Positions 1 through 64,000 of a stretch of DNA of 64,000 nt are shown here, one piece after another. The position numbers and the translations under genes were made by a program. The stretch is taken from IMG/VR virus record IMGVR_UViG_3300044534_000090. One strand, given 5' to 3'. The stretch comes from a virus. The notes beneath the pieces were generated by a model. The model saw only the letters and a program-made list of their open reading frames with translations. It made no database searches and had not been told where the DNA came from. The number at the start of each line of letters is the position of its first letter. Within the stretch, counting starts at the first letter, position 1.

Positions 1-4
1 CGAG

Positions 5-1219
5 GTGAAGACGGCCCGCAAGGCCTTCACCAGGCTGCGTTCCTTCTTCGAGAACGAGCGCGAATATCCGGATCTGGCCCGCATGTTGAAGACGGTCAGG
101 TCGACCAACGGGCAGGAGGCGATCATCCTCCACGCCGCCGACTGCGAGACGATGGCGCCCGGTTGTAGCTGCAAGGGCGGCGGATCGGTCGAGTTCGTGG
201 CCCGTTCGCGCGGTTCCGCGCGAGGCTTCACTGTTGACGATCTGGTCTGCGATGAGGTGCAGGAGTTGACCGACGAGCAGCTTGAGGCGCTTCTGCCGAC
301 GATCTCGGCGGCACCGTCCGGGAACCCGCAGCAGTTGTACACGGGCACCCCGCCCGGTCCGACGGCCTCCGGCGAGGTCATTATGCGGGTCCGCGAGCAG
401 GCGTTGGCCGGCAAGTCGAAGCGGATCGCGTGGACAGAGTTCTCGATCCCTGACGACGCTGACCCTGACGATGCGGTGGCGCACTGGCGGGACAACGCGG
501 TGCAGGTGAATCCGGCGCTCGGCATCAGACTGTCGATCCAAACAATTGAGGACGAGCTGGCCGGCATGTCCCCGGAAGGATTCTGCCGGGAAAGACTCGG
601 ACGTTGGGATCGCGCGGCCGGGGTGCAGCAGGCGATCCCGAAGGCCAAGTGGGCGGCCACGGCGGTCAGCAGGGCGCCGGATGGTGTGCGGAGTTTCGGT
701 GTGGCGTTTTCGGCCGACGGCTCCAAGCAGACGATCGCCGGTGCCGTGAAGGCGTCCGGGGTGATCCATGTGGAGGTGATCGCCGCCCAGTCCGGCAACA
801 CGGACGCCGGCATCAAGTCGCTGGCCGATTGGCTGGCGGAACGGTGGCACACCACGGCACAGATCGCAATCTCCGGCCGTGCCGGGGGTTCGGTGCTGTA
901 CAGGGCTCTTCGGGACCGTGGGGTTCCGGAGAAGGTCATCTGGACGGCGTCGACCGGCGAGTACTTGGAATCGTGCTCGCTGCTGATGGATGCGGTGCAG
1001 TCCGGGAATGTGACTCACCCGGCCGCCGACGACCCACAGCATGACGTACTTGAGCAGTCCGTGGCTGTGTGTGTGAAACGTCAGCGTGGCGGCGCGTGGG
1101 GCTGGGAGGCGGCCACCGCGAACGGCGACGAGACGCCCCTCGAAGCCATCTCCTTGGCGTACCGGGCGGCCAAGATGACCAGACGAAGACCCGGGACAAG
1201 ACAGAAAGCGTTGGTGTGA
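5..1219 (+). CDS. Terminase large subunit, phage X (5' part outside window)
   Basis: Walker B-like LVCDEVQE, coupling motif YTGTP, nuclease acidic residues; directly upstream of the portal. Confidence 0.9.
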   Translation: MKTARKAFTRLRSFFENEREYPDLARMLKTVRSTNGQEAIILHAADCETMAPGCSCKGGGSVEFVARSRGSARGFTVDDLVCDEVQELTDEQLEALLPTISAAPSGNPQQLYTGTPPGPTASGEVIMRVREQALAGKSKRIAWTEFSIPDDADPDDAVAHWRDNAVQVNPALGIRLSIQTIEDELAGMSPEGFCRERLGRWDRAAGVQQAIPKAKWAATAVSRAPDGVRSFGVAFSADGSKQTIAGAVKASGVIHVEVIAAQSGNTDAGIKSLADWLAERWHTTAQIAISGRAGGSVLYRALRDRGVPEKVIWTASTGEYLESCSLLMDAVQSGNVTHPAADDPQHDVLEQSVAVCVKRQRGGAWGWEAATANGDETPLEAISLAYRAAKMTRRRPGTRQKALV

Positions 1220-1220
1220 G

Positions 1221-2711
1221 ATGCGTGCTTATCCAGCTCCCGCGCCGCTGTTCACGGCGGCCCCCCAAGTGGTGGGGCTGGACGAGTACACCCAGAACCG
1301 GCTCGATGATCTTGTCACGGTGTGGTCCAAGCGGCGGTGGAGGAACCAGGTCAGGCAACAGTATCTTGACCTGAAGCGTCCTGTGGAGAGTCTGGGCATC
1401 TCGGTCCCTGAAGAGATCGCGGAGGGCCTGGAGATCGTCGTCGACTGGCCCGAGAAGGCCGTCTACAGTCTGGCGAACCTGTGCCAGTGGGACGGCGTCA
1501 TATCGGCTGACGGGAAGGACGACCCGTTCGACCTGGATGGGGTCCTCACCCAGAACAGGTTCGATGTTGAGATCCCGCAGACGATCGCCTCTGAGTTGAC
1601 TGATTCGTGTGCGTTCATCTCGACTCTGCACGGCCGCCCGGGGACTGACGACCCTGAGGTTGTCATCATGTCCCACTCGGCCGCGTGGGCCACGGGAATC
1701 TGGGATCGCAGGACCCGGAGCCTGTCATCGGCGCTGACCATTGATGAAGTGGACGATCTCGAACGGCCCACCCAGATGACGATCTACCTTCCCGACGAGT
1801 GGGTGGTCATCGAGGCGCCGAACGGTAACGCATCAGGGACGTGGGCGATCATCGACCATCGGCTACACGGCCTTAACCGTGTGCCCGTGGAACTGCTGCC
1901 ATTCCGGCCCACCTTGGACCGCCCGTTCGGCCGCTCCCGCATCAACCGGCGTGTCATGACGATCACCGACCGGGCTGTGCGTGCCGCACTCCGCATGGAT
2001 GTCTCCTCCGAGATCTACACCGCCCCAGGGCTGCTGCTGCGCGGGATCTCCGAAGAGGCGTGGCAGGACATTGCCAAGTCGTGGACGTGGAAACTTGGCA
2101 CGGTGAAGGCCGTCACCCGAGATGAGGACGGCACCTACCCTGAGGCCACCCAGCTCCCCCAGCAGACCATGCAGCCATTCATCGACCAGATGAGGGAACT
2201 GGCCGCCGAATTCTCCGGGGCCTCAAACGTTCCCCTGTCGGATCTCGGCATCGTGCAGGACAACCCTTCATCGGCGGAGGCCATGGCCACCGCCAAGGAG
2301 AACCTGGTCATCGAGGCCACGAACGCCAACAAGATCAACGGCTACGCTCTGGCCCGCGTCTACCAGAACATTGTGATGCTGCGAGACGGTGCTGGTGAGG
2401 TGTCTGACGAGCTGTCCGGTGTGTCAACCCGATGGCGGAACCCGTCGATGCCGTCCATCGTGTCGCAGTCCGACGCGATGGTGAAGCAGATCTCTGCCAT
2501 TCCGGATCTCGCGAAGACGGATGTCGCCCTGGAGCAGATGGGCTACACGTCGGAGGACATCGTGCGTATCAAGGCTCAGATCAAGACCGCGAAGGCCCGA
2601 GAGGCGCTCGACGCACTGGTGTCGGGCGTCAACCAGAACGCCCAGCAGCCTCCGCAACAGCCTCCCCAGGCCCAGCAGCAGGCCGCCCAGACGCCCGCCG
2701 AGGAGGAGTGA
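1221..2711 (+). CDS. Portal protein (SPP1 gp6-like)
   Basis: 496 aa after terL; PFGRSRI motif typical of actinophage portals; Q/P-rich C-tail. Confidence 0.88.
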   Translation: MRAYPAPAPLFTAAPQVVGLDEYTQNRLDDLVTVWSKRRWRNQVRQQYLDLKRPVESLGISVPEEIAEGLEIVVDWPEKAVYSLANLCQWDGVISADGKDDPFDLDGVLTQNRFDVEIPQTIASELTDSCAFISTLHGRPGTDDPEVVIMSHSAAWATGIWDRRTRSLSSALTIDEVDDLERPTQMTIYLPDEWVVIEAPNGNASGTWAIIDHRLHGLNRVPVELLPFRPTLDRPFGRSRINRRVMTITDRAVRAALRMDVSSEIYTAPGLLLRGISEEAWQDIAKSWTWKLGTVKAVTRDEDGTYPEATQLPQQTMQPFIDQMRELAAEFSGASNVPLSDLGIVQDNPSSAEAMATAKENLVIEATNANKINGYALARVYQNIVMLRDGAGEVSDELSGVSTRWRNPSMPSIVSQSDAMVKQISAIPDLAKTDVALEQMGYTSEDIVRIKAQIKTAKAREALDALVSGVNQNAQQPPQQPPQAQQQAAQTPAEEE

Positions 2712-2714
2712 CCC

Positions 2715-3473
2715 ATGGCCTCCGCAGAGCAGGAGCGGAAAGTCATGGCCACCCTCAACCTTCTTGTGGAGCATGCCCGCACGGATTGGCGGCGCATCTG
2801 GGACGGCCTGTCCGCCGTCGACCGGGCGGAGGTGGAGGGTGCCATCCGGGACGGCTGGGTGGCTGTTATCGAGAAGTACGGCGACATCGCCCAGACGCTC
2901 GCAGTCGACCTGTTCACCGACGAGGCGGAACGTCTCGGCATCCAGCCTGAGGTGAAACCCGCCGGCACGGTGCCGCCCGACAAGGCGACAGCACGTCTGG
3001 GATGGGCCATGGTGTCCGGGCAGGTTCTCGGGAACATGGACATCCTGTTGGACGAGTTCATCAAGCAGCCGTACAGGGACACGTTCCAGGACTCGGCTGT
3101 CGCCTCAGGTGCGGCGTGGGCCCGCGTCCCGAAGGGACCGGAGACGTGCAAGTTCTGTCTGCTCCTGGCCTCGCGCGGTGCCGTCTACGGATCGAAGTCC
3201 AAGGGCCTGTGGGCTGACGGGAAGATCGGACACCGCTATCACGGCTCCTGTGACTGCGCCGTGGTCCTTGTCCGTGGCCCCGAGGATTACCCGGCAGGCT
3301 ACGACCCGGACGCCATGTACGACGTCTACGACGTGGCCGCCCAGCAAGTGTTCGGCGACGGCCCCCGGTATTCAGGCCCCAAGACGGGGCCGAACAAGAA
3401 CTCCGGCTTGAAGGCCGTCCTCGCACAGATGCGATCGAACGCGATCGCCAACGGCGAGCACAACGTTCACTGA
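2715..3473 (+). CDS. MuF-like minor capsid / head maturation protein
   Basis: WARVP...TCKFC.LLASRG..Y and YHGSCDC motifs; between portal and scaffold. Confidence 0.75.
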   Translation: MASAEQERKVMATLNLLVEHARTDWRRIWDGLSAVDRAEVEGAIRDGWVAVIEKYGDIAQTLAVDLFTDEAERLGIQPEVKPAGTVPPDKATARLGWAMVSGQVLGNMDILLDEFIKQPYRDTFQDSAVASGAAWARVPKGPETCKFCLLLASRGAVYGSKSKGLWADGKIGHRYHGSCDCAVVLVRGPEDYPAGYDPDAMYDVYDVAAQQVFGDGPRYSGPKTGPNKNSGLKAVLAQMRSNAIANGEHNVH

Positions 3474-3589
3474 ATCTTCTGCCGCAAGGCAGTAGCAACC
3501 CGTTGCCGGAACGGCAACACACCCCCTGATGGTCGAATGCGCCCGCACAGGCGCTCGAACCAATCTGATAACGAAGGGAACACCTGAAA

Positions 3590-4165
3590 ATGCCGAAGGA
3601 CGAGATCCGCCTGGACGCCACCAGCGACGACGACAAGGGCCCCGACACAGTCGACGACCCGAACGACAACCCTCCCGCACAGGAGGACGACTCGGACGAC
3701 GAGAAGGACTGGAAGGCCCTGGCCCGCAAGTGGGAGTCCCGCGCCCGCAAGAACAAGGTTGCCGCCGACAAGAATCGGACGGCCGCCGAGAAGCTCGCGG
3801 AGATCGAGGAGTCCCAGAAGACCGAGTCTGAGAAGCAGGCCGAGAAGATCGCCGAACTGGAGAAGAAGGCGGCCCGGGCCGAGGCGCTCGAAACCCGGTA
3901 CAACGTGGCCACCAAGAAGGGAGTTCCTGCCGAACTCCTGGCCGGCCCCGGAGACGACGTCGAGGCGTTCGCCGACGCGCTGCTGAAGTGGCGAGGCACC
4001 GCCCCGGCCGAGAAGAAGGGCAGCCCTTCCCCTACCCAGGGGAAGCAGCCCGGGCGTACGGGGAACATGTCTCTGGATGAGCAGATCACGGCCGCCCATG
4101 AGGCTGGCGACAAGGATCTCGAAAAGCAGCTCAAGGTGATGAAGCTGGCCTATAAGGGCCAGTGA
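3590..4165 (+). CDS. Capsid scaffolding protein
   Basis: Acidic N-terminus, DWKALARKWESRA coiled coil; precedes MCP. Confidence 0.8.
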   Translation: MPKDEIRLDATSDDDKGPDTVDDPNDNPPAQEDDSDDEKDWKALARKWESRARKNKVAADKNRTAAEKLAEIEESQKTESEKQAEKIAELEKKAARAEALETRYNVATKKGVPAELLAGPGDDVEAFADALLKWRGTAPAEKKGSPSPTQGKQPGRTGNMSLDEQITAAHEAGDKDLEKQLKVMKLAYKGQ

Positions 4166-4194
4166 CCCAACTATCGAACGAAAGGGCATCGGAT

Positions 4195-5166
4195 ATGCCT
4201 GGCATTACTGGGCAGGGTACAACTTTCAACCTGCCGAACTACGTCGGGGAACTTTTCGAAGCATCCCCTGAGGACACCCCACTCCTGTCTGCCATCGGAG
4301 GTCTGACCGGCGGTCGACCTGCCACCACTCGATCTTTCGAGTGGCAGGGTTACGACCTGCGCGACCCTGAGGAGAACCGTCAGCGCCGTGAGGGCGCCAA
4401 CGCCCCCGACGGTGAGGAGCGGACCCGCTACAACGCCTCCAACGTGGTCGAGATCCACCAGGAGGCCGTCGAGCTGTCGTACACCAAGCAGGCGACAACC
4501 GGCGAGCGCAACACCAACGGCGCGAAGGTCGTCCAGATCGGCGGCGCCGCGATCCCGGCCAACGAGATGTCCTGGCAGATCGACCAGCAGATGAAGCAGA
4601 TCGCCCGAGACATCGAGAAGACGTTCATCGTCGGCACCTACGCCAACCCCGACGACAACAACACTCCTCGCAAGACTCGCGGACTGGCCGAAGCCATCAC
4701 AACCAACGTGGCCGAGTCGGACCACCCGTCCACCGCGCTGACCGATGACGAGGTGCTCGACCTGATGCAGACAGTGTGGGAGAACGGCGGCATTCAGACC
4801 GCCGAGACCCGCACTCTGCTGGTGAACGCGAAGCTGAAGCGGGCCCTCACCCGCATCTTCATCACCGACAAGAAGTACGAGGAGCAGTCGAGGAATGTCG
4901 GCGGTGTCTCCCTCCAGACGTTCGAGACTGACTTCGGCTCCTGCAACATCATGCTCGACCGGTGGATGCCGTCCGACACGCTCATTGTCGCGTCGCTCGA
5001 CGAGCTGGCACCGCGCTTCCTGGAGATCCCCGGAAAGGGGCACTTCTTCGTGGAGCCGCTCGCCAAGACTGGCGCCTCTGACAAGGTGCAGATCTACGGC
5101 GAGATCGGCTTGGAGTACGGAAACGAGAAGGCTCACGGGAAGCTGACCGTCGCGTCGGGTTCCTGA
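4195..5166 (+). CDS. Major capsid protein, phage X
   Basis: RBS GAAAGGG 4180-4186 then ATG 4195; position and size; YETDFG-like FETDFG and EIGLEYGNEKAHG end motifs. Confidence 0.85.
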   Translation: MPGITGQGTTFNLPNYVGELFEASPEDTPLLSAIGGLTGGRPATTRSFEWQGYDLRDPEENRQRREGANAPDGEERTRYNASNVVEIHQEAVELSYTKQATTGERNTNGAKVVQIGGAAIPANEMSWQIDQQMKQIARDIEKTFIVGTYANPDDNNTPRKTRGLAEAITTNVAESDHPSTALTDDEVLDLMQTVWENGGIQTAETRTLLVNAKLKRALTRIFITDKKYEEQSRNVGGVSLQTFETDFGSCNIMLDRWMPSDTLIVASLDELAPRFLEIPGKGHFFVEPLAKTGASDKVQIYGEIGLEYGNEKAHGKLTVASGS

Positions 5167-5176
5167 TCGGCTGATG

Positions 5177-5207
5177 GTGGGGCCCACGCCGGCGGCGTGG
5201 GCCCCAC
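5177..5207 (+). terminator. Perfect 14-bp hairpin after MCP (attenuator-like, no U tract)
   Basis: GTGGGGCCCACGCC-GGC-GGCGTGGGCCCCAC. Confidence 0.55.
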
Positions 5208-5222
5208 ACGAAGGGGCATGGG

Positions 5223-6650
5223 ATGAAAGTACAGATAGACGGCACGACCTATGTTCCGTCGGGAGAATCGGTTCCATCCATCGGCGTTGGCCTCTGCACA
5301 CGTAACCGTCGCGACATGGCCATGGAGACCGTGAAGGCATGGCGTGACCATCTGCCGGCGGGGGCGCGCCTGGTGATCGTCGATGACGCGTCAGACGTGC
5401 CGTTCCCAAACGCTGATTTCCGATTTGACGAGAACGCCGGGGTGGCCAGGGCGAAGAACAAGTGCCTGGAACTGCTGGCAGTCTGCCAGCACATCTTCCT
5501 CGTCGATGACGACATCCGGCCATTGACGGACGACTGGTGGAAGCCCTATGTGGCTTCGCGGGAGCCGCATCTCATGTGGATCTTCGACAAGCCCGCCGGC
5601 GTTACGAAACGGAAGGTCGAGATCCTCTTCGAGGATGATGAGATCGTCGCCTACCATGCCACACGGGGATGCCTCGTGTACGTCGAGCAACGTGTGCTCG
5701 ACCGTGTGGGCGGCATGGACCCGCGATTCGGCAAGTGGGGATGGGAGCACCAGTCCTGGAGCGACAGGATTCACGCGGCCGGCCTGACCACCGCCCGATA
5801 CATGGACGTGAAGAACTCTGAGGACCTGTTCGAATCGCTCGATCAGGAGGGCAAGGTCAAGTCCACGGCATCCGAGGAGGCCCGCAAGTTCTCCGAAGGC
5901 CCCGGGCTGGAACTGCGGATGCGGTCGCGCGATTCGGACGCCTACATCGAGTACCGAGACCTGTCCGACGTCGTGCTCACCTGCCTGATGACTGACCGGG
6001 ACGACCCGCAACGGTCGGGTCGGATGAAACACGATCCGTCTATGGCGGAGGACCTGCGCAAGTCCCTCAAGGGCGACCCGCGTCTGGTTGTGTTCCACAC
6101 GGGTGAGCTGAGCGTGAAGGGCGCCGAGATGGTGCCCGTCCGCCAGCAGTTCAACGTCTACTTCCAGCGGTGGCTTGAGTATTACCGCTACCTCAGACAG
6201 CATCCGGACATCGGATACGTGTGGTGTGTGGATGCCACCGACGTGCAGATGATCCGCGATCCCTTCCCGGAGATGGAGCGGGGCCAGTTGTACATGGGTT
6301 GGGAGCCGAAGACGCTACGCGATGAATGGATGCTGGCCCGCCACCCTGACAAGAAGCTTCAAGACTTCATGACGGCGAATCCGAACCTTCCATTGCTGAA
6401 CATGGGTGTGGTCGGCGGGGACCGTAACACTGTCATGGAGTTCGCCCAGAAGGTCACGGGCTTCTACTTCGATGACGAAATCGACTTCATCTACGGCTGG
6501 GAAACGAAACGCTGCGGGATTGGCGACATGGCCGTCGGCAACCTTGTGGCACGCCGCGACTTCGCCGACCGGATCTCCTCCGGACCGCACATCACGAACG
6601 TGTTCAAGTCGGAGAAGATCTCCCCCACAGCCTGGTGGAAGCACAGGTGA
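5223..6650 (+). CDS. Two-domain glycosyltransferase (N-terminal GT2 plus second GT-A-like domain)
   Basis: LVIVDDAS, NAGVARAKN, FLVDDD, GGMDPRFGKWGWEH; second DxD-like motif WCVDATDV and LLNMGVVGG. Confidence 0.85.
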   Translation: MKVQIDGTTYVPSGESVPSIGVGLCTRNRRDMAMETVKAWRDHLPAGARLVIVDDASDVPFPNADFRFDENAGVARAKNKCLELLAVCQHIFLVDDDIRPLTDDWWKPYVASREPHLMWIFDKPAGVTKRKVEILFEDDEIVAYHATRGCLVYVEQRVLDRVGGMDPRFGKWGWEHQSWSDRIHAAGLTTARYMDVKNSEDLFESLDQEGKVKSTASEEARKFSEGPGLELRMRSRDSDAYIEYRDLSDVVLTCLMTDRDDPQRSGRMKHDPSMAEDLRKSLKGDPRLVVFHTGELSVKGAEMVPVRQQFNVYFQRWLEYYRYLRQHPDIGYVWCVDATDVQMIRDPFPEMERGQLYMGWEPKTLRDEWMLARHPDKKLQDFMTANPNLPLLNMGVVGGDRNTVMEFAQKVTGFYFDDEIDFIYGWETKRCGIGDMAVGNLVARRDFADRISSGPHITNVFKSEKISPTAWWKHR

Positions 6651-6738
6651 GCCATGGGTGACGCGCGAGTAGACATGACGGTGTGTGGTGGGGCGGCCCG
6701 TGGCCCACATGCCCGGGACCTTATTGGAGTGACGATCA

Positions 6739-7359
6739 GTGAAACCCATCAGCATTGCACACGGCATCGTGGCCACCCCGGAGCGGTTCCCCCTGGCCGC
6801 CGACCTCGCCTCCCAGCTCGACGCCGACGTGATATCCGTCGATGACGACCACATGGGTGAGCGAGCCAACCATCAGAACTGCCTTGAACAGTTGATGGAC
6901 GTCGAGGCCGACTGGCTGGTGATGATCGAGGATGACGCGATCCTGTGCCAGGGCTTCGTGTCCCGCGAGTTCCAGGCCGTCCGCGAGATCGGACGTGACC
7001 ATGTCGGCTCGTGGTATCTGGGCACCGGGCGGTGGGCCGGGAAGTCCTGGTCGGTTCACGGCCCCCGCGTCGACCAGATGGTGGCAAACGCTGAGCGGAC
7101 TGGCGCAGACCTGATCTGGGCCGACGGACTGTGGCACGCCGTCGCGGTCGCCATTCCGTCCACGATCGCCCCGGAGCTGCTCCACCACATGAAGCACTCC
7201 GAGGAACACACGGACTGGGCCATCTCCGATTGGTGCAAGGCCACCGGTACGAAGGTGGCCTACACGATCCCGTCGTTGGTGGATCACCGCGACGACCGTA
7301 AACACATGTGCGACGGCGAGCCTGTCGACCGGCACGCGATCTGCTTCGAGGGGGTCTGA
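6739..7359 (+). CDS. Glycosyltransferase (GT-A, GT25-like)
   Basis: WLVMIEDDAIL and YTIPSLVDHRD motifs. Confidence 0.75.
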   Translation: MKPISIAHGIVATPERFPLAADLASQLDADVISVDDDHMGERANHQNCLEQLMDVEADWLVMIEDDAILCQGFVSREFQAVREIGRDHVGSWYLGTGRWAGKSWSVHGPRVDQMVANAERTGADLIWADGLWHAVAVAIPSTIAPELLHHMKHSEEHTDWAISDWCKATGTKVAYTIPSLVDHRDDRKHMCDGEPVDRHAICFEGV

Positions 7360-7718
7360 TGGCAACCGATCCGTACGCAACCATCGACCAGCTGGAGTCC
7401 GGCTGGAGGGAACTCTCCGAGGCTGAGCGCAAGACGGCTGAAACCCTGCTGGCCCGCGCCTCCAGGATGATCTCCGCCACCTGCCCGCACGCCGCCGACG
7501 CCGATCCCGGCCTGCTGTCAGACATCGCCTGCGCCGTGGTCAAGCGGGCTATGGCGGCCGGCGGGGAGAACATCACGAACCGGTCGATGACTGGCGGCCC
7601 GTACTCGGAGCAGTGGACCTACGCCAACCCTCAAGGGGACCTCTACTTGACCAAGGCCGAGAAGAAGATGCTCGGCTGCGGCACCATGCACGCGTTCGAG
7701 ACAGGGCTGGGACTATGA
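7359..7718 (+). CDS. Head-to-tail adaptor (gp19/gp15-like)
   Basis: PYATIDQL..W..LS..E..A..LL..AS; GGPYSEQWTYANP.GDLYLTKAE. Confidence 0.8.
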   Translation: MATDPYATIDQLESGWRELSEAERKTAETLLARASRMISATCPHAADADPGLLSDIACAVVKRAMAAGGENITNRSMTGGPYSEQWTYANPQGDLYLTKAEKKMLGCGTMHAFETGLGL

Positions 7719-8041
7719 ACCAACTCGACCAGGCGTTCGCTGCCGCCCGCACCGGCCGGTGGGTGCTGTACATCGCCAGGGACACAGTCGAACTGCGCGA
7801 CATGGAGAAGAAGGTGGAGGGCTGCGAAGGCCTCTGCCGGCTCCACAGGCGCGGTGGCACGGTCGCCATCTTCAAGGACGGCGCCGGCTTCGTCAGAGTG
7901 CTCACCGTCCGGCAGGTCAAGATGGGCGCCGTCCGGGGCCAGACCTACGACGGCATCTACGGAGCGATCGCCGACGAGATCCGCAACGAGGTGGCCCCCT
8001 GCCTGCTAGGTGCTCGCCGGCCGGTCATGGGCGGCGCCTGA
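7715..8041 (+). CDS. Hypothetical protein inserted in the head-tail joining cluster
   Basis: ATGA-coupled 108-aa ORF; no recognised motif. Confidence 0.6.
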   Translation: MNQLDQAFAAARTGRWVLYIARDTVELRDMEKKVEGCEGLCRLHRRGGTVAIFKDGAGFVRVLTVRQVKMGAVRGQTYDGIYGAIADEIRNEVAPCLLGARRPVMGGA

Positions 8042-8379
8042 TGGACGGCATGACGGTAACCGTCCGGGCGCGTGAACAGACCGGATGGGACGACCTCCAC
8101 GACCCCGTCTGGGGTGACTGGGCCGACGAACAGGACGTCGACGACGTGCTGTACGCGCCCGGCGCCACCGGAGACCTGGCCGGGAACATCCGTCTCGACG
8201 GCGTCGAGGTGCAGGCCACCCTGCACTTCCCGAAGACGTTCACCGGCTCCCTGGCCGGCAAGCGGATCGTGGTCGACGGCCACGAATACGCGGTCATTGG
8301 CGACCCCCGTCCGTACATGGATGCCAACACCCCGACCCGTTGGAATCGGCCCGTCGAACTCAAGGAGGTGGACGGATGA
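8041..8379 (+). CDS. Head-to-tail stopper / head closure protein
   Basis: DVLYAPG, LHFPKTF, YAVIGDP..Y...NTPTRWN motifs. Confidence 0.75.
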   Translation: MDGMTVTVRAREQTGWDDLHDPVWGDWADEQDVDDVLYAPGATGDLAGNIRLDGVEVQATLHFPKTFTGSLAGKRIVVDGHEYAVIGDPRPYMDANTPTRWNRPVELKEVDG

Positions 8380-8636
8380 GCAGAGTCAAGGTGCACATCA
8401 ACTGGGATCAGGTCGACGCCGCCGTAGCCCCCTACATCGAGTCGACGACAGACCGGATTGCCGCCGAGTGCGGACCCCACTACGGCTCCTCGACGCTCAA
8501 CTACACGTTCCCCGGGAAGAGGAACGTCCCCAGAACCCACGGGCTCGTGTTCACCTCCGACTTCGAGGGGCGGCTGGACAACGCCCGCCACAACACGATC
8601 CTGAAGCACGCCCAAGAATGGGGCGATGCCGAATGA
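8376..8636 (+). CDS. Neck / tail-completion protein
   Basis: Position; ARHNTILK motif. Confidence 0.55.
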   Translation: MSRVKVHINWDQVDAAVAPYIESTTDRIAAECGPHYGSSTLNYTFPGKRNVPRTHGLVFTSDFEGRLDNARHNTILKHAQEWGDAE

Positions 8637-8992
8637 CCGACATTTCCTCTGAGGCCCGTCTGGTCACGTGGGCCCGCTCTGCCGGCTGGGATGCCCGGGG
8701 CGAGGTTCCCAAGCCGCGCCCGGCCAGCTTCGTCACCGTCGAGCGCACGGGTGGAAGCCGAGACTTCTTCTTCGACCATCCCACCTGGGCGATTCAGGTG
8801 TGGGCGTCAAGCCATGCGACGGCACGGGGGCAAGCCTTCAAGCTGTCCTCCCAGCTCGTCGATCCCATCGCAGGATTCGCCGCCGGCCCCGCAGTGTGCG
8901 ACGTCGACGTCGACTCCGTCTACGACTTCCCCGACCCTGACTCGGGGCAGGCCCGCTACCAGTTGACGGTAACGGCAATGATCCACAACTGA
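8633..8992 (+). CDS. Tail terminator protein
   Basis: FVTVERTGG, IQVWA, YDFPDPDSGQARYQLT. Confidence 0.75.
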   Translation: MTDISSEARLVTWARSAGWDARGEVPKPRPASFVTVERTGGSRDFFFDHPTWAIQVWASSHATARGQAFKLSSQLVDPIAGFAAGPAVCDVDVDSVYDFPDPDSGQARYQLTVTAMIHN

Positions 8993-9034
8993 ACACGGCA
9001 CTCCAAAGGGGCATGGCAGTCCTGAGGAGAAACA

Positions 9035-9598
9035 ATGGCCAAGAACGATGCCGGAATGGTGTCTGTTGGCAAGCCGAAGGCGGCTGGCGCCGCGTTCGCC
9101 GGTGACCGGAAACTCACTGCCCCCACCGATTCCACTTCGGAGCTTCCCGACGGCCTAGTCGGCCTCGGATTCATCTCCGACGATGGCCTGACCAACTCGA
9201 CGGACTCCGACTCCGAAGAGATCAAGGAGTGGGGCGGCCTCACCGTCCTGCGAGTCCGCACCTCCTACTCCGAGACGTTCAAGTTCACCCTGATTCAGGC
9301 GCTGGACCCGGACGTCATCAAGGAGGTTCGAGGCGCAGACAACTACTCGAACAAGGACGGCAACGAGACCGTCACCCACTCCAACAAGGAGCTGCCGCAC
9401 CGGCTGTTCGTGTTCGAGATCCTGCTGAACGACGGCACGATCAAGCGGATCGTCATCCCCGACGCGCAGATCACCGAAATGGATGACATCGAGTACAAGA
9501 ACAACGCCGCGATCGGCTACAACGTGACCCTCTCGGCATACCCCGACTCGAACGGCGCGACGGCCTTCGAGTACCGGGCGGTGCCGGCGGAGTCCTGA
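9035..9598 (+). CDS. Major tail protein, phage X
   Basis: VSVGKP, LGFISDDG, EIKEWGG, YNVTLSAYPD motifs. Confidence 0.85.
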   Translation: MAKNDAGMVSVGKPKAAGAAFAGDRKLTAPTDSTSELPDGLVGLGFISDDGLTNSTDSDSEEIKEWGGLTVLRVRTSYSETFKFTLIQALDPDVIKEVRGADNYSNKDGNETVTHSNKELPHRLFVFEILLNDGTIKRIVIPDAQITEMDDIEYKNNAAIGYNVTLSAYPDSNGATAFEYRAVPAES

Positions 9599-9689
9599 CA
9601 ATCTCGGCGGCCGGGGAAACTATGCCATGCCCGCCCCGGCCGCCGTCAACACATTGGGCATGAGCAGCAAGCAACGAAAGGGCATGACA

Positions 9690-10010
9690 ATGGCTAAGAG
9701 TGCAGTGGTCCCCGACGGGGTGGAGGAGCCTGAGGACCACAAGGCCCCCGATGAGGACGTCAAGACGGTCACCGTCTCCGGTATCGAGGTGACGGTGGAG
9801 ATGGCCTCCCTCGACGACTGGAAGCTGACGAAGCTGCTCCGCAAGATGGAGGACGACGGCCTGCTGGCTGTCGACGTCGCGGAGAAGGTGTTCGGCGACC
9901 AGCTCGACAAGATCGAGGACGGCCTGGCCGACGGCAAGGGACGTATCTCCAATGAGAAGATCGCCACCTTCCTCAAGGACGTTCTGGAGGCTGTGGCCCC
10001 AAACTCCTGA
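9690..10010 (+). CDS. Tail assembly chaperone G
   Basis: Between MTP and TMP; ends with slippery C CCA AAC. Confidence 0.8.
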   Translation: MAKSAVVPDGVEEPEDHKAPDEDVKTVTVSGIEVTVEMASLDDWKLTKLLRKMEDDGLLAVDVAEKVFGDQLDKIEDGLADGKGRISNEKIATFLKDVLEAVAPNS

Positions 10011-10417
10011 CGCTCATCGGGGCCCTGGACGACGCGCAGGACGAGGTTTCGGCCGACTTCATGCGTTTCTTCCACATGCCGCTGTGGCAGACGCCGCCGC
10101 TACTCGCGGCGTCGTGGGTCTCGGTGATGATGAAACAGCCCGAGTCGTGGACGTACCGGAAGCTCGATCCGGAGTGGACATGGTCGCCGGAGAATCAGCT
10201 TCGCGCCGCCGCAGTCGATGAATTGCGGATCGCGAACTGGCAGCGCACCGACGACGGGCACAACAACCGGAATCAGCCGGAACCGATAGCACGCCCGGGA
10301 TCCGGGAACTATGTGAAGCCCGGGGACCGGCCGAAGGCCGTCGAGATCGAAGAGCTTCAGGAGATCTTGGCGCGTCCGCGAACGGCTGTCGAGCACGGCG
10401 ATTCCGTGCACAAGTGA
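9998..10417 (+). CDS. Tail assembly chaperone GT extension via -1 frameshift
   Basis: XXXYYYZ heptamer CCCAAAC 9998-10004 in frame; -1 frame open to 10417 (KLLTLIGALDD...). Confidence 0.75.
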   Translation, partial: PKLLTLIGALDDAQDEVSADFMRFFHMPLWQTPPLLAASWVSVMMKQPESWTYRKLDPEWTWSPENQLRAAAVDELRIANWQRTDDGHNNRNQPEPIARPGSGNYVKPGDRPKAVEIEELQEILARPRTAVEHGDSVHK

Positions 10418-10430
10418 GTGAGGTGTGTCG

Positions 10431-13400
10431 ATGGCCGGCAAGGGCATCAACCTGGGTAACGCCTATCTGTCCGTCTCCCCGTCGTTCTCGGGGTTCGGGC
10501 GGTCCGTCACCAAGGAGTTGGGCGGGGCCGTGTCCCCGGTGTCCCAGAAGATCCATGCCGGTCTCGGCGCCGCGTTCCTCACGGCCGGGAAGGTGGGTGT
10601 CGGCGCGATCGCCAGTGTTGGAACTGCTGTCGCCGGTCTGACGCTCAAGGGTGGCATCAACAGGGCTTTGCAGATCGAGCAGGCCCAGGCGAAACTCACG
10701 GGTCTCGGAATGTCCGCAAAGCAGGTCTCCGGGATCATGAACGACGCCCTCAAGTCCGTCAAAGGGACGGCGTTCGGCCTCGGGGACGCCGCCACAGTGG
10801 CGGCGTCCCTGGCGGCTTCCGGGGTGAAGTCCGGCAAACAGATGCAGGATGTTCTCCGCACTGTGGCCGATACGGCCGCCATGTCGGGGCGTTCGATGAC
10901 CGATATCGGAACGATCTTCGGATCGGTGGCGGCACGCGGCAAGTTGCAGGGCGACGACATGTTGCAGCTTATGTCGTCGGGTGTGCCGGTGCTCCAACTG
11001 TTGGCCAAACAGACCGGCAAGACGTCGGCCCAGATGTCTGACCTCGTCTCCAAGGGCAAGGTTGACTTCAACACGTTCGCCAAGGCCATGCAGTCCGGGA
11101 TGGGCGGCGCCTCTCTGGCGGCTGGGAAGACGTTCAACGGTGCCATGTCTAACGCCAAGGCCGCCCTGTCCCGTCTCGGCGAATCAGCGGCCACCCCCGC
11201 GTTGCACGCCGCAACCCAGGCCTTCAACGTTCTTACCCCGCAGGTGGACAAGTTCTCGAAGGTTGCCAAGCCCGGCATCGACGCGTTCTACAAGTCCGCG
11301 TCCACGGCGTTCGGCTACATGAAGACGTCTGCGTCGCAGGACATCAACGCGTTCACCGCAGCGTTCGACGCCGCCGACAACGACATCACTTCATCGGGTA
11401 TCCCCGGGGTCTTCGAGTTCCTTGGCGGTACAGCCGCCACGATCAAGAAGGACTTCTCCGGTCTGTGGGGAGACGTTGCCGGCGGACCTCTCGGGGACAA
11501 GGCCGTGCAGCTGTGGAACGCCGTCGGGAATGCCCTGACGTCGCTTCTTGGGATGCTGTCGAAGTTCGGCTCCGTCCTCGGCCCTCTCGTCGTCGAGTTC
11601 GCGAAGCTCGCTGGCGGGGCCGTGCTTGGCGCCCTGATGGTCGCGTTCACGGCCCTTCGTCCGATCCTCAACGGGCTCGCCACCGCGTTCCAGGCTGTCG
11701 GCAACTTCGTCAAGGACCACGAGACCGCGTTCCGGGTGCTCGCGGTCACGGTCACCGTGTTCGGCGCCGCGCTCCTGGGACCCATCCTCGCGCTACGCGT
11801 CTTCGTTGGCGTCGTCTCCAAGGTGACGGCCGTCATCGGCGTCCTGAAGAAGGCGTTCGCAGCCATCAAGCTTGCCTTCAACGCCTTCCGATTCCTGTTC
11901 CTGACGAACCCGTTCGGGCTCATCATCGCAGGCGTCCTGGCCCTCGTGGTCGCCTTCATCTACGCATACAAGCATTCCGAGACGTTCAGGCGGATCGTCA
12001 ACTCTGCCCTGTCCGCCGTCAAGAAGGCCGCTCTGGCAGTCGGGTCATGGTTCGCCGGCCCGTTCGTCGGCTTCTTCAAGTCCGCATGGTCGGCGATCAC
12101 GGGGGCCTTCTCGGCGATCGGCTCGTTCTTCGTCGGGATCTGGGACTCCGTCAAGAACGCCTTCAAGGTCGGTATTGACGCTGTCGTCGGTTTCGTCAAG
12201 TCCTACTGGCCCGTCATCATCGGCGTCCTGACGGGCCCCTTGGGGTTCCTCGTCGCGGAGACCATCAAACACTGGGACGCCGTCAAAACGGCCTTCTCAA
12301 CGGCGATCAACGCCGTCAAGGGATTCTTGACCGGCCTGTGGACATCCCTGTCGAACACGTGGGCGTTCAAGGCCATGGAGTCCCTGTTCGTCACCGGGCT
12401 CCAGATCATCAAACTGTCCTTCCAGCTGTTCGTGACCGGGGTCACCATTCTGTGGACCCGGTTCTGGAACGGGCTGAAGATCGTGGCTGGCCTGTTCATG
12501 GCCGGTCTCCGCGCCGTCATCTCCGCCGGCATGTGGGTCGTCCACAACGTCATCATGCCGCCGCTCAACGCGATCCGCTCGGCCTGGGCCACAGCGTGGA
12601 ACGCGATCAAGAAGGTTGCGTCCACGGTGTGGAACGGCATCAGGGCCGTGGTTTCCGCAGTGTGGAACGCGATCGTTGGCTTCGTCATCGTCCGGCTGAC
12701 GGTGATGCGGAACAACTGGGCTGCCATCTGGAACGGCGTCAAGGCTGTTACATCCGCCGTGTGGAATGGCATCTCCACCGTGATCCGAACCGTGTGGAAC
12801 GCGGTCGTCGGCTTCATCGCTGCACGCCTCACCGTGATGCAGAACAACTGGAGCCGAGGCTTCAACGCCATTAAGAATGCCGCCTCCTCGGCGATGGGCG
12901 CAGCCAGGCGCGGAATCCAGAAGGATCTTGACGGCATCAAGGGCGCGTTCTCGACGTCGGTCGGGGCCATCAAGAAGGTCTGGAACGGCCTTAAGTCGAT
13001 CATGAAGGCCCCCATCAAGTGGGTCATCGACAACGTCATCAACAAGTTCATCAGTGCCATCCGCAAGGTCCAGGGCTTCCTGAAAGTCCCTGGGAACAAG
13101 CAGTTCCCGCCCGTCAAGATCCCCGGATTCCGTAAGGGCGGGTATACGGGCGACGGGTCTGCCGACGCCCCGGCCGGTGTCGTGCATGCCGGCGAGTACG
13201 TGCTGACGAAACGGGAAACCCGCCGCATGGGCGGGGCCGTTGGTGTGGAGACGTGGAAGCGTCACGCCCCCGGGTACAAGACCGGCGGGTATGTCGGCGG
13301 TCGTGGAAGGTTCACCCCGAAGTTCGCGGCCGTCATCCAGAAGGCCGCCGACAGCCTGGGAACCACACTTCAGCTGGCGCAGAGGGGGTGGAACCCTGCC

Positions 13401-14531
13401 AACGGTCTGTCCGGCACAAGCCATGCCGGTGACGCGCTCGACGTGTCAGGCGGCGGCGATCTGTGGAAGATCCGTGACGCCCTCCGCAAGGTCGGTGTGG
13501 CCGCATGGGTGCGCGGTCCGGCGCAGGGGTTCTCGTGGCACGTCCACGGTGTTCCGCAGTCGCCGGCGTTCGGCACCGGCCGTGGCTCGGCCCTCTATCA
13601 GGCCATGGACTACCGCAAGGGTGGCGCCGGCCTTCACGGCGTGGGCCAAGCCGACCCGTATTCGCGCGGGTCGAAGATCATTCTCGCCGACGGCTCCAGC
13701 GTCGGCGGCGGCAACCTGCTGTCGGATCTTGCCCAGAAGGCGTGGGACAAGATCACGTCTCCAATCAAGGGGCTCGCCGACAAGTACCTCAAGGACAAGC
13801 CGCTCGGAGAGACGTGGTCCAAGATCCCCGGAATGGTCATCGACAATTCGAAGAAGTGGCTGAGTGAACAGCTCGGCAAGCTCGGATCTGTCGACGGCGA
13901 TTCGAACGACTCCTCCAATGGCGGGTCGGGCGGCATGGAGAAGTGGCGTCCGCTCATCATGCAGGCGATGGCTCGTACCGGGTTCGGCTCTGCGGTCGCC
14001 GACGTGAACCGGTGGCTTCGGCAGGTGATGTCCGAGTCGTCTGGTAATTCGGCGGCCAAGCAGGGTGTCCGGGATGTCAACTCGGGCGGGAATGAGGCCT
14101 ACGGGCTGTTGCAGGTTATCCCGGAAACCTTCCGTCAGTACCGCGACCCGTCCTTGCCGAATGACCGTGGGAATCCGTTGGCGAACGCCGTCGCGGCCAT
14201 GCGGTACACGAAGGCCCGGTATGGGTCGCGTTGGCGCAGTGTGATTGGTCACGGTCACGGGTATGCGATGGGTGGTGACGTGTTCAGGGATGTGATCGCA
14301 CCGGTTGCTGAGCGTGGTCCGGAGATTGTGACGAGCCGGCAGAACCGGTTCTTGTCGAAGGGCTCCCACGTGTACACCGCATCGGAGACCAGGAACATGC
14401 TCGGCGGCAATCAGTCCGCCGTGTTCAACCTGTACGACCAGGACGGCGTGCTGCTCGGCGCGATGTATGGGAAGGCCGTGGATGCGATCGAGGATCGCGG
14501 GGCCATGATGGCAAGGATTGGGGCGCGATGA
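10431..14531 (+). CDS. Tape measure protein with Zn-peptidase-like and SLT lytic transglycosylase domains
   Basis: ~1366 aa, W/F helical repeats; SHAGDALD...WHVH; ESSGN...GLLQVIP.TF. Confidence 0.92.
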   Translation: MAGKGINLGNAYLSVSPSFSGFGRSVTKELGGAVSPVSQKIHAGLGAAFLTAGKVGVGAIASVGTAVAGLTLKGGINRALQIEQAQAKLTGLGMSAKQVSGIMNDALKSVKGTAFGLGDAATVAASLAASGVKSGKQMQDVLRTVADTAAMSGRSMTDIGTIFGSVAARGKLQGDDMLQLMSSGVPVLQLLAKQTGKTSAQMSDLVSKGKVDFNTFAKAMQSGMGGASLAAGKTFNGAMSNAKAALSRLGESAATPALHAATQAFNVLTPQVDKFSKVAKPGIDAFYKSASTAFGYMKTSASQDINAFTAAFDAADNDITSSGIPGVFEFLGGTAATIKKDFSGLWGDVAGGPLGDKAVQLWNAVGNALTSLLGMLSKFGSVLGPLVVEFAKLAGGAVLGALMVAFTALRPILNGLATAFQAVGNFVKDHETAFRVLAVTVTVFGAALLGPILALRVFVGVVSKVTAVIGVLKKAFAAIKLAFNAFRFLFLTNPFGLIIAGVLALVVAFIYAYKHSETFRRIVNSALSAVKKAALAVGSWFAGPFVGFFKSAWSAITGAFSAIGSFFVGIWDSVKNAFKVGIDAVVGFVKSYWPVIIGVLTGPLGFLVAETIKHWDAVKTAFSTAINAVKGFLTGLWTSLSNTWAFKAMESLFVTGLQIIKLSFQLFVTGVTILWTRFWNGLKIVAGLFMAGLRAVISAGMWVVHNVIMPPLNAIRSAWATAWNAIKKVASTVWNGIRAVVSAVWNAIVGFVIVRLTVMRNNWAAIWNGVKAVTSAVWNGISTVIRTVWNAVVGFIAARLTVMQNNWSRGFNAIKNAASSAMGAARRGIQKDLDGIKGAFSTSVGAIKKVWNGLKSIMKAPIKWVIDNVINKFISAIRKVQGFLKVPGNKQFPPVKIPGFRKGGYTGDGSADAPAGVVHAGEYVLTKRETRRMGGAVGVETWKRHAPGYKTGGYVGGRGRFTPKFAAVIQKAADSLGTTLQLAQRGWNPANGLSGTSHAGDALDVSGGGDLWKIRDALRKVGVAAWVRGPAQGFSWHVHGVPQSPAFGTGRGSALYQAMDYRKGGAGLHGVGQADPYSRGSKIILADGSSVGGGNLLSDLAQKAWDKITSPIKGLADKYLKDKPLGETWSKIPGMVIDNSKKWLSEQLGKLGSVDGDSNDSSNGGSGGMEKWRPLIMQAMARTGFGSAVADVNRWLRQVMSESSGNSAAKQGVRDVNSGGNEAYGLLQVIPETFRQYRDPSLPNDRGNPLANAVAAMRYTKARYGSRWRSVIGHGHGYAMGGDVFRDVIAPVAERGPEIVTSRQNRFLSKGSHVYTASETRNMLGGNQSAVFNLYDQDGVLLGAMYGKAVDAIEDRGAMMARIGAR

Positions 14532-16396
14532 CGACAGTGACGCTTCGGGCGCAGTATTCGACGTGGGTGCAGCAGGATCACCCGACGGCGAATTGGTTCC
14601 GGAAGACGGGCTACATGAGCCTTTATGGCAAGAGTGGCCGGTCGAATTTCGGTATCGTATGGTTCGCGAATCCGATTCCGCGCACGGGTGGGAATGTGCT
14701 GCGGGCAACGCTGACGGTGAAGACACGCCGGATCAACGGGTCTGGCGCGTCTCAGATGACGGTCCAGCTGTGCGACGTGTGGTCGGCTCATTTCGGCTCG
14801 GTGAACTGGAACACGCGGCCGTCTGGGAAGCTCGCTCAGGCGTCGCTCAGCAAGTCGAATCCGCTGCCTGATAATCAGACGTGGCAGTTCGATGTGACGT
14901 CGCAGATGCAGGCTATTGCGAATGGCGAGCCATTCTACGGGTTCGTGCTGACCACCCAGTCTCAGCATCAGATTCTGGTGCAGGGGAATATGTCCGCCGC
15001 GCTGGACCCCAGCCTCTCTGTGGAGTGGATCGAGAATCCGGTGCCGCCGGAGGATCTGGCGCCGTCGACGGGGCAGGCTGTCGGGTCTGGCTCGCCGGTG
15101 CTGACGTGGCGGTACCGCGACTATGTTGGCGGGGACGTGCTTGCAGCTGCCCAGGTGCGGACCGGTACGTCGGAGACCACGGTCTCGTCTGCCCCGTCGT
15201 GGGATTCGGGTGAGGTGGCGACCACGGTGCCTCAGCTGGACCTGTCGACTGTCTCGGGCTGGACGGCTCCTGCCGCTGACACGCTGGTGTGGTGGCAGGT
15301 GCGCTGCAAGGACTCGTCGGGTGTGTGGTCTGGCTGGTCTGATCCGGTGAGCTGGCAGTGGCATGCCCGGCCTGTGGTGACGCTGGTGCAGCCTGACGGG
15401 GGCACCTTCTCCGACCCGACGCCGCCGATCCAGTGGTCCGTATCGGGTGACATGCCGCAATCCCGATGGCTTGCGGCTGTGCAGACATTGCAGGGCTCCC
15501 GCTGGGTGACCGTCGCATCGTCGGGTGTGGTGGTCTCGAGCGAGACCTCATGGACGCCGGATGTGGGTCTGGCGACCGCTGGCCGGGTGCGCATCATCGT
15601 GCAGGCATGGGACGACCGGGCCCGCGAGGCGACACCCGGGTACGCCACCTACGGGTCGGTCGTGAGCGAGTTCGATTTCGCGCCGTCGGACACCGTGGAG
15701 TCGGTCTCCAATCTGACGGTGGCCGACATGGCGCCGATGCCCCAGGCGGTGCTCCGGTTCACCCGATCCGAGGTGCCCGACCGCATCGACGTCTACAGGG
15801 ACGATGTGCTGCTGACCCGGCATGAGGGGCTCGATTTCCTCGTCTCCGGCGACGATTACGAGGTGACGGATGCCGCCTGCCCGAATGGCAGGCACACGTG
15901 GAAAGTCTGGGCGATCGTCAACGGCGTCGCGTCGAAATCAAGCGCGGTCACGGCGACGATTCGGCATGCCCCGACGTGGCTCATCGACCCTGAGACTCAG
16001 GAGCGGGTGTGCCTGGCCGGCGACACCGACCACGACATGACGATGCCGGAGACGGTGCAGGAATTCTCCCCCATCGCCGGCGGCCGGAAGGTCAAGATCA
16101 CCACCGCCCAGTACGGCTACGAGGGCACGCTCACCGGCCAGCTTGTGCCATGGCAGGGGATGCCCGAGACGGAGACGCCGCGCCTGTGGCGTGAGCGCCT
16201 CATGGCATGGAAGGCCGACCCCGGCCACAACCTGACGCTCCTGATCGAGGACCTGGACTTCCACGTGGGCATCACCGACGTGAACACGACCAGCATCCCG
16301 GGGCAGGCCGGGCAGATGTTCAACGTCAGCGTCAAATTCCACCAGCTGGACCGATTCATTTTCGGCGCTGATTCGATTCTGGAGGCGCGGGCATGA
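14528..16396 (+). CDS. Minor tail protein (distal tail / baseplate-like)
   Basis: Follows TMP; beta-rich with Fn3-like repeats. Confidence 0.7.
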   Translation: MTTVTLRAQYSTWVQQDHPTANWFRKTGYMSLYGKSGRSNFGIVWFANPIPRTGGNVLRATLTVKTRRINGSGASQMTVQLCDVWSAHFGSVNWNTRPSGKLAQASLSKSNPLPDNQTWQFDVTSQMQAIANGEPFYGFVLTTQSQHQILVQGNMSAALDPSLSVEWIENPVPPEDLAPSTGQAVGSGSPVLTWRYRDYVGGDVLAAAQVRTGTSETTVSSAPSWDSGEVATTVPQLDLSTVSGWTAPAADTLVWWQVRCKDSSGVWSGWSDPVSWQWHARPVVTLVQPDGGTFSDPTPPIQWSVSGDMPQSRWLAAVQTLQGSRWVTVASSGVVVSSETSWTPDVGLATAGRVRIIVQAWDDRAREATPGYATYGSVVSEFDFAPSDTVESVSNLTVADMAPMPQAVLRFTRSEVPDRIDVYRDDVLLTRHEGLDFLVSGDDYEVTDAACPNGRHTWKVWAIVNGVASKSSAVTATIRHAPTWLIDPETQERVCLAGDTDHDMTMPETVQEFSPIAGGRKVKITTAQYGYEGTLTGQLVPWQGMPETETPRLWRERLMAWKADPGHNLTLLIEDLDFHVGITDVNTTSIPGQAGQMFNVSVKFHQLDRFIFGADSILEARA

Positions 16397-17565
16397 TCGG
16401 GCTGGGGCTGTCTGCCGCAGATCAGCGCGTATTCGATCAGGGGCTCACTCGGGATCATGCCGTCTCGGCGACGGTGCGGATCCTGGACATGGATCATCGG
16501 GTGCTCGCGGTGGCCGGGCGTGTGCTGTCGGGGCAGGTGGATGTCGACTCCACCGCCGATGTGGAGCGGTCGTGCTCGGTGGAGGTTCTGGATCCCGACA
16601 ATGCGCTGGGACTACTGGGGACAGGGCCGACCGATCCGCGTATCGTCGCGAATCGTCTCGTGCAGGTCACCTACGACGTCCGCGTGCCGCAGCTCTCCCG
16701 CTGGGTGAGTGTGCCTATCTTCACAGGCCAGATCACGAAGGCCGAGGCCACCGACGGTGGCGGGGTGCAGATCACCGGGAAGGGCAAGGAGTCGCTGCTA
16801 CTGGAGGGCGCCTCCGGTGGCCGCGGCTACTCCTTTCCGCGCGGCGTACGGAAGACCGACATCATCTCGTCAGTGCTGGCCTCCGAGGGTGAGGAACACC
16901 GCCGAATCACCCTGTGGAATGCGAAGACGACAACTGACGTGTGCATTGCCGCGAAGGACGGCAAGTGGCCGACACTCAAGGCGCTGGCACGCTCGCTGAC
17001 GGCGTCGGAGTCGAATTACCCGTGGCTGGGATACGACGGGCGCGGAATGTGCGTGCTGCGCAGTCATTCCAAGGCCGTGAAGTGGACTTTCGGCACGTCA
17101 CAGCTGACGGGCGAGCCGAAGGTCGCTTTCGACACGGACCGGATGCGGAATCTGGTGGTGGCGACCGGCAACGACACCGGCGGTGGGAAGAAGGTGCCGT
17201 CCGGCACGGCCAGGGCGCCGTCCTCGGATGCCTTCTCCGCGCAGGCTCTGGCGCGCGGTGGTGTGCCGCGCTGGGTGCGCGAGGACATCTCCGGGGATTG
17301 GGCGTCGGACAAGGAGTGCCAGAAGGCCGCGAATGAGGCTCTGGCCGATCTTCTCAAGGCCGGGATTGATGTGGAATTCGAGTCGCTGATTGTGCCGCAT
17401 CTGGAGCCGCGTGACGTGGTGCGTGTGGTGACGGACACGTGGATGTGGGACCTCCAAGTGACGAAATTCACGATCCCTCTTGCGGCTTCGCAGGCTATGT
17501 CTCACGGCCGCCACACGCTGGTGGTGCCGAAACTCAAGTATGCGATGAAGGGGCGGACCAGATGA
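16393..17565 (+). CDS. Minor tail protein (hub/Tal-like)
   Basis: Position; PHLEPRDVV motif. Confidence 0.7.
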   Translation: MIGLGLSAADQRVFDQGLTRDHAVSATVRILDMDHRVLAVAGRVLSGQVDVDSTADVERSCSVEVLDPDNALGLLGTGPTDPRIVANRLVQVTYDVRVPQLSRWVSVPIFTGQITKAEATDGGGVQITGKGKESLLLEGASGGRGYSFPRGVRKTDIISSVLASEGEEHRRITLWNAKTTTDVCIAAKDGKWPTLKALARSLTASESNYPWLGYDGRGMCVLRSHSKAVKWTFGTSQLTGEPKVAFDTDRMRNLVVATGNDTGGGKKVPSGTARAPSSDAFSAQALARGGVPRWVREDISGDWASDKECQKAANEALADLLKAGIDVEFESLIVPHLEPRDVVRVVTDTWMWDLQVTKFTIPLAASQAMSHGRHTLVVPKLKYAMKGRTR

Positions 17566-19571
17566 CGGATCAGCTGAGTGGCCGTGTGACGTCGGTGGAG
17601 TCAATCCGGCAGGGCGTGATCGCCACGGCTTGGACCGGGTCCCAGATGACGGTGCTGAATGCGGCCGACATCGACCGGTCCGGCTGCTATCTCACCCCCG
17701 ACGACGGGACGACGCTCTACCACTGCACCGGCGATGTGGTCGACGGCGACGAGTCCGACATCATCACCATGGACTCGCAGCCGCCCACCGACTGGCCGAC
17801 GGGTGGCACTGATGAGGACGGGCAGGCGATTCCCACCGAGGTGCGTCTGGACCTGTGGCCCGAGGTGCTGGACGTGGTGGCCATGGTCGATCCGGGCGAC
17901 GGCGAGGTGCTGCCCGTGACAGTGCCTCACGCGCTGCGTCCGCTACTGTCCGATGGTCTGCGCGGACCGGAGACGATGGAGCAGGTCGTGTGCTCGCGGC
18001 AGGGCACCGGCTGGGTGATCGATGATGTGCTCGGGCTGCGAGCCCAGGTGGGCATGGACGGTCTGTCTGACGCCGTCCAGGTGGCCATCACGTCGGCCAA
18101 CGGCAAAACCACTATCACGCACTCGACCACCTCCCCTGACGCTGATGGTGTGGTGGCCGGGGACACGTGGATGCAGCACGACGGCTCACTGTCGGCCCCT
18201 GTGGTCGGCATGTGGAGCTGGGACGGGTCTGCGTGGGTGGCCTCCGAGCTGTCAGGGGCTGTGCTGGCGGCCATCGACGCCGGGACCATCACCACCGGGG
18301 CGCTGAGTGGCATCGGGATCTACTCTCCGTCCGCCTTGTCGACGCCGCGCACCGAAATTGTGGGCTCGACGCTGCGCACAGTCCGTGCCGGGGGTGAGGG
18401 GGAGGAGATCACCGGCGTGCAGATCGGCGGTGGCACGGGCGATCAGATGATGCTGCCAGCCCCGGACGGCTCCCCGCTGGCCGGATTCGACGAGGACGGA
18501 GACGGCCTGGCGCAGGACATGAACGTCAACGGCACGCTCACCATCGGCGGCGAAACCCTGGATGACATCCTCGACCCTCTGCCGCGCGGTGTCATCGCAC
18601 GTCAGAAGCTCGGCTCCACCGCATCCGGGAACGGAATCAAATTCCAGTCCGAGCTGGGCTACTACGGAATAACCTTCGACGCCCCAGCAAACCGGCTAAT
18701 CCACGTGGAATACCATAGCCTGTGGCGCGGATACACTGCTGGCAATTATGAATTCAGGCTGCGATATGAGCGCACTTTTGATGGGACAACGCCCCCGGTG
18801 CCAACCGTGAATTCGATTCAGGGTGCATTTGTCGCCTATTCTGGCGTGTCGGGCACGAATAACGTGGACATTGACTACTGGTGGTTGCCGAGTAGCAGTG
18901 ACGCGACGGTGAGGATGCTGCTCACAGCGAAGGGGACCTCATCAGGCGCGAACGGAGACATCTACACCGGCGACACATTCACCGGCAATTTCACCGCCAC
19001 CGACTGCGGCACATATACCGCTATCGATGACGGCGAATTCAACACCGGCGGCGGGTCGCCCTACTCGGGTGCTGTGTCGGTCCCCACAGTCCCGGCAGTG
19101 AAAACTTACACTAAATCGTGGAATGTGGCCGCGACCCGCACATGGCGCGGGTCCACCGCCGTCTCTGGAAACCTGATGCAGGGCTACTACGGCGGGTATC
19201 AGCGCTACGGTCTGTGGCTTTTCGACGGGTCGCCGTCGTCGGCCGTTGGAAATGGCACTGTGACCGGGGCATGGCTCACGATCACCAACGTAGATTTCTC
19301 GATGAATCCGGGCGGCAACGGGACGTTGAGGCTCGGGCATTTCGACTCGACAGGGCTTCCTGGATCACCGCAGACATCGGGTGGTGGCGCAGTGTCTGTG
19401 GCGATGAAGGGCGGCCAGAAACTTAAAATCACGCTGCCCGCCGGATGGAGGACCGGGCTTGGGACCGGCGCGATCAGGGGATTCACTCTCGGAGAGGGTG
19501 CGGGGACCGGCACCGCATTCTACGGGCATTTCTCGCCGTCGGCCGTGCTCACTCTGCAATACCGGAAATGA
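17562..19571 (+). CDS. Tail fibre / receptor-binding protein
   Basis: ATGA coupling at 17562; GDTWMQ..W.WDGSAW motif; G/S/T-rich C-half with visibly lower GC. Confidence 0.7.
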   Translation: MTDQLSGRVTSVESIRQGVIATAWTGSQMTVLNAADIDRSGCYLTPDDGTTLYHCTGDVVDGDESDIITMDSQPPTDWPTGGTDEDGQAIPTEVRLDLWPEVLDVVAMVDPGDGEVLPVTVPHALRPLLSDGLRGPETMEQVVCSRQGTGWVIDDVLGLRAQVGMDGLSDAVQVAITSANGKTTITHSTTSPDADGVVAGDTWMQHDGSLSAPVVGMWSWDGSAWVASELSGAVLAAIDAGTITTGALSGIGIYSPSALSTPRTEIVGSTLRTVRAGGEGEEITGVQIGGGTGDQMMLPAPDGSPLAGFDEDGDGLAQDMNVNGTLTIGGETLDDILDPLPRGVIARQKLGSTASGNGIKFQSELGYYGITFDAPANRLIHVEYHSLWRGYTAGNYEFRLRYERTFDGTTPPVPTVNSIQGAFVAYSGVSGTNNVDIDYWWLPSSSDATVRMLLTAKGTSSGANGDIYTGDTFTGNFTATDCGTYTAIDDGEFNTGGGSPYSGAVSVPTVPAVKTYTKSWNVAATRTWRGSTAVSGNLMQGYYGGYQRYGLWLFDGSPSSAVGNGTVTGAWLTITNVDFSMNPGGNGTLRLGHFDSTGLPGSPQTSGGGAVSVAMKGGQKLKITLPAGWRTGLGTGAIRGFTLGEGAGTGTAFYGHFSPSAVLTLQYRK

Positions 19572-19574
19572 GGA

Positions 19575-19919
19575 ATGATGGCTGATTTGGATACCGCTTT
19601 TAAAATTGTGCACGCCGACTCTTTCGCCGGGCTTCGAGGGCAGATCGAGATGGGCATGTGGCTGGTGGCCCGCGACAGGCTCGCCGCCGGAGTCACCGGG
19701 GCCGAGCGTGACAATGCGGTCCGCACCCTCATGGGTGGGTCGCCTGCCATCGACGTGGCGGTCCGCACCGTGGCCACCGACATGACCATTCAGCAGCAGA
19801 TCATCGACGCCGGCTACGAGCTCGACGACGCCGCGTTGACCGCATTCCTGGCGGACAGGTGGGGACAGATGGCTGGTGTCGTCGCCGGAGACCTCACCAT
19901 CGCCGGGGCCGGGGAGTGA
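19575..19919 (+). CDS. Hypothetical protein (tail region)
   Basis: RBS GAGGA; 114 aa. Confidence 0.6.
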   Translation: MMADLDTAFKIVHADSFAGLRGQIEMGMWLVARDRLAAGVTGAERDNAVRTLMGGSPAIDVAVRTVATDMTIQQQIIDAGYELDDAALTAFLADRWGQMAGVVAGDLTIAGAGE

Positions 19920-20021
19920 GCCCGAATGAGGCGCTGGCTCGCAGGCTGTGGACGGCTGGACATGCTCACCGGGCTGCTGGCCGTCGCCACTATCACCATG
20001 ACCTACATCAAGTGAGGCACT

Positions 20022-20405
20022 GTGCATTTCACACCGGACCAGATCGGGGCGGCAGTCGGGGGGCTGATCATCATGCTGGGCGCACTAGCAGCGGTCATCG
20101 CGAAGGGCTGGCAGGCACTCGCGGACATCAGGGGCGAGGTCAAGCACGATCACGGCTCATCAATGAAGGATGCCAGCGCCCGCACTGAGGAGAAGGTGGA
20201 TTCGCTCGGCGCAGCGATGCACTCCGTCGAGACCGCTGTCGGCGGTATCCGCGACGAGCTGCGGATCATCCGCCGGGATGGCGCGCAGACCCGCGAGGAG
20301 GTCGCTCATATGCGCGACTCGGCCGAGGACACTCACCGGAACCTACGTGAAGGGCAGGAGCGCCTCAGTGAGCGGCTCGATCGCCTCGGGCCAGACCAGC
20401 CATGA
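20022..20405 (+). CDS. Membrane protein of the lysis cassette
   Basis: N-terminal TM plus coiled coil; HGSSMKDAS shared with 52500-53066. Confidence 0.6.
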   Translation: MHFTPDQIGAAVGGLIIMLGALAAVIAKGWQALADIRGEVKHDHGSSMKDASARTEEKVDSLGAAMHSVETAVGGIRDELRIIRRDGAQTREEVAHMRDSAEDTHRNLREGQERLSERLDRLGPDQP

Positions 20406-20495
20406 CAGCCATCCCGCACGGGCACTGCACCGGCCAGGTGTGGGTGTGCGGCTGGGACATGCACGAATGCGAAACAAATCAGGAGGACGAATCAG

Positions 20496-21341
20496 ATGAG
20501 CAGAGCAGCGTGGTATCCGCGCGCCAACAGGACAGCTCAGAATTTCCAGCCAGCCCTGAACCGCCCGGCGATGCGCACCGTCAACGTGCTGGTGCTGCAC
20601 ACGACTGAGGGCACCTCGTGGCCGGGCTATGCGGGCGGCCGGCAGGCCCCGACCTTCACCATCAACTGCACGAGCGGGGCGCCTCAGGTGCGCCAGCATT
20701 TCCCGCTGCCGTGTGCCGCCATGGCGCTGGTGCAGCCGTCCGGGAGTCTGTCCACCAACCGGCTCAATGTGGCTCAGGTGGAGCTCGTCGGAACGGGCGG
20801 GTGGGCCAGCCCCGCCAACAGAAGCCGCCCCTACACCGTCTCTGGGCCTCACACTGACTGGACGAGGCCCGACGACATGATGCTCCGGGCGGTTGCTGAT
20901 CTCATTGCCTGGCTGCACAAGGAGTGGGAGGTGCCCCTGAAGGCGCCGATCCCGTTCGACAACTGGGCGGGCAACAACACCCACCGCATGACCGCCTCCC
21001 AGTGGGCCGGTTTCACCGGGATATGCGGCCACTCCCACGTGTGGGGCAACTACCACACCGACCCCGGATCATTCCCCATCGCCGCCTGCCTGAAGCTGGC
21101 CGCAGGCGGAACCGTATCAACCAATCCTCAGGAGGATGACATGCCCAGCGTTTCCGACATCTGGAACGGCAAGCTCCCTTTCAAGGCCACCCCGAAGGAC
21201 GACCGATTCACGGCCGGACGGCTGCTCGACGAGGCCGCCAGTCAGGCGACTTTCGCGGTCCGGGAGGCTCGCGCCGCCAAGGAGAAGGCCGAGCAGATCG
21301 ACGCCAAGCTCGACCGCCTCATCAAGAAGATGGGGGCCTGA
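20496..21341 (+). CDS. Endolysin, N-acetylmuramoyl-L-alanine amidase (Amidase_2)
   Basis: VLHTTEG, QVELVG, GICGHSHV..N.HTDPG. Confidence 0.9.
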   Translation: MSRAAWYPRANRTAQNFQPALNRPAMRTVNVLVLHTTEGTSWPGYAGGRQAPTFTINCTSGAPQVRQHFPLPCAAMALVQPSGSLSTNRLNVAQVELVGTGGWASPANRSRPYTVSGPHTDWTRPDDMMLRAVADLIAWLHKEWEVPLKAPIPFDNWAGNNTHRMTASQWAGFTGICGHSHVWGNYHTDPGSFPIAACLKLAAGGTVSTNPQEDDMPSVSDIWNGKLPFKATPKDDRFTAGRLLDEAASQATFAVREARAAKEKAEQIDAKLDRLIKKMGA

Positions 21342-21342
21342 C

Positions 21343-21786
21343 ATGACCGCCACTGATGCTCTGGCCGTGATCGCGGCCGCCCTCGTGTCCATCCTCGCTA
21401 CCGCCGTGGTCGCCCGGCCCACCATGTCGGCAGCCGCCAAGCGCGGCATCGCCCTTGTCCTCGCCGTCGTACTCGGCGCCGTCGCGGCCATCATCTCCGG
21501 GCAGATCACCGGGATCCCCGAGTCCGCCGTCGCCCTGGTGCAGAAGATCATCATCAGTGCGGCCGCCGTGGTGGCGGCGGCTCAGGGATTCCACCGGCAG
21601 CTCGCCGGCGCACTCGGCTCCCTGTCGGCCGCCACCTCCCCCACCCACTCGGTGGTCGAGGTCGCGCCTGCCGACGACGACATCATCCACCTGGATGACG
21701 AGGAGGCGGAGATCCCCCGCCACTCCGCAGACGAGGATGAGGCGCCCTCCGTCATCCCCGACGGCGAGGGCGTCGCCCGCAACTGA
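21343..21786 (+). CDS. Holin
   Basis: 2-3 TM segments, acidic C-tail, directly after endolysin. Confidence 0.75.
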   Translation: MTATDALAVIAAALVSILATAVVARPTMSAAAKRGIALVLAVVLGAVAAIISGQITGIPESAVALVQKIIISAAAVVAAAQGFHRQLAGALGSLSAATSPTHSVVEVAPADDDIIHLDDEEAEIPRHSADEDEAPSVIPDGEGVARN

Positions 21787-21793
21787 CCCCGGA

Positions 21794-21838
21794 ACGAAAG
21801 CCCCCCGTCTCGCATTGCGCGAGGCGGGGGGCTTTCGT
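21794..21838. terminator. Bidirectional intrinsic terminator
   Basis: ACGAAAGCCCCCCGTCTCGC-loop-GCGAGGCGGGGGGCTTTCGT between converging transcripts. Confidence 0.85.
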
Positions 21839-21841
21839 CGT

Positions 21842-21870
21842 CTCAGAACCCCCGCATACGCGGGGAAGAT
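21842..21870 (-). CRISPR. Solitary type I-E CRISPR repeat (candidate RNA anti-CRISPR unit)
   Basis: Minus strand ATCTT-CCCCGC-GTAT-GCGGGG-GTTCTGAG: 29 nt, 6-bp stem, tetraloop, 8-nt 3' handle as in I-E repeats. Confidence 0.75.
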
Positions 21871-21889
21871 AGTCGCCACACTTCCAGAA

Positions 21890-21920
21890 GCGCCCCCGCA
21901 CCATCACGGTGCGGGGGCGC
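21890..21920. terminator. GC hairpin with ATCAC loop
   Basis: GCGCCCCCGCACC-ATCAC-GGTGCGGGGGCGC; core CACCATCACGGTG identical to the 55164-55198 hairpin. Confidence 0.6.
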
Positions 21921-21982
21921 CTTTCCTGTTCCCAGAGGGACGTTGTCAACGGGACCCAACGGGGAGGAACCAGTTCAGGGTA

Positions 21983-22183
21983 TCACTTCGTCTTCTCGCA
22001 GATCGCCTTCACGGCCGGCTTCGACATCTTGAACTCCTTCGCGATGCTGTACATCGTGTCGCCGCTGTCGATCGCTTCACGTATGAGCAGGTTTCGGTCG
22101 AGTCGGGCCGCTTCGATCTGGTCTTCCAGATCCTTGACCCTGATGATTGACGCCTTGATCTTGCCACGTAGTCGGTTGTCCAT
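21983..22183 (-). CDS. Small HTH protein (Aca-like)
   Basis: 66 aa; GDTMYSIAKEFKMSKPAVKAI HTH; last gene of the leftward operon. Confidence 0.75.
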   Translation of the reverse strand: MDNRLRGKIKASIIRVKDLEDQIEAARLDRNLLIREAIDSGDTMYSIAKEFKMSKPAVKAICEKTK

Positions 22184-22236
22184 GGGTCTCCCCTTCCTGG
22201 CCGAGTGCTAGGGCCCCGGATGCCGGAGCCCTTCGC

Positions 22237-22482
22237 TCAGCCCTCCATCTCGATTATCAGACTCGCCGTTTCGAACAGCTCTATCTCCAACTTGGCCGCC
22301 GTGGTGCCCATGATCTTGGCAAGCCCCCGCAGTAGGTAGGTGCTCTGGTCCTGCACCTCTCGCATGGCCTGGCGTTCGCGAGTGCCGGCTGGGTACCTGA
22401 ACTCCCGGTCTATTGCACACCGTCGGTCCGCAATGAGTTGAGCGGCGGTGAACCTCAGGTTGTTGGCCTCTTCGGCGGTCAT
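22237..22482 (-). CDS. Hypothetical protein (candidate anti-defence)
   Basis: RBS GGAGG; own promoter-like element. Confidence 0.7.
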   Translation of the reverse strand: MTAEEANNLRFTAAQLIADRRCAIDREFRYPAGTRERQAMREVQDQSTYLLRGLAKIMGTTAAKLEIELFETASLIIEMEG

Positions 22483-22500
22483 GCTGTCCTCCTAGTTAGT

Positions 22501-22546
22501 CCCGTTGACACCCATTAGTAAACCACACTGTCTAGTGTCCGTCAAG
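22501..22546 (-). promoter_or_regulatory. Repeated promoter-like element, copy 1
   Basis: Plus CCCGTTGACA-N5-TAGTAAACCA-N15-GTCAAG; minus -35 TTGACG, 17 bp, TTTACT. Confidence 0.7.
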
Positions 22547-22588
22547 ACAAGGGGAGGGCCCCGGGGCCTTCCCTGGGGCCCACTCGGG

Positions 22589-22918
22589 TCAGTGGTAGCT
22601 GACTGGCGCCGCCTCGTAGGCCTCTCGTCGCGACATGCCGAGCCGCAACCGCGCGGCCTCGTACTCTTGCGCTGACTTCCTGGCACCCCGCCACCACATG
22701 TCCGCATTCGCGAAGTCCTGGCGCCGGGCGGCCCGGTTCGATCTCTCCATGGCGTCGCGGATCTCCTCGGCGCACTCAGCAAGCCGGCGCCGGTCTTGGC
22801 GCTCCCGCGAGTCGATCATGGCTGCCTCCCGAGGGTGCGCCTCCCGCCATGCCTGCCGCTCCTCAGCGGCCCTTTCCAGGGCCCTGAGCAGATCCTCAGT
22901 GGGTGTGTCGGCGCTCAT
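22589..22918 (-). CDS. Hypothetical helical protein (candidate anti-defence)
   Basis: RBS AAGGAG; 109 aa, charge-rich. Confidence 0.7.
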   Translation of the reverse strand: MSADTPTEDLLRALERAAEERQAWREAHPREAAMIDSRERQDRRRLAECAEEIRDAMERSNRAARRQDFANADMWWRGARKSAQEYEAARLRLGMSRREAYEAAPVSYH

Positions 22919-22990
22919 GGCCGGCTCCTTCCTGGCGCCTACTGGCGCCGATAGAGAGGTCCCCGGGATCTCTCCCGGGGACCTTGTTGA

Positions 22991-23377
22991 TCAGTTCCAG
23001 TAGCGCGGGTTCATCGGCTCCGGCCCGTCCCAGTCGAGTGCCAGCCCCAGCCGGGCCAGATCCTCCGGGCCCAAGTCCTCACCCTCCCAGTGGGTGACCT
23101 CCCGGCGGCCCTTGAGGTAGGACACCGTGACATCCCAGTAGTCCGAACCGTTGAGCCGGATATCAACCTCCATCCGGCGGGGTCGGGCGGCCCGTTCCCC
23201 GTTCGCGTTGAAGGGCAGGATGCGGGCGGTGAGCACCAGGCCGGCGGCGCCGTTGCTGCGGTAGCCCCGGATCTTGGCGCCCAGGGTCATGAGCCCTGAC
23301 AGGCCGATCTGTCGCTTTGCTTCGGCGCCGACCTCGCGGCGGTACTGCTGGTCACTCTCGGTGGCGGTGGCGGTCAT
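22991..23377 (-). CDS. Hypothetical protein (candidate anti-defence)
   Basis: RBS AAGGAGG; 128 aa. Confidence 0.7.
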   Translation of the reverse strand: MTATATESDQQYRREVGAEAKRQIGLSGLMTLGAKIRGYRSNGAAGLVLTARILPFNANGERAARPRRMEVDIRLNGSDYWDVTVSYLKGRREVTHWEGEDLGPEDLARLGLALDWDGPEPMNPRYWN

Positions 23378-23398
23378 GTCGTCCTCCTTGGTTGATGT

Positions 23399-23444
23399 CC
23401 CGTTGACAAGTATTAGTAAACCAGCCTGCCTACCGGATGTCAAG
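23399..23444 (-). promoter_or_regulatory. Repeated promoter-like element, copy 2
   Basis: Same consensus and spacing; -35 TTGACA. Confidence 0.7.
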
Positions 23445-23494
23445 CCGACACAGCGAAGGGCCCCGGGATCTCTCCCGGGGCCCAGGGACCCCAC

Positions 23495-23824
23495 TCAGTA
23501 GCCACTCTCGATGCAGTCGAGCTGCCACCTGGCGTCATCGGCGCAGGAATCAGGGCAAGGGCACCCGTGGGCTGCGCAAGCGTCGCGCAGCGGCCCTACA
23601 GTCCATTCGGGAACCGGCTCCCCGCAAGCGTCGCAGGCAAGACCGGAAGGGTTGTCCCGCGTGATGCCGGCGTTCCGGGCGGGAGAGTGGCAGCAGTCAG
23701 TCAGAGGCCAATACTCGCGTCCCGTCTCATGGCCCTTGTGGGCCCTCACAGCGAGCGTCACCCAGGTCCCGCACAATGTCTTGGTGCGGTAGTAGGTGGT
23801 GCCGGTGGTGGCGATGGTGTCCAT
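23495..23824 (-). CDS. Cys-rich hypothetical protein (likely Zn-binding)
   Basis: RBS GAGGAGG; CC, CxxC and CxCxxxC clusters. Confidence 0.7.
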   Translation of the reverse strand: MDTIATTGTTYYRTKTLCGTWVTLAVRAHKGHETGREYWPLTDCCHSPARNAGITRDNPSGLACDACGEPVPEWTVGPLRDACAAHGCPCPDSCADDARWQLDCIESGY

Positions 23825-23851
23825 GTTGTCCTCCTCAGGACTAGGTGGGAA

Positions 23852-23897
23852 CCCGTTGACATGAACTAGTAAACCACTATGCCTACCGGGCGTCAAG
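23852..23897 (-). promoter_or_regulatory. Repeated promoter-like element, copy 3
   Basis: Same consensus and spacing; -35 TTGACG. Confidence 0.7.
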
Positions 23898-23930
23898 CGA
23901 TCAGTGCGGCCGGCGCTTTCGCGCGCGTTT

Positions 23931-24203
23931 CCGGTACAGATCCGGTACAGGTCAGATTGAGGCCAGCCCACGGCATCCCTTGTCAGAGCTGTACTCAGTA
24001 CATCCGCTATCGGACGTCGCAAACCATCGCAGACCATCACAGGCCATCGACGCCAAGCATGAGAAAGGGCCCGCTGGCTAGGCGTAACACCTACCAACGG
24101 GCCCTGGCAACGGGTGGAGCATAGGGGATTCGAACCCCTGACCTTCTCATTGCGAACGAGGCTTCACGCCTTGTCACAGAGACGGAGTACAGATCCAGTA
24201 CAG
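23931..24203. mobile_element. attP-like region of phage X
   Basis: Paired arm-type repeats GTACAGATCCRGTACAG at 23934-23950 and 24187-24203 flank the tRNA core; three RCCATC repeats at 10-bp period (24021-24050, Xis-like); terminator 24066-24104. Confidence 0.75.
24113..24160 (-). other. att core = 3' half of tRNA-Ala(CGC), not a full tRNA
   Basis: Minus CTCGTTCGCAATGAGAAGGTCAGGGGTTCGAATCCCCTATGCTCCACC: anticodon arm, T arm and 3' acceptor strand; 5' half absent. Confidence 0.85.
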
Positions 24204-24210
24204 CACCCGA

Positions 24211-25224
24211 TTACGCCGTCGCCCTCTCCGACGCCACCAGGGCATCCAATCGTGCCGCCACATCGTCCAACGCGCGATCCCACAGGTGGCCGTACAGATC
24301 CAACGTCATCTTCGCCGACTTGTGCCCGAGCATCCGCTGCACGGCCTTCACGTCGGCGCCCGATGTGATCGCCAGCGACGCCGCCGTGTGCCTCAGATCA
24401 TGAATCCTCATGCCCTCCAGCCCGGCACGGTCTCGGGCATCCCGGAACACGCGGGCCCTCCAATTGTCCGGATCGAGCCGCCCGCCACGGCTGTTCGTGA
24501 ACAACGGCTCCCTTGACGGCCTGTCAAGGTCGAGCATCTTCAGCACGAACCCGGGGGTAGGAACGTCGCGGCTGTAGCCGTTCTTCGAGAACCGGACCCT
24601 GAGACGCTTCGTCTTCGCGTTGACGTCTCCGACGTTCAGGGCGCAGCACTCCGAGATCCTGGGGCCGCACGTCCCCAGCAACCACACCATGGCCTGATAC
24701 GGCTTGCACTCCTCGGCCAGGCCGCCGAGTTGCTGCACGGTCAGGAACCGTGCCTCGTGCGGTCGTACACGGCCAGCCTTCACCCGGGACAGGTCAACTC
24801 TTCCTTCCACCGATCCTTTCAGACACTGGACAACGTTGGACTTCAACGCCACCGACGCCGGGCCTCGGGATGATCTCAGGTCGGCGATCCAGGCCTGCAC
24901 GTCCCGCTGGTCGAGGTCCGATACGAGTAGGTCTCCCCACTTGCTGGTCACGTAGCCGGCGGCTTCGCGGGCTGTGGTCTGTGCCTTCTTGGTGAGTCCT
25001 GCTTTGCCGTCGAGCCACTTGTCCACGGCTTGCCGGACGGTCTCTGTGTCTTCGGGCTCCGGCAGGCCTTCGTTGATACGCCTCGCGTTGATCCGGTCGG
25101 CTTCAGCCCGGGTACGGCAGGAGACGGATGGCCACCCCGGGTTGTGGACCCTCCACCGCTTCCCCGTCCCCCATCGCTTCGTGTGTTGCTTGTTCTTGTT
25201 GAGCCACAGGTCCTGTACGGCCAT
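24211..25224 (-). CDS. int: Tyrosine integrase, phage X
   Basis: GPRISE, HDLRHTAAS, LGH...MTLDLY catalytic motifs. Confidence 0.95.
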   Translation of the reverse strand: MAVQDLWLNKNKQHTKRWGTGKRWRVHNPGWPSVSCRTRAEADRINARRINEGLPEPEDTETVRQAVDKWLDGKAGLTKKAQTTAREAAGYVTSKWGDLLVSDLDQRDVQAWIADLRSSRGPASVALKSNVVQCLKGSVEGRVDLSRVKAGRVRPHEARFLTVQQLGGLAEECKPYQAMVWLLGTCGPRISECCALNVGDVNAKTKRLRVRFSKNGYSRDVPTPGFVLKMLDLDRPSREPLFTNSRGGRLDPDNWRARVFRDARDRAGLEGMRIHDLRHTAASLAITSGADVKAVQRMLGHKSAKMTLDLYGHLWDRALDDVAARLDALVASERATA

Positions 25225-25225
25225 G

Positions 25226-25768
25226 TCAGGATGCCATCTCGGCCTGCAACGCCTGAAAGTTGTTGACGAACTGGTAGGCGTCGGCCTGCTGCTTCGGCTT
25301 CACAGGTAACTGGACGGGCTTCTTCCCGGCTTCGATGATGAACACCCATGCGCCGGCCTTCTGCTTCTTCGACATTCCGCCGATGAGCGCCCCGACGGCT
25401 CCGGCGCCGAACGTGACAGCCCCGATCGCAGCGCCACCGAGCACACGGGTGGCGGTCATGCGCTGCACCTGGCCGCCCTGGACCAGTTCTATCTGCGTGT
25501 TGGCGGGGTTGATGGTGCGGTGCCCAACGGTGACGGTTCCGGCCTTGATCCGGGCGTCTGCGAACTCGACGTCGTACTTCCCCCACTTCTTGGCGGCGGC
25601 GTTCTGCTGGTCTGCGGCGTCCATGATCTTCTGCCACGCCGACGGGCCCTTCCCGGCCTTCTCCTGTTCGGCACGTTTGGCCGCCTTGGCCTCTGCTTTC
25701 GCGGCGTCCTTGGCCGCTTGGTCCTCCACGGCCATGTCCCATGCTTCCCTCATGCTGAACTTCTTCAC
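25226..25768 (-). CDS. Membrane protein in the immunity region
   Basis: Gly/Ala-rich TM VLGGAAIGAVTFGAGAVGALIGG; GTG start with RBS. Confidence 0.6.
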   Translation of the reverse strand: MKKFSMREAWDMAVEDQAAKDAAKAEAKAAKRAEQEKAGKGPSAWQKIMDAADQQNAAAKKWGKYDVEFADARIKAGTVTVGHRTINPANTQIELVQGGQVQRMTATRVLGGAAIGAVTFGAGAVGALIGGMSKKQKAGAWVFIIEAGKKPVQLPVKPKQQADAYQFVNNFQALQAEMAS

Positions 25769-25782
25769 GATGGTGCCCTTCC

Positions 25783-26211
25783 TCATTGTTGTGGTGTGGT
25801 GATGCCGGCGGCGCGAATAGCTGCCCGTTCGGTGCTGGTGAGGTGGTCGAGTCGGCACACGAGGATGTCGTGGGTGACCCACAGGTCTTCGGCGACCTCA
25901 GCCCAGGTGTGCCCCCAACTGAGAGCGTCGACGATCTGGTTGACGTCCGGCAGGAGGAGCCGTGCCGTCTCCTCCCTGACCCGGTTCTCCACGGCTCGTG
26001 GCTGACGGCCAACGTGGTGGTGGCGGATGTGGACGAGTTCGTGGGCGAGGGTGCATCGGCGTTCGTGTTGCAGTAGTCCACGGTCGAGCCAGATGGTCCT
26101 CTGCCCGTCGGTGCATCCTCTCAACCGTCCGGGTAGGTCGGCCCATACGAGCGTGAGGTCGGGGCGGTGATGTAGATAGGTCCACGGGTCAGGCCGGGTC
26201 GTCGTGTTCAT
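25783..26211 (-). CDS. ImmA/IrrE-like Zn metallopeptidase
   Basis: RCTLAHELVH (HExxH); adjacent to repressor. Confidence 0.85.
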   Translation of the reverse strand: MNTTTRPDPWTYLHHRPDLTLVWADLPGRLRGCTDGQRTIWLDRGLLQHERRCTLAHELVHIRHHHVGRQPRAVENRVREETARLLLPDVNQIVDALSWGHTWAEVAEDLWVTHDILVCRLDHLTSTERAAIRAAGITTPQQ

Positions 26212-26545
26212 TCTCGGCCTCCCAGCGTTCACGATCGGTCATCCCCTGGGCATCATCGGCGGCCAGATCGAGGAACGTCTGATCGACAGTCTCTAGGCGT
26301 GTTGCTCTTTCGGCCTCATTGAGAAGCTGTCCGGGGTTGAAGCCGAAGTACAGGGCAAGCGGGACGAACGTCTCAACAGCCATGCTGGAGTCGCCGGCAC
26401 ATGCCCGGACGATGGTGGCACGTTTCACACCTGACTCGGCCGCCACCTTCGTGAAGGTGCCACGCCCCGCCCTCGCCTCAGCGAACTTGCCCGCGATGTA
26501 GCGAGTGATCGGCCCCGTCAACTGCTCTCGTCCCATGCTCAACAT
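26189..26545 (-). CDS. Immunity repressor (XRE HTH)
   Basis: KVAAESGVKRATIVR HTH; divergent from cro. Confidence 0.8.
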   Translation of the reverse strand: MLSMGREQLTGPITRYIAGKFAEARAGRGTFTKVAAESGVKRATIVRACAGDSSMAVETFVPLALYFGFNPGQLLNEAERATRLETVDQTFLDLAADDAQGMTDRERWEAENEHDDPA

Positions 26546-26546
26546 G

Positions 26547-26601
26547 TTCCCATTTAGGAAGGTCAGAGGTCAAGGGTTGACACGGCGTTCCTAATTAGGA
26601 A
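26547..26601. promoter_or_regulatory. Operators and rightward promoter of the genetic switch
   Basis: Palindromes TTCCCATTTAGGAA (26547-26560) and TTCCTAATTAGGAA (26588-26601); TTGACA at 26577. Confidence 0.75.
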
Positions 26602-26852
26602 TGATGTGGGCCATGAGCAACCCAAGAGAGCGACTGGCGGCGGAGGTCAGGGCAGCCATCGGCAGGTCCGGCCTCCATCAGAGCGAAGTAGCGGCAAGGG
26701 CCGGCATGTCCCCGAGGGCCCTGCGGAACAAGGCGTGGGGCATCACGAACGTGTCGGTCGAGGACATCGGAAAGATCGCCCGGGCAACCGGCGCGAACCC
26801 GGGCGCGATGGTGAACGCCGCGTTCGGCATCGAGAAGGAGTCGGCGGCATGA
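26601..26852 (+). CDS. Cro-like HTH
   Basis: QSEVAARAGMSPRAL. Confidence 0.8.
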   Translation: MMWAMSNPRERLAAEVRAAIGRSGLHQSEVAARAGMSPRALRNKAWGITNVSVEDIGKIARATGANPGAMVNAAFGIEKESAA

Positions 26853-27052
26853 GCGATGAGCCACTGTGCACCATCCGGGAGGCGGCCCCGCGTATGGGGC
26901 TGACGGAGAAGAAGCTGCGCAACATGTGCGCCGCCCGGCAGGTCGACCACATGGAGGTTCCGGGCGAGACCGGGCAGCGGGTGTTCTACCGGCTGTCCGA
27001 GGAGCAGATCCGGGCATGGGTGAACGCCCACACGGTGAGGGCGGTGCGGTGA
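26849..27052 (+). CDS. Excisionase-like HTH_17 protein
   Basis: TIREAA..MG......RNMC...YRLSEEQI. Confidence 0.7.
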   Translation: MSDEPLCTIREAAPRMGLTEKKLRNMCAARQVDHMEVPGETGQRVFYRLSEEQIRAWVNAHTVRAVR

Positions 27053-27231
27053 TGCCTCTGTTCACGAATGGGGGTCTGATCCTGCTTCTGCTCCTTGCCG
27101 GCCTCATCGTCGTCGTCATGCTGCTGATCGCCGACGAGCACAAGGTGTCGGAGCGGCTGTGGTGGGACTTGGTCTACCGGGGCTCCGATGTCAGCGAGGA
27201 CGACCCACCGGAGAAGGAGGGGGCGGCGTGA
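27052..27231 (+). CDS. Small membrane protein
   Basis: MPLFTNGGLILLLL; homologous to 61869-62027. Confidence 0.6.
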   Translation: MPLFTNGGLILLLLLAGLIVVVMLLIADEHKVSERLWWDLVYRGSDVSEDDPPEKEGAA

Positions 27232-27404
27232 CCTTCCCGATCGGGTGCGATCCCCGGGACTTTCCCCGCTCACCCGATGAGGACCTGTACTGCCCCAACT
27301 GCCGGGGCGCCGGCTGCACCGAATGCGGCTGGTCGGGAGTCCTCACACCAGAACAACGACGAATCCGTAAACAGAACGAAAGGGCATGGCGCCATGAACG
27401 CTGA
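27228..27404 (+). CDS. Small Zn-finger protein
   Basis: CPNCRGAGCTECGWSG. Confidence 0.55.
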   Translation: MTFPIGCDPRDFPRSPDEDLYCPNCRGAGCTECGWSGVLTPEQRRIRKQNERAWRHER

Positions 27405-27705
27405 ACAGATCAGCAAGAAATCCGGCTACTTCCAGACCGTCTTCGAGTGGGCCCAGAACCACGCTGACCTCTTCACCGACTGCTACGACGTGTACCCCGG
27501 TGTATCCGTCGGCCACGGTCACCTGGAGGTGGTCGGCCAGGGGAACATGTCGGCGATCACCCTCCCGGACGGTATGGCGTGGGAGTTCGACCATGAGGAC
27601 AAGCGTCCGGACGGTTCCACTGATGCCCGCTACTTCTCCGCCTCGAAGAAGGACGGGATCGTCACCGTCACCTTCGTGGGAGTCGTCAAGGGCGGCGACA
27701 AGTGA
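27394..27705 (+). CDS. Hypothetical protein
   Basis: Coupled ORF in the early operon. Confidence 0.55.
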   Translation: MNAEQISKKSGYFQTVFEWAQNHADLFTDCYDVYPGVSVGHGHLEVVGQGNMSAITLPDGMAWEFDHEDKRPDGSTDARYFSASKKDGIVTVTFVGVVKGGDK

Positions 27706-28325
27706 TCGAGCACAAGAACGTGTACGAAGCCTGGTCGGCGGTCATGGCCGACGTGCAGGCCATCGGCAAGAGCGAGAAGAACCGGGACCAGAACTACAGC
27801 TTCCGGGGTGTGGATGCGGTGATGAATGCCGTCGGCCCGAAGCTGCGGGAACACGGCGTCATGACGATCCCGCAGACGCCGGAGGTGGCCATGTCGGATG
27901 CGGGGACGTCGAAGCGCGGCACCCACATGCACCGGGTGATGGTGAAGGCCCGATGGCTCGTGGTCCACGTGACCGGGGATTCGTTCGAGATGTCTGCGGC
28001 CGGCGAGGCCACCGACTTCCAGGACAAGGCGACCGCGAAGGCCGAGTCGGTGGCGTACCGGACGGCCCTGTTGCAGGCCCTCTGCATCCCCACGTGCGAA
28101 CCGGACCCTGATCTCGGGCCGGAGATCGGGGACAAGGACGCCGCCAACCTTGTACTGAACGCCTGCGGTGGCGACGTCGACCGGGCCCGTGACGAGGTCG
28201 AGAACGCCGGCGTCAAGTGGAGTGATGCGCAAGGGCTGGTACGACTTGCCGCCCAGATCAACAGCAGGGCTGTGCAACCCCCCCAGGCCCCGAAGACCCC
28301 CAAGAACCAGCAGAACGGAGCATGA
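27702..28325 (+). CDS. ERF-family ssDNA annealing protein
   Basis: KNRDQNYSFRGVDAV, GEATDFQDKATAKA...YRTAL. Confidence 0.8.
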   Translation: MIEHKNVYEAWSAVMADVQAIGKSEKNRDQNYSFRGVDAVMNAVGPKLREHGVMTIPQTPEVAMSDAGTSKRGTHMHRVMVKARWLVVHVTGDSFEMSAAGEATDFQDKATAKAESVAYRTALLQALCIPTCEPDPDLGPEIGDKDAANLVLNACGGDVDRARDEVENAGVKWSDAQGLVRLAAQINSRAVQPPQAPKTPKNQQNGA

Positions 28326-28789
28326 ACGTGAATCCCGCAGAGAAGTATGCAGCCCTGAAGCTGCTGGAGGCCGGCCTGAAGTCGGCGCTCGTGGAGGCCA
28401 AGGCCGACGTCGAGGCGTACGCGACCGCGACCGGCGCCGCGTCCCTGAAGACCGACTGGGGGAAGGTGTCGATCGCCGAGGAGAAGTTCAACCCGCAGGT
28501 GGCCGACTCCGGACGGTTCACGGAGTGGGTGAAGGAGAACGCGCCCGATGAGATCCAGGAGTCCGTGAATCCGGCGTACTCCAAGGCGTTCCTGTCCCAG
28601 TGCGACGTCGACGACGAGACCGGCGCCGTCTCCTACAAGCCGACCGGCGAAGTGCTGCCGTTCATGGGCCTGAGGGTGTCGGGCGGCTACGCGAGCGCCC
28701 GGCTCGCCAAGGACGTGAAGGGCAAGGCGGCCGAACTGGTCTACGACCGGATCGCCGACCTTCTCCCGAAGGAGCTGGGCCGTGGCTGA
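28322..28789 (+). CDS. Hypothetical recombination-module protein
   Basis: Coupled ORF after ERF. Confidence 0.6.
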   Translation: MNVNPAEKYAALKLLEAGLKSALVEAKADVEAYATATGAASLKTDWGKVSIAEEKFNPQVADSGRFTEWVKENAPDEIQESVNPAYSKAFLSQCDVDDETGAVSYKPTGEVLPFMGLRVSGGYASARLAKDVKGKAAELVYDRIADLLPKELGRG

Positions 28790-29138
28790 CGTGCTGAATC
28801 CGGTCGACGTCGAGGCTGCCATCCGAACCGTGTCGGAGCGGATCTCCAACTCGGTGAAGGTGTGCTCGCAGCGATACACGGCGTGGAAGCAGGCAGACCA
28901 GGTCTACGACAAGGCCTACGCGGTCGCCTACATGGCTCATCAGGGTCCGGCGCATGAGAAGAAGTACGCCGCCGAACTGGCCACCGAGGATGAGCGCACC
29001 GCCCGGGATTCGGCGGACGCCGCCTACCGGTACGCGGACCGGCAGTCGAAGGCCCTCCAGGACGAACTGCGCGCCTACCAGTCCATCGGGGCGAGCGTGC
29101 GCGGCATGTACCAGGTGGCGGGGAGGGGCGAGCAGTGA
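28782..29138 (+). CDS. Hypothetical coiled-coil protein
   Basis: Coupled ORF. Confidence 0.6.
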   Translation: MADVLNPVDVEAAIRTVSERISNSVKVCSQRYTAWKQADQVYDKAYAVAYMAHQGPAHEKKYAAELATEDERTARDSADAAYRYADRQSKALQDELRAYQSIGASVRGMYQVAGRGEQ

Positions 29139-29479
29139 CCCCCCAGCAGCGTCAGAACGTCATCGAACGTGACCAGCATCGGTGCCAGCGGTGCGGCCGA
29201 ACTCTCACGGGATTCCCGTACAGCATCCACCACCGCAAGGGCCGGCACTGTGCCGACCCGGACGGCATGGCGAACCTCATCTGCCTGTGCGGCACCGGAA
29301 CGACGGGATGCCACGGGTGGGTACATCAGCATCCGGCTGAGTCCTACGAGCGGGGCTTCATGGTTCACCGCAACCAGCTCGCCACCCCGGAGCAGGTGCC
29401 GATCCGAACCGCATACAACTCCATCCTCCTCACGCCTGACGGGAAAGTCCTCCAGGCGCCCACAGAAAGGACTATCTGA
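29135..29479 (+). CDS. HNH endonuclease
   Basis: ERDQHRCQRCG...HHRK...NLICLC...CHGWVH. Confidence 0.85.
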   Translation: MTPQQRQNVIERDQHRCQRCGRTLTGFPYSIHHRKGRHCADPDGMANLICLCGTGTTGCHGWVHQHPAESYERGFMVHRNQLATPEQVPIRTAYNSILLTPDGKVLQAPTERTI

Positions 29480-30027
29480 TGGCCAACGACACGAGCATCA
29501 CAGTGCAGGGGAATCTGACGGCAGACCCCGAGTTGCGCTTCACCCCGAACAGCAAGTCTGTCGCGAACTTCACGGTCGCCTCCACCCCGTCCAGGTTCGA
29601 CCGGCAGTCGCAGCAGTGGCAGGACGGAACGCCCATGTTCCTCAACTGCTCCGCCTGGGGCGACTTCGGCCAGAACGTGGCCGAGTCCCTGTCGAAGGGC
29701 GATCGGGTGATCGTGCAGGGTCTCCTGAGAGCCCGCAACTACACGGACCGGGACGGAAACAACCGGACCGCGTTCGAGATCGACGTGAAGGACGTCGGCC
29801 CGTCTCTCCGCCGCGCGGTGGCACGGCCTCAGAAGTCGGCCCCGCCGGCGCAGCAGAGCAATCAGCAGTGGCAGAACCAGCAGCCCCCGCAGTGGGCCAA
29901 CACCCCCCAGCAGCCCCAGAACCAGCAGGCCAACGTGCCACAGCAGCAGACTGTCCAGCCGCCACTACAGCAGAACGGCGGAGTGGACCCGTGGGCGCAG
30001 GCCACCTCGGAGGAGGCGCCGTTCTGA
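29479..30027 (+). CDS. ssb: Single-stranded DNA-binding protein
   Basis: GNLTADPELRFTP; Q-rich linker; C-terminal EEAPF. Confidence 0.95.
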   Translation: MANDTSITVQGNLTADPELRFTPNSKSVANFTVASTPSRFDRQSQQWQDGTPMFLNCSAWGDFGQNVAESLSKGDRVIVQGLLRARNYTDRDGNNRTAFEIDVKDVGPSLRRAVARPQKSAPPAQQSNQQWQNQQPPQWANTPQQPQNQQANVPQQQTVQPPLQQNGGVDPWAQATSEEAPF

Positions 30028-30479
30028 TGCTTGACGCACTCGACAGGGTCCTGGCGAAGAGGGCCCTTCAGCACACGGAGCGGCGGGGGGACTGTCTCGT
30101 CTCGTCTCGGATGCCGGGCAGCCGGAGGCCGGTGGTGTCGGTGAAACTCGACGGCCAGCAGAGGACGATCAGAGTCCAGCGCGCGGCATGGATGGCCTGG
30201 CATGACGAGGCCCCTGACGGCCGTGTCACCGCAACTTGCGGGAACGTCCACTGCGTGGCTCCTGGCCATCTGGTCCTCAGGTCGCTCATGTCGGATGACG
30301 AGCTTCGACATGAGGTGGCGTTCGTGCGTGCCGGCGGGCGGCCGTGGCATGAGATCGAGAAGGCCGTGGGACGCCCGCTGGGGACGATCGTCGACAAGCT
30401 CCGCGCCGGAGGCGCCCCCTACCACGATGTGGCAGCGGATGCCAGCCGTGAGGAGCGTATGCGGGAGAAGGCGGCATGA
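30027..30479 (+). CDS. Degenerate HNH-like Zn-binding domain plus HTH
   Basis: RAAWMAW...TCGNVHCVAPGHL; C-terminal WHEIEKAVG. Confidence 0.55.
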   Translation: MLDALDRVLAKRALQHTERRGDCLVSSRMPGSRRPVVSVKLDGQQRTIRVQRAAWMAWHDEAPDGRVTATCGNVHCVAPGHLVLRSLMSDDELRHEVAFVRAGGRPWHEIEKAVGRPLGTIVDKLRAGGAPYHDVAADASREERMREKAA

Positions 30480-30481
30480 CG

Positions 30482-31174
30482 TCACCCAGCCGTTATCGCG
30501 GCAATAGCGATGCTTCCCGTGATCGCCGTCTGTGCGAACGGACTGTTCATGACCTTGGTCACCTTTTCCAGCAGCATGCGCCACATCTTGTGCGCCTTGC
30601 CGCCGTCTTCTTCGCGGACCACAAGCAGCCGCTGCAACGCTCCAGCGAGCTGGTCCGCCCACCCTCGAACATCACCGCAGCCTCTCACGCGCACGTCGGA
30701 GATCGCCTGGTCAAGGTTGCCGAGAAGTGCCAGCAGATAGCCCTTCTCCTCCTCGGAGAGGTCGGCGCTCTCCATGACTAGGTCACGCAACTGGAAGTTG
30801 AAGTCCTGCAACTCGCGAAGCTCAGAGCTGGCGGCGACCATCAATTGTTCACCGTTGAGTGCGGAGGCTACGGCTCCCACGGCAGCGACCTCGGCGCCGT
30901 TCAGGTGGGTGTTACTAGATCCCAGGGCCTGCTCCATGGGCACCGACGTGGACAGGATCGCCCGGTGGACTCTATCGGCCACTGCCGACCATGACTTGGC
31001 GGTCAGGTCGTCCCGGCCCTCCAGGCGCTGCTCAAGATCCCGGGTCCATTCGACGGCTTCGACGTGCCGCGCCCACCAGTCATCCCCGCCCCTGGCATTG
31101 ATCACGCTGGCGCCCCTGGGCGTGACGGCCCATTTGCCAAGCCGGTCGGCCAGCCTCAACAGATTCGACTCCAT
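30482..31174 (-). CDS. Antisense moron, hypothetical protein with C-terminal hydrophobic tail
   Basis: 230-aa ORF against the early operon, occupying a gap with no plus-strand gene. Confidence 0.65.
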   Translation of the reverse strand: MESNLLRLADRLGKWAVTPRGASVINARGGDDWWARHVEAVEWTRDLEQRLEGRDDLTAKSWSAVADRVHRAILSTSVPMEQALGSSNTHLNGAEVAAVGAVASALNGEQLMVAASSELRELQDFNFQLRDLVMESADLSEEEKGYLLALLGNLDQAISDVRVRGCGDVRGWADQLAGALQRLLVVREEDGGKAHKMWRMLLEKVTKVMNSPFAQTAITGSIAIAAITAG

Positions 31175-31215
31175 GGCCGGATCATCTCACAAAACCTACC
31201 CCGGAAAGGATCACG

Positions 31216-31590
31216 ATGTCACGCACCAGAGCCAGCGCTAAGGCAGCTGGCCGGAGCTTCGAAACGCTGATGGCCACCTACTTCCATGACACGGTTGACG
31301 ACCGTATCGAGCGACGCCGCCAGGGCGGCTCGAAGGATCGCGGAGACATCTCCGGCTTGCGTCACATGGGCGGGCGGGCCGTCGTCGAGTGCAAGGACCG
31401 TGCCCGGCTTGATCTGGCCGGGTGGGCCGCCGAGGCCGAGACGGAACGCGGCAATGACGACGCCCTTGTCGGGGTGATCGCCCACAAGCGTCACGGAAAC
31501 GCCAACCCGGCCGACCAGTGGATCACCATGACGGCCGGCAACTTCGTAGCGCTACTCAATGGCAACAGAGACCACATGGAGGAGAAATGA
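31216..31590 (+). CDS. Holliday junction resolvase (PD-(D/E)xK)
   Basis: KAAGRSFE, DRGDI, VVECKD. Confidence 0.8.
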   Translation: MSRTRASAKAAGRSFETLMATYFHDTVDDRIERRRQGGSKDRGDISGLRHMGGRAVVECKDRARLDLAGWAAEAETERGNDDALVGVIAHKRHGNANPADQWITMTAGNFVALLNGNRDHMEEK

Positions 31591-31937
31591 AACTCGCATC
31601 GAAACTTCCCGACGGGGAGAGGAACGGCCTGTACGGCATGGAGAAGGCACTCCTCCAGAATCCGAGCGGGCAGCAGGTTGTCGTCATGGTCGTCGACTGC
31701 AAGTCGGTTACCACGGACATGGACACCGAGGAGCAGCAGGCCACGGCCCGGATCAAGCGGGCCGAGTGGATCACCGACGATCTGGAGACGGCACAGCGGC
31801 TGTTCGAGAACGCTGTGGCGAAGCGCACCGGCCAGACGGTGTTGCCGATCGAGCAGGCCAACGAGATTGACCGCGTGTTCGCCAACATCATCGACCCGAA
31901 CACGGGCGAGATCCTGGGCGGTGCCGACGATGAGTGA
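31587..31937 (+). CDS. Hypothetical protein
   Basis: RBS and ATGA coupling. Confidence 0.6.
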   Translation: MKLASKLPDGERNGLYGMEKALLQNPSGQQVVVMVVDCKSVTTDMDTEEQQATARIKRAEWITDDLETAQRLFENAVAKRTGQTVLPIEQANEIDRVFANIIDPNTGEILGGADDE

Positions 31938-34007
31938 CCGCGACGACCTGGCCGAGATTTGCGCCGACTCATTCAGCGGAGCAGACCGCGCATACGGGGA
32001 GCACTACAAGCTGGTCGACAAGATCATCGCCGCCGGATTCCACCGCGACCGCACCATCACCACCGCCGAGGAATTGGACGCGCTGGGCGACGGCGCCGTG
32101 ATCCATGCGGTCCATACCGGCGATGTCTGGCAGAAATGCGACTGCGGAGAATGGGTGCCCATCGGCGTCGACGACTCAGAAGACGCCGAATGGATCAATG
32201 AGACAAGTGGCCCCTTCACCGTCCTGCACGAGGGGGCGCGTGATGAGTGACGACAAGCTGGACGAGCGTATCTATCAGGCCGCATTCGACCGCCATGTCA
32301 TCATCGACCGCACAGGCTGCAAGGCCCTTGCTGCCGCTGCCCGCGCATTCATCGCGGACGAGATCCACTGGGAGGCCGACATTCGGGCCCGCCGATGCAT
32401 GGATGACGGACAGCCGGAGGGAACCGAGGTCCACATGCTCAGGATCGCCGAACAGATCGCACGAGGAGAGACGAAATGAACGACGACGTGGAATACGAAC
32501 TCACCTTCACCATCAACTTTCGGCGCGACGGCGACACAGTGCAGGAGATCGGCTTCGGGGGAATCCTCGGCGACAGCCTCGAATACCTGGCCCACGTGCT
32601 CGGCACGATCATCCAGACCCACGCGTGGGAGACCGAACAGCAGCACCCCGACCCGGAGGACGTGCCCGAGAGGGCCATCGACTACATGCCGATTGGAGAC
32701 GCGAAATGAACCACCAGAAAAATGCCGAGAGCTTCCTGGATGACGCCGAATGTTCATTCGGCGAGGGGAGCATGGGTGCTGGCAATCAATACGTCGCCCT
32801 CGCCCAGACGCACGCGATCCTGGCCGTCGCCGAGCAGCTGAGGATCGGAAACCTCATAGCGCTCACCAATTCCGGATCGAATCCGACCGATGACTCGGCG
32901 GAGTGGGGACAGGATGATGAAGTGAGGAAGCGCGCATACAACGGGCTGATCGACTTCATGGAGAACGGCCACCTCACTACCTATCCGGTGCTCAACCCGG
33001 AGGTCGCCGAGGCGCTGGGAATCGAGCAGCCATGAGCAAGCACAGCATGGTGGCGGTCATCATCTTGAAGCAGTGCATCGGTCACACGTGGCGGCGCGAA
33101 CGGGATGGCGGCCTCCGCTGTCAGGGTTGCGGCGAGGTCATGTGGCCCGCCGAGGCCATCTGGCATCAGCCCGAGCACGCCGCCTACGAGGTCCGCCAGT
33201 GGCTCGCCGACCAGGTGGATGACCTGCACCTCACCGGATCCGACGGGGAACGCATATCAATGCGCGACGTGGAGGTCTGGAACCAGGCCATCACCGCCGC
33301 AGCCAACACCATCAGAAACGGGGCCACGAAATGAATCCCGACGTCACCGAATTCGCCGCACTCATCGACACCCTGGCCAACGGCGACACCGCCAACGAGG
33401 CCACCCATCTCCTCCACCAGATCATCAAAGCCTGCCGCGACACCGGGAACACGGGAACCATCTCCCTCACCCTGACCATCACCCCGAGATTCGGCGACGG
33501 GCCCGACCTAGAGATCACCGACAAACTCAACTACCGGACGCCCCAGCGGAATCGCCTCTCCACCTACACCTGGGTGGACAAGAAGGGTCACTGGTCGCGG
33601 ACTGATCCGAATCAGGATGCCCTCCCGAACATCACCGACATCACCGTCAGGGGTGACCGCCGATGACACGCGACCTCGCCTCCGTCCTCCTGGCGATCGT
33701 CTGCCTCCTGATCTGGCTGTGGTTCCTCGGCAGCCTCACCATCAAGGCCCTCGAATGGTGGAGCTCACGGAACCGGCGCACCCCGGCTTGGCTCAACCTC
33801 GGCATCCTCATCCACCAGATCGGCGGGCTCACCGGACGGGACGCGATCCGCGGCGACGTGTGGAGGGCCGGCTGCGTCATCGCCGGAATCGACCACGCCG
33901 ACGGCGACGGCGGCCGCGACGTCGCCCTGATCATCCTCCCCGCCGACTGCCACCTCACCGAAGGCCAGCACGCCTCCATCGTCTGGGAGGAGGCTGACCA
34001 TGCCTGA
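31930..34007 (+). CDS. Run of coupled small early ORFs (31930-32250, 32243-32479, 32476-32709, 32706-33035, 33032-33334, 33331-33666, 33663-34007)
   Basis: Overlapping start/stop codons with GGAG RBSs; functions unknown. Confidence 0.55.
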
Positions 34008-34368
34008 GCGGATCCAGCGACGGCGCTACAGCGGCTGGCGTGCCCCGCTTGACGCCGTCTACGTCGGTCGGGGAAGCCGCTGGGGAAACCCCATCGTGGT
34101 CTCCGGCTCCGGCCAGTCCTGGCGCGTCGGCCTCGGGGCCGTCGAAATGGGCACCTTCCCCACCCGACAGGACGCCAACCGGCATGCCGTCGCGGCATTC
34201 AGGTGGCAGCTCGACCACCACCCGAACGTCCTCGGCTTCACCGCCGTCGACATCCGCGACCAGCTGGCCGGTCGTGACCTCATGTGCTGGTGCGACCTGG
34301 CCCTGCCATGCCATGCGGACGTGCTCATCGACATCGCCAACGGAGGAGATCTCCATGCCCACCACTGA
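34000..34368 (+). CDS. DUF4326-like protein
   Basis: VYVGRGSRWGNP...LAGRDLMCWC...PCHADVL. Confidence 0.8.
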   Translation: MPERIQRRRYSGWRAPLDAVYVGRGSRWGNPIVVSGSGQSWRVGLGAVEMGTFPTRQDANRHAVAAFRWQLDHHPNVLGFTAVDIRDQLAGRDLMCWCDLALPCHADVLIDIANGGDLHAHH

Positions 34369-34996
34369 CGAGTTCCTCCGGCAGTACAAGGCCGCATTCA
34401 ACGAACTCTGGGACCGCATCCTCGCCGTCCAGGCCCTGCACGTCCCCGTCCTCGACCACACGTCGCGATCCCAGGGGCCGTGGTGTCTCGAATGCACCCG
34501 CGACCGGCGCCACCCCGTCCCCTGGCCCTGCGACACCACCAGAGCCGCCGAGGGGGACGACGACCAGTGAACGCCGCCAGACCAAGAACCAGGGGACGCC
34601 CACCCACCACCGCCAAGCTGATGGAGGAGCTCGAGTGGCAACTCGACTGCCACGAAGGCCGAGGCGCCATCCTCACCACCCTCGGCCTCGGCACCGAGAA
34701 ATCACTCAAGAACGCCTGCCAAAGATCCGGACGCATGGACCTGTGGCACCGCTTCAACGGATCAGGAGGCACCCGAGATGAATGAGCACATGGAGAAGAT
34801 CGCGCGAGGATTCACAGCAGCGCACGAGATCGAGCAGTTCATCGCAGACGAGCGAGTCCACACCGCGGAGACCACAGCCGGCGGTCACAACCTCGACTGC
34901 TTCGAGAACGAGTACCTCAGCTCCCTCAACTACATCGAAGAGCGCGCCAAGGAGATCATGACCCAGCTCCTGGACTATCTCGCGGACAGGAGCTGA
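34355..34996 (+). CDS. Three small early ORFs (34355-34570, 34567-34785, 34778-34996)
   Basis: Coupled ORFs; the first has CxxC...WPC. Confidence 0.5.
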
Positions 34997-35002
34997 CAAC
35001 CG

Positions 35003-35902
35003 ATGTGGTTCAAGGTTGACGACCAGTCATACGGCCACCCGAAGTTCCTCAGATGCTCCACTCAGGCGATCGGAGTGTGGATGCTCGCCGGGGCCTGGTC
35101 ATCCTCTCAGCTGACGGACGGGTTCATCCCAGAAGGCGCCCTCGGCGTCATCCGCGCGACTGGTGACGACATGGATGAACTCACCTCTGTCGGCTTGCTC
35201 GCCAGAGTGAAGGGCGGATGGAAGATGCACGATTTCAGCGACTACAACCCGACCTCCACGAAAGTGAAAGAGGAGCGGGAGAAGAGCGCTGAGCGCAAGC
35301 GATTGTGGCGGGAGAAGAAGGCCGCTGAACGCGCCGAAAACACGAAGAATGTCACGCCGTCCGTCACGGATGTGTCACAGCGGGACAACACCGTCAGTCA
35401 CGCCGTCCGTCACGGACCTGTCCCACCCACCCCGACCCGACCCGACCCGACCCGTCCCCGACCCCCATCCCCTATCGGGGATGAGGAGGGTGTGGGAGGG
35501 GATCCGCACACCGAACTCGCCCTCGTCACCGATCACACAGCCGTCGCCAAGGCGCCGGCCAACACGAAGACGAAGCGAGGTACACGCCTGCCAGACGGCT
35601 GGTTCCCCGACCGCACCGACGCCGCCCTCAAACTCGAGAACACCCACGACCGCCAATGGCTCGCCCGTGAACTCGACCGATTCCGCGACTACTGGCAGGC
35701 CAAGACCGGCAAGGACGCGACCAAGCTCGACTGGACCAAGACCTGGTGCAACTGGCTCCGCAACGCCGAAGACCACCAGACCCGCAACCGCCCCACCGGC
35801 CCCGACTGGAACCGGTGGGCCGCCGAAGCCCGAGCCGAAGACGAAGCCGAAAGGAGACAGACATGGACCGCGAACACGCCGTCGCAGTCCTCCGCAAGGT
35901 GA
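35003..35902 (+). CDS. Replication initiator (O/RepA-like)
   Basis: MWFKVDD...HPKF, DGFIP, HDFSDYNP; PTRPDPTRP linker; C-terminal FRDYW...KLDWTKTW.NW. Confidence 0.8.
   Translation: MWFKVDDQSYGHPKFLRCSTQAIGVWMLAGAWSSSQLTDGFIPEGALGVIRATGDDMDELTSVGLLARVKGGWKMHDFSDYNPTSTKVKEEREKSAERKRLWREKKAAERAENTKNVTPSVTDVSQRDNTVSHAVRHGPVPPTPTRPDPTRPRPPSPIGDEEGVGGDPHTELALVTDHTAVAKAPANTKTKRGTRLPDGWFPDRTDAALKLENTHDRQWLARELDRFRDYWQAKTGKDATKLDWTKTWCNWLRNAEDHQTRNRPTGPDWNRWAAEARAEDEAERRQTWTANTPSQSSAR
35351..35416 (+). repeat. Iteron-like direct repeat (probable origin) inside the initiator gene
   Basis: GTCACGCCGTCCGTCACGGA exactly repeated at 35351-35370 and 35397-35416. Confidence 0.6.
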
Positions 35903-36276
35903 TCGCCTACTGCCCCGCCCAGAAGCTGAACGACGACTCACGCAACGCATGGGCCGAAGCCCTGACGAATGTGACGTTCCAGGACGCGCTCGACGCCGTC
36001 GCCATCCTCGGAGGACGACCCCTCGAACCCGGCGATCAGCTCTGGATCCAGCCCGGCCACGTGATCTCCGAAGTACGCCGCCTCCGCCACGCCCGCATCG
36101 AATCCACCGAAGCCGCCCTCACCGGAGCACCCACCGACCCGGCCGAATACCTCACCTGGCTCCGCAGATCCAGGAGCGAACTCGGAGACGGCGACTACCA
36201 GCCACCAGACATCCAGATCACCGGACACACCATCGCAGAACTCCCCACCCCAGGAAGGACCACCAACCATGACTGA
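35863..36276 (+). CDS. Helicase loader/inhibitor-like protein
   Basis: Follows initiator; AWAEAL....FQDALDAV...IQPGHV. Confidence 0.55.
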   Translation: MDREHAVAVLRKVIAYCPAQKLNDDSRNAWAEALTNVTFQDALDAVAILGGRPLEPGDQLWIQPGHVISEVRRLRHARIESTEAALTGAPTDPAEYLTWLRRSRSELGDGDYQPPDIQITGHTIAELPTPGRTTNHD

Positions 36277-37238
36277 CACCGACACCGACCTCATCGAATC
36301 CCTGATCTCGCGCCTCGACACCGAGTTCGCCAGCGAGGATCCCGCCACACTCCGCACCGCCGCCCGACACCTCCGGCCCACCGATCCTGACCTCGCGAGG
36401 ATCGCCGACGAGCTCGCCGACCTGGCCCTCGACATCGACTGCCGCACGGGTGGCTCAACCCTCGACCCTCGACCCAATCAGGTCTCGATGATGGACCAGG
36501 TCACCATCGTCACCGACGGCGGCACCTCGTCCGGCCAGATCCGCCAGATCTGGATCGGAGGCGTCGACATCACCGCCATCATTCGCAGCATCAGCCTCAC
36601 CGGCACCGCACCTGACTCCACCCTGCGCATGCACGCCGAGGTGGGGTCCCTCGGCCCCATCCTGTTCGCCGCCACCGAGGAGGTCCTGGCATGAGACGCC
36701 GCACCAGCCGACCCGCCGCCACTCCGATCGTCTCGACCGGCCCCAACCTCGCCTGCGAGATCCACGACGACGACACCACCGTCCACCTGCGCCGCGAGGG
36801 CGACCGGGTCACCCTGCACACCGGATTCGGGATCGGCGCCATCACCATCAGCCGCGCAGCCGCCCAGGTCCTGGCCGGCCAGCTCACCGCCATCGCCCAG
36901 GAGCAGACCCGATGATCACCATCGACATGGAGATGCACGACCGCCTCGACCTGCTCGGCGTCTCCCTGCGCGACATCCACCCCCCGGTGGTGAAGACCCC
37001 CACCCCCAGTTCAGCGACCCCCCGCCCGCCACGCCTGCCCCCCGCCCCACCGGACGCCACCCTCACCGTCCTGGCCCGCACCCACGTCCCAGCTCCGCCA
37101 GGACCATGGACGCTCACCGCCCAGCAACGCCAGCACATCCTCGACACATTCCGAGACCTCGACGCCGTCGCATGGCTGCCCACCGGCGGCTACCGGCGAG
37201 GAGGACGTCTCAGGCGGCCGAGGAGGCGCACACGATGA
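36269..37238 (+). CDS. Three late-early ORFs (36269-36694, 36691-36915, 36912-37238)
   Basis: Coupled ORFs; unknown function. Confidence 0.5.
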
Positions 37239-37534
37239 CCGGAGCCAACAGCCTCACCCCACGCGGCTCCACCAACGCCTGGCGCAAGTTGCGAATGCAG
37301 TGGCAGCCACTCGTCGAAGCCGGCGCCATCCAATGCTGGCGCTGCCAAGGCCAACGCGGACCACTCGACCCCAACCACTGGCACCTCGGCCACGTCCGCG
37401 ACCGCAACCACGGCGGCAGCGACGCCGAGACCAGACCCGAACACCCGAGCTGCAACCTCGAGCACGCCAACGACGCCAAGACACCAGACAGGCCCACACC
37501 ATCCCGCAACTGGTTCCCCGAAGGACTCCAATGA
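37235..37534 (+). CDS. Terminal HNH endonuclease (packaging-associated)
   Basis: CWRC...WHLGHV...PEHPSCN; sits at the genome-end position. Confidence 0.85.
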   Translation: MTGANSLTPRGSTNAWRKLRMQWQPLVEAGAIQCWRCQGQRGPLDPNHWHLGHVRDRNHGGSDAETRPEHPSCNLEHANDAKTPDRPTPSRNWFPEGLQ

Positions 37535-37829
37535 CCGAAACCATGCACCAGACCCACAAAACGGCACCCAGGACGCGACGAGATAGGAAGGGGGCACAGT
37601 TCCTCGGGTCCGCACCTGAAATGCCGTCAGATCGCCACCAGCGAGCAACCGGATGGCAACGGCAGGCGCGAGCCGGACTCCGAGTCGCGACCGACCCGCG
37701 AAGCTGTGCCGAACCTGTGAACCAGCCGAGCGCCCCGGTTTTTTTTGAGGACCACCCGGGTCAGACACCGCCGATGGCCCCCCGGCCGCTTTCTTTCTCG
37801 AATCCGTCTTCTCGGGGAGGTGCTGACCG

Positions 37830-38162
37830 ATGACTAGGGCGAGGAGCTGGGGCAACGGCGCCGGCCGGTTCGGGAAGGCGGCCCGCGCGATCGCGAAGGA
37901 GGTCGGCTCCAGCAACCCGGAGACGCTGCTCCTGGCCGAGATGCTGAAGGACTCGGCCGATCTGGCGGACTCCTGTCGCAACCAGCAGGACCGGCCGGGA
38001 TACATCTCGGCGACGACTCGGATGCTGATGCTGTTGAAGGCGATCAAGGGAGGTGCAATCGATGGACTCGCAGACGATGACGCGGCTTCCGATGGTGGGG
38101 CCGGTCGAGTGGCCGAGCTCCTGGGGGCCGGCCCCGAGGTGGGCGACTCGCAGGCGTCCTGA
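37830..38162 (+). CDS. Terminase small subunit, phage Y
   Basis: 110 aa helical protein directly before terL. Confidence 0.65.
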   Translation: MTRARSWGNGAGRFGKAARAIAKEVGSSNPETLLLAEMLKDSADLADSCRNQQDRPGYISATTRMLMLLKAIKGGAIDGLADDDAASDGGAGRVAELLGAGPEVGDSQAS

Positions 38163-39570
38163 GCGGCCGTCCTTCGGTCCGGCGGTGGCGCGGATCACGA
38201 AGGCGATCTTCGGGATGGACTTGTTCCCGTGGCAACGGTATGTGCTCGACGTCGCCCTGGAGGTGCTGCCTGACGGGTCGTGGGCCTACAACGAGGTGCA
38301 CGTTCTGGCGCCGAGGAGGAGCGGGAAGACTGCGATGGTGACGGGGCTGGTGGCTCACAGGTGTGGGCAGCCGCGGGAGGCGCGGGCGTTCATGACGGCG
38401 CAGTCGGGGGATGCTGCTCTGGCGCGGTGGGGTGATGTGTCTGGGCGGATCGTGCGCTCGGCGATGGGTGATCGGGTGAAGCGGAAGATATCGATCGGCC
38501 ACGAGGGCCTGGCGTGGCCAGGCAGTGGGTCGTTCTTCCGGCCGTTCACGCCGAAGGAGAACGCGATCCATGGTGATGAGCCGGATCTGGTGTTCGTGGA
38601 TGAGCTGTGGTGGTTCTCGATGGCCGACAAGTTGGCGTTGGAGGACGCCTGGGTGCCTGTGTTCAGTGTGAAGCCGGGGCAGGCGTGGCTTCTGTCTGCG
38701 GCCGGCACTAGCAGGTCGGAGTGGTTGAAGGACGCCAGGGAGAAGGGCCGGGCCGCGATCGAGCGCGACAGCGGCGAGGGCGTGGCTCACTTCGAGTGGG
38801 GGTTGCCTGAGGAGGTCGGCGGGGTGCGCACCTCGCTGTTGGAGGACGAGGAGCTCCTGGATCTGACGTTGGATGCTCATCCGCGGCGGGATCATGGGAT
38901 CCGGCGTGGCTTCTTGGAGTCGGAGCTCGCACAGTCCAGGTCGCGGTTCCTTCGCGCTTACGGCGGGCTGGATGCTGACGAGACGGCGTCGGAGACGGTG
39001 ATTGATGAGTTGCAGTGGGGGCGGGCGCGGACGCGGGAGCAGATCCCGGAGACGGCCCTGGTGGGCATCGGTGTGGGCGTGGATCAGGACGGGGTGGATT
39101 CGGCGATCACGGCGGCGTGGCGGCGGCCTGACGGGGTGGCGTTGACGGAGCAGATTGCGCACCGTCCTGGCACGCGGTGGGTGGCGCCGGCGGTTGAGCA
39201 GTTGGTGGCGGCGCATCATCCGGTGGCGGTGGCGATCAACCATGTGGGGCCGGGCAGGAATGTGGCCGACGAGCTGACAACGCACGGCGTGGAGCTGCTG
39301 AAGCTCGGCATGGGTGATTGGGGGTCGGCGTGCATCAGGTTCAAGTCTGGGGTGGAGGAGTCCCCAATTTCGGTGTCACATGACGGGCATCCTGACTTGG
39401 AGGATTCCATGCGCCATGCCGGGCTCCGGGAAACGAAGACTGGGCTGACGATGTGGGCGAAAACTTCGGAGGTGACCGTGACGGTGCTCGAATCGACCAC
39501 GGCGGCTGTGTGGGCCGCTGATCATCCTGGCGACGTCGAGCCCGTCAAGCCCACGTTCAGGATCTTCTGA
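38053..39570 (+). CDS. Terminase large subunit, phage Y (start uncertain)
   Basis: LFPWQ, Walker A APRRSGKT, Walker B FVDELW, LSAAGT. Confidence 0.9.
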   Translation: MQSMDSQTMTRLPMVGPVEWPSSWGPAPRWATRRRPERPSFGPAVARITKAIFGMDLFPWQRYVLDVALEVLPDGSWAYNEVHVLAPRRSGKTAMVTGLVAHRCGQPREARAFMTAQSGDAALARWGDVSGRIVRSAMGDRVKRKISIGHEGLAWPGSGSFFRPFTPKENAIHGDEPDLVFVDELWWFSMADKLALEDAWVPVFSVKPGQAWLLSAAGTSRSEWLKDAREKGRAAIERDSGEGVAHFEWGLPEEVGGVRTSLLEDEELLDLTLDAHPRRDHGIRRGFLESELAQSRSRFLRAYGGLDADETASETVIDELQWGRARTREQIPETALVGIGVGVDQDGVDSAITAAWRRPDGVALTEQIAHRPGTRWVAPAVEQLVAAHHPVAVAINHVGPGRNVADELTTHGVELLKLGMGDWGSACIRFKSGVEESPISVSHDGHPDLEDSMRHAGLRETKTGLTMWAKTSEVTVTVLESTTAAVWAADHPGDVEPVKPTFRIF

Positions 39571-40715
39571 TGGCGGTCTATCAGGTGGGGGGCCTGTCGG
39601 CGGATCAGGTGCGCACCCTGAACGTCGGGCCGGTGGGAGTGCTGACCGGGTGGACGATGGCCACGGATCCGGATCGTGCGAAGGGGATTCCCGAGGTTGC
39701 TCGGGCGCTGGGGATTGTGGCGTCGATGCCGGCGACGATGCCGATGAACGCGTGGGTGGGTGCGGCGCCGTCGCCGTGGCCGTGGATGATCCTGACCAGA
39801 CCTGATCCTGACGCTGAGACGGCCTGGTTCGTGGAGCAGAACTTCATGGACTGGTGGATCCACGGGAACGCGATCTCGCTGGTCACTTCGAGGAGTGAGG
39901 CGGGGTGGCCGTTGACGATGGCGTGGGTTCCGGCGCCGAGGGTGGCTGTCACTGAGGAGCCTGTCACCGGGGCCCCGATCTACTGGGTCGACGGCGTGCA
40001 GGTTCCGAGCTCCGATGTGATCCATGTGCGGCGGGGTGCGAACAGGTGGAACACGCTGATCGGCGTCGGTGTGGTGGAGCAGCACCTCGCGTCGCTGGGG
40101 AAGGTGGCCGACCAGGAGGCCTACGAGGCCCGGGTTCTGGACACGTCGGCCGTGCCGTCCGTGGCGATCGTGGTCCCGAACTCCGAACTCAGCCAGGAGG
40201 AGGCGGACGCGGCGAAGTCGTCGTGGATGGAGAAGTTCTCCGGGCCGACCAGGGCGCCGGCCGTCCTCCCGAACGGGACCGAGATTGTGAAGTTGGCGTG
40301 GTCGCCTGCCGATCAGGAGCTCTCCGAGGCGCGCAAACTGTCGCGGGTCGACGTGGCGAACATGTTCAACCTGGATTCGTTCTGGTTGGGCGGCGAGACG
40401 GCCGGCATGACCTACAAATCGCCGGGGCCGATGTTCTTGATGCTGATGCGGCAGACCCTCGGCTTGATGATCTCCCAGTTCGAGCAGGCGTGGGGGAAGG
40501 CGTGGCTGCCACCTGGCACTGACCTTCGGTTCGATCGTCAGGCGCTGCTGGGTGATGACATGCCGACGACGGTCGCGTTCCTGGCCCAGGCCGTGAGTTC
40601 CAAGATCCTGACCCGGAATGAGGCCAGGTCGTATCTGGGGAAGGCGCCGGTGGATGGCGGCGATGAGTTCGATGATCAGCCGGCGGCGCCGGTGGCACAG
40701 GAGGTTCAGGCATGA
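39570..40715 (+). CDS. Portal protein (HK97-like)
   Basis: GNAI, DVIHVR, GVGVVE, ILTRNEARSYLG..P..GGD. Confidence 0.9.
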   Translation: MAVYQVGGLSADQVRTLNVGPVGVLTGWTMATDPDRAKGIPEVARALGIVASMPATMPMNAWVGAAPSPWPWMILTRPDPDAETAWFVEQNFMDWWIHGNAISLVTSRSEAGWPLTMAWVPAPRVAVTEEPVTGAPIYWVDGVQVPSSDVIHVRRGANRWNTLIGVGVVEQHLASLGKVADQEAYEARVLDTSAVPSVAIVVPNSELSQEEADAAKSSWMEKFSGPTRAPAVLPNGTEIVKLAWSPADQELSEARKLSRVDVANMFNLDSFWLGGETAGMTYKSPGPMFLMLMRQTLGLMISQFEQAWGKAWLPPGTDLRFDRQALLGDDMPTTVAFLAQAVSSKILTRNEARSYLGKAPVDGGDEFDDQPAAPVAQEVQA

Positions 40716-41347
40716 GTGACGTGGTGACGCTGCGGGCTCCCGAGGTGAGGACCTCGACGGTGGCTCTGAAGCTTGTCGACATGGAAAACGATGGCCGGAC
40801 GATCAGCGGACGTGCGGTGCCATACAACACGTTCGCGTCGATCGGCTGGTTCGCGGAGCAGCACGCGCCGAAGTCGTTCGCGAAGAGCATCAGGGAGGCT
40901 GCGCGGAAGCTTCCGCTGCTGCTGTGGCACAACAACGCGTCCTTCCCGGTTGGGGTGTCGGAGGAGTGGGATGACAACGACAACGGGCTGGACTGCACGT
41001 GGCGCATGGATTCCTCGGAGGAGGCCGAGCGTGCCGCTGACCTGGCCGAGAAGGGAATGCTGACCGGGTTGAGTATTGGCTTCGCGCCGATCCGTAGCGA
41101 GTGGGAGTACGTGCCGGATGAGGACTGGGACCCTAACCGCGGCGTGGACGGCATGGACAAGGTGACTCGTCTGGAGTCGCGACTCCTCGAGGTCAGTCTC
41201 ACCCCGACGCCCGCGTTCGCGGGCGCGAAGGTTTCCCAGGTTCGATCGCGGGAGCAGCGCCGCGAGATGCCGAATCACGAGCTCGTGTTCCCGAAGCGGG
41301 AGGCGTGGGCGCAGTGGCTGGCAGCGAATCGGAGGAGCGCATCATGA
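40712..41347 (+). CDS. HK97-type prohead protease
   Basis: ISGRAVPYN, LLLWHN, GLSIGF, LLEVSLTPTPAF. Confidence 0.9.
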   Translation: MSDVVTLRAPEVRTSTVALKLVDMENDGRTISGRAVPYNTFASIGWFAEQHAPKSFAKSIREAARKLPLLLWHNNASFPVGVSEEWDDNDNGLDCTWRMDSSEEAERAADLAEKGMLTGLSIGFAPIRSEWEYVPDEDWDPNRGVDGMDKVTRLESRLLEVSLTPTPAFAGAKVSQVRSREQRREMPNHELVFPKREAWAQWLAANRRSAS

Positions 41348-41601
41348 TGCAGCTTCCGTCTCCGGCTGATCTGGCGTCGCTGCGCGCCTCGATCAACGCG
41401 ATGATCTCCGGACATCTCACCGCCGAGGTTGAGGAACCTGATCCGCGTCCTGAGCGGGCTGAACCTGAGCATGCCGACGGTGAGGGAATTTCAGGGCGGC
41501 AGGATGCCAGCATGAATGACCAGAAGGGCCAAGGCTCTTCTGCTCCCCGCCGGAGACGAACCACAACAACCCGGAGCAAGGCATCACGGGCCACCAGTTG
41601 A
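41344..41601 (+). CDS. Possible small ORF / MCP leader region
   Basis: ATGA coupled; low-complexity tail; may be partly a non-coding leader. Confidence 0.3.
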   Translation: MMQLPSPADLASLRASINAMISGHLTAEVEEPDPRPERAEPEHADGEGISGRQDASMNDQKGQGSSAPRRRRTTTTRSKASRATS

Positions 41602-41671
41602 TGTGGGGGATGGGCCACCACGGAGGAGCGAACACAGTCACTGTTCGCACCCCCTGGAGAGGTGGTTCATC

Positions 41672-42985
41672 ATGGGAAACCCGGTCCTTGAGCGGCTGCT
41701 CAATCAGCGCTCCGAGCAGGAGGAGTTCATCTCCCAGCTGCTCGACAAGGCCAATGAGGAAGACCGCGACCTGGTCGACGCCGAGCTGAAGAACGTCGAG
41801 AGCGCCCGTCAGCGGATGGCGGAGATTGACGAGCAGGTCAAGCCGCTGGAGGCGTTCGAGGAGACTCGCGCCGCCCATCAGGTTCGCAAGCCGGCCGCGC
41901 AGGCCAGGCAGCCGCGTGGCGATGGTGAGCAGCGCAGGCTGTCCATCGAGCCCCGCGAGCAGGCCTACAAGACTCCCGGCCAGTTCATCACCGACTACAT
42001 TCGGGCGGTCGGCTACGCCGGCGCCCAGGTCGCCCCATCCCCGGATGCGCAGCAGCGCGTCTCGGCCGCGCTAGGACGTGATGTGATGGCCCTGCAGCGT
42101 GCCGTCAACGATGTGGGCGCCGGTGAGCATCAGACCACCGCCGATACCCCTGGGCTTCTGCCGTCCTCGATCGTCGGTGAGATCCTCAATGATCTGGATG
42201 GGGCCCGCCCGTTCGTGTCCTCGATCGGGGCGAAGCCGCTGGCCGGTATCGCCGGGAAGAGTTTCGAGCGGCCGCACATCACCGGTCACACGAAGACTGC
42301 CGAGCAGACCGCCGAGAAGGGTGAGCTGATCTCTTCGGATCTGAAGATCGAGGGTGTCCCGTTCACGAAGCACACCTTCGGCGGGTTCGTGAACATCTCC
42401 AGGCAGGACATCGACTGGACCTCGCCCAGTGCGTGGGATTCGGTGATCGGTGACCTGCAGGTCATCTATGGCACCGATACCGAGGATTGGGCTGCTGGCC
42501 AGTTCTCGACTGCTGTCACGCAGTCGGAGACGGTGGCCGCCGACGATCTGGCCGGATGGGTCAAGGGCCTGTACAGCGCAGCTGTGAAGGCCATGACTGG
42601 CAACGGCACCAAGCGTGCCTCCTCGCTGCGTCTGGTCAACACGATCTGGACGTCGGTGGACATGTGGGCCTCGCTGGGGACTCTCCTGACCATGGCGAAC
42701 GTCACTGCCGCCACCAACGAGAACCCGGGCGCTGCCCGCGTCTCTGGGTTCGAGGGGTCGATCCTCGATATCCCCCGCATCATGGTTCCCGGACTTCCTG
42801 CCGGCACCGTGATCCTCGGACGCTCGAACCTGGCCGAGTTCTACGAAGAGAGGATCGGCTTGCTGCAGGCGATCGAGCCGAAGGTCTTCGGGATCGGGGT
42901 CTCCTATGGCGGCTACGCGGCCACCGGGGTCCTCGACGCATCGGCGTTCTGCAAGATGTCCGTCGCTGGGACTGCCGGCGGCTGA
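41672..42985 (+). CDS. Major capsid protein (HK97 fold with delta domain), phage Y
   Basis: RBS GGAGAGG; coiled-coil N-terminus; GLLPSSIVGEI, EKGE, GGFVNISRQ. Confidence 0.9.
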   Translation: MGNPVLERLLNQRSEQEEFISQLLDKANEEDRDLVDAELKNVESARQRMAEIDEQVKPLEAFEETRAAHQVRKPAAQARQPRGDGEQRRLSIEPREQAYKTPGQFITDYIRAVGYAGAQVAPSPDAQQRVSAALGRDVMALQRAVNDVGAGEHQTTADTPGLLPSSIVGEILNDLDGARPFVSSIGAKPLAGIAGKSFERPHITGHTKTAEQTAEKGELISSDLKIEGVPFTKHTFGGFVNISRQDIDWTSPSAWDSVIGDLQVIYGTDTEDWAAGQFSTAVTQSETVAADDLAGWVKGLYSAAVKAMTGNGTKRASSLRLVNTIWTSVDMWASLGTLLTMANVTAATNENPGAARVSGFEGSILDIPRIMVPGLPAGTVILGRSNLAEFYEERIGLLQAIEPKVFGIGVSYGGYAATGVLDASAFCKMSVAGTAGG

Positions 42986-42999
42986 CCGGGGCTGGCGTC

Positions 43000-43314
43000 G
43001 TGTCTGAGATCACCGTTCTGGACCAGATTAGTCCGGACTTCGCCACCCATGATCAGGCTCTTGTGGCTGCGTCATGGGCGGCGGCGGACGCCTGGGTTGC
43101 GGCCCGGATTCGGTTCCGTCCTGAGCAGGCCGGTGTGGATGTTCCTGGTGACTTGGTGAAGGCGGTCAGTCTGCTGACGGCCCGCTACCTGGCCCGTAGG
43201 AACAGCCCGGATGGGTTCATCGGGATGGGCGAGTTCGGGCCGGCCAGGGTGCCGATCAACGACCGCGACGTCAACAGCCTGATCGCACCCTATCGGCGGG
43301 TGGTGTTCGGATGA
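43000..43314 (+). CDS. Head-tail connector (gp6-like)
   Basis: LVKAVSLLTARYLARR.SP.G...DRDV..LIAPYR. Confidence 0.75.
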   Translation: MSEITVLDQISPDFATHDQALVAASWAAADAWVAARIRFRPEQAGVDVPGDLVKAVSLLTARYLARRNSPDGFIGMGEFGPARVPINDRDVNSLIAPYRRVVFG

Positions 43315-43715
43315 TCACCCCCGCCATCGTCCGCCAGGCCGTCGGGAACGCGCTTGAGGGCGTCTCGGCGACCGTGGTGGCCGCCGGTGTGGTGGATGGT
43401 CTGCCGGTGCTGCCGGCCATCGTGGTGGGGATGCCGTCCTGGGATCACCGGGAGGGCACGTTCTGCCTCGATGAGTGGACGGTCCCCGTCGCCGTGGTCG
43501 CCGCGGCCGCGGGCACCTCACCCACCGCCGAACTGGCGCAGCTGGAGGAGCTGTGGCCCCAGGTCGCCGCCCATCTCATCGGTGCCTGTGAGGCGGACCA
43601 GACCCTCGGCGGGCTGGTCTCCAACTGCGGCGTGAAGGGTTCAGAATTCGGAAGCTACGACGTTCAGGGTCAGTCATTCCCGTGCGTCATTATCAATATC
43701 GAGATTATTGGATAA
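43311..43715 (+). CDS. Tail terminator-like protein
   Basis: Position; DQTLGGLV motif. Confidence 0.6.
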   Translation: MITPAIVRQAVGNALEGVSATVVAAGVVDGLPVLPAIVVGMPSWDHREGTFCLDEWTVPVAVVAAAAGTSPTAELAQLEELWPQVAAHLIGACEADQTLGGLVSNCGVKGSEFGSYDVQGQSFPCVIINIEIIG

Positions 43716-43727
43716 CCGGGAGGAATC

Positions 43728-44165
43728 ATGGCTTTCGAGCCGACATATCTCAAGAATGTGGACCTCATCATCGGGGTGGAGGCCACCGGAACCAACTTCA
43801 AGTGCCAGGTGCAGAGTGTGAAGCTGACCCCTGACGCGGACACTTCCACCGAGAAGGCGCTGTGCCCCGAAGGGGTCTATTCCGAGGTCGATGACCCGGA
43901 GTGGACGCTGGAGGTCGGCTATCTGGCCGGCCGGGACAAGGAGGACGCCACCAAGGCGCTCTCCGAGTTCATGCGGGTGAATCACGGCAAGACGATGCCG
44001 TTCACCTTCCGGCCGTACACCGGTGAGCCTGAGGGCGGCTTCTCCGGTGTGATCCGCTGCATGGCGACCGAGTTCGGCGGTGAGCAGGGGTCCTTCTCGA
44101 AGGTGTCCGCGAAGCTGCCGGTCATCGGGCAGCCGACGCCGCTGGCAACCACCACTGAGCCGTGA
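43728..44165 (+). CDS. Major tail protein, phage Y
   Basis: 145 aa; FKCQVQSVKLTP...LPVIGQP. Confidence 0.75.
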   Translation: MAFEPTYLKNVDLIIGVEATGTNFKCQVQSVKLTPDADTSTEKALCPEGVYSEVDDPEWTLEVGYLAGRDKEDATKALSEFMRVNHGKTMPFTFRPYTGEPEGGFSGVIRCMATEFGGEQGSFSKVSAKLPVIGQPTPLATTTEP

Positions 44166-44182
44166 GAAAGGACTGCTGACTG

Positions 44183-44536
44183 ATGAGCAAGAAGCTTGTT
44201 TCCGTCTCCCCGACTGGGGCATTCGAGGTCGATCTTGATGACGGCCGCACCCTGTCGGGGAAGTCGAAGCTGATCGACGTCGTCAAGTGGGAGAGGCAGC
44301 ACAAGAAGGGTTTCCTCGCGGGCGGCGATCTGTCGTTCCAGAAGATGCTGTGGGTGGCGTATTCCGCGCTGAAGCGTGGCGACGATCAGATTCCTGACAT
44401 CAACACTGCTGACAGTTTCATCGACAAAGTTGAGGACCTCCGCCAGGAGGGCCCCGACGACGCCGATGAGGACGAGTCGGACGGTGATGAGGGTGTGGAG
44501 CTCCCAAACCTTGGTCAGGCGGATACAGCCGTCTGA
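44183..44536 (+). CDS. Tail assembly chaperone G
   Basis: Position; contains in-frame C CCA AAC. Confidence 0.75.
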   Translation: MSKKLVSVSPTGAFEVDLDDGRTLSGKSKLIDVVKWERQHKKGFLAGGDLSFQKMLWVAYSALKRGDDQIPDINTADSFIDKVEDLRQEGPDDADEDESDGDEGVELPNLGQADTAV

Positions 44537-44658
44537 TCTGTGAGCTGGCGGTCGCCACGCATCGGCTCCCCTCGGAGTGGGCCGAGGAGGATCCCGCCGA
44601 CGTGGCGACCGTCATCGCAATCCTGCAGGAGCAGGCCGAGGACATGGAGAAGGGGTGA
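44503..44658 (+). CDS. Tail assembly chaperone GT extension via -1 frameshift
   Basis: CCCAAAC 44503-44509; -1 frame gives ...YSRLICELAVATHRLPSEWAEEDPADVATVIAILQEQ to TGA 44658. Confidence 0.7.
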   Translation, partial: PKPWSGGYSRLICELAVATHRLPSEWAEEDPADVATVIAILQEQAEDMEKG

Positions 44659-44664
44659 GCCGAG

Positions 44665-45120
44665 GTGGCCGATCAGTTCTCGTTGCACATCAATGTGGAG
44701 GGTCTTCCGAAGATCCTCCGCTCGCTGCGCGGCATGCCCAGAGAGATCTCGACCGATGTCCGGAAGGCTTCGAAGAAGATCGCCCAGGACGAGGTCGTCA
44801 GGATCCGTGTGACGGCCGCGTCCCACGGTGCGCAGGCTGTGCGGTCGGCGTCGAAGATCCGCGCCAGGTCGGATCGTGTTCCGACGATCAAGGCGGCCGG
44901 ATCATCCCCACTGTTCAAGAAGGGTGTGCCGACCGGGCAAGTGTTCTTCGGCGCCGAGTTCGGCTCCCACCGAGGGAAGACGACCCGGCAGTTCAAGTCC
45001 TACACGCAGCACGAGGGCTACTGGTTCTGGCCGACGTTGCGGCGTGACACCCCGATGATGATCGACGCCTGGATGGCTGTCATCGACCGTGCGATCTCCC
45101 GGTGGGAGGCGGGCTCCTGA
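44665..45120 (+). CDS. HK97 gp10-like tail component
   Basis: INVEGLPKILRSL, FGAEFG, YWFWPT. Confidence 0.7.
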   Translation: MADQFSLHINVEGLPKILRSLRGMPREISTDVRKASKKIAQDEVVRIRVTAASHGAQAVRSASKIRARSDRVPTIKAAGSSPLFKKGVPTGQVFFGAEFGSHRGKTTRQFKSYTQHEGYWFWPTLRRDTPMMIDAWMAVIDRAISRWEAGS

Positions 45121-48100
45121 TGGCCGGGGGTGGTAAGGGCCGCTCGATGGTGGTCAAGTTCGAGGCCCGCACCGCGGGGCTTCGGAAGCAGGTGGGGCAG
45201 GCTGAGGGGATCCTGACCCGATTCCAGAAGACCACCAGCCGTGTGGGTGCCGGCATGAAGGCGGCCGTCATGTCGGCCGGCGGCATGGTGGCCGGAGTGA
45301 CCGGGGTGGGTGCTGCTGCGACGGCCGCCGCGAAGGGCGCGATGGACTTCGAGGCGCAGGTCTCGAAGGTCCGGGCCACCGGGGAGGCGACCGAGCCGCA
45401 GCTGAAGGCCCTCGAGGCCCAGGCCATGAAGATGGGCAAGACGTTCGGCGTCTCGGCCACCGATGCGATGCAATCGGTGGAGGCCCTGGCGAAGGCCGGC
45501 GTCTCCACCCAGGACATCATGGGCGGCGGCCTGACCGGAGCCCTATCCCTGGCGGCCGCGGGTGAGATGGACGTCGGAGAGTCCGCTGAGACCGCGAGCT
45601 CGGCGATGGCGCAGTTCGGGCTGAAGGGCAAGGACGTCGGCCACATCGCGGACGTGCTGGCGCAGGGCGCCAACCTGGCGCAGGGCGGTGTCTCAGAGCT
45701 CAGCCAGGCGCTGAGCCAGGGCGGCATGGTGGCTTCCCAGATGGGCATGTCCCTGGATCAGACGGTGGGCGTGCTCGCCGAGTTCGCCAATAAGGGCCTG
45801 ATGGGGTCGGATGCCGGCACGTCGCTCAAGTCGATGCTGCAGCGGCTGTCGAATCCTGCGGCTGATGCGAAGCGGCAGATGGAGAAGCTGGGCATCGCCG
45901 CGTATGACTCCTCTGGCAAGTTCGTCGGGCTGTCGAATTTCGCGGGGCAGCTGCAGACGTCCATGTCCAAGCTGACACCGGCTCAGCGCGACGCGGCCAT
46001 GTCAACCATCTTCGGCAGCGATGCAGTGAGAGCCGCGTCCATCCTCTATACGGACGGTGCGAAAGGCGTAGCGAAGTGGACGAAGGACGTCGGGAAGTCC
46101 GGGGCGGCCATGGAGACGGCCCGGGTCAACACGGACAATCTGAAGGGCGACCTCGACAAGGCGAAGGCCAGCTTTCAGGACGCGTTCATCACGATGGGCA
46201 AGTCCAGCCAGTCACCGCTTAGGACGGTGGTGCAGGGGTTCTCATCGATCGCCGACAAGGCTCCGGCCGCTGCGACGAAGGTGCAGCAGGCCACATCGGC
46301 ATTCGGTGCGGCGTTCCAGGCTGCTGACGGGGACATCACCTCGAGTGGGTTCAACGGTGTGATGGAGGCCATCGGTGGCGGGCTCGGTCAGATGAAGAAC
46401 GGGGCCGTTGCCGTGTGGCAGGCCCTGGGCCCGCTGATCGTGGGGATCGTGAAGCTGGTGGGCGGCGCGGCCCTTGGCGCGCTGGCCGGGATCTTCCGTG
46501 TGCTGGGTCCGCTGTTCCAGTCGGTGGGGCAATTCATCCAGCGCCACGCCGTTCTGTTCCAGTCGCTGGCGGCTGCCGCTCTGGCCGGCGCCGCGGCGCT
46601 GAAGGGTGTGAAGGTCGCTCTGGCGATCGGGGCGGCCGCGCAGAAGTTCGCGACCGGGCTGAAGACGATCGGCACGGCGCTGAAGTTCCTGCCGGGCACC
46701 ATCAAGCTGGTCCGGGTCGCCATGGTTCAGATGAACATGGCATGGCTGGCGTCTCCGATCACGTGGGTGATCGTGGGGATCGCCGCCCTGGTGGCCGCGT
46801 TCGTCGTCGCCTACAAGAAGAGCGAGACGTTCCGGCGGATCGTCAACGCGGCGCTGAATGGCGTGAAGGCTGCCGCGCTGGCTGTGGGCCGGTGGTTCTC
46901 GGGCCCGTTCGCCGACTTCTTCAAGAAGGGCTGGGAAGGGGCGACCGGCGCGTTCGACGCCGTGAAGAGCTTCTTCACCACCACCGTGCCGAACTTCTTC
47001 ATCGGGGCGTGGAATGGCATCAAGGGTGCTTTCCAGACCGGCATCGACGTCGTGGTGAACTTCGTCAAAGCGTATTGGCCCATCCTGCTGTCGGTGATCA
47101 TCGGGCCGTTGGGTCTGCTGATCGGCGCCGTGGTTCGTCACTGGGATCAGATCAAGGCGGCCTTCTCGACGGCCATCGATGCCATCAAGGGCGTCCTGAC
47201 TGGCTTGTGGACGGCCCTGACGAACTCCTGGGCGTTCCAGGCGATGCAGTCCCTGTTCCTGACCGGGTTCGCGATCATCCGCTGGGTTGTCGTGAACTTC
47301 GTCAACGGTGTGAAGATCGTCTGGTCGGCATTCTGGACGGGGCTGACCACGGTCGCCTCCGCCGTGTGGGGCGGCATCAAGACGGTGGTGATGGCCGGGG
47401 TCAACGCTGTCCGGAATGTCATCGTGCCGGTGATCAACGGGATTCGCGCTGTCTGGTCGGTGGTGTGGGGCGCGATCTCCGGATTCTTCGTCGGGGTGTG
47501 GAACCGCATCTACGCGGTCGTGGCGTTGAAGATCGCCCAGGTGCACATGGTGATCGTCCGCGTCACCAACATTATCCGGGCCGTGTGGGGGGTCGCCTGG
47601 GGCTGGATCTCCACCCGGGTCTCCACGATCTTCAACAACATTCACCACAACATCTCGGTCAAGATGTTGCAGGTGCAGATGGTCATCACCCGCGTGATGA
47701 ACATCATCAAGGCGGTCTGGTCTGTCGGCTGGAATGCGGTGAAGGCGACGGGCACCAGGGTGATGAACTCGGTGAAGTCGTCGTTCGACCTGATCCTGGG
47801 CGGGATCAAGGGTGCCTTCACGAACACGGTGTCGGCGATCGGCAAGATCTGGGGTGGGATCAAGCATACGGTCGGGGCGCCGATCACGTTCGTGGTGGAC
47901 AAGATCATCAACAACGGGATCATCGCGGCTATCAGGAAGGTGCAGCACTTCTTCGGGCTGACGGGGAAGCAGCAGATGCCGAATCTGAAAGTGCCGAAGT
48001 TCCGCAACGGCGGCACCGTGGATGCCCCGTTCCACTCGGCTGAGCGTGACGATCTGCTCGGGTTCACTCCGCACGGGGTGGTGCGCCTGGAGGGCGGGGA

Positions 48101-49553
48101 GCACATCACCAATCGGGAGTCCACGAGAAGGTCGCCGAGGCTGCTGGAGGCCATCAACAACGGGTGGCTGAACGACCGGATCGCCCGGTTCAAGAACGGC
48201 GGGTTCGTGGGCGGCCGGGGCCGGCTGACCGATCTGGCGGCCCGCAGGATCCAGGCGGCGGCGGACTCGCTCGGATGGACGCTGCAACTGGCCCAGCGGG
48301 GCTGGAACGCGCCCAACGGGCTGTCCGGCACGTCGCATGCCGGCGACGCCGTTGACGTGTCCGGTCCGGCTGGCGGGGACCGGCTATGGAAGATCCGTGA
48401 CGCGCTCCGGCGGCAGTCGTGGGCGGCGTGGGTACGCGGCCCGAAGGAGAACTTCTCGTGGCATGTGCATGCCGTCCCGCTGGCTGGCGCGGGCGATGCA
48501 CGAGGGTCGGGCATCTACCAGCGGCAGGCGTATGCGGCGGGCGGAGACGGCTTGCATGGCCTGTCCACACGCGACGTGTATGCGACGCCGTCGGGTTCCG
48601 GAGGCAGCTGGCTTGGGCAGGCCGTCATCGCCGTGAAGTCGTTCGCTGAGCGGATGGCCGACAAGGCCAAGTCGTTCTTCAAGGGCTTCTCATCGCCGGT
48701 GGATTTCCTCAAGAACAAGATCACCGGGATGGCGTCGAAGATCACGGCCGGCATCGGGAAGTCCGGTTGGGCGTCGGCTCTCACCAGGATCCCGGGGAAA
48801 CTGTGGGAGTCCGGCAAGACGTGGGTCACCGGCAAGTTCAAGGCGTTCCTGAAGAAGGGCGAGGAGGACGAGGGTGGCGCCGCGGGCCGGTCGGGCAACA
48901 TGGAGTCCTGGCGGTCGATGGTGCGGGCTGCGTTGAAGGCGACCGGCATCGGCTCTGGGAAGGCCGACGAGGACAGCTGGCTGCGTCAGATCATGACGGA
49001 GTCGTCCGGCAACCCGAATCTCATTCAGAGCTCGGCGTTGCGCGACATCAACGTGCGCAACGGGGATCCGGCCCGCGGTCTGGTGCAGGTTCCCGGCGTC
49101 ACTTGGGCTGATTTCGGGAAGGACCAGGGCGCATTCCTGCAGAACTGGATGAAGCCGTTCAAGAATTTGGTGGTAGGAATGCGGGCGGCGGCCGCGCAGC
49201 ACAGGAACTGGCGCGCTGTTGTGGGGCACGGCCACGGCTACGCCGGCGGGACTCTGAGCGCGGTGCCCGGCTGGGCGTGGGTGGGTGAGCGCGGTCCCGA
49301 GCTGATGCGTCTGTCTGGTGGTGAGCAGATCCTGTCTGCGGCGGAGTCGTCTGCGCTGTCGCGCAGGTCGTCGCACATCGCGGTGGCCGACACCTCGGGG
49401 AATGGGCCGGCCCTCTCCGATACCCAGTGGGATGAGCTGCTGGATGCGATCCGTGACGGCCAGTCGCCGGTGGTGGTGGACGGCGGGACGCTGCGGGAGG
49501 CGATCCGCTCGGAGATGCGGCTAGCTGCGAGCGGGAAGAAGGCGCTGCGGTGA
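45120..49553 (+). CDS. Tape measure protein (TP901-like core) with Zn-peptidase-like and SLT domains
   Basis: AMDFEAQVSKV...GSDAGTSLKSML; SHAGDAVD...WHVH; ESSGN...GLVQV. Confidence 0.92.
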   Translation: MAGGGKGRSMVVKFEARTAGLRKQVGQAEGILTRFQKTTSRVGAGMKAAVMSAGGMVAGVTGVGAAATAAAKGAMDFEAQVSKVRATGEATEPQLKALEAQAMKMGKTFGVSATDAMQSVEALAKAGVSTQDIMGGGLTGALSLAAAGEMDVGESAETASSAMAQFGLKGKDVGHIADVLAQGANLAQGGVSELSQALSQGGMVASQMGMSLDQTVGVLAEFANKGLMGSDAGTSLKSMLQRLSNPAADAKRQMEKLGIAAYDSSGKFVGLSNFAGQLQTSMSKLTPAQRDAAMSTIFGSDAVRAASILYTDGAKGVAKWTKDVGKSGAAMETARVNTDNLKGDLDKAKASFQDAFITMGKSSQSPLRTVVQGFSSIADKAPAAATKVQQATSAFGAAFQAADGDITSSGFNGVMEAIGGGLGQMKNGAVAVWQALGPLIVGIVKLVGGAALGALAGIFRVLGPLFQSVGQFIQRHAVLFQSLAAAALAGAAALKGVKVALAIGAAAQKFATGLKTIGTALKFLPGTIKLVRVAMVQMNMAWLASPITWVIVGIAALVAAFVVAYKKSETFRRIVNAALNGVKAAALAVGRWFSGPFADFFKKGWEGATGAFDAVKSFFTTTVPNFFIGAWNGIKGAFQTGIDVVVNFVKAYWPILLSVIIGPLGLLIGAVVRHWDQIKAAFSTAIDAIKGVLTGLWTALTNSWAFQAMQSLFLTGFAIIRWVVVNFVNGVKIVWSAFWTGLTTVASAVWGGIKTVVMAGVNAVRNVIVPVINGIRAVWSVVWGAISGFFVGVWNRIYAVVALKIAQVHMVIVRVTNIIRAVWGVAWGWISTRVSTIFNNIHHNISVKMLQVQMVITRVMNIIKAVWSVGWNAVKATGTRVMNSVKSSFDLILGGIKGAFTNTVSAIGKIWGGIKHTVGAPITFVVDKIINNGIIAAIRKVQHFFGLTGKQQMPNLKVPKFRNGGTVDAPFHSAERDDLLGFTPHGVVRLEGGEHITNRESTRRSPRLLEAINNGWLNDRIARFKNGGFVGGRGRLTDLAARRIQAAADSLGWTLQLAQRGWNAPNGLSGTSHAGDAVDVSGPAGGDRLWKIRDALRRQSWAAWVRGPKENFSWHVHAVPLAGAGDARGSGIYQRQAYAAGGDGLHGLSTRDVYATPSGSGGSWLGQAVIAVKSFAERMADKAKSFFKGFSSPVDFLKNKITGMASKITAGIGKSGWASALTRIPGKLWESGKTWVTGKFKAFLKKGEEDEGGAAGRSGNMESWRSMVRAALKATGIGSGKADEDSWLRQIMTESSGNPNLIQSSALRDINVRNGDPARGLVQVPGVTWADFGKDQGAFLQNWMKPFKNLVVGMRAAAAQHRNWRAVVGHGHGYAGGTLSAVPGWAWVGERGPELMRLSGGEQILSAAESSALSRRSSHIAVADTSGNGPALSDTQWDELLDAIRDGQSPVVVDGGTLREAIRSEMRLAASGKKALR

Positions 49554-50362
49554 GCACAATGACAGCCACCCAGGTGACCGGGTGGAGGATCCGCCTGGAC
49601 GTCACCGTGGATGACATGGCGTCCACCTCCAGGATGTCGATCATCCGGACGAGCCCGGGCGGGGCGGTGTCGCCCATCATCGGCGTGGATCGGATCGCAC
49701 CGGCGTCAGGCGTCTGGGACGACCCGGAGGCGCCCCTGTGGGGGATCTCGACGTGGACGCTGCGTGAGCATACGCAGACTGGTGTGACAGTGGATCGGGC
49801 CAGTGTGCAGGCCAGTGTGCAGGCCGACCGGCCGGTCCTGTCAGATCCTGCCGTGCAGGCGTCCGCTCAGGTCGTGGTGCTCGCCGCCGGGCAGGACAGG
49901 ACCATGGCAGGCCGGGCTTCGAGCGTGGACATTGTGGGACGGCCCACCCGGGTGTGGTCGTGGGATGTGGAGGCGGCCCCGACCTTGTCGCCGGAGCTGA
50001 TCACCGACACCCCGGAGGATCATGCCGGTATGGAGGCGTGCTGCTCCGGCGGCTCGCCCGTGTTGCTGCGCTGCCCTGATCCGAGGATCGGTGACAGGTG
50101 GCTGCAGCGGGGTGGTGACCGGTCCTGGTCGTGGCTGTCCAGGAGGTGCGTGGCCCGGAAGCACACCCTGTCAAACTGTGAGGAGCTCGACGGCGCACCG
50201 GCCGGCCTGGCGGCCACCGCAGTCTTCGGTGACACGCTCGGCGACCTCGACAGCGTCGCACAGGCACTGGGTGGAGATGCGGCCGGAACCCTGGCCGCGA
50301 TCTCTGATCGGTGGACGACACTCGGCGGTATAGCCGCCACTGATCTGAAGGCCATGTCATGA
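49550..50362 (+). CDS. Minor tail protein (Dit-like)
   Basis: Follows TMP. Confidence 0.65.
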   Translation: MSTMTATQVTGWRIRLDVTVDDMASTSRMSIIRTSPGGAVSPIIGVDRIAPASGVWDDPEAPLWGISTWTLREHTQTGVTVDRASVQASVQADRPVLSDPAVQASAQVVVLAAGQDRTMAGRASSVDIVGRPTRVWSWDVEAAPTLSPELITDTPEDHAGMEACCSGGSPVLLRCPDPRIGDRWLQRGGDRSWSWLSRRCVARKHTLSNCEELDGAPAGLAATAVFGDTLGDLDSVAQALGGDAAGTLAAISDRWTTLGGIAATDLKAMS

Positions 50363-51438
50363 GGGCTGCCACAAGCATGTATGCGGGCGCGGTCGCGAGC
50401 GGCGCCCGATCCGTGGTGGAGGCGACGGTGTGGCTCGGGAACTATCGGATCGCGACCCTCCCGGTGATCCGCGGGTCATGGACCGTCACCGACTCAGAGG
50501 AGCAGGTTCCGGGTTCCGTGCAGTTCCAGGTGCCGAACACGCCTCAGTGGAGGCCGACACGTCCAACGGACCCGCTCGGCTGGTGCGGTCAGAGGATCCA
50601 TATCAGGGCCGGGGTGCAGATCGGGAAGCGCGCCGAGATGCTGAACCTGGGATGGTTCATCCAGAACCGCCCGGAGCTCAACGGCGACGTGATCCAGGTA
50701 TCTGGCACGGGGCTGCTAACGATGGTGGATCGGGCCAAGCTTCTCACCCCTCTCACTGTGGCGGCTGGGACTTGGCGGTCGGCCGTGGTGGCGCAGCTGA
50801 CGAGGGGGATCATCCGCCTCCGCGTGGACATGCCGAATCAGCAGGTGAGGGCGTGGACGTGCGAGCAGGATCGGTTGCAGGGTCTCCACGACATGGTGGA
50901 TGCGTGGCCCGCCAGGCTCGATGTGACCGACGACGGTCTGGCGGTGATCGGCCCCGTGTGGAGTGCCACATCGGGGAATCCCGTGGTGGAACTGGTGGAT
51001 GGACCGTCTGGGACTCTTTCGTCCGCCGCACAGGCATCGTCCGGCGGTGACGGGGAGACGCCCCACAACTGCTACCGGGTGACGGCGCAGCCTGAGGGCA
51101 CTGACCAGGCGGTCTCTGAGTCGTGGACGCTCACCTATGGGCCGTGGCGGTGGGGCGGCCCATTCGGGTGGGCGCCGGGGTTCTACGAGTCCGCCGCTCT
51201 GCCCACTAACAGGCAGCAGTTGCGGGCGGTGGCGCAGTCCATGACGCTGCGCTCGCTGGCGCCGTTGAACTCGTGGACGGTCACGGCCTCCCCTGATGCG
51301 CGCGTGCAGAAGGGCGACGTCGCACACGTCAGGGATGCCCGGCATGGCCTGGACATCATCGGACGTGTCACCTCTGTGACGCACACTGCCGACAAGCTCG
51401 AGGCCACGGTGTCGTGGATGAGGGACGTGGACGCATGA
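50359..51438 (+). CDS. Minor tail protein (hub-like)
   Basis: Position; PDARVQKGDV motif. Confidence 0.7.
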   Translation: MRAATSMYAGAVASGARSVVEATVWLGNYRIATLPVIRGSWTVTDSEEQVPGSVQFQVPNTPQWRPTRPTDPLGWCGQRIHIRAGVQIGKRAEMLNLGWFIQNRPELNGDVIQVSGTGLLTMVDRAKLLTPLTVAAGTWRSAVVAQLTRGIIRLRVDMPNQQVRAWTCEQDRLQGLHDMVDAWPARLDVTDDGLAVIGPVWSATSGNPVVELVDGPSGTLSSAAQASSGGDGETPHNCYRVTAQPEGTDQAVSESWTLTYGPWRWGGPFGWAPGFYESAALPTNRQQLRAVAQSMTLRSLAPLNSWTVTASPDARVQKGDVAHVRDARHGLDIIGRVTSVTHTADKLEATVSWMRDVDA

Positions 51439-52118
51439 GCACGGTGAGGAGCGCATCTGTGGTGTCGGGGCCGTCTGCTGGTCTGCTGACCGTCTCGATT
51501 CTGGGCGAGCAGGCGACAAGGAAGGTCATTGCGACGTCGGCGGTGGCGGGGGTGGCTTCCGGCGCGCAGGTGCTGGTGGTCTCTGACTCGGGGCAGTCGT
51601 GGGCCGTGTCTGTGACGTCCACTGCCTCGACTCCGACTCCTGCGCCGAGTGGCGACTCGTTGCCAGTGGCCGGCCCCGAGACGATGGGGTCGGTGTCGGG
51701 GGTTGAGGTGCTGGTGCCGTCGTGGTCTGGCACGTGGCAGGACGGTGGCTGGCGTGAGGACACGCAGGACGCCATACAGGGTGACGGGGTGACTGGTGCG
51801 GTCTTCTGGACCGGGATGGCGCTGTTCGGACAGATCACATCGGCTTCGGTGATGTTGAACCGACCCGGAGGTGGGTCTCCGGCCGCCCCGACGATCGGGC
51901 TGCTGGCCGGTGCACGGGATCCTGGCGCGTTCCCTGCGGTCCTCGCGACCGCGACGGGGCCTCCCCTCACAGGTGGGGCGCCAGTCCAGTGGAGGGCCCC
52001 GGTCGACTGGCTGCCCAGGTTCCAGTCCGGTGAGGCCGGCGGGATCGGACTCGTCGGAAACGAGCCCTGCACGATCGACGGACCAGCGGCCGCCGCCGCA
52101 ATCACATGGGAGGAATGA
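51435..52118 (+). CDS. Minor tail protein
   Basis: Position; W..TW...GWR..T..AIQG. Confidence 0.6.
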   Translation: MSTVRSASVVSGPSAGLLTVSILGEQATRKVIATSAVAGVASGAQVLVVSDSGQSWAVSVTSTASTPTPAPSGDSLPVAGPETMGSVSGVEVLVPSWSGTWQDGGWREDTQDAIQGDGVTGAVFWTGMALFGQITSASVMLNRPGGGSPAAPTIGLLAGARDPGAFPAVLATATGPPLTGGAPVQWRAPVDWLPRFQSGEAGGIGLVGNEPCTIDGPAAAAAITWEE

Positions 52119-52119
52119 C

Positions 52120-52503
52120 ATGGCCATCGTCAGAAGCTTCACGAAGGACGACACGTCACAGATCTGGCTGCTGCTGAACGAGCTGGGGTCTGCGATCAAC
52201 ACGTTCGGCAGCCTGAGATTCGGGAACTGGGCGATCGAACCGCGACACGAGTCGATCTATCCGGGATCCACAGCAGGCGCGTCCTACACCCAGCAGGTCG
52301 CGTTCACGACGACCTTCTCCGAGGTGCCGTTTCTGATCTTCGGCGGCCTGATCACCACGGCAGCTGGGACAGGAAAGGTGACTGTCAGGTGCTTCAACCC
52401 GACCGTCACGGGATGCACGGCGTGGGCCACGACCTATGACGGGTCGAGCCTTCCGAATCAGCGGATGCCCTACGACCTGCTGGTGGTCGGGAAGGTCGCG
52501 TGA
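52120..52503 (+). CDS. Tail fibre tip protein (H-lectin/gp53-like)
   Basis: QQVAFTTTFSEVP...TVTG motif. Confidence 0.5.
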   Translation: MAIVRSFTKDDTSQIWLLLNELGSAINTFGSLRFGNWAIEPRHESIYPGSTAGASYTQQVAFTTTFSEVPFLIFGGLITTAAGTGKVTVRCFNPTVTGCTAWATTYDGSSLPNQRMPYDLLVVGKVA

Positions 52504-53066
52504 TGGTCCCCCTGATCACTGAAATCGGTCTGGCCGCACTGATCACGGCCGCCGGCTCATCGATCGCCGCTCTGATCGGCTCGCTGGTGCAAGGCATGAA
52601 GACTCGCGCGGAGGTGGAGCAGATGCGCGGGAATGTGACCGCCGCGATGGAGACGGCCCAGCATGAACTCACCCACAATCACGGCTCGAGCATGAAGGAC
52701 GCGTCCACGCGGACGGAGGGGAAGGTGGACCGGCTGTCCGACGCGGTGGAGGCCAACACTGAGTTGACGCGTGGGGTGGTGGCCGAGCAGGACCGGCAGG
52801 CCACCCGTCTCCATGCGCTGGAGACCGGGCTGGGTGGGATCCGTGATGACGTGCGGCAGATCCACCGGTCCTCTGACTCTGAGCACGGCACCCTCCGGGA
52901 TGACATCAGTCAGATCCGTGATGATGTCCGGGCCATCCAGGGCCGGTGTCGCCCCCGCGACTCCCCCGCCTGTGGCGGCTGGGACTACCGCGACCATGAG
53001 ACCAGCGGTCAGCCCCCGATTTTCAGGGCACCCGGCAGGGACCATGACACCCAGGAGGACACATGA
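52500..53066 (+). CDS. Membrane protein of the lysis cassette
   Basis: TM plus coiled coil; HNHGSSMKDASTRTEGKVD. Confidence 0.6.
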   Translation: MMVPLITEIGLAALITAAGSSIAALIGSLVQGMKTRAEVEQMRGNVTAAMETAQHELTHNHGSSMKDASTRTEGKVDRLSDAVEANTELTRGVVAEQDRQATRLHALETGLGGIRDDVRQIHRSSDSEHGTLRDDISQIRDDVRAIQGRCRPRDSPACGGWDYRDHETSGQPPIFRAPGRDHDTQEDT

Positions 53067-53947
53067 GCAGAGCAGCGTGGTATCCGCCCGCCAACCAGCA
53101 GGCGCAGCGGTACGACAGCGTGTACAAGGGCTCCTCGATGAGCCCGAACTGTCTGGTGCTGCACACCACTGAAGGCCAGTCCTGGCCGGCATACAACGGC
53201 GGGGCGGTGGCGCCGCACCTGACAGCGCTCCCCGACTTCGCCAACAAGCGGCTGGTCTGGCGGCAGCATTTCCCGGTGACCATGTCGGCGCGCGCCCTGG
53301 TCAACGCCCCCGGCGGTGTGGAGACCAACACGGCGAACTGTATCCAGATCGAGTTGGTGGGAACGTCCGGGTGGGCAACCACCGCGAACAAGAACCGCGA
53401 CTACACCCTCGATTCCAAGTGGTGCTGGGCGACGAACGCCACTGATTGGATGCTCGCCGGAGTCGCCGACTTCATCAAGTGGTGCCACAGCGAGTGGGGA
53501 ATCCCTCTCAGCGCCCCGTATGCGTTCGACGACTGGGCCGGCAACCACTCGCACCGCATGTCCGCTTCGCAGTGGCGCTCCTTCGAGGGCGTCTGCGGCC
53601 ACTCCCACGTTCCCGAGAACGGACACACCGACCCTGGGGCCTTCCCCATCGCCGCCTGCCTCAAGTTGGCAGCCGGCGGAACCATCAATCAGGAGGATGA
53701 CGTGATCAGTGACAAGGACATTCAGAGGATCGCCGCGGCGGTCCACTCCCAGAAGATCGGGAGGACCGGCATCAGCTTCGGGGTGCTGGGTGAGAAGCTG
53801 CTCAAGGGGCAGATCACCACCGACGCTGCTGTCTCCGACTCCACCGCCGACCGGATCGCCCGCAAGGTCCATGGCGTCAAGCTCGGACGGAGCGAGGTCA
53901 CCATCGGGATGGTGCTGCAGAAGCTCGCCGGGAAGCTGGGGCTGTGA
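53063..53947 (+). CDS. Endolysin, Amidase_2
   Basis: VLHTTEG, IELVG, GVCGHSHVPENGHTDPG; homologous to 20496-21341. Confidence 0.9.
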   Translation: MSRAAWYPPANQQAQRYDSVYKGSSMSPNCLVLHTTEGQSWPAYNGGAVAPHLTALPDFANKRLVWRQHFPVTMSARALVNAPGGVETNTANCIQIELVGTSGWATTANKNRDYTLDSKWCWATNATDWMLAGVADFIKWCHSEWGIPLSAPYAFDDWAGNHSHRMSASQWRSFEGVCGHSHVPENGHTDPGAFPIAACLKLAAGGTINQEDDVISDKDIQRIAAAVHSQKIGRTGISFGVLGEKLLKGQITTDAAVSDSTADRIARKVHGVKLGRSEVTIGMVLQKLAGKLGL

Positions 53948-54420
53948 TGACTGCCACCGACGCTCTCGCCGTGATCGTCGCGGCTCTCGTCTCCACCACC
54001 GGCACCGCGGTCGTGGTGCGCCCCGGATGGTCGGCGAAGTCGAAGCGCCTCACCGCGCTCATCATCGCCCTGGTCCTCGGCATTCTGGCCGCCCTTATCG
54101 CCGGGCAGATCTCGGGTGTGCCTGGGTCGGTCACCGCCGTGGTGCAGCAGGTCGTCATCTCGGCTGCCGCAGTGGTGGCGGCCGCGCAGGGATTCCATCG
54201 GCAGATGGCCGGAGCCCTGGGTGTGCTGGAGTCAGCCACGTCACCGACCGTGATCGAGGGGGAGCTGCAGCCCGACGCGGCGCCTGACCCGGCAGCCCCG
54301 GAGCCCGACCCGGATCCGATCGTGGATGTCATCCCTGAGCCCGTCGACGTGTCCGCGCTGGATGATGTCGAGCCGGCCGAGGTGCCTTCCATCCCCGAGC
54401 ACGCCGCAGACCCTGAATGA
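53947..54420 (+). CDS. Holin
   Basis: MTATDALAVI shared with holin X; TM segments plus acidic tail. Confidence 0.75.
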   Translation: MTATDALAVIVAALVSTTGTAVVVRPGWSAKSKRLTALIIALVLGILAALIAGQISGVPGSVTAVVQQVVISAAAVVAAAQGFHRQMAGALGVLESATSPTVIEGELQPDAAPDPAAPEPDPDPIVDVIPEPVDVSALDDVEPAEVPSIPEHAADPE

Positions 54421-54773
54421 TGGCATTCATCGACTGGCGGAACCTCGCGGACGATGAGCTTGCACAGGTGGCTCTTGGCGCCGCGGCAGAGTTCCAGCGT
54501 CGGCAGACCATCGCGGACGGGCCCGCGAACGTGGACAGGATCTGTCGCGCGTTCGCGGCGGGGACCCTGAGCGTGGATCCCTGCACGATCGACGCCAGCG
54601 CCGGCTGCGAAGGCCGCCCGGAGTGGCGGGAACTGGGCACCGGGTGGCCGTCTGGGGCACGCGTCGCCCATGACGGGCACTGCTGGGTGGCGGTCAGCCC
54701 AGCCACCCAGGGAGAGCCTGGAGTCTCACCCATGTGGATCCAGGAAGACAGCAACCAAGGAGGAGCATCATGA
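54417..54773 (+). CDS. Protein with C-terminal CBM5/12-like carbohydrate-binding module
   Basis: WPSGARVAHDGHCWVA......EPG..W pattern. Confidence 0.55.
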   Translation: MMAFIDWRNLADDELAQVALGAAAEFQRRQTIADGPANVDRICRAFAAGTLSVDPCTIDASAGCEGRPEWRELGTGWPSGARVAHDGHCWVAVSPATQGEPGVSPMWIQEDSNQGGAS

Positions 54774-55149
54774 CCACCGTCGACCCGCCCGGTCTGCGAT
54801 AGGTGCTGGCACCAGCTCCCTGGCACTGGGCGCCACGGCCACGACCGCGGCGAAGGGAGACCACACCCACAGCTACAACGACCTGACCGACAAGCCCAGC
54901 ATCCCCTCGGCGCCGGCCGAGGAGCGCCTGGTGCCGACCGGAGGAACCCAGAATCAGATCCTCAAGGTCGGCTCGGACGGGAAGCCGGCGTGGGGGGCGG
55001 ATGCGAATACGCAGCCGCCCACCCTGTCGGCGGCCGACGTGCAGGCCGGGACGGCGACCATCCCCTCCTCGATCACCGCGAAGATTCTGGCGGATGAGAT
55101 CGACCGGCGCGTGGCGGCCGCGATCGCAGCTCTCCCCTCCGGAGGCTGA
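54770..55149 (+). pseudogene. Frameshifted structural-accessory gene (1-nt deficit near codon 6)
   Basis: RBS GGAGGAG and coupled ATG 54770 read MTTVDPPGLR-stop; the -1 frame continues ARSAIGAGTSSLALGATATTAAKGDHTH. Confidence 0.55.
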
Positions 55150-55163
55150 TCCTCGGGTACGAA

Positions 55164-55198
55164 GAAGCCCCCTCCACCATCACGGTGGAGGGGGCTTC
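55164..55198. terminator. Bidirectional intrinsic terminator
   Basis: GAAGCCCCCTCCACC-ATCAC-GGTGGAGGGGGCTTC. Confidence 0.85.
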
Positions 55199-55219
55199 GT
55201 GCGTCCGGGCCAGTGTCAG

Positions 55220-55347
55220 CGGGCCACCCCCGGGAAGCCGGGGAGGACAGCACATCACACAAAGTAAAACGGCTCACCCCCGCGCGGGCGGGGACTACAG
55301 TCGACCGATTCACAACCTCGGGTGACCCCCGCGTGAGCGGGGACATG
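55220..55347 (-). CRISPR. Type I-E CRISPR mini-array: 3 degenerate 29-nt repeats, spacers of 20 and 21 nt, no cas operon
   Basis: Minus repeats CATGT-CCCCGC-TCAC-GCGGGG-GTCACCCG (55347-55319), GTAGT-CCCCGC-CCGC-GCGGGG-GTGAGCCG (55298-55270), GTCCT-CCCCGG-CTTC-CCGGGG-GTGGCCCG (55248-55220). Confidence 0.85.
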
Positions 55348-55359
55348 TCCCTGACGGTA

Positions 55360-56058
55360 TCACTTGCGGCGGATCTTGGAGACCATCATCTCCGAGATCC
55401 CGAGCGCCCGGGCGAGCCGCCTCCCGGTCCAGTCAGGCCTCTCGGCCACCAGTGCAGCCCTCTCGGCGACCAGCGCGTCGAGCTGGCGCTGCGCGTCGGT
55501 GATCCTGGCGGCCACGTCACGCAGGGGCGCCTCGGCCGCCCGCGCCTCCTCGGTCTGCCGCTGCTGCTCCGCCTCCCACTCGGCCTCCTCTGCGCTGGCC
55601 TCCTCGACGGCGCGGCGCAGATCCGACAGTGAGGCTACGCGACGCCACCGCCGCTCCTGGTCCCCGTGATGAGACCGGACGGAGACGGGCCCGCCCTGCC
55701 ACTCCCACTCGCCGACCACGTACATGGGCGGCCGGTAGTCGGAGATGATCACCCGGCCGTCATCCCACACGCGGCCGGCGCTCAGCCATCCGCCGGCGAT
55801 CCACTCGCACCACACCTCGGTAGGCACCTCGTCACGGTCGGCTGGGTCCAGCTCCTCGATGGTGACGCCGAGGTCCAGCACGTCGCGGTCGCCGGATCCT
55901 CCCGGCAGGGCCTCGACGGCCTCTGCGACGCCCGGCTCCGAGGTGTCGCACCACTCGCGCGCTATGGCCATCAGCTCGGCGTCATCGTGCGGAGTAGCCC
56001 ACTCGCCCGAGTAGGTGTCGCGCATCAGTACCACGTGGCGCTCGTCGTAGGTGTACAT
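55360..56058 (-). CDS. Acidic N-terminal domain fused to C-terminal Aca-like HTH
   Basis: 23 D/E vs 5 R and 0 K in the first 86 aa; C-terminal WTGRRLARALGISEMMVSKIRRK. Confidence 0.75.
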   Translation of the reverse strand: MYTYDERHVVLMRDTYSGEWATPHDDAELMAIAREWCDTSEPGVAEAVEALPGGSGDRDVLDLGVTIEELDPADRDEVPTEVWCEWIAGGWLSAGRVWDDGRVIISDYRPPMYVVGEWEWQGGPVSVRSHHGDQERRWRRVASLSDLRRAVEEASAEEAEWEAEQQRQTEEARAAEAPLRDVAARITDAQRQLDALVAERAALVAERPDWTGRRLARALGISEMMVSKIRRK

Positions 56059-56112
56059 GTCATGTCCTCTCAGTGTGGGGGCCGGATGCCCAGCCCCCGG
56101 GTGGTTGGTGGG

Positions 56113-56412
56113 TCAGAGGGCCTTGCGGACGCGGGCGGCGATCTCGTCGGCGGTGATCTCCCGCTCGGCCTTCGATGGCAGGTAGTCCACGTGGATGGTG
56201 TCGGCGTCATCGAGCCAGACCTTCGCGGAGCGGATCGCCCCGGCGCGGCTGTTGGAGATCTCACGGCCGTCGAGCGTGGCCCAGCGGATGTTCCCGGTGC
56301 CGTACAGCTCGACGTCGAGGCCGACGATGTCGGTCCAGTTGTTGATGTAGCGGCGATGCTGGCCGGTGCGGCTGGTCCAGTCGTTGATGTCGGGGGTGAT
56401 GGTGTCGTTCAT
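56113..56412 (-). CDS. Hypothetical protein (candidate Acr)
   Basis: RBS AAGGAG; 99 aa; first gene of the leftward operon. Confidence 0.7.
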   Translation of the reverse strand: MNDTITPDINDWTSRTGQHRRYINNWTDIVGLDVELYGTGNIRWATLDGREISNSRAGAIRSAKVWLDDADTIHVDYLPSKAEREITADEIAARVRKAL

Positions 56413-56435
56413 TTCGTGCTCCTTGGGTGGTAGGT

Positions 56436-56481
56436 CCCGCTGACATGAAAACCATAAACCCAGGTGTAGATCAGGTCTATA
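56436..56481 (-). promoter_or_regulatory. Leftward promoter of the accessory operon
   Basis: Minus TAGACC-17 bp-TATGGT followed by TTTCATGTCAGCGGGA, matching the TGTCAACGGG leader of the X promoters. Confidence 0.6.
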
Positions 56482-56523
56482 TATCGCTCACTCCGAGTGA
56501 GCGTTTCGGGGTCGAGCCCCCGC

Positions 56524-56753
56524 CCCGTGTCGCTCTGGTGTCGCTGCGAGGCTGGACATGGCACGACACCACTGGACATGACTGGACGTCACGACAGCGA
56601 CAGGAATGGCGCAGATCCACGCTACACCCCTAGTGGGAGCTGGTTTGAGGACGGATTCGGGCAACAACTCATGGTTGCCATCCCCTCGTCATGTCCCCTA
56701 GTCAGAGGCAACTTTCCGGTCCATCATCGGCCCGTGTCGCTCAGGTGTCGCTG
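56524..56753. mobile_element. attP-like region of phage Y
   Basis: 23-nt paired arm repeats CCCGTGTCGCTCWGGTGTCGCTG at 56524-56546 and 56731-56753; CTGGAC repeats 56552-56590; inverted core candidate GGCAAC-AACTCATG-GTTGCC 56660-56679. Confidence 0.7.
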
Positions 56754-57871
56754 AGAGCACCGGCGATCTCATCCCCCACAGCCGCCATCGACGCATCATC
56801 CGAGGGCCAGAGATGCGAGTAGACCCGCAGCGTCTCCGTCACGTCGGCGTGCCCCAGACGGTCAGCCACCGCCCTGGGGGACATGCCCGCGTGGATCAGC
56901 GCCGAGGCGTGGAAGTGCCTCAAATCGTGCCAGCCTGAGCGCGGCCACAACCCCATGCCGTCGACGGCACGATGCCAGATCCCCACCATGGGCGACGTCG
57001 ACAGCGCCCCGTTCGCCCGGGATGTCCACACCAGCCCGGACACCCCGTCACCCCACCGGCTCCGATGATCCGCCAGCACCTCGAGCGCGGCGGGCCCCAG
57101 GGAGACGGTCCGATTCGACCTCGGCGTCTTCGGCGGCCCCCACTTCGGATCGTGCGCACTCCCCTGCCTCAGCTGCCGATCCACCCGCAGCCCACCAGCC
57201 TGCACATGATCCCAGGTGAGCCCCCACAGTTCCGCCGGACGCAGCCCCGACGCCGCCGCGACGATCACCAGAGAGCGCAGCCGCTCCGGCACCCGCGAGA
57301 CGATCGTCGCCACCTGCCCGGCGGTGAGCACCCGCGTCTTCCCAGGAGTCAGTCTCGGCAGCCTCACCCCGACGCACGGGTCACGCTCGATCACCCCGTC
57401 GGCCACCGCCTGAGACATGGCGCCCCGCAGGAACGGCCAGCGCGCCTTCACGGTCGCCGGGGCGAACTGCTCCGCCCATCCGTTGACCGCGTCCTGGATG
57501 CGCTGGCGGGTGAGCGACTGCACCGACTCCCCCGCCAACGCCGGAATGATCACCTGGTCAATGGCCGTGGCGGCGTGGCGGCGCGTCGACGCAGACCAGT
57601 GCAGCTGACCGGCCGCCCAGTCGTGCAGCCAGCGGTCGAGTGGCACCGGACCCGACGGCGCGGTCCTGCCGTCCAGCTCACGGATGACCTTCTCCGCCTC
57701 ATCCTTGCTGGCACACGCCCTGGCCTGCCGCCGCCCCGCGGCATCGGTCCAGACAGCCTGCCAGCGCTTCCCGCGACCCCACCTGGCATTGTGGATCCGC
57801 TTCGGACGGGCGGCAGGATCCCGATCGAGCTCAGGATTCTGGTCAGTCCAGCGATCGCGGATGTAGGCCAT
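56741..57871 (-). CDS. int: Tyrosine integrase, phage Y
   Basis: GLRPAEL, HDLRHFHAS, LGHA...TLRVY; RBS GGAGG. Confidence 0.95.
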   Translation of the reverse strand: MAYIRDRWTDQNPELDRDPAARPKRIHNARWGRGKRWQAVWTDAAGRRQARACASKDEAEKVIRELDGRTAPSGPVPLDRWLHDWAAGQLHWSASTRRHAATAIDQVIIPALAGESVQSLTRQRIQDAVNGWAEQFAPATVKARWPFLRGAMSQAVADGVIERDPCVGVRLPRLTPGKTRVLTAGQVATIVSRVPERLRSLVIVAAASGLRPAELWGLTWDHVQAGGLRVDRQLRQGSAHDPKWGPPKTPRSNRTVSLGPAALEVLADHRSRWGDGVSGLVWTSRANGALSTSPMVGIWHRAVDGMGLWPRSGWHDLRHFHASALIHAGMSPRAVADRLGHADVTETLRVYSHLWPSDDASMAAVGDEIAGALSDT

Positions 57872-57888
57872 CACACCTCCAATCACAC

Positions 57889-57919
57889 GGCCCCTCGCAG
57901 CTCAGCACTGCGAGGGGCC
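57889..57919. terminator. Hairpin terminator upstream of int
   Basis: GGCCCCTCGCAG-loop-CTGCGAGGGGCC. Confidence 0.65.
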
Positions 57920-57943
57920 GTTCTTGTGCGTCCCAAGATCGTT

Positions 57944-58411
57944 CTACTTGATGGAGGTCGCGTCGCAGGACGCCGACGCCATGTTCCCAGACCCCGAGTT
58001 CTTCGACTGAGACTTGCCGTCCACTAGGACCTCGCAGGACACCTTGGTGGCCCCGTCCATGTCTCCCGTCACGGTGAGGGAGACGCCGTCCCACCCGGTG
58101 ATGGTCTGATCCTTGGTCCAGTCCTTCGAAATGTCCTCGGTCGATGTGCCAGACGACGCGCCGTAGGTGATGTTCGCCTTGCCATTCGTCGTGACCTTGT
58201 ACGTCACCTTATGCTGCGCCGAGGTGGCCGAGTCCACAGCATTCACGGCGTCATTAGCGCCCTTCGCCATGCACGACACGGCGGCAATGACCACGACGAT
58301 GATGACCACCACGGCGATGATCGCAGTCCAGAGGCAGCCGTGCTTCTTCTTCGGCGGCTGCTGGGGCTGCTGGTATCCGGGCGCAGGCTGCCCAGGGTTC
58401 TGGGAGGACAT
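57944..58411 (-). CDS. MmpS-like membrane/exported protein (possible superinfection exclusion)
   Basis: Q/P N-terminus, KKKHG, TM helix, VTYKVT...CEVLVDGK...ASC. Confidence 0.7.
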   Translation of the reverse strand: MSSQNPGQPAPGYQQPQQPPKKKHGCLWTAIIAVVVIIVVVIAAVSCMAKGANDAVNAVDSATSAQHKVTYKVTTNGKANITYGASSGTSTEDISKDWTKDQTITGWDGVSLTVTGDMDGATKVSCEVLVDGKSQSKNSGSGNMASASCDATSIK

Positions 58412-58462
58412 GTTGGATTCTCCTTCTTGCTGGGTGCCACCTTGGCGCCCGACGTGATGGTC

Positions 58463-58885
58463 TCACACCTGTGAGGGGTGCGAGACCGCGGCCTCAATCT
58501 GAGATCGCTCCTCCCTACTGAGGTGGGCGATCCTGGCGTGCAGGGTTGGCAGGTCCACCCAGCACTCCTCCGCGACCTCGCCAGGCCATCGCGACCACTG
58601 GAGGGCGGACACGAGGCGTGGGATGTCGATGAGCCGGCGGGACGCCTCGTCACGCACGTCCCGTTCTTCCAAGCGGCGCAGGCGCCGATCGGTCGACACT
58701 GGGCCACGCTCGATGTGGATGAGTTCGTGGCAGATCGCTGATCTCCGCCCGGCCTGGTCCAGGCTGGAGTTCAGCGTGACGACGCCGGTCCTGAAATTGA
58801 CCTCGCCGTGCTTCGTCTTGGGCATGACTGCACTGTCCAGGGTCCATGCGTCCTGGTCCCGGAATGCCCGCCAAGGATGATGCAT
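58463..58885 (-). CDS. ImmA/IrrE-like metallopeptidase
   Basis: RSAICHELIHIERG. Confidence 0.85.
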   Translation of the reverse strand: MHHPWRAFRDQDAWTLDSAVMPKTKHGEVNFRTGVVTLNSSLDQAGRRSAICHELIHIERGPVSTDRRLRRLEERDVRDEASRRLIDIPRLVSALQWSRWPGEVAEECWVDLPTLHARIAHLSREERSQIEAAVSHPSQV

Positions 58886-58915
58886 GCCCTCATCGTGGCC
58901 CCGAGCGCCGACAGT

Positions 58916-59470
58916 TCAGCTGTCGTCATCGTCATCGTAGGCGGCTGTCTCGGCCTGCCACGGCTCGAGCTCACCGGGGAGCCAGCCCTTCGGCCCGCGC
59001 CGCGCCATCGGGGTCACGCTTCCGTTCTTCTGAGCCTCGGATTGCCCATCGTCACTGCCTCCTCCCCGCTCGCCCTGCTGCTCTGGTGTCTTCTGATCCT
59101 TGGATCGCCGACCCGCACTGCTGACCTCCTGGTCTCTTGCCGCGAGGATCGCATCCATGACGCCCTCCACGGCCTTCTTCTCGGACTCGGTGAGGCGGTC
59201 GTACTTCTGCCATCCGCCCGGCGGCGTGTAGCCGGCCTCGGCGGATCGGACCTGCTCCTCGCTCACCCGGCAGATGAGCGCAAGATCCCTCACCGTGTAA
59301 GACCGACGTGTCGCCGTCGCCTCGCCGCTTGCGAATCGCCGCAGCGACTCGTAGGTGATCGCGTCGCTGGTTAGATCCGCCGCCCGGTACATGGAGCGCA
59401 GGCTGGAGAACCCCAGCTCGCCCTTCCTCCTGGCGATCAGGTCGGCTAGTGAGTGGATCACGTCATCCAT
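58916..59470 (-). CDS. Immunity repressor
   Basis: HTH-like N-terminus (SLRSMYRAAD...YESLRRF); divergent from cro; upstream of ImmA. Confidence 0.7.
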   Translation of the reverse strand: MDDVIHSLADLIARRKGELGFSSLRSMYRAADLTSDAITYESLRRFASGEATATRRSYTVRDLALICRVSEEQVRSAEAGYTPPGGWQKYDRLTESEKKAVEGVMDAILAARDQEVSSAGRRSKDQKTPEQQGERGGGSDDGQSEAQKNGSVTPMARRGPKGWLPGELEPWQAETAAYDDDDDS

Positions 59471-59509
59471 GGTGGGGTCCTTGTGGGTCGCGGTACGACT
59501 CGCCACCCT

Positions 59510-59640
59510 ATGGCTTGTACAAGGAACCGGGCTACAGCGACAGCATGACACGCGGCACGGCTAGGGATTTTGCGCGGCATCTAGACATGTACAAGTGACA
59601 CGGGTTACCGTGTAACCACGTTTGGTACTTGTCAACAACC
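59510..59640. promoter_or_regulatory. Switch region with candidate operators
   Basis: CTTGTACAAG, CATGTACAAG, ACTTGTCAAC and the inverted repeat ACACGG-GTTA-CCGTGT. Confidence 0.5.
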
Positions 59641-59655
59641 GAGAAGGGGAGCACG

Positions 59656-59961
59656 ATGAAGCTACGCAGGATCCACCCGAAGGGAGCATGGATGAAACTG
59701 ACAGACCCGGCCCGCATGGCCAGACTCCGCAAGCGCCGCGACTACACGCAGTCTGACCTGTCCTCACTGGTCGGCTGCACCCAGCAGTACATCTCCGCGA
59801 TGGAGACCGGAGCCGACACCGACTGCTCGGAGCGCATCGCTCTCGAGATCTGCCGACGCCTCGACGTCGACCTGGAGGACCTCTTCCGCGACATCACCCC
59901 GTCTTCGCTGCCCACTGAGACACGTATAGGCCGTGGAACCTCGAAGGAGCGTGTCGCATGA
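59656..59961 (+). CDS. Cro-like XRE HTH
   Basis: YTQSDLSSLVGCTQQYISAME. Confidence 0.85.
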   Translation: MKLRRIHPKGAWMKLTDPARMARLRKRRDYTQSDLSSLVGCTQQYISAMETGADTDCSERIALEICRRLDVDLEDLFRDITPSSLPTETRIGRGTSKERVA

Positions 59962-60800
59962 CTGCTCAGACAGAGACGAGGCCCCGCCCGAGTGCAACGG
60001 GCGAGGCCTCAGGAACCAACAACGAAGGAGATTCCATGTCCATCATCCCATTCACCTACGAGGGGCGCGAACTGCGATTCCTCGCCGACGAGCTCGGGAA
60101 CCCCGAGGTGGTCGCCGCCGACCTCGCGAAGGCCCTCGGGCATGCGGACGCGACCCACATGCTCCGTGCGATCGATGACGACGAGAAGGGTCTCCGTCTG
60201 GTGGAGACCCTTGGCGGCGGGCAGCAGATGACGGTCCTTACGGAGGCCGGCATGTACCAGGCGATCCTCCAGCGCCAGACCGGACGCATGACCGACCCCA
60301 CCCAGAAGACAGCAGTGAAGGCCTTCCAGCGCTGGGTCACCCACGAGGTCCTCCCGCAGATCCGGCGCACCGGCTCATACGCCGTCGCCGATCAGGTGCC
60401 CAAGTCGCTGCCCGAGGCGCTGCGCGCCTACGCCCGGGAAGTTGAGGCGCGGCAGGCCATGGAGGCCTACGCCATGGAGCTGGAGCCGAAGGCCGACGCC
60501 TACCAGGCCTTCATGGACGCTGACGGCACCTACGCGGTCGGCACGGTCGCGAAGATGCTCGGCCTGTCCCAGAACAAGCTGTTCGCCGAGCTGCGGAACC
60601 GCGGCGTGATGATCGCCAAGGGTGCCATGCGCAACACCCCGTACCAGCGGTTCATGCACCACTTCGCGGTGAAGGCGTTCGACTACACCCGCGGCGACGG
60701 GACAACCGGCACCTCGTACACGACCAGAGTGCAGCCGTCCGGCGTGGACTTCATCCGCCGACAGCTTGGACTCCCGGCCGTCGAGGAGGTGGCGGCATGA
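59958..60800 (+). CDS. Antirepressor (BRO-N plus ANT/KilA-C)
   Basis: PFTYEGRELR...VAADLAKALG; LEPKADAY...AKMLGLSQNKLF. Confidence 0.9.
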   Translation: MTAQTETRPRPSATGEASGTNNEGDSMSIIPFTYEGRELRFLADELGNPEVVAADLAKALGHADATHMLRAIDDDEKGLRLVETLGGGQQMTVLTEAGMYQAILQRQTGRMTDPTQKTAVKAFQRWVTHEVLPQIRRTGSYAVADQVPKSLPEALRAYAREVEARQAMEAYAMELEPKADAYQAFMDADGTYAVGTVAKMLGLSQNKLFAELRNRGVMIAKGAMRNTPYQRFMHHFAVKAFDYTRGDGTTGTSYTTRVQPSGVDFIRRQLGLPAVEEVAA

Positions 60801-61568
60801 GCCTCATTCAGGGGTGCCTGTCCCGCACCGCCGCCACCGCCGCCGACATGGACGCCGCCCGCGCCGAGCATCTCCCGGCCGACGAGATGCGGGCCGCCAA
60901 GGATCCCGCGCTGATCGACCCCGAGCGCGTCGCCGAGAGGGCCATCCTCGCCGCCGTCGCCTACATGCGCGACCAGGCGCAGCTCGGCCACGACATCACC
61001 GGCGCCCTCGCCTGCGTCATGGAGCGCCAGGAGCACCTCGCCAGCCTCCAGGCCCGCCGCCGCCACCCAGCATTCAGGAGCCAGTCATGAATTTCGCCGA
61101 CACCACCACCCTCGCCGAGATCCAGATCGCCCGGGCCGAGCAGGCGCCGGGCTGGGACGCCGGAGACGCACACGATCTGCGGGTCCGGTCCGAGCAGGCG
61201 CCGCACCAGCAGGCCGCCGAGGAGATCGTCGTCACCACGGCCGCCGACCGTCTCACGGACAAGCTGGTCCGCCTCACCATCGCCGCCCGGGCCGCCACGA
61301 TCCGCTGGGACCGCACCGAGCAGAGCGGCGGGACCGGCTATGACCCGCTCCTCGCCCAGGCCATGGAGGAGCTCGCCGCCACCCTCAAGGAGATCGGCGC
61401 ATGACCGCCCACGAGACCGGCTGGACCGTCCGGCACCGCCACGGCCACCGGGACACCTGGCATCCCGGCTGCACCTGCGGCTGGAACGGCGCGGTCTGCC
61501 ACACCGAGACCATGGCCGTCGCACTCTGCGACCAGCACCTCGCAGACATCAAGGAGATCAACTCATGA
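60797..61568 (+). CDS. Three small early ORFs (60797-61090, 61087-61404, 61401-61568)
   Basis: ATGA-coupled; the last has CTCGW...H. Confidence 0.55.
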
Positions 61569-61750
61569 CCGCGATCACCGATGAGCGTCGCCTGTCCCCG
61601 GAGGAGGTGGCCGACCTCTGGAATGTGCCGGTGAAGTCGGTCCACCAGATGCTGCGCCGCGGCGAGCTGGACGGCTTCAAGGTGCGGGAGAAGTGGCGGA
61701 TCCGGCCCGACGAGGTGGCCCGTTTCGAGCGTGAGGGGGCCCGCAGATGA
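61565..61750 (+). CDS. Excisionase-like HTH_17 protein
   Basis: LSPEEVADLWNV....V..MLRRGEL.GFKV..KWRI. Confidence 0.85.
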   Translation: MTAITDERRLSPEEVADLWNVPVKSVHQMLRRGELDGFKVREKWRIRPDEVARFEREGARR

Positions 61751-63133
61751 GCCGCACTCTCGCCGCGGCGGTGCTGGTCGCCGCCGCCCTTGCGGCGCTG
61801 GCGGCCCTGGCTGTGGAGGACCTCCTTCACGGGCTCGACGAGGTCGGCGATGAGGGGATGTGGATCTGATGCCCACCCTCACGAACGGGGGCCTCATCCT
61901 CCTCCTGCTGATCCTCGGCGTCGCCACCGTCGCCCTGCTCCTGGCCGCCGATGAGCGGCACCTCGACCGCCTGCTGTGGCAGGCCATGACCCACACCGAT
62001 GACGACCCCGAGGAGGGGAACAGATGACCACGATCAGACTCAGCCGCACCGACATGCAGGACATCCGTCTTGCACTGCGAACCGTCGCGTCCAAGAACCT
62101 GGGGTCGTCGCGCCTGATCCCGTTCGCGGATCAACTCCAGGCCGTTCAAGAGGGCACCCTCACCGATGACCGCGTGTCTACGGTGACCGTGCCGGAGGCG
62201 GCGTGGGAGGCCCTCATCGACCTGAAACGCCAGGTGCACTCCCTGGTCGCTGCTGAGGAGGCCCGCCGCCGCGCCCACACCCTCGACCGCTACGACGACG
62301 CCCAGGCAGCAGAAGGCCGCCTGTACGACCAACTCGACAAGGTGCGCGACGAGTGGCTCTTCGCTGAGCGTGCCACCCAGGGGATCCGGCAGGACCAGGT
62401 CGTGGACGCCGAGGTGGCCGAATCATGACCACCGCTTCTGTCACCCTCACCCACGAGCAGATGTCGAACCTGCTCCTGACTCTCCAGTGGTCTGCCGCCC
62501 CGAGGATCGCGGAGCAGCGAGTCGTGGCGCCGCTGGTGGGGGCGCGTCGCGAGCTCGTGCAACTGCTGCAACCGTTCGACGGCGAGGTCACCATCACCGG
62601 CCCCGCCCACATCTCCGGTGTGGAGGCGGAGAAGGTGACCGTCCGCAACCCCGCCGTGAAACGCGACCGGGAAGCCATCACCGAGCATGACGACCTGACC
62701 CGGCTCGCCCTGGCCGCCGCCCGGGTCATCGGGGACCGCCGGCACCTCATCGCACTGGACGCGCAGGCCGGCCCGTCTGGGGATGACCGGGACGTGGCTG
62801 TCGCCCATCTCGAACGGTCCCTCAACGGCCTATCCGACGTGCTCTCCGTCGTCATCAACCACCAGGAGCACCGCAATGCTTCCTGAAATCCCCATCCCGG
62901 GCGTCCCCACCATCGCGGAGGACATCGAACAGCTGCTGCGCTGCGTCGAGCGACTCGCCGCCGCCGACACGAACCTCCGCGCCGCAGAACTCGACCCGTC
63001 CGAGTTCGACAAGGACGGCCTGGCTCACGCCAAGGCAGGCCAGCTGAGGGCCATGACTGACCTGACTTGGTGCGCCCATGTCACCGCCGAGCGGCAGCAC
63101 TGGCGCCACGAACTCGCAGACCAGCAGGGCTGA
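61747..63133 (+). CDS. Coupled small early ORFs (61747-61869, 61869-62027, 62024-62428, 62425-62886, 62876-63133)
   Basis: Overlapping starts/stops; two are membrane peptides. Confidence 0.55.
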
Positions 63134-63174
63134 ACCACATCCATCTCCAACCCACTCACGAGAAGAGAACTGAA

Positions 63175-63789
63175 ATGGCAACCAATACCACCCAGATCAA
63201 CCTCCAGCCGCTCACCAAGACCAGGATGCTCGTGCCCATCGTCGGGACAGCACCGCTGATCGTGCACAAGTGGTCCGAGAAGGCTAAGCGTCAGATGCTC
63301 GACGCCCAGCAGGGCAAGAAGAAGGCCAAGGAGATCCGTGACCCGCAGGCCGACTACGAGGCCAGCCTGTACCACACCGCAGATGGCGGTTTCGGGTTCC
63401 CGGTGATCGCGTTCAAGGCGGCCACGATCCGGGGAGCGAAGCTCCAGAACGTCACGATGACCGACGCCAGGCAGATGTTCTTCGTCCACGGCGACCTGTC
63501 CGACGACAAGACCCAGGAACTGGCCCCGATCGCCGGTGATCCGCGTATGCGCGAGGACATGGTCCGCGTCGGCAAGGGAGGTACCGACCTCAGATACCGG
63601 GGCGAGTTCCTCGAATGGCGGACGGTCCTGTCCGTCGAGTTCTACGACAGGTTCATTGATCAGGGATCACTGCTGAACCTCATCGAGTTCGGCGGCGAGT
63701 CAGTCGGCGTGGGCGAGTGGAGGCCGGAGAAGAACGGCCAGAACGGCACCTACCGCATCGACACCGACGCCGAGATCCGGGTGATGTGA
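63175..63789 (+). CDS. Stand-alone RAMP/Cas7-like protein
   Basis: IVGTAPLIVH, GFPVIAFKAATIR, RYRGEF..W and C-terminal G-loop GVGEWRPEKNGQNGTYRI follow the RAMP motif order. Confidence 0.6.
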   Translation: MATNTTQINLQPLTKTRMLVPIVGTAPLIVHKWSEKAKRQMLDAQQGKKKAKEIRDPQADYEASLYHTADGGFGFPVIAFKAATIRGAKLQNVTMTDARQMFFVHGDLSDDKTQELAPIAGDPRMREDMVRVGKGGTDLRYRGEFLEWRTVLSVEFYDRFIDQGSLLNLIEFGGESVGVGEWRPEKNGQNGTYRIDTDAEIRVM

Positions 63790-63790
63790 C

Positions 63791-64000
63791 ATGTCGATCC
63801 GCGACGAGCTCGAACGCATCTACAGCTCCGACGGGACCCTCACCCCGCGGGCTGTGGTCGATGACGCCAGGCCAGAGGATGCGGCCCTCCATCCGTGCTT
63901 CGAGTGGGACGACGCTGTCGCCGGAGAGCAGTACCGCATCGACCAGGCCCGGCACCTGATCCGCTCAGTGAAGATCACAGTCGCCCCGGCGAGGAAAACG
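63791..64000 (+). CDS. Conserved phage hypothetical protein (truncated by window)
   Basis: LTPRAVVDDARP...LHPCFEWDD..A..YRIDQAR.LI. Confidence 0.7.
   Translation, partial: MSIRDELERIYSSDGTLTPRAVVDDARPEDAALHPCFEWDDAVAGEQYRIDQARHLIRSVKITVAPARKT

Follow-up and report, generated by a model that had tools for sequence, protein, structure and literature searches.

A solitary type I-E repeat in a sludge phage, probably the last repeat of a collapsed crRNA-mimic mini-array

How does a phage come to carry a single type I-E repeat, and what does such a repeat do? Solitary phage repeats have been catalogued in thousands, and the origin and activity of each are rarely clear. The question arises for phage X, one of two temperate siphophage genomes that are joined head to tail in a 64 kb stretch of DNA from a bioreactor-sludge metagenome (the window, meaning the whole stretch that was analysed). 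Phage X occupies about 1-38000 of the window and phage Y about 38000-64000. We conclude that the repeat unit of X is probably the last surviving repeat of a collapsed phage type I-E crRNA-mimic mini-array of the ‘Cracr’ type.

The portal of X shares 58% identity with portals of Propionibacterium freudenreichii phages. X and Y have one layout in common, with plus-strand lysis genes and a leftward accessory operon that converges on them. In both phages this operon consists of small orphan genes, with an HTH gene last, followed by attP, the integrase and immunity genes. In the prophage state the accessory operon would be placed at the attR end; in L184, a prophage of the Y lineage, it adjoins host genes. 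The X locus comprises the following features (minus-strand features are transcribed leftward with the operon):

21795..21837, no strand assigned: terminator B, a bidirectional hairpin (type B, loop CGCGCAATGCG), about 3-6 nt downstream of the X unit
21842..21870, minus: the solitary type I-E repeat unit of X, 29 nt, positions 1-22 canonical (5' flank, 7-bp stem, tetraloop)
21871..21889, minus: 19-nt segment TTCTGGAAGTGTGGCGACT, identical in X, L017, L018 and L152
21890..21920, no strand assigned: hairpin A, a 13-bp GC hairpin (terminator type A, loop region CACCGTGATGGTG), 19 nt upstream of the X unit on the transcript
21944..21970, minus: decayed first module, with a remnant resembling the third repeat of Y at 21950-21970, the 3' half of its stem missing
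21983..22183, minus: putative HTH gene (66 aa), the last gene of the leftward accessory operon of X

The syntenic locus in Y holds a mini-array:

55220..55347, minus: Y mini-array
55319-55347, minus: repeat R1
55299-55318, minus: pseudo-spacer psiS1, 20 nt
55270-55298, minus: repeat R2
55249-55269, minus: pseudo-spacer psiS2, 21 nt
55220-55248, minus: repeat R3
55165-55219, after R3: trailer and terminator

The 66-aa HTH protein matched no Pfam or PHROG family at threshold, and had no relative in IMG/VR or in species genomes. The protein neighbours of the X unit are small orphans and a weak HTH, with no known Acr or Aca family at threshold (Pfam, PHROG). No cas genes appear in the ORF listings of the window, most ORFs of which lack annotation. 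Searches with Rfam and ARAGORN yielded neither an RNA family nor a tRNA. Between 22500 and 23900 the minus strand holds three promoter/operator cassettes of almost the same sequence (TTGAC-N31-GTCAA, -10 region TTTACT), and a small orphan gene follows each of them.

The X unit is a genuine type I-E repeat by sequence and fold, minus the handle. Over its first 22 nt (TCTTCCCCGCGTATGCGGGGGT) it agrees fully (22/22) with array repeats from a digester MAG and from Sanguibacter; the repeat of Propionibacterium cyclohexanicum differs there by one nucleotide, a loop base. The RNA folds into a 7-bp stem with a tetraloop (-13.2 kcal/mol), and the 29-nt string occurs exactly once in the window. We built a covariance model of I-E repeats from 14 sequences, which included the X repeat and R1-R3 of Y, so that its scores overstate independence. 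With this model, exactly four units in the window score above 30 bits, R2 (40.9), R3 (36.4) and R1 (31.7) of Y and the X unit (31.2), and the next best match reaches 17.3 bits. Scoring of the X unit is strand-specific, with 31.2 bits on the minus strand versus 16.8 on the plus strand. The motif CCCCGC-N4-GCGGGG, on which the original prediction drew, is not of random frequency, as it occurs three times in 64 kb (once in X and twice in the Y array) versus 0.06 times expected from shuffles.

The last 7 nt, positions 23-29, read TTCTGAG in place of the normal 8-nt handle, and do not match the canonical handle of the clade, GTGAGCC(C/G). The repeat had been described as near-canonical, which thus applies to its stem-loop part and not to its end. 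The handle region reads GTTCTGAG, and pairwise alignment with the relative L152 reveals a deletion of the 8-nt handle. By analogy with the E. coli I-E site, Cas6e would presumably cut the X unit between 21850 and 21849.

Relatives of X were identified as Logan contigs encoding an HTH protein that is identical to the 66-aa protein or 88-89% identical to it. They are a handful, and the X form is represented without independent sequence variants. One contig, L017, is identical to X. In L152, hairpin A, the 19-nt segment and the stem-loop are the same as in X. Downstream of these come the handle GTGAGCCG, a pseudo-spacer of 20 nt, a second, degenerate repeat which is still able to fold, the trailer and finally terminator B. 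The pseudo-spacer of L152 recurs in L018, where the stem is altered and the second repeat truncated. In L153, L155 and L156, hairpin A is followed by a different promoter-gene cassette and no repeat. The cassette type of the X accessory operon is also present behind the hairpin in L153 and L155. Nine further relatives, found in IMG/VR via the endolysin, have no repeat and a different downstream gene order, and megablast of 20500-23000 against 50,697 phage records gave no match.

In pairwise alignment X equals L152 minus the 8 nt of the handle and minus about 58 nt, which comprise the pseudo-spacer, the second repeat and the trailer. A multiple-locus alignment pairs the X unit with R2, the middle repeat of Y; the prediction of an I-E repeat mimic in X at the locus syntenic with the Y mini-array is borne out. 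The pseudo-spacer of L152 is identical to psiS2 at 15/20 positions, its degenerate repeat aligns with R3, and the trailers of L152 and Y align as well. The full unit in the close relatives of X is therefore homologous to R2-psiS2-R3 of Y. Because the parts of L152 and L018 are shared with the distant Y lineage, in which the HTH protein has 232 aa, the long form is ancestral and X derived. Y was originally taken for an expanded version of a single element in X; X being a deletion derivative, Y is not an expansion of it.

The Y lineage, defined by homologues of the 232-aa HTH protein of Y, presents a graded series:

L187, 85% protein identity to Y: identical three-repeat array with identical pseudo-spacers
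L186, 83% protein identity to Y: two repeats, with an R2/R3 hybrid
L184/L185, 73% protein identity to Y: one bulged repeat; L184 lies within an NCBI genome
L188/L189, 53% protein identity to Y: no repeat

In L186 the first 14 nt of psiS1 are kept and the six distal nt are changed. Repeat counts in this lineage thus run 3, 2, 1, 0, from which it follows that solitary repeats arise repeatedly by recombination or deletion between repeats. A blastn search with the Y array against the 50,697 phage records gave no match.

The elements around the X unit fit the same history. The 19-nt segment aligns with the 3' part of psiS1 at 11/17 positions, and the common end CGACT, which had been pointed out from the first, is shared because the two are homologous. 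We read the segment as a probable pseudo-spacer remnant, its upstream repeat gone. Directly behind the HTH gene of X, and before hairpin A, lies the R3-like remnant, 80 nt upstream of the X unit and too decayed to score in the covariance model; it is a still older module, fully decayed. The remnant overlaps an inverted copy of the operator half-site of the cassettes (CCCGTTGACA, 21944-21953).

The X unit sits between two strong GC hairpins, and both had been pointed out at the start: hairpin A at 21890-21920, 19 nt upstream on the transcript, and a terminator closely downstream, about 3-6 nt away at 21795-21837. Terminator B is common to L018, L152, L184 and L186, and closes both the repeat module of X and the converging lysis operon. 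The further proposal that hairpin, segment and repeat form one unit does not hold. Hairpin A is a conserved terminator: it closes the HTH operon in L153, L155 and L156, relatives that lack a repeat, and its homologue in Y is the terminator that follows the array. In a terminator scan it was a plus-strand terminator, with a weak U-tract on the minus strand. Hairpin A was also considered as a repeat-like unit and rejected, as it gave no covariance-model match even at E <= 10 and is homologous to the Y terminator.

The pseudo-spacer of L152 and psiS2 are both about 35% GC in genomes of 65% GC. That they are AT-rich and conserved suggests a fixed, promoter-like target rather than immune spacers. 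We also considered an immune (mini-)CRISPR array and rejected it, since the pseudo-spacers are 20-21 nt rather than ~32 nt long, are conserved across lineages and gave no targets. Targets of the pseudo-spacers and of the 19-nt segment were sought with a sixth-base rule and shuffled controls. Matches were at chance level only in the window, the related phage loci, five host genomes, 400 Propionibacteriaceae genomes and 12 Micropruina cas3 upstream regions. The best match of psiS2, also at chance level, is the start of an acyl-CoA dehydrogenase gene. A search allowing 3 mismatches was too loose and yielded noise only. Scans for the pattern of handle plus pseudo-spacer found nothing in IMG/VR, and 9 chance matches in JGI metagenomes, none of which adjoins a repeat hairpin.

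The variant psiS1 of L186, with the preceding CCG (L186:2735-2754), matches at 21/23 nt a site in a Micropruina gene for the 2-oxoacid dehydrogenase E2 acyltransferase (L214, G169:C35:71758-71773, minus), and the motif recurs in paralogues. This match could reflect chance, the origin of the pseudo-spacer, or a target.

The hosts of X and Y are likely Micropruina or other Propionibacteriaceae of sludge. The core of R2 is identical (25/25) to I-E repeats of Micropruina and Propionicimonas MAGs, and cas8e is present in all five host-candidate genomes searched. The attP core of X (window 24118-24165) is the 3' end of a tRNA gene; Micropruina gives the best match among the five genomes tested (96% over 49 nt). 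Only the digester MAG and Sanguibacter were found to have the exact X-type repeat, and neither of these two genomes showed cas8e or a clear cas3. About 1,400 host CRISPR spacers gave only chance matches of 14-22 nt to the window, and therefore no host can be assigned from spacers.

Micropruina genomes carry, between a tRNA gene and cas3, CreR-like units in which a pseudo-spacer is flanked by two degenerate repeats:

L158 (G001), about 3800-4100: CreR-like units
L157 (G003), about 3330-3580: CreR-like units
L161 (G004), about 3760-3880: CreR-like units
L191 (G076), about 1110-1200: CreR-like units

Inspection by eye shows these pseudo-spacers to match a site in the cas3 upstream region, 100-200 nt further down, with an AAC or AAG PAM and in the Cascade-style pattern in which every sixth base is mismatched (positions 6 and 12). 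Because of these matches, the regulatory circuit that Cracrs exploit seems to be present in Micropruina. Units of this kind were also seen upstream of cas3 in two other species, P. cyclohexanicum (L167, about 1980-2060) and A. timonense (L168, about 2200).

Cracrs are viral crRNA-like arrays (Liu et al., bioRxiv 2024-26; 10.1101/2024.10.29.618823), of which 219 candidates have been catalogued. Those of type I-E have pseudo-spacers of 21-24 nt in 2- and 3-spacer arrays, and Cracrs are reported to hijack the host CreR circuit (10.1101/2024.10.29.618823). They are defined by a repeat-like unit and a short spacer-like sequence followed by a repeat or terminator, on a virus and outside CRISPR-cas loci, and by a match to a cas or creT promoter, in that at least 9 PAM-proximal nt agree with those of a CreR/CreA pseudo-spacer of the host (10.1101/2024.10.29.618823). 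The unit so described is found in L152, L018, Y, L187 and L186; in X the pseudo-spacer is deleted. No match of at least 9 PAM-proximal nt to host CreR/CreA was found in the five host genomes, the 400 family genomes and the 12 cas3 upstream regions, a set outside which the true host probably lies. Between psiS1 and the Micropruina CreR-like units the only common string is TTGTGA, in a different register. As the pseudo-spacers have no target there, the defining promoter match is lacking in the X/Y array family. Judged by its build, the family likely belongs to the Cracrs.

We propose the following scheme, which builds on the repeat identity, homology, deletion boundaries, copy-number series and polymorphism that the sequences show, and in which transcription, Cas6e processing and any anti-CRISPR effect of the X and Y arrays are what we infer. 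The intact array (L152, L018, Y) would be transcribed from the 3' end of the leftward accessory operon, and host Cas6e would cut the transcript into short guide-like RNAs, each consisting of the 8-nt handle, a 20-21-nt pseudo-spacer and the stem-loop. These RNAs may load into host Cascade, too short to license Cas3, where they would act as competitors of the immune crRNAs and probably as repressors of a host promoter. Two deletions in X, one of 8 nt and one of about 58 nt, took away handle, pseudo-spacer, second repeat and trailer, leaving only the stem-loop for Cas6e binding, preceded by the handle-less 19-nt segment. [quoted passage not shown] The product would be unable to nucleate Cas5e/Cas8e, and would therefore only soak up Cas6e, and perhaps Cas7e, in the manner of a Racr.

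Origin and present state have to be graded separately. That the X unit originated as a collapsed mini-array is very likely. For its present state, an inert or marginal relic is about an even call. A measurable Racr-like decoy, argued by analogy, is a tentative option that we would place behind it, and a state other than relic or decoy is improbable.

The most serious rival is that the X unit is a dedicated Racr, in which the repeat is actively maintained and the stem-loop product sequesters Cas6e and Cas7e in aberrant complexes. The deletion origin would then be the birth of a Racr from a guide-bearing array. Type I-E Racrs have already been validated, and the stem and loop of X are perfect and identical to those of real I-E repeats, so that the stem-loop can be read as retained by selection rather than decaying. 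In RacrIF1, moreover, the part upstream of the Cas6f cut is active, while the handle is dispensable and tolerates mutation (PMC10651486), which would suit the handle-less X unit. The end of an operon of small orphans and an HTH gene is a typical anti-defence setting; the neighbouring proteins of X, however, match no Acr or Aca family at threshold. The virus- or plasmid-borne solitary repeat units (SRUs) to which Racrs belong, of which about 2,100 viral ones have been catalogued, are intergenic matches that lack cas genes and have no second repeat, even a partial one, within about 100 bp, and often lie directly behind a promoter (Camara-Wilpert et al., Nature 2023, PMC10651486). In X there is a single covariance-model match at the locus and no cas gene in the ORF listings. 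The layout of an SRU had been claimed for X, but no promoter of its own was found upstream: neither a sigma-70-like site nor a cassette promoter of the accessory operon precedes the X unit, and on the transcript it follows the 13-bp hairpin A.

Population data, which are DNA contigs only, from sludge and digester samples, bear on the same rival. The X form reaches a depth of 236 in one run and is present in at least 6 runs, which counts for this rival. Yet close relatives do without the repeat. In one of them, 49 other letters replace 21776-21903, that is, terminator B, the repeat, the 19-nt segment and part of hairpin A; this relative has a depth of 616-624, and in sludge runs that contain both (X1, X6) it exceeds the X form 2.6- to 13-fold. 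In other contigs the intact stem-loop is joined to longer inserts of 78 and about 130 letters. As the X, repeat-less and longer forms co-occur, the locus is polymorphic within single samples. Parallel decay, in the bulged stem of L184 and in the first module of X itself, also speaks against active maintenance, and we hold a dedicated Racr to be doubtful. That the X unit is a working Racr born from a Cracr-type unit by deletion of handle and guide is rather unlikely; if it were true, the X unit and the 3-2-1-0 series would document a route from guide-bearing mimics to pure Cas6e/Cas7e decoys. A plausible driver of such a birth is that the targeted host promoter was mutated away, in a clade that runs CreR autoregulation.

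Two further rivals are very improbable. The X unit could be what is left of a phage mini-CRISPR whose spacers were real and directed against competing phages; viral mini-arrays in that role are known (cited in PMC10651486), and the locus varies among relatives. The pseudo-spacers of the family are nonetheless 20-21 nt rather than about 32 nt long. They are conserved even between phages that have only distant similarity in the neighbouring proteins, and none of them has a match in X, in Y, in relatives of the two or in the phage collection; in X itself no spacer remains. Alternatively, the unit could be a Cas6e-dependent 3'-end processing signal, which trims or stabilises the mRNA of the accessory operon and ties its expression to an active I-E system. 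In X as in Y it lies in the 3' UTR of the HTH operon, which would suit such a role, as would the property of Cas6 to remain bound to its own product, but relatives manage without a repeat, and we know of no precedent for such a signal. A chance GC hairpin of non-CRISPR origin within a multi-hairpin convergent terminator is hardly credible: the unit does lie between two terminator hairpins, which are common in a 65% GC genome, but its identity to real array repeats extends over the 5' flank and loop (22/22), its motif is 50-fold above expectation, its scoring is strand-specific, and it is homologous to canonical, handle-bearing repeats in L152 and Y.

Repeat mimics were also seen elsewhere. A high-GC viral contig, L020 (IMGVR_UViG_2784132147_000002), has I-E mimics at 820-905 and 2369-2401, namely a two-repeat mini-array and a separate solitary repeat, then a terminator. 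L021 (IMGVR_UViG_3300021426_000014), a low-GC phage, has a solitary I-E repeat mimic at 6487-6515. Streptomyces heilongjiangensis (L004:630-665) and S. ossamyceticus (L005:6840-6875) carry a solitary repeat, TCTTCCCCGCGTATGCGGGGGTTGTTCC, with GACT before it, about 5.4 kb from I-E arrays built on another repeat. This solitary repeat may be a crlRNA with a regulatory role in the chromosome.

Compared with known systems, the arrays of Y, L187, L186, L152 and L018 resemble Cracrs most closely in organisation. They are cas-less arrays of temperate phages, with I-E repeat-like units, pseudo-spacers within 20-24 nt, two or three units and a degenerate last repeat followed by a terminator, and the host family has CreR-like units at cas3. 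They differ from Cracrs in that their pseudo-spacers have no match to host CreR/CreA or to a cas or creT promoter in the genomes searched; X differs further in having neither pseudo-spacer nor handle, and the likely hosts of X and Y are sludge Propionibacteriaceae.

X shares with the Racrs (RacrIF1, RacrIE1-2) a cas-less solitary repeat mimic on a temperate phage, probably of the subtype of the host system; Micropruina and other Propionibacteriaceae, from which the host of X is inferred, carry I-E arrays and cas8e. As in RacrIF1, the stem-loop is intact, and the handle-less upstream segment corresponds to the part that is active there. Unlike Racrs, the X unit is not promoter-proximal and lies behind a terminator-like hairpin, and it is the deletion product of a guide-bearing unit, with the handle absent rather than merely variant. 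Host CreR/CreA crlRNAs have the same order as the phage units, a degenerate repeat, a short pseudo-spacer and a degenerate repeat, but they are chromosomal, form part of the cas locus and find their match upstream of their own cas3, whereas the phage units lie in an accessory operon and match nothing found.

X is thus a further example of known RNA counter-defence, and its added value is the natural series from mimic arrays to solitary repeats. The series cautions that a solitary repeat may be a fossil rather than a weapon. It extends RNA anti-CRISPR elements to Propionibacteriaceae phages of wastewater bioreactors, in whose hosts the type I-E systems appear to be under CreR-type self-regulation. 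The natural variants show a solitary repeat arising by collapse of a guide-bearing mimic array, and so link both known classes of RNA anti-CRISPR, Racr and Cracr.

Follow-up and report, generated by a model that had tools for sequence, protein, structure and literature searches.

The window, that is the whole stretch of 64,000 nucleotides analysed here (IMG/VR record IMGVR_UViG_3300044534_000090), carries phage X, a temperate actinophage (siphovirus) of Propionibacteriaceae, in which five small genes, gpA to gpE, lie between the lysis genes and the attP integration site (Table 1). Upon integration, the array becomes one end of the prophage. The five minus-strand open reading frames listed in the first-pass annotation were borne out, as were their strong ribosome-binding sites, a GGAGG-type element being present before each of them, and their transcription opposite to the structural and lysis genes. 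The RBS motif GCCAGGAAGG is common to gpC and gpE. GC3 values amount to 0.77-0.88 for the five genes (0.78 for gpA), and comparison with orthologues yielded dN/dS ratios of about 0.2-0.4 for gpB, gpC, gpD and gpE; all five are taken as real genes, the latter four being supported by these ratios together with the RBSs and GC3. An orthologue of gpA for dN/dS comparison was not found. The window does not contain cas genes.

Table 1. Genes and non-coding features of the phage X array in order of leftward transcription, preceded by the attP core.
Feature	Position	Strand	Remarks
attP core	24113..24158	-	3' half of tRNA gene; array boundary on integrase side
Promoter cassette P1	23852..23898	-	TTGAC -35, extended -10 TGG-TTTACT, then TGTCAACGGG
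gpA	23495..23824	-	109 aa, 10 Cys; lineage singleton; ORF and RBS
Conserved hairpin GGGCCCCGGGAGAGATCCCGGGGCCC after gpA	23458..23483	-	terminator-like, no U tract
Promoter cassette P2	23399..23445	-	47-nt copy
gpB	22991..23377	-	128 aa; member of broad unnamed phage family
Conserved hairpin after gpB	22958..22983	-	
gpC	22589..22918	-	109 aa, helical; second gene of unit 2, without own promoter
Hairpin after gpC	22556..22581	-	
Promoter cassette P3	22501..22547	-	palindrome ACACT-AGAC-AGTGT between -35 and -10
gpD	22237..22482	-	81 aa, three-helix bundle; first gene of HTH-terminated unit
gpE	21983..22183	-	66 aa; long N-terminal helix and C-terminal HTH; conserved anchor of array
Tandem CCCGTTG elements	21943..21963	-	21943-21955 is an exact inverted copy of promoter 13-mer TTGTCAACGGGAC
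13-bp hairpin GCGCCCCCGCACC/GGTGCGGGGGCGC after gpE	21890..21920	-	kept in all relatives
Solitary type I-E CRISPR-like repeat ATCTTCCCCGCGTATGCGGGGGTTCTGAG	21842..21870	-	3' handle lost
Bidirectional terminator	21794..21838	.	common to array and lysis operon

The genes had originally been taken for a single operon. This view does not hold, since three copies of a 47-nt promoter together with conserved hairpins divide the stretch into a modular accessory-gene array of three autonomous units: P1-gpA, P2-gpB-gpC and P3-gpD-gpE. Within the window the promoter is confined to the array, and the sequence TGGTTTACTA is present three times against 0.14 expected occurrences. In an alignment of 19 promoter copies from the window and from relatives the elements TTGAC, TGGT.TACTA and TGTCA.C are invariant, and TGTCAACGGG is situated near the start site in each of the three phage X promoters. 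Their -10 element deviates from the canonical form, and no promoter was found in the array when it was scanned strictly for sigma-70. Most units terminate in a conserved GC hairpin, and the hairpin GGGCCCCGGGAGAGATCCCGGGGCCC not only follows gpA but also trails different genes in the related loci L004, L006 and L007. The mRNA 5' end carries a 10-13-nt element, TGTCAACGGG in phage X and TGTCAGCGGG in phage Y, a second phage in the window; the inverted copy downstream of gpE (21943-21963) is predicted to pair with this 5' end, and the 5' and inverted 3' copies change together.

Beyond the window, a pattern search for the promoter retrieved one IMG/VR contig and nothing from genome_contigs; among the matches listed for metagenome_contigs there were only single chance matches in low-GC sequence, and the motif was not found in the few host loci compared. 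When the 2.4-2.8 kb stretch was searched as DNA against 50,697 phage records, only the tRNA fragment was recovered. The attP core has an exact 46-nt match in Luteococcus, Acidipropionibacterium, Cutibacterium, Raineyella and others. A whole tRNA was not found, and the host loci with the attB tRNA did not contain a related prophage.

The array differs considerably among relatives. Seven related loci harbor 11 cargo families in differing order, while the promoter, the hairpins and the terminal gpE are kept; gpE itself is present in all seven. Depending on the phage, one and the same leader precedes gpA, a gene for a 98-aa protein or gpB. Furthermore, gpC is preceded either by gpB or by a 50-aa gene, and the partner of gpE is gpD, a 65-aa protein or, in L009, where gpE has its own promoter, missing altogether. 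Conserved promoters and stem-loops thus border the sites at which genes are replaced between close relatives.

The description of the four genes upstream of gpE as orphans has to be corrected for gpB, which has relatives in 129 clusters at E < 1e-3 and in 69 at E < 1e-10; lineage-restricted genes are gpA and gpD. The gpB clusters (at least 129) stem mostly from actinophages, and the relatives occur in unrelated phage contexts including early regions of lytic-looking phages. The gene has a dN/dS of 0.21, and the model of its product (pLDDT 93) shows a helix, a five-strand sheet and a second helix. Its structural matches in BFVD are uncharacterised actinophage proteins. The best rows against solved structures, PsiB (Z 5.8, rmsd 3.4, 97 residues aligned) and AcrIIA11 (Z 4.8), both fall within the noise range, just as the top rows in VIA (PsiB, the C-terminal domain of MotA and AcrIIA11) all stay under the noise level of that tool. 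For gpA, 5.8 billion proteins yielded only the protein itself, and an Atlas look-up did not yield a fold match. Orthologues of gpC reside in L006 and L008 (dN/dS 0.30-0.43) and its Atlas model is helical, without an informative match. Only two clusters were obtained for gpD, with a dN/dS of 0.18-0.62 and a model pLDDT of 76. Foldseek against the PDB returned nothing for gpB or gpD.

Searches by family were equally sparing. Neither the five proteins nor the cargo of the relatives had matches in Pfam, PHROGs or PADLOC, apart from DUF2786 and phrog_421, both of unknown function. The PADLOC defence models had zero matches to the five proteins and five cargo proteins of relatives, and the five proteins matched neither a solved Acr or Aca structure nor functionally annotated PHROGs. 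No match to toxin families was found among the array proteins. Pattern scans of IMG/VR proteins with gpA, gpB and gpE did not find anything. Membrane, nuclease, ATPase or other defence-type domains are not apparent in the cargo proteins, and all products are small and soluble.

For gpE, the most constant component of the array, a dimeric coiled-coil protein with a helix-turn-helix (HTH) is predicted. The homodimer was predicted with an ipSAE of 0.83 compared with 0.00 for the best of three controls. Of 30 proteins solved as pairs of one chain, 20 attained this mark, as did one of 23 solved as single chains; between runs at least 97% of the contacts agreed and the partner pLDDT was at least 93. 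In this model a long antiparallel coiled-coil helix is followed by a minimal HTH, and the two take up almost the whole 66 residues. Structure prediction, which had been suggested as a check, gave this dimer for gpE and left gpB and gpD with models lacking a PDB match. The C-terminal HTH motif is common to gpE and its relatives, and the assignment as HTH is based on motif, relatives and predicted dimer, as gpE did not match Pfam, PHROGs or NCBI-style HTH families at E < 0.001 and belongs to no Pfam HTH family. All its relatives are unnamed actinobacterial proteins. Similarity to the protein encoded at 55360-56058, the HTH protein of phage Y, had been claimed and is weakly confirmed: among 1111 ORFs of the window it is the best non-self match of a gpE-family HMM, yet only at E = 1.5, and hhalign aligns residues 14-64 of gpE with residues 184-232 of 232 at a probability of 53% (P = 1.4e-4).

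Where homologues of the HTH protein were inspected in their neighbourhoods, gpE was found to anchor swapped genes in the sister phages, whereas other gpE-like domains in the host family adjoin DNA methyltransferases or a lipoprotein gene and not CRISPR repeats. In two family genomes, an MNT-type antitoxin has as its N-terminus an HTH that distantly resembles the one of gpE. Candidate gpE sites are the invariant TGTCA.C, the tandem inverted copy behind the gpE gene and a palindrome of variable sequence around CTAGnCAG. Other roles for gpE were dropped: a function as excisionase, as an HTH_17 protein adjoins cro at 26849-27052; as immunity repressor, as a separate switch with its own operators exists; and as CasPR, as CasPRs need CapR and AP2 domains. 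In fact, phage X carries Cro-like, Xis-like and ImmA-like genes elsewhere, and the main-repressor operators TTCCnAnTTAGGAA are confined to 26547-26601 with none in the array.

The repeat noted downstream of the HTH gene is indeed present and is type I-E CRISPR-like. Its stem-loop CCCCGCGTATGCGGGGG is identical to that of the array repeats of the family genome G013, and I-E arrays of this repeat type occur in 64 of 401 family genomes, about one in six. A host repeat sequence including its hairpin is therefore carried by a mobile element outside a CRISPR-Cas locus; an intact handle for Cas6e/Cascade is not part of it. The window repeat reads GTTCTGAG at the position where the sister loci L003 and L006 as well as host arrays read GTGAGCCG. 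These two sister loci possess a full repeat with the GTGAGCCG handle and, in addition, a second spacer that is homologous to its phage Y counterpart. In L004, L007 and L009 the repeat is decayed or absent and the array is retained, so the array is independent of it. No credible match emerged from Rfam and the CRISPR repeat families it includes, and the spacer-like segments, which in a Cracr RNA would match a cas or toxin promoter, had no match in the very limited set of host loci compared. Conversely, when 162 I-E spacers of six family genomes were searched, a single near match stood out from chance hits: in a conserved motif of the phage X lysin gene, 27 of 33 positions agree with a G013 spacer. 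The distance to the repeat is about 650 nt or less for gpD and gpE alone; gpA, gpB and gpC belong to separate transcription units. Genes for anti-CRISPR proteins are enriched less than 1 kb from repeat mimics (PMC10651486).

Two further phages show a comparable layout. In phage Y the promoter tail is similar and is accompanied by a 99-aa gene, an HTH fusion and three I-E repeats; the gpE homologue of this phage is fused to an acidic domain and located directly 5' of the repeats. In the cultured phage B22 a 36-nt promoter is duplicated, and small genes are found together with a ribbon-helix-helix (RHH) protein and two I-E repeats at a distance of 61 nt. Tight linkage of a small DNA-binding gene with I-E repeat mimics is thus seen in three unrelated versions.

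We tentatively interpret the array as an anti-CRISPR or anti-defence island that follows acr-aca logic and exchanges cassettes, and put the probability of this reading at roughly 40%. Because of the replicas of the layout in phage Y and B22 and the repeat mimic, the gpD-gpE-repeat end has a well-supported anti-CRISPR context, which extends to gpA, gpB and gpC only by association. The proposal that the genes encode new anti-defence proteins, originally made by association, accordingly keeps its contextual support at the gpD-gpE-repeat end but gains none from resemblance to any known Acr, Aca or defence protein. By position, gpD is the best Acr candidate. Since the promoters do not contain the main-repressor operator, they may act as strong host-type promoters that fire when the phage enters. 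The gpE dimer would then bind the common promoter element and damp all three units, a step that we purely infer. The repeat RNA might titrate or re-programme Cascade/Cas6e, and gpD, less surely gpA, gpB and gpC, could be protein inhibitors of host defence. Cassette exchange between co-infecting phages would find the necessary homology in the conserved sequences of promoters and hairpins. A more far-reaching version appears unlikely as a whole: temperate phages of the Propionibacteriaceae would maintain a dedicated, recombination-ready anti-CRISPR island on the attP side whose standard promoter/leader and hairpin accept any small inhibitor gene, with a new family of dimeric coiled-coil-HTH regulators (gpE) governing all units, a 5'-3' duplex coupling mRNA fate or crRNA-like RNA processing to the regulator, and at least two of gpA to gpD representing new type I-E Acr families.

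The array could also be a set of morons expressed in the lysogen, that is accessory genes whose products would exclude superinfection, protect against other phages or raise the fitness of the host, with gpE as a local regulator and the repeat as a separate neighbour. Genes between the lysis and integrase regions of mycobacteriophages are often expressed in lysogens and confer defence. A host-type promoter and a hairpin for each unit, the position at the prophage end beside attP, the variability of the locus among related phages and the persistence of the array where the repeat is decayed or missing would all agree with such a role, and the lack of the main-repressor operator fits expression in the lysogen equally well. 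It is nevertheless doubtful, if still a serious contender, as a DNA-binding gene is tied to I-E repeat mimics in three unrelated versions, relatives of gpB occur in early regions of lytic-looking phages, and the small, soluble products have neither membrane, nuclease, ATPase or defence-type domains nor a PADLOC match.

A narrower possibility assigns the anti-CRISPR function to the last unit: gpE, with or without the repeat RNA, would inhibit or silence the host I-E system, either as a combined Acr-Aca like AcrIF24 or as a repressor of cas genes, and gpA to gpD would be unrelated cargo hitch-hiking on a recombination-prone promoter. In this respect it is of relevance that gpE and the downstream hairpin/repeat region are the sole conserved coding and non-coding parts, that gpE stands without a partner behind its own promoter in L009, and that the phage Y homologue carries an acidic domain directly before the repeats; furthermore, a preprint reportedly links I-F Cracr RNAs to the HTH protein AcrIF24 (bioRxiv 10.1101/2024.10.29.618823). 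We nevertheless consider this improbable, given that dimer helix and HTH leave hardly any of the 66 residues for another function, that the recurrence of one motif in all three promoters suggests a local regulatory role, and that the motif was not found in the few host loci compared. The existence of two bicistronic units whose second gene lacks a promoter, the small, DNA-binding and predictedly dimeric gpE and the gpE-like HTH in an MNT-type antitoxin might finally suggest that gpB-gpC and gpD-gpE form toxin-antitoxin or comparable addiction pairs, the antitoxin that binds DNA being gpE. This idea was dropped as highly improbable because partners are swapped among relatives: those of gpE are unrelated or missing, gpC follows different genes, and no toxin family was matched.

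To our knowledge, neither anti-CRISPR proteins nor Aca regulators have been described for the Propionibacteriaceae, whose species include inhabitants of dairy products, skin and wastewater. Read as an anti-CRISPR or anti-defence island, the locus provides a ranking of candidate Acr proteins, with gpD first, followed by gpA, gpB, gpC and seven cargo families of the sister phages. A candidate regulator comes with them, and the layout can be compared across three unrelated versions, including that of the cultured B22. In addition, the locus shows that promoter/stem-loop cassettes shuffling ORFan genes also occur outside the T4-like phages. Should the cargo be unrelated to defence, the array would still be a clean natural example of plug-in cassettes in an actinophage.

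Among known systems, acr-aca operons (Aca1, Aca2, Aca14; bioRxiv 10.64898/2026.07.27.740549) resemble the array in that variable small genes lie upstream of a conserved dimeric DNA-binding protein, and gpE is a small HTH protein with a predicted dimer. They likewise share one motif in several adjacent promoters and the prophage setting; a single Aca is predicted to control several neighbouring operons via a common motif (bioRxiv 10.64898/2026.07.27.740549). In phage X, co-transcription of gpE with gpD follows from the layout. On the other hand, gpE does not match any Aca-type Pfam family and has a coiled-coil helix before its minimal HTH, the array lacks a validated acr gene, and the candidate operator in the promoters is not a clear inverted repeat. 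With Racrs, which are solitary repeat units (PMC10651486), and type I-E viral Cracr mini-arrays (bioRxiv 10.1101/2024.10.29.618823), phage X has in common a host-family I-E repeat outside a CRISPR-Cas locus that adjoins small genes of unassigned function and a regulator, a two-spacer version with homology to the phage Y array being present in sister phages. It differs in its single repeat, in GTTCTGAG replacing the canonical 3' handle GTGAGCCG and in the upstream 'repeat', which is a 13-bp terminator-like hairpin.

The PeSL cassettes of T4-type phages (PMC2839356, PMC4122927) also consist of conserved promoter and stem-loop units around ORFan genes, and the gene content of close relatives differs exactly at such units. 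However, phage X is a temperate actinophage siphovirus and not a T4-like myovirus, has one short array at attP instead of many hyperplastic regions, possesses a dedicated regulator gene and gives no evidence of excised circles. Propionibacterium phage B22 and Doucette (genes 26-28; PMC5831693), in which this locus varies among related phages, share no sequence similarity of genes or promoters with phage X; the B22 regulator is an RHH (CopG) protein instead of an HTH protein, and its two repeats have the canonical 61-nt spacing. Nevertheless, lysis genes are followed in the same way by leftward small genes and then by attP and integrase, and a duplicated promoter cassette, a small DNA-binding protein and I-E repeat mimics at the 3' end recur in this arrangement.

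The window consists of phage DNA (GC content about 65%), and its portal protein shares 58% identity with that of Propionibacterium freudenreichii phage B22. In phage X, rightward structural and lysis genes, the last of which encodes an amidase, are followed by five small leftward genes, gpA to gpE (Table), beyond which lie a tRNA gene reduced to its 3' half and a tyrosine integrase gene. The tRNA piece matches, without a mismatch over 46 nt, tRNA genes from Luteococcus, Acidipropionibacterium, Cutibacterium, Raineyella and a small number of further actinobacteria; it therefore represents the attP core, and a member of the Propionibacteriaceae is the most likely host. In the integrated state the five genes would be situated at one end of the prophage, pointing inward. 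Direct repeats of 17 nt (GTACAGATCCrGTACAG) flank the tRNA core and are probably the arm-type sites of the integrase in an intact attP.

Table. Features of the five-gene region of phage X and of the corresponding element in phage Y, also in the window.
Feature	Coordinates	Strand	Remarks
Amidase gene	20496-21341	rightward	
Type I-E CRISPR-like repeat	21842-21870		ATCTTCCCCGCGTATGCGGGGGTTCTGAG; after the 13-bp hairpin
13-bp hairpin	21890-21920		after the CCCGTTG elements
Tandem CCCGTTG elements	21943-21963		first after gpE; copy 2 is the exact inverted promoter 13-mer
Bidirectional terminator			last element after gpE, beyond the repeat
gpE	21983-22183	leftward (-)	66 aa
gpD	22237-22482	leftward (-)	81 aa
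gpC	22589-22918	leftward (-)	109 aa
gpB	22991-23377	leftward (-)	128 aa
gpA	23495-23824	leftward (-)	109 aa, 10 Cys
17-nt direct repeats	23934-23950, 24187-24203		
Partial tRNA gene	24113-24158		no whole tRNA detected
Tyrosine integrase	24211-25224		beside the tRNA piece
Palindromic operators, phage X	26547-26601		55-nt switch
Phage X 10-13-mer/inverted copies	21943-21955 and 22499-22511 / 23397-23409		bracket the HTH unit
Phage Y 10-mer/inverted copy	55214-55223 and 56436-56445		bracket the HTH unit

All five are real genes, as had been proposed: each carries a ribosome-binding site of the GGAGG type, GC3 ranges from 0.77 to 0.88, and dN/dS is about 0.2-0.4 for gpB, gpC, gpD and gpE when orthologues in related contigs are compared. 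The designation of the first four as orphans cannot be upheld for gpB. An exhaustive HMMER search retrieved 129 clusters for gpB at E < 1e-3 (69 at E < 1e-10), none of them with a Pfam assignment or a relative of solved structure. Relatives of gpB occur in several phage contexts and on one ParA-bearing element. GpA is the sole member of its kind among 5.8 billion proteins, gpD has close relatives only, and PADLOC returned no match for gpA-gpE. Structure prediction, which the first-pass annotation had proposed, provided folds and no informative functional match. The gpB model (pLDDT 93) comprises a helix, a five-stranded sheet and a further helix and matches uncharacterised actinophage proteins only; the top solved structures, PsiB (Z 5.8, rmsd 3.4 Å, 97 residues) and AcrIIA11 (Z 4.8), are both within noise. 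PsiB is a plasmid anti-SOS protein and, though a noise-level row, a testable lead for the broad gpB phage family. GpD is modelled as a three-helix bundle without structural matches; the gpC model is helical and gave no informative hit.

The genes do not form the single operon originally assumed. An identical 47-nt sequence precedes gpA, gpB and gpD and is absent from the rest of the 64 kb; it consists of TTGAC (-35), 14 nt, the extended -10 TGG-TTTACT, a few bases and TGTCAACGGG. A strict sigma-70 scan does not detect this promoter because its -10 lacks A at position 2. Closely similar GC hairpins (GGGCCCCGGGAGAGATCCCGGGGCCC) without a U tract follow gpA, gpB and gpC. Neither gpC nor gpE is preceded by its own promoter, and both start in the RBS context GCCAGGAAGG. 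The placement of promoters and hairpins therefore defines three units, P1-gpA, P2-gpB-gpC and P3-gpD-gpE.

GpE has no Pfam match, and its C-terminus (MYSIAKEFKMSKPAVKAICEK) exhibits a helix-turn-helix pattern. The likeness of this end to the acidic-domain/HTH protein of phage Y (55360-56058), noticed in the first-pass annotation, is weak, this protein being the window's best non-self match to the gpE HMM with E = 1.5, yet hhalign aligns the two collinearly up to the extreme C-terminus (probability 53%, P = 1.4e-4), and the resemblance is real enough to keep. The predicted gpE homodimer, packed antiparallel via the N-terminal helix (residues 5-37), scored 0.83 against 0.00 for the best of three controls, with contact agreement between runs of at least 97% and pLDDT of at least 93. 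As this mark is reached by 20 of 30 solved homo-pairs and by one of 23 solved single chains, the model supports dimerisation, short of proof. Further along, phage X possesses a separate, ordinary immunity module that comprises an M78 protease resembling ImmA, a Cro-like HTH_31 gene in divergent orientation and an excisionase-like HTH_17 gene; gpE therefore need not be repressor, Cro or Xis. Two palindromic operators (TTCCnAnTTAGGAA) in this module have no other copies within the window. These operators, TTCCCATTTAGGAA and TTCCTAATTAGGAA, lie in the 55-nt switch that separates the Cro-like gene from a leftward gene of 118 aa; TTCCTAATTAGGAA is located between the -35 and the start codon of the Cro-like gene.

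Transcription presumably begins at a 10-mer (TGTCAACGGG in phage X, TGTCAGCGGG in phage Y), an exact inverted copy of which occupies the 3' end of the HTH unit in either phage, the A/G difference being matched in both copies. If transcription is assumed to start at the motif, the minimum-energy fold of both transcripts contains a 5'-3' duplex (about -24 kcal/mol, pair probabilities about 1). Equally, a protein could bind the element at both ends; with two lineages, the pattern is no more than suggestive.

A repeat had also been reported behind the HTH gene, and its stem and loop (CCCCGCGTATGCGGGGG) agree exactly with the type I-E array repeats of one family genome (G013). Arrays of TCCCCGC-N4-GCGGGG(A/G)TGAGCCG-type repeats with 61-nt spacing occur in 64 of the 401 sampled Propionibacteriaceae genomes. 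The repeat is complete, with handle GTGAGCCG, in the sister phage contigs L003 and L006; behind it these contigs carry a second spacer-like segment, whose homologue is spacer 2 in the three-repeat mini-array of phage Y. The phage X copy has lost the handle, the repeat is decayed in L004 and L007, and L009 has none. A type I-E spacer of G013 (L168) matches the phage X lysin gene (20586-20618, in the conserved amidase motif) at 27 of 33 positions, all 27 falling within the 28 positions of the 5' end; the I-E systems of the family therefore encounter phages of this kind. Similar helix-plus-HTH proteins, found by the gpE-family profile in eight of the 401 genomes, have no CRISPR repeats nearby; they either adjoin DNA methyltransferases or a lipoprotein gene, or make up the N-terminal part of an MNT-type antitoxin. 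In one family genome (L161) a long near-perfect palindrome, TAGTAAGTTCTACTTGCGTAAGC...GCAAGTAGAACTTACTA, directly follows the gpE-like gene.

On its minus strand, phage Y carries a promoter tail (TGGTTTTCATGTCAGCGGGAC), a gene encoding 99 aa, one hairpin, the protein with acidic domain and HTH, and three I-E-like repeats. At the equivalent genome position, B22 (19680-20566) carries two copies of a 36-nt promoter that includes the palindrome ATACTA-TGGCCC-TAGTAT, and behind each copy stands a conserved leader of 39 nt. The locus further contains two small genes, the CopG-type RHH protein gp27 (E = 2.4e-6) and a pair of I-E-like repeats with a spacing of 61 nt, of which the first overlaps annotated gene 26 at its 3' end. 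The B22 genome paper describes the leftward genes as variable and of unknown function, adds nothing further, and does not mention the I-E-like repeats, the duplicated promoter or the CopG-type RHH gene (PMC5831693). That three unrelated DNA-binding proteins occur in the same layout argues most strongly for its being functional. Repeat mimics have an enrichment of acr genes within 1 kb (PMC10651486), and cas genes are silenced by crRNA-like I-E arrays of viruses (bioRxiv 10.1101/2024.10.29.618823); taken together, this points to a role of the layout against CRISPR. One Aca protein has been predicted to govern several adjacent anti-defence operons via a common motif (bioRxiv 10.64898/2026.07.27.740549), and the three identical promoters suggest such multi-operon control here.

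Operon and orphans apart, the earlier observation is largely correct, and we consider the anatomical description very probably right. The full acr-aca-type explanation is tentative, with a probability of about 0.4. An anti-defence role is plausible for the gpD-gpE-repeat end, where it is better supported than a reader of the sequence could know, and by association alone for gpA, gpB and gpC. Its main rival holds that the cassettes are morons expressed in the lysogen, which would fit the position of the array next to attP and is consistent with the absence of main-repressor operators from it.

Relatives of gpE comprise four near-identical clusters; a further copy, 47% identical, lies on an IMG/VR contig that was retrieved with the promoter pattern. 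Promoter, leader and hairpin are the same throughout the contigs bearing them; the genes differ. The arrays encode a 98-aa protein, 65 aa-gpE, a DUF2786 protein and a 117-aa protein (L004), 75 aa, 50 aa-gpC and gpD-gpE (L006), gpB, 75 aa and 65 aa-gpE (L007), or DUF2786, 80 aa, 75 aa and gpE (L009), in total 11 cargo families plus gpE. The DUF2786/phrog_421 protein has 239-240 aa (L004 1361-2592; L009 5929-6650), and since two cassettes lie past gpE in L004, the terminal position is not always taken by gpE. An alignment of 19 promoter copies shows no variation in TTGAC, TGGT.TACTA and TGTCA.C. Depending on the phage, an identical leader stands ahead of gpA, the 98-aa gene or gpB; exchange points therefore lie at the ORF borders. 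Cargo is swapped and gpE, the candidate regulator, is retained, the pattern described for the PeSL cassettes of T4-type phages (PMC2839356, PMC4122927).

What the first reader, a model, noticed from the sequence alone, without database searches (positions are those of the whole stretch)
55164..55365. Phage-borne type I-E CRISPR mini-array with ultra-short spacers, co-transcribed behind an Aca-like gene
Seen: three 29-nt units with the I-E architecture (5 nt, CCCCGS stem, tetraloop, SCGGGG, 8-nt handle ending CCG). One stem carries a compensatory change (GC/GC to GG/CC) while loops and flanks vary, which points to selection on RNA structure. The period is 49-50 nt rather than ~61, with 20- and 21-nt spacers. 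The array starts 13 nt after the stop of the HTH gene and ends 21 nt before a terminator, so a third handle+spacer+terminator unit is possible. No cas operon is in the window. Established: Cas6e cuts at the stem base leaving an 8-nt handle; solitary-repeat RNA anti-CRISPRs (Racrs) and crRNA-like regulators (CreA/CreR) exploit this. Inference: the phage makes several truncated crRNA mimics that load host Cascade, either to titrate it or to re-target it. A multi-unit, short-spacer I-E decoy array in an actinophage would be unusual.
Basis: partly seen in the sequence, partly recalled or inferred. Interest (0 to 1): 0.95.

Follow-up and report, generated by a model that had tools for sequence, protein, structure and literature searches.

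The report
Phage copy of host CRISPR-regulator RNA
A temperate phage of sludge Propionibacteriaceae carries a three-unit mini-array of CRISPR-like repeats whose first short "spacer" copies the host's own cas-gene-silencing RNA, so it most likely turns the host's CRISPR machinery against its own promoter; this trick was recently described in other phages, so this is a new example and not a new kind of system.

Summary
Three 29-nt type I-E-like repeat units lie on the minus strand at 55347-55220, with a 49/50-nt period and 20/21/21-nt spacers. They sit between the stop of a 232-aa gene and a 15-bp hairpin. This is far more than chance would give, and relatives carry 1-3 units.

The units match real CRISPR repeats of Propionibacteriaceae. 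One such host array carries spacers against phage X of this window and against relatives of phage Y.

The decisive result concerns unit 1. Its handle plus the first 14 nt of S1 (GTCACCCG-AGGTTGTGAATCGG) is identical to a mini-array in the cas3-cse1 intergenic region of a complete I-E operon (genome G505). A syntenic metagenomic locus has the same element. That host element also has a 20-nt spacer, and it pairs with the cse1 promoter/5'UTR, with mismatches at positions 6 and 12 only. It is a CreR-type autorepressor.

The phage array is therefore a viral CreR mimic, a "Cracr array" in the sense of Liu et al. (bioRxiv 10.1101/2024.10.29.618823). That preprint already reports multi-spacer, short-spacer I-E arrays in phages.

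I found no cognate for S2 or S3. The "Aca-like" label for the upstream gene is not supported. No RNA data exist.

Verdict: a real feature and a new member of a known kind, of moderate interest.

The parts
55360..56058 (-). 232-aa gene (P0001) directly upstream of the array. Function unknown; it has a long coiled-coil helix and a short C-terminal HTH-like pair of helices.
   Evidence: ORF. No Pfam hit. Weak PHROG HTH match, E = 0.005, residues 173-232. AF2 model pLDDT 86 with no significant fold match. Thirteen homologues at 51-86% identity; 9 of the 10 distinct loci examined carry repeat units downstream.
55348..55359 (-). 12-nt gap between the stop codon and the first unit (TACCGTCAGGGA). It is conserved in relatives, which implies co-transcription with the gene.
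   Evidence: Sequence. Relatives keep GTGATACCGTCAGGG. No promoter consensus was found between gene and array.
55319..55347 (-). Unit 1 (pseudo-repeat 1): CATGT CCCCGC tcac GCGGGG plus the 8-nt handle GTCACCCG.
   Evidence: The handle is identical to that of the host CreR pseudo-repeat 1 in G505 and L276.
55299..55318 (-). Pseudo-spacer S1 (20 nt), AGGTTGTGAATCGG TCGACT. The first 14 nt are identical to the host CreR pseudo-spacer. The predicted target is the cse1 promoter/5'UTR of G505/L276-type I-E loci.
   Evidence: Exact 22-nt match (handle + 14 nt) in G505 between cas3 and cse1. The 14 nt are conserved in phage relatives while nt 15-20 vary. The only 10-position seed match in 0.82 Mb of cas loci lies in the same intergenic region.
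55270..55298 (-). Unit 2: GTAGT CCCCGC ccgc GCGGGG GTGAGCCG. Its handle is that of genuine Propionibacteriaceae array repeats.
   Evidence: Host repeats are ATCCGCCCCGCGTATGCGGGGGTGAGCC (G413) and GTCCTCCCCGCCTATGCGGGGGTGAGCCC (G457). 31-nt unitigs covering 55269-55299 with 2 differences occur in sludge runs.
55249..55269 (-). Pseudo-spacer S2 (21 nt, AT-rich), TTTTACTTTGTGTGATGTGCT. Target unknown.
   Evidence: Present only in the window-type variants L023-L026. No cognate in 401 family genomes or about 70 cas loci. IMG/VR hits are at chance level.
55220..55248 (-). Unit 3: GTCCT CCCCGG cttc CCGGGG GTGGCCCG. The stem carries a compensatory C:G to G:C swap.
   Evidence: The first 5 nt, GTCCT, equal the start of the G457 array repeat.
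55199..55219 (-). S3 (21 nt), CTGACACTGGCCCGGACGCAC. This trailing segment lies between the last handle and the terminal hairpin and is conserved in 5 of the 7 distinct relative arrangements; L027 keeps only a shifted core and L030 lacks it. It is either a third guide or a 3' trailer.
   Evidence: Conserved in L001, L021/L022, L026 and L031. No cognate or target found.
55164..55198 (.). Perfect 15-bp inverted repeat with a 5-nt loop between convergent genes. It is the likely bidirectional, U-poor terminator that ends the array transcript.
   Evidence: Inverted repeat I2. It forms in the MFE fold. The U-tract consensus scan does not call it.

Best explanation
The locus is a phage-encoded array of crRNA-like regulatory RNAs. 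It is a viral mimic of the host's CreR (Cas-regulating RNA), the kind of element named a 'Cracr array' by Liu et al.

Proposed mechanism:
1. The array is transcribed with, or just behind, the 232-aa gene. It runs leftward, in the same direction as the integrase, so expression in the lysogen is plausible. (Inferred.)
2. Host Cas6e cuts at the 3' base of each CCCCGS/SCGGGG hairpin. This gives roughly 49-50-nt RNAs made of an 8-nt 5' handle, a 20-21-nt pseudo-spacer and a 3' hairpin. (Inferred from the established I-E processing rule.)
3. The RNAs assemble with Cas5e, Cas7 and the other subunits into a shortened Cascade. (Inferred.)
4. The first RNA (handle GUCACCCG plus AGGUUGUGAAUCGG...) has the same handle and the same 14 PAM-proximal nucleotides as the CreR mini-array between cas3 and cse1 of Propionibacteriaceae I-E operons. 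(Shown by sequence.)
5. That host CreR pairs with the cse1 promoter/5'UTR at positions 1-5 and 7-11, and also 13-14 in a second locus. It mismatches at the flipped-out positions 6 and 12. This is enough for binding but not for Cas3 cleavage. (Pairing shown in silico; binding without cleavage inferred.)
6. The phage RNA would therefore steer Cascade onto the host's own cas promoter, tightening autorepression. It would also compete with immune crRNAs for Cas proteins. Both effects lower interference against the phage or prophage. (Inferred by analogy with the tested Salmonella CracrIE array.)

S2 and S3 are probably further guides against other I-E variants or other promoters, but their targets are unknown.
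For: 1. Anatomy and non-randomness.
2. The units resemble genuine repeats. CCCCGC-N4-GCGGGG-GTSRSCCG repeats at 61-nt period form real arrays across Actinomycetota. In Propionibacteriaceae the repeats are those of G413 and G457.
3. Host link. The host of the prophage relative L021 is Propionibacteriaceae (MoeA 97% and 89% identical to G448 and G413). G413 array spacers match phage X at 27397-27429 (32/33) and 20585-20613 (28/29). They also match the P0001-family gene of phage Y relatives.
4. Decisive match. GTCACCCGAGGTTGTGAATCGG occurs exactly once among 401 family genomes. It lies in G505, antisense in the cas3-cse1 intergenic region of a complete I-E operon with cas3, cse1, cse2, cas7, cas5, cas6e and cas1 by Pfam. 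There it forms pseudo-repeat, 20-nt pseudo-spacer, pseudo-repeat.
5. Second locus. The syntenic metagenomic locus L276 (72% identity over 8.9 kb) has AGGTTcTGAATCGG, differing from S1 only at position 6.
6. Target. caatAGGTTtTGAATg lies 9 nt upstream of the cse1 RBS in G505, and aaaAGGTTaTGAATaGG lies at the same place in L276. The G505 site is the only 10-position seed match in 824,638 positions of cas loci.
7. Conservation pattern. The phage relatives that carry an S1 unit (L001, L026, L027, L031; one change in L030) keep its 14 PAM-proximal nt, while nt 15-20 vary.
8. Short spacers are native. Spacers of 20-21 nt with a 48-49-nt period occur in host CreR elements of this family (G505, G001, G771, G417, G476).
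9. Hairpin covariation. In 26 units, 98.7% of cells are paired and 3 of 6 pairs show compensatory changes (0 of 500 shuffles).
10. Co-occurrence. Sludge runs that hold phage Y also hold short contigs of an L276-like cas3-CreR region with the same 14 nt.
11. Published precedent with experiments.
Against: - There is no transcription, processing or interference data. No RNA run holds the locus.
- The cognate CreR was found in G505 and L276. These are not the genomes most closely tied to the phages. G448, the same species as the L021 lysogen, has no Cse1 or Cas6e hit. G413, whose spacers hit these phages, has an I-G-like effector set plus a Cas6e-like protein, not a canonical I-E operon.
- S2 and S3 have no identified cognate or target.
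- The PAM-like triplets at the predicted targets are AAT and AAA, not the canonical I-E AAG.
- Two relatives have a mismatch in a stem (L021, L027 U1), and one relative (L028) has no units at all.
- The handles differ among the three units, unlike a working CRISPR array.
Confidence: 0.75

Rival explanations
1. Pure decoy (Racr-like). The hairpins only soak up Cas6e and other Cas subunits into aberrant, non-functional complexes. The sequence between the hairpins has no guiding role.
For: - The handles differ among units, and S2 and S3 have no detectable target.
- Solitary repeat units acting in this way are documented (PMC10651486, seen).
- Phage X in the same window carries a single unit.
- Liu et al. 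also infer competition for Cas proteins.
Against: The 14 PAM-proximal nt of S1 are conserved across diverged phages and are identical to a host CreR that has a matching promoter site. The distal 6 nt drift. A pure decoy would not need that pattern.
Confidence: 0.1
2. A genuine mini-CRISPR array used by the phage or prophage against competing phages or plasmids (superinfection exclusion). S2, S3 and the 33-nt spacer of relative L031 would be interference guides.
For: - Relative L031 has one unit with a canonical 33-nt spacer.
- Viral mini-arrays with normal spacers are common among prophage contigs carrying this repeat type.
- Published precedent: PMC6858448.
Against: - Spacers of 20-21 nt are 12 nt short of the host norm.
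- No protospacer was found in the window, in relatives or in IMG/VR above chance.
- S1 matches a host regulator, not a phage.
Confidence: 0.07
3. Decaying relic or passive structure. The locus is either a remnant of captured host CRISPR/CreR DNA with no present function, or a set of GC hairpins serving only as transcription stops or RNA stabilisers between convergent genes.
For: - Unit number varies from 0 to 3 among relatives, and some stems are broken.
- The array sits between convergent genes next to a strong hairpin.
Against: - Handle plus 14 nt are identical to a host CreR across otherwise diverged DNA.
- Stems show compensatory changes.
- The locus is conserved downstream of P0001 homologues that are only 51-86% identical.
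- The 6-bp hairpins are weak terminators, and a 15-bp hairpin already does that job.
Confidence: 0.06

Closest known systems
Viral Cracr arrays, in particular the prophage CracrIE array of Salmonella enterica Se29 (Liu et al., bioRxiv 10.1101/2024.10.29.618823, version of 2026-07-28)
   Same: - Located in a phage or prophage, outside any cas locus.
- Several I-E repeat-like units separated by short pseudo-spacers (24 and 21 nt there; 20, 21 and 21 nt here).
- A pseudo-spacer that copies a host CreR and partly matches the casA/cse1 promoter.
- Additional spacers whose targets could not be assigned.
- A last unit that is atypical.
   Different: - Host phylum is Actinomycetota (Propionibacteriaceae of sludge) rather than Enterobacteria.
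- The cognate host CreR itself already has a 20-nt spacer.
- The third unit ends in a terminator hairpin instead of a repeat.
- Nothing here is experimentally tested.
- I could not check whether this lineage is already in their Table S2, because the supplements are not held.
Host CreR / regulatory mini-arrays next to cas3 in type I-E loci (Shmakov et al. 2023, bioRxiv 10.1101/2023.03.03.530964; CreR as cited in Liu et al.)
   Same: - Same pseudo-repeat, short spacer, pseudo-repeat build.
- Same handle and 14-nt guide as the G505 and L276 element.
- Partial complementarity to the cas promoter, with mismatches at every sixth position.
   Different: - It lies in a phage, not in a cas locus.
- It has three units instead of one.
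- It serves the phage, not host autoregulation.
Racr, RNA anti-CRISPRs (Camara-Wilpert et al. 2023, Nature, PMC10651486)
   Same: Phage-borne mimic of CRISPR repeats that is expected to be bound by Cas6 and other Cas proteins.
   Different: Racrs are solitary repeat units with no guide function. Here the units are arrayed, and at least one carries a conserved guide that matches a host regulator. The single unit of phage X (21842-21870) is closer to a Racr.
Virus-borne mini-CRISPR arrays for interviral conflict (Medvedeva et al. 2019, PMC6858448)
   Same: A small array in a virus with no cas genes, relying on host Cas proteins.
   Different: Those arrays carry full-length spacers that match competing viruses. 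Here the spacers are 12 nt short, no viral protospacer was found, and S1 matches a host cas promoter regulator.

Membership tests
Cracr array (viral CreR/CreA mimic; Liu et al.) | Encoded on a virus or plasmid, outside a CRISPR-cas locus | tested here: met
   The window holds two phage genomes with no cas gene near the locus. The array lies between tail/virion genes and the integrase module. A relative is an integrated prophage next to host genes.
Cracr array (viral CreR/CreA mimic; Liu et al.) | Repeat-like units resembling the repeats or pseudo-repeats of the targeted CRISPR-Cas type | tested here: met
   The stem CCCCGC/GCGGGG and GT-initial 8-nt handles match I-E arrays and CreR pseudo-repeats of Propionibacteriaceae.
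Cracr array (viral CreR/CreA mimic; Liu et al.) | Pseudo-spacer shares at least 9 PAM-proximal nt with a host CreR/CreA pseudo-spacer | tested here: met
   S1 shares 14 of 14 nt plus an identical 8-nt handle with G505 CreR, and 13 of 14 with L276 (the difference is at position 6). For S2 and S3 no cognate was found in the genomes and loci searched.
Cracr array (viral CreR/CreA mimic; Liu et al.) | Partial complementarity to a cas (or creT) promoter | tested here: met
   AGGTTtTGAAT lies 9 nt upstream of the cse1 RBS in G505, and AGGTTaTGAATaGG lies at the same place in L276. The G505 site is the unique 10-position seed hit in 0.82 Mb of cas loci. This is in silico only.
Cracr array (viral CreR/CreA mimic; Liu et al.) | Cas-dependent maturation and inhibition of CRISPR interference | not testable with these tools
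   No RNA-seq run holds the locus. This needs bench work.
Bona fide type I-E CRISPR array | Near-identical 28-29-nt repeats with 32-33-nt variable spacers (61-nt period) | tested here: not met
   The period is 49-50 nt and the spacers 20-21 nt. The units differ in loop, handle and 5' end, and S1 is conserved between phages. Host arrays have a 61-nt period.
Bona fide type I-E CRISPR array | Adjacent cas operon and leader | tested here: not met
   No cas genes in the window near the locus. The array starts 12 nt after a protein-coding gene.
Racr (solitary repeat unit RNA anti-CRISPR) | A single repeat unit without a guide that matches a host regulator | tested here: not met
   There are three units, and S1 matches host CreR. 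Liu et al. separate such cases from Racrs by exactly this criterion.
Acr-Aca operon (the upstream gene as Aca) | The upstream gene is a recognisable Aca-family HTH repressor next to an acr gene | tested here: inconclusive
   P0001 has no Pfam family and only a weak PHROG HTH hit, E = 0.005. A confident AF2 model has no significant fold match. The 99-aa neighbour has no hit at all.

The most novel reading that the evidence does not exclude
The array may be a multiplexed guide set that reaches beyond cas autoregulation. S2 (AT-rich, found only in this phage variant) and S3 (conserved even in single-unit relatives, and ending in a terminator hairpin instead of a repeat) would direct shortened Cascade to promoters that are not cas promoters. 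Candidates are other defence systems or genes of rival phages. Alternatively, the units could be processed by the Cas6e-like protein of the I-G-like system of the G413 lineage, whose spacers hit these phages. That would be a cross-subtype hijack, which has not been described.
Probability: 0.15. Interest if true: 0.7.

Novelty: new member of a known kind. Interest (0 to 1): 0.45.

Why it matters
The locus extends the recently described viral "CreR-mimic" strategy to phages of Actinomycetota living in wastewater sludge. Both sides of the interaction are visible in sequence: the host regulator, its promoter site with the tell-tale mismatches at every sixth position, and the phage copy.

It also shows that 20-nt guides, which correspond to a Cascade lacking two Cas7 subunits, are the native format of I-E autoregulators in this bacterial family. 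This bears on how Cascade separates binding from cutting.

The two unassigned guides and the variable module content among relatives give a tractable system for asking what else phages make host Cascade silence.

Tried and rejected
- Rfam: no family matched the region.
- Public phage records: no DNA or protein relative of the locus. The terminase is only 31-35% identical to those of Arthrobacter and Gordonia phages.
- The window's own genome is not held. The NCBI prophage genome is not held either.
- The first genome-contig scan, with the P0001 alignment, found nothing.
- attP or integrase arm sites: rejected, because the units stay inside the prophage, more than 700 bp from the host junction in L021.
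- Self-targets of S1, S2 and S3 in the window: none.
- Targets in the G413, G457 and G489 cas loci: only background scores.
- S2 cognate in 401 family genomes: 11 hits, none next to a repeat hairpin, and at control level.
- cas3-cse1 intergenic regions of the 30 best Cse1 loci: no mini-arrays. Regions upstream of cas3 in 40 loci hold many CreR-like elements, but none matches S2 or S3.
- An S3-like 10-mer in L254 lies on the wrong strand of a degenerate repeat pair and was judged to be chance.
- IMG/VR hits to S2 are in 46-53% GC contigs at the number expected by chance. The 33-nt spacer of L031 has no hit.
- Fold searches for P0001 gave nothing significant.
- No promoter or U-tract terminator consensus in the region.
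- RNA evidence: no RNA run holds the locus.
Full report
**1. What is there**

The finding lies in the 210-nt gap between two convergent genes. One is a plus-strand virion gene that ends at 55149. The other is a minus-strand 232-aa gene (P0001, 55360-56058).

Read on the minus strand, the gap holds three 29-nt units. Each has 5 nt, a 6-bp CCCCGS/SCGGGG stem with a 4-nt loop, and an 8-nt tail that begins with GT:
- U1 at 55347-55319
- U2 at 55298-55270
- U3 at 55248-55220

They are separated by S1 (20 nt) and S2 (21 nt). S3 (21 nt) and a perfect 15-bp hairpin (55198-55164) follow. The periods are 49 and 50 nt.

The stem motif occurs 4 times in 64 kb against 0.26 expected. Three copies are here and one is at the equivalent place of the other phage in the window. 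All hairpins form in the minimum-energy fold, z = -4.15. The gap after the stop codon is 12 nt, not 13.

**2. Context**

The window holds two different temperate phage genomes placed head to tail.

Phage Y has the order virion genes, array, P0001, a 99-aa gene, integrase, then an ImmA-like protease. The array is therefore transcribed leftward with the lysogeny-side genes.

Neither phage resembles anything in the public phage collection.

**3. Relatives**

P0001 has 13 homologues at 51-86% identity. I read the DNA downstream of P0001 itself (three contigs, L023-L025) and of seven of these homologues:
- L023-L026 have the same three units as the window.
- L001 has two units: the U2 stem fused to the U3 handle, which looks like a repeat-mediated deletion.
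- The integrated prophage L021/L022 has one unit, with a stem mismatch.
- L027 has a degenerate U1 plus U2.
- L030 has two units.
- L031 has an extra unit with a canonical 33-nt spacer, followed by the S1 unit and the S3 unit.
- L028 has none.

Across the relatives that carry an S1 unit, its first 14 nt (AGGTTGTGAATCGG) and its handle (GTCACCCG) are kept, while nt 15-20 vary. S3 is kept in L001, L021/L022, L026 and L031; L027 has only a shifted core of it and L030 lacks it.

A conserved "spacer" is not what a CRISPR memory looks like. It is what a guide with a fixed target looks like.

**4. Are the units CRISPR-like, and who is the host?**

A scan of species genomes shows that CCCCGC-N4-GCGGGG-GTSRSCCG repeats at 61-nt spacing form genuine arrays in many Actinomycetota. 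These include Propionibacteriaceae.

The host genes flanking prophage L021 place its host in Propionibacteriaceae. MoeA is 97% identical to G448 and 89% to G413.

G413 has a 66-repeat array with the repeat ATCCG CCCCGC GTAT GCGGGG GTGAGCC. G457 has GTCCT CCCCGC CTAT GCGGGG GTGAGCCC. These share the stem, the GTGAGCC handle (as in U2), the GTCCT start (as in U3) and the GTAT loop (as in the phage X unit and L031) with the phage units.

G413 spacers match phage X at 27397-27429 (32/33) and 20585-20613 (28/29). They also match the P0001-family gene of phage Y relatives. This bacterial lineage therefore meets these phages.

Both the phage and the host-type loci come from bioreactor sludge, digester and wastewater metagenomes.

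**5. The decisive comparison**

I searched 401 Propionibacteriaceae genomes for handle plus S1. This gave one exact hit, in G505. It lies antisense in the 170-nt gap between cas3 and cse1 of a complete I-E operon with Cas3, Cse1, Cse2, Cas7, Cas5, Cas6e and Cas1 by Pfam.

The hit is part of a mini-array:
- a covarying hairpin, CTCCGT...GCGGAG
- the handle GTCACCCG
- a 20-nt pseudo-spacer, AGGTTGTGAATCGGGTCGCT
- a second unit, ATGGT CCCCGC gcga GCGGGG

A metagenomic contig (L276) is syntenic over 8.9 kb and carries the same element, with AGGTTcTGAATCGG.

In both loci the gap also holds a partial match, 9 nt upstream of the cse1 ribosome-binding site. It reads AGGTTtTGAATg in G505 and AGGTTaTGAATaGG in L276. 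Pairing holds at positions 1-5, 7-11 and 13-14 and fails exactly at positions 6 and 12. Cascade flips those bases out. In 824,638 positions of about 70 cas loci, the G505 site is the only 10-position seed match to S1 apart from the CreR itself.

This is the signature of a CreR-type autorepressor, as described for I-E loci next to cas3. The phage unit U1-S1-U2 is a copy of it.

**6. Short spacers are native here**

Regions upstream of cas3 in 40 further I-E loci of the family contain many such mini-arrays. Several have 20-21-nt pseudo-spacers and 48-49-nt periods (G001, G771, G417, G476). Others have 32-nt spacers (G457, G478, G512, G543).

The "ultra-short" spacing is therefore inherited from host regulators. 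Twenty nucleotides is the host norm of 32-33 minus 12, which corresponds to two Cas7 steps.

**7. Structure**

I aligned 26 units from phages and host CreR elements. In the 6-bp helix, 98.7% of cells are paired. Three of the six pairs show changes on both sides, and no shuffle out of 500 reaches this.

**8. What is known**

Liu et al. (bioRxiv 10.1101/2024.10.29.618823) define viral "Cracr" RNAs as crRNA-like RNAs on phages or plasmids that share at least 9 PAM-proximal nt with a host CreR or CreA. Their main points are:
- 219 candidates, with targets that include Actinomycetota.
- 30 arrays, of which 16 are two-spacer and 4 are three-spacer I-E arrays.
- For a Salmonella prophage array with 24- and 21-nt pseudo-spacers, they showed Cas-dependent processing, lower casA transcription, loss of immune crRNAs and rescue of T7.
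- All of these effects depend on the first pseudo-spacer.
- Some arrays carry extra spacers with unknown targets.

Shmakov et al. had predicted such viral copies earlier. Racrs, which are solitary repeats, are the simpler relative.

The present locus meets every sequence-level criterion of a Cracr array for S1. I therefore class it as a new member of a known kind.

**9. Open points**

- S2 and S3 have no cognate or target in the window, in 401 family genomes, in about 70 cas loci or in IMG/VR.
- The genomes closest to the lysogen do not carry the cognate locus. G448 has no Cse1 or Cas6e hit. G413 combines I-E-like repeats and a Cas6e-like protein with I-G-type Cas3g, Csb1 and Csb2.
- However, the sludge runs that hold phage Y also hold short contigs of an L276-like cas3-CreR region, whose pseudo-spacer starts with the same 14 nt. 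Phage and target system therefore share samples.
- The PAM-like triplets are AAT and AAA, not AAG.
- The single-unit prophage L021, with its broken stem, sits in a species whose representative genome lacks I-E. This fits decay without a target, but it is only one case.
- There are no RNA data.

**10. The upstream gene**

P0001 gives a confident model (pLDDT 86) with an alpha/beta N-terminal part, a 60-residue helix and two short C-terminal helices. It has no Pfam family, only a weak PHROG HTH hit and no significant fold match. "Aca-like" is therefore not established.

**11. Verdict**

The idea that it hijacks Cascade is supported, and I can sharpen it to "mimic of the host cas autorepressor". 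The claim of an unusual new type of element is not supported. Interest is moderate.

Noticed in passing
window 21842-21870 (minus), with the hairpin at 21890-21920: Phage X carries one I-E-like unit (ATCTT CCCCGC gtat GCGGGG GTTCTGAG) at the equivalent locus, behind a 66-aa HTH-like gene and next to terminator hairpins. Its stem-loop is identical to the G413 array repeat. Its 5' end and GTT-initial tail resemble the terminal pseudo-repeat of host CreR elements such as G512. It may be a Racr, or the end of a hairpin-segment-repeat unit.
   Followed up: partly
window 27397-27429 and 20585-20613: These are protospacers in phage X. They are matched 32/33 and 28/29 by spacers of the 66-repeat array of genome G413 (Propionibacteriaceae), which gives a direct host link for phage X. 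A third G413 spacer matches the P0001-family gene of phage Y relatives (L027 2953-2981, L026 1041-1063).
   Followed up: yes
L178 (G413:C1:1252000-1271900), positions 866-8150: The cas locus next to the I-E-like 29-nt-repeat array of G413 is not canonical I-E. It encodes Cas3g, Csb2 (Cas5/6g), Csb1/Cas7g-like proteins and a Cas6e-like protein, with no Cse1. No cas1 or cas2 turned up among the five ORFs I scanned; I did not search for them specifically. A divergent repeat-like unit (CCTCGC gtat GCGGGG GTCTCTGT) sits upstream of the first gene. This is a hybrid I-G/I-E-like arrangement that seems worth a separate look.
   Followed up: partly
L250 (G543:C7) 1977-2124; also L238, L245 and L179 7140-7330: Host CreR-like mini-arrays lie upstream of cas3 in Cutibacterium-like I-E loci. 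Pseudo-repeat 1 is a covarying hairpin (CTCTGC ccat GCAGAG) with handle GTGAGCCA. The 32-nt pseudo-spacer pairs with the cas3 promoter (TTGTTgGGTTGgGTG against TTGTTtGGTTGtGTG in G457). G543 has a two-spacer version.
   Followed up: partly
It has no Pfam match at E <= 0.001 and hits only PHROG 4652 (unknown function, E = 1.5e-37). I found no support for a Cas7 assignment, but I did not fold it.
   Followed up: partly
L003/L006, L012-L019 and other IMG/VR loci: Many prophage contigs from isolate genomes carry mini-arrays with the same repeat core (CCCCGC-N4-GCGGGG-GTGAGCC). They have a normal spacer of about 33 nt and a truncated second repeat followed by a T-run. This shows that repeat-bearing loci of this type are widespread in prophages.
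   Followed up: no
window 55269-55299, in runs X25 and X27: 31-nt unitigs in sludge runs cover unit 2 with only 2 differences, at individual depths of 2-10 in X25 and 16-37 in X27. This is the typical trace of a high-copy CRISPR repeat nearly identical to U2 in those communities. I could not read the array itself.
   Followed up: no

Follow-up and report, generated by a model that had tools for sequence, protein, structure and literature searches.

What is the function of the two-gene operon, running leftward, that separates the integrase gene of phage Y from its lysis genes, and could it serve to counter the CRISPR-Cas system of the phage host? The window analyzed here, a 64,000-nucleotide stretch of DNA from the IMG/VR virus record IMGVR_UViG_3300044534_000090, carries phage Y, a temperate siphophage and 65% GC actinophage, and the sequencing runs in which this DNA is found are sludge and digester metagenomes. 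An earlier note, made from the nucleotide sequence alone, had described the locus as a candidate acr-aca operon in which protein and RNA anti-CRISPRs share one autoregulated transcript. To our knowledge, anti-CRISPRs against the type I-E systems of actinobacteria are scarce, and no example has been described for Micropruina, a genus of sludge bacteria.

Phage Y probably infects a Micropruina, or another of the Propionibacteriaceae related to it, with a type I-E CRISPR-Cas system. When the spacers of 1,187 I-E array units were compared with the window, the only notable match was that of a spacer from the I-E array of Micropruina sp. 5N270 (locus L119), in which 27 of 33 nucleotides, among them 24 of 25 contiguous positions, correspond to a phage Y capsid-region gene (42395 to 42427). 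The same spacer set gave no match to the related phage loci, and the 5N270 match, being the only spacer-based clue to the host, is best regarded as a hint.

The operon and its neighboring genes are arranged as follows:

53063-53947, amidase gene of the phage Y lysis cassette
53944-54420, holin gene of the phage Y lysis cassette
55360-56058, minus strand, gene 2 of the operon, encoding a protein of 232 aa
56113-56412, minus strand, gene 1 of the operon, encoding a protein of 99 aa, the swappable cargo position and a candidate effector
56741-57886, integrase gene of phage Y

The two leftward open reading frames are those anticipated by the earlier note, the 99-aa gene preceding the 232-aa gene, and GC3 values of 0.95 (gene 1) and 0.89 (gene 2) indicate that both are coding. 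The interval that separates the promoter of the operon from the integrase gene holds a 30-nt direct repeat (56521 to 56550 and 56728 to 56757; 90% identical) and a 20-nt tandem pair (56552 to 56591), which probably represent integrase arm-type sites of attP. A megablast comparison of positions 52000 to 58000 with GenBank phages and an Rfam search of positions 54000 to 58000 each returned no match.

Homologues of the 232-aa protein were recovered as 14 protein clusters sharing 51 to 100% identity, none of which carries a Pfam domain according to a word-based search. The family is represented by one contig in IMG/VR and by one more locus in JGI metagenomes; it was absent from 185,579 species genomes, and a tblastn search of the phage database with the 232-aa protein gave no match. 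Every homologue occupies the slot between lysis genes and an integrase or att site, with a single small gene ahead of it that belongs to one of three families:

99 aa, in the window and in loci L001 to L003 and L007
131 to 133 aa, in loci L004 to L006 and L008 to L010
97 aa, in locus L152 (643-936), an acidic product (pI 4.3; GC3 0.88) unrelated to the other two

These three unrelated gene-1 families are swapped between a common promoter and 5′ untranslated region (UTR) on one side and a common inter-gene hairpin on the other; even for the 97-aa gene of L152, the promoter, the 5′ UTR and the downstream hairpin match those of the window. The hairpin itself is the following element:

56077-56098, minus strand, inter-gene hairpin with a 9-bp GC stem and a 4-nt loop, lacking a U-tract

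It was found in the window and in loci L007, L004, L006, L008 and L152, with stems that differ in sequence yet pair, and the sequence which flanks it is conserved whichever gene 1 is present. None of the gene-1 products (99, 131 to 133 and 97 aa) belongs to an annotated family or matches a solved Acr structure. The 131-aa family equals the 232-aa family in its small size and may do no more than co-evolve with it, a point that counts against an anti-CRISPR reading of the locus.

The same exchange of small genes bears on the view that the operon is a toxin-antitoxin or abortive infection module, in which gene 1 would be the toxin and the 232-aa protein an MqsA/HigA-like antitoxin, its N-terminal domain binding the toxin and its C-terminal helix-turn-helix (HTH) the promoter. 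Gene order and the C-terminal position of the HTH are indeed reminiscent of mqsRA and higBA, and weak matches to HipB-type HTH domains (E 0.27 to 0.6) were obtained. However, a toxin-binding domain would be expected to change along with its toxin, whereas three unrelated gene-1 families are here paired with one 232-aa family at about 74 to 85% identity (83 to 85% in the 99-aa locus L007 and the 131-aa locus L006, and approximately 74% in L004 and in the 97-aa locus). No toxin family was matched in Pfam, PHROGs or PADLOC, and neither the co-changing gene pair nor the toxin fold that characterize type II toxin-antitoxin systems was found. Given that a single 232-aa family serves as partner to all three gene-1 families, we consider a toxin-antitoxin function very unlikely.

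The product of gene 2 was modeled with AlphaFold from the family alignment (pLDDT 86), which yielded a protein of three parts:

Residues 1 to 142 (55633-56058, minus strand), acidic N-terminal alpha/beta domain
Residues 144 to 206 (minus strand), long helix
Residues 191 to 232 (55363-55488, minus strand), terminal HTH, a three-helix unit

The charge count reported in the earlier note is exact, residues 1 to 86 containing 23 D/E and 5 R, along with no K, and the predicted pI is 4.6 for the whole protein and 4.2 for residues 1 to 135. Acidic proteins are nevertheless common in high-GC actinophages, and since phage Y is a 65% GC actinophage, the acidic composition of the protein is weak evidence of function; the suggestion of an acidic DNA mimic is unsupported. 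The C-terminal HTH that the note had recognized is borne out by structure, as residues 191 to 232 superpose on the DeoR DNA-binding domain (Z 5.6, rmsd 1.2 Å over 42 residues), with SorC, KorB, resolvase and sigma region 4 as the next fold matches close behind. Sequence profiles were below threshold, HTH_23 being detected in 6 of the 14 family members (E 0.02 for the 232-aa protein and 0.003 at best) and phrog_7061 matching the 232-aa protein with an E value of 0.005. A fold search with the full-length model matched the HTH only and returned nothing for the N-terminal domain. Profile searches against the PDB produced nothing but noise (for example, E 0.015 for an LXG fragment and E 0.009 for a glucanase), no informative match came from PADLOC or NCBIfam, and across Pfam, PHROGs, NCBIfam and PADLOC generic weak HTH matches were the most that was obtained.

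The 232-aa protein is predicted to form a homodimer. Its dimer model reached an ipSAE of 0.65, against 0.01 for the best control, with at least 96% contact agreement and a partner pLDDT of 88, a mark that 20 of 30 known homodimers attained, as did 1 of 23 proteins whose solved structure is a single chain. The predicted interface is an antiparallel pairing of residues 176 to 203, to which residues 214 to 221 contribute, and such a dimer would suit a palindromic site.

A DNA-binding protein of this kind (dimeric, as predicted), whose gene adjoins an integrase gene and repeated arm-like sites (56521 to 56550 and 56728 to 56757), might also be imagined to act as an excisionase, as a recombination directionality factor or as another accessory of integration. 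The locations of its homologues argue against such a role: in the integrated prophage of L004 the gene lies at the att end beside tRNA-Ala and host genes with no integrase in the 20-kb locus, and L008 likewise has no integrase nearby. Furthermore, the gene has its own promoter and an extra domain of 140 residues, and its HTH is of the DeoR/resolvase/sigma-4 type as opposed to the winged-helix Xis type, leaving a function in excision or integration highly improbable.

Sequence change within the 232-aa protein is unevenly distributed. Comparison of the window with L007 revealed 18 amino-acid-changing versus 9 silent codon differences in residues 1 to 60, and 3 versus 9 in residues 101 to 232. 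The changes are thus concentrated in residues 1 to 60 (55878 to 56058), the two loci being otherwise 93% identical and their 99-aa genes 100% identical. A fast-changing segment of this kind fits a surface engaged in an arms race, but could also be explained by relaxed constraint or recombination.

If the HTH regulates its own operon, where would it bind? The region upstream of gene 1 contains the following elements:

56485-56503, O1, a 19-bp palindrome (CGCTCA-N7-TGAGCG) directly upstream of the -35 hexamer, candidate operator
56451-56479, minus strand, putative promoter, its hexamer positions kept across loci
Inside the -35/-10 spacer, O2, a second inverted repeat, lineage-specific
56413-56445, minus strand, 5′ UTR with the invariant motif UGUCAGCGGGA, whose 10-nt core lies at 56436-56445
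56421-56426, minus strand, Shine-Dalgarno sequence AAGGAG within the 5′ UTR

The leftward promoter claimed in the earlier note is supported by conservation across six loci, from which a -35 hexamer (TAGACC, 56474 to 56479), a 17-nt spacer and a -10 hexamer (TATGGT, 56451 to 56456) were assigned, although a scan for generic E. coli-type sigma-70 promoters called none at the operon start. All gene-1 types display the same upstream order, namely GAAACGCTCA-N7-TGAGCG, an A/T-rich stretch, TAGAC(A/C), 17 nt and TAnnGT, which in every case is followed by a 5′ UTR starting with CATGTCAGCGGGA and then by the Shine-Dalgarno sequence. Scans with the operator, 5′ UTR and psiS1 (see below) motifs retrieved the known IMG/VR contig and one chance match, L153, and nothing else.

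The half-sites of O1 are invariant in the six aligned loci and are also present in L152, while its central 7 nt vary; an exact copy occurs once in the 64-kb window. The palindrome extends partly outside the interval 56436 to 56490, which had earlier been put forward as the HTH target. O2 takes the form ACC-N2-GGT in the window lineage and ATTACC-N4-GGTAAT in the L008/L010 lineage, and the predicted recognition helix differs likewise (SEMMVSKIRR versus SAKQVSLIRNR). Because variation in O2 tracks the HTH recognition helix, O2 represents a better candidate than O1 for the operator of the 232-aa protein itself, an assignment which this sequence correlation suggests.

Downstream of gene 2, and on its strand, lies the repeat array that the earlier note had placed behind the 232-aa gene, followed by a terminator:

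55220-55347, minus strand, three I-E repeat-like units of 29 nt each, starting 12 nt after the gene 2 stop codon
55319-55347, minus strand, psiR1, first repeat-like unit
55299-55318, minus strand, psiS1, spacer-like stretch of 20 nt
55270-55298, minus strand, psiR2, second repeat-like unit
55249-55269, minus strand, psiS2, spacer-like stretch of 21 nt
55220-55248, minus strand, psiR3, third repeat-like unit
55164-55198, terminator, a perfect 15-bp GC-rich hairpin shared with the convergent late gene

A pattern derived from psiR1 and psiR2 matches genuine I-E arrays with a 61-nt period. Over its central 25 nt, psiR2 is identical to array repeats of several Micropruina and Propionicimonas metagenome-assembled genomes, with 97% identity over as many as 29 to 30 nt, and I-E hairpins number four in the window against 0.06 expected by chance. 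As described for Racr RNAs, the units thus match a host-type repeat, that of Micropruina/Propionicimonas, and are located on a mobile element outside a CRISPR-Cas locus. Since cas6e is positioned upstream of the array in the Micropruina and Propionicimonas genomes and points the same way as the psiR pattern, the phage units are in sense orientation on the strand of the operon (minus).

The number of units behind the 232-aa gene varies, with three in the window, two each in L006 and L010, one in L004 and none in L008, where the stop codon is followed directly by a conserved GGACGCAC-AAG motif and the terminator. psiS1 is conserved in the window, L006 and L010. When psiS1 and psiS2 were compared with three Micropruina cas loci, the best matches covered 13 to 14 of 20 to 21 nt, which is chance level. 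The psiS1 stretch (55299 to 55318) loosely resembles the end of the Micropruina leader (TTGTATCGG...CTTGT; L147 6400 to 6435 and other array leaders), a similarity too weak to be called homology. The hairpin at 55164 to 55198 is the first and only terminator-like structure downstream of the operon, and escaped the pattern scan because it has no T-tract.

Two further observations concern the ends of this transcript and a second operon. The 5′ UTR motif UGUCAGCGGG (56436 to 56445) can pair without mismatch along 10 nt with CCCGCUGACA (55214 to 55223), which sits immediately after psiR3; the pair is also found in L004 and L006, and L008 and L010 keep the 5′ motif with no 3′ partner. This could reflect RNA pairing between transcript ends, inverted repeats at the ends of the cassette, or chance; in the bolder version of our proposal given below, it could also couple the cutting of the transcript by Cas6e to expression of the operon. 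In phage X (21850 to 21866 and 21983 to 22183), a leftward operon ends in a gene for a 66-aa helix-plus-HTH protein with one I-E repeat-like hairpin behind it, the fourth of those counted in the window. BLASTP detected no similarity between this 66-aa product and the C-terminus of the 232-aa protein, and the resemblance between the two operons is one of layout only.

The candidate effector encoded by gene 1 was called an orphan in the earlier note, a description that does not stand, as an exhaustive HMMER search identified 459 related clusters at E ≤ 0.001, 66 of them at E ≤ 1e-10, none of the 459 having an annotated family. Its structural model is very confident (pLDDT 96.7), and no solved fold in the PDB matches it (best VIA Z 2.9; nothing in Foldseek at E ≤ 0.001), while matches in BFVD were to uncharacterized phage proteins exclusively. 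Some relatives form the N-terminus of proteins of 190 to 816 aa without known domains. These longer carriers had no Pfam or PHROG domains with the exception of one RHH-like stretch, and in P0075, a Cna_B protein among them, all Pfam matches were to Cna_B, SpaA or anchor domains. A further relative is encoded within a run of small early genes in Rathayibacter phage NCPPB3778. Such a range of contexts is unusually broad for an Acr and counts against an anti-CRISPR reading. In support of that reading is a parallel pairing in locus L150 (339 to 1021), where a 95-aa relative (P0019) overlaps the start of a 132-aa protein which, like gene 2, is laid out as an N-terminal domain, a helix and a C-terminal HTH, here assigned to HTH_23 (E 6e-6). 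The L150 promoter contains a CCATCAT/ATGATGG inverted repeat over its -10 hexamer.

The genomic setting of these genes also accords with a more general explanation, according to which the operon would be an accessory cassette expressed during lysogeny under its own HTH regulator, its cargo acting in superinfection exclusion, prophage defense or host modulation and the repeats being carried as passengers in the 3′ UTR. Variable cargo beside an att site is also typical of lysogenic-conversion and defense genes. Location at the prophage end, beside attR and tRNA-Ala, is customary for genes of this kind, variable cargo also marks defense hot-spots, P0016 (the closest homologue of the 99-aa protein) is encoded downstream of a CI-like repressor and convergent with lysis genes, and L008 possesses both genes with no repeat unit. 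Against this stand the repeat mimics, which are found behind the 232-aa gene in four of the five types of locus and behind the analogous HTH gene of phage X, as well as the lack of any PADLOC match. In addition, racr and cracr genes have been reported to cluster with acr genes (PMC10651486; bioRxiv 10.1101/2024.10.29.618823), racr genes being enriched less than 1 kb from them (PMC10651486). We regard a lysogeny-expressed cassette with passenger repeats as a possible but rather doubtful account of the locus.

We propose instead, with roughly an even chance of being right, that the cassette is an anti-CRISPR, acr-aca-like operon with linked RNA anti-CRISPRs. As regards the claim of an acr-aca operon, the layout is upheld by a conserved HTH gene, a swapped gene 1, a palindromic promoter and sense-oriented repeat mimics, whereas neither protein resembles a known Acr or Aca in sequence or fold, as judged against Pfam, PHROGs, NCBIfam, PADLOC and solved structures. 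The chance-level matches of psiS1 and psiS2 and the negative outcome of the generic promoter and terminator scan also weigh against this reading. From the observed anatomy and conservation of the locus, its cargo swapping, the identity and orientation of its repeats and the HTH fold of its regulator, we infer co-transcription, autoregulation and an anti-CRISPR activity of either protein. Within the anti-CRISPR reading, autoregulation by the HTH is likelier than Acr activity of any one protein.

The cassette would then operate as an accessory anti-defense unit, in which a single leftward transcript would carry four elements, running from a small swappable effector gene through the hairpin, the 232-aa gene and zero to three CRISPR-repeat mimics to the terminator. 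The 232-aa protein is envisaged to dimerize via the end of its long helix. Both HTH motifs of the dimer would then sit on a palindrome within the promoter of the operon, whose expression the protein would restrain in the manner of an Aca. Cascade may also be a target of the conserved acidic N-terminal domain, as it is of AcrIF24, and the repeat mimics may serve as Racr- or Cracr-type RNAs that host Cas6e/Cascade would cut and bind. A bolder and more tentative version, which we deem unlikely though plausible, holds that the 232-aa family constitutes a new Acr-Aca fusion of actinobacterial type I-E, acting jointly with a crRNA-like array on the same transcript, and that all three gene-1 families are new anti-defense effectors.

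Were the anti-CRISPR reading to prove true, the 232-aa family could be used as a marker gene for further loci, three candidate effector families would be at hand, among them a widespread one whose fold has no match, and the link between an Acr-regulator fusion and a crRNA-like RNA would be broadened to one more CRISPR type and one more phylum. Should it fail, the locus would still illustrate cleanly how, in actinophages, cargo genes are exchanged with precision while the regulatory flanks around them are conserved.

By analogy, the closest counterpart of the 232-aa protein and its repeats appears to be AcrIF24, the Acr-Aca fusion of Pseudomonas prophages, together with the CracrIF RNA linked to it. 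[quoted passage not shown] Both proteins combine, in a single chain of approximately 230 aa, an N-terminal part that does not bind DNA with an HTH at the C-terminus; the homodimeric state of AcrIF24 is predicted for the 232-aa protein as well. Both are preceded by a small gene (acrIF23 there, the 99-aa gene here), have an inverted repeat in the promoter and directly adjoin RNA genes derived from CRISPR repeats. Unlike AcrIF24, the 232-aa protein belongs to a phage of another host phylum and would face a type I-E rather than a type I-F system, and its predicted dimer interface is an antiparallel helix pair; no sequence similarity between the two was detected, and the AcrIF24 structure is absent among the Foldseek and VIA matches listed.

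The likeness to classical acr-aca operons (Aca1 to Aca14) resides in the placement of variable small genes upstream of a conserved DNA-binding regulator, here with its HTH domain at residues 191 to 232, and in a conserved palindrome-containing promoter and 5′ UTR (PMC13551039). In contrast to a classical Aca, the 232-aa regulator is three to four times larger and has an extra conserved domain, and the operon contains no validated acr gene.

As in the Racr and Cracr systems, exemplified by the I-E Cracr array of a Salmonella prophage, phage-borne repeat-like units match the host repeat and form a two- to three-unit array beside candidate acr genes (PMC10651486; bioRxiv 10.1101/2024.10.29.618823). 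The spacer-like stretches are of 20 to 21 nt here and of 21 to 24 nt in I-E Cracr arrays (bioRxiv 10.1101/2024.10.29.618823). Unlike those of Cracr RNAs, psiS1 and psiS2 show no complementarity to a cas promoter or toxin gene in the three Micropruina cas loci, and psiS1 is conserved among related phages.

Finally, AcrIE10, AcrIIA1 and AcrIIA13 to AcrIIA15 (PMC13530269; PMC10901769) carry an N-terminal RHH or HTH domain, whereas the HTH of the nonhomologous 232-aa protein is located at the extreme C-terminus; what the 232-aa protein would share with them, if it acts as proposed here, is the combination of self-repression and Cas inhibition in one polypeptide.
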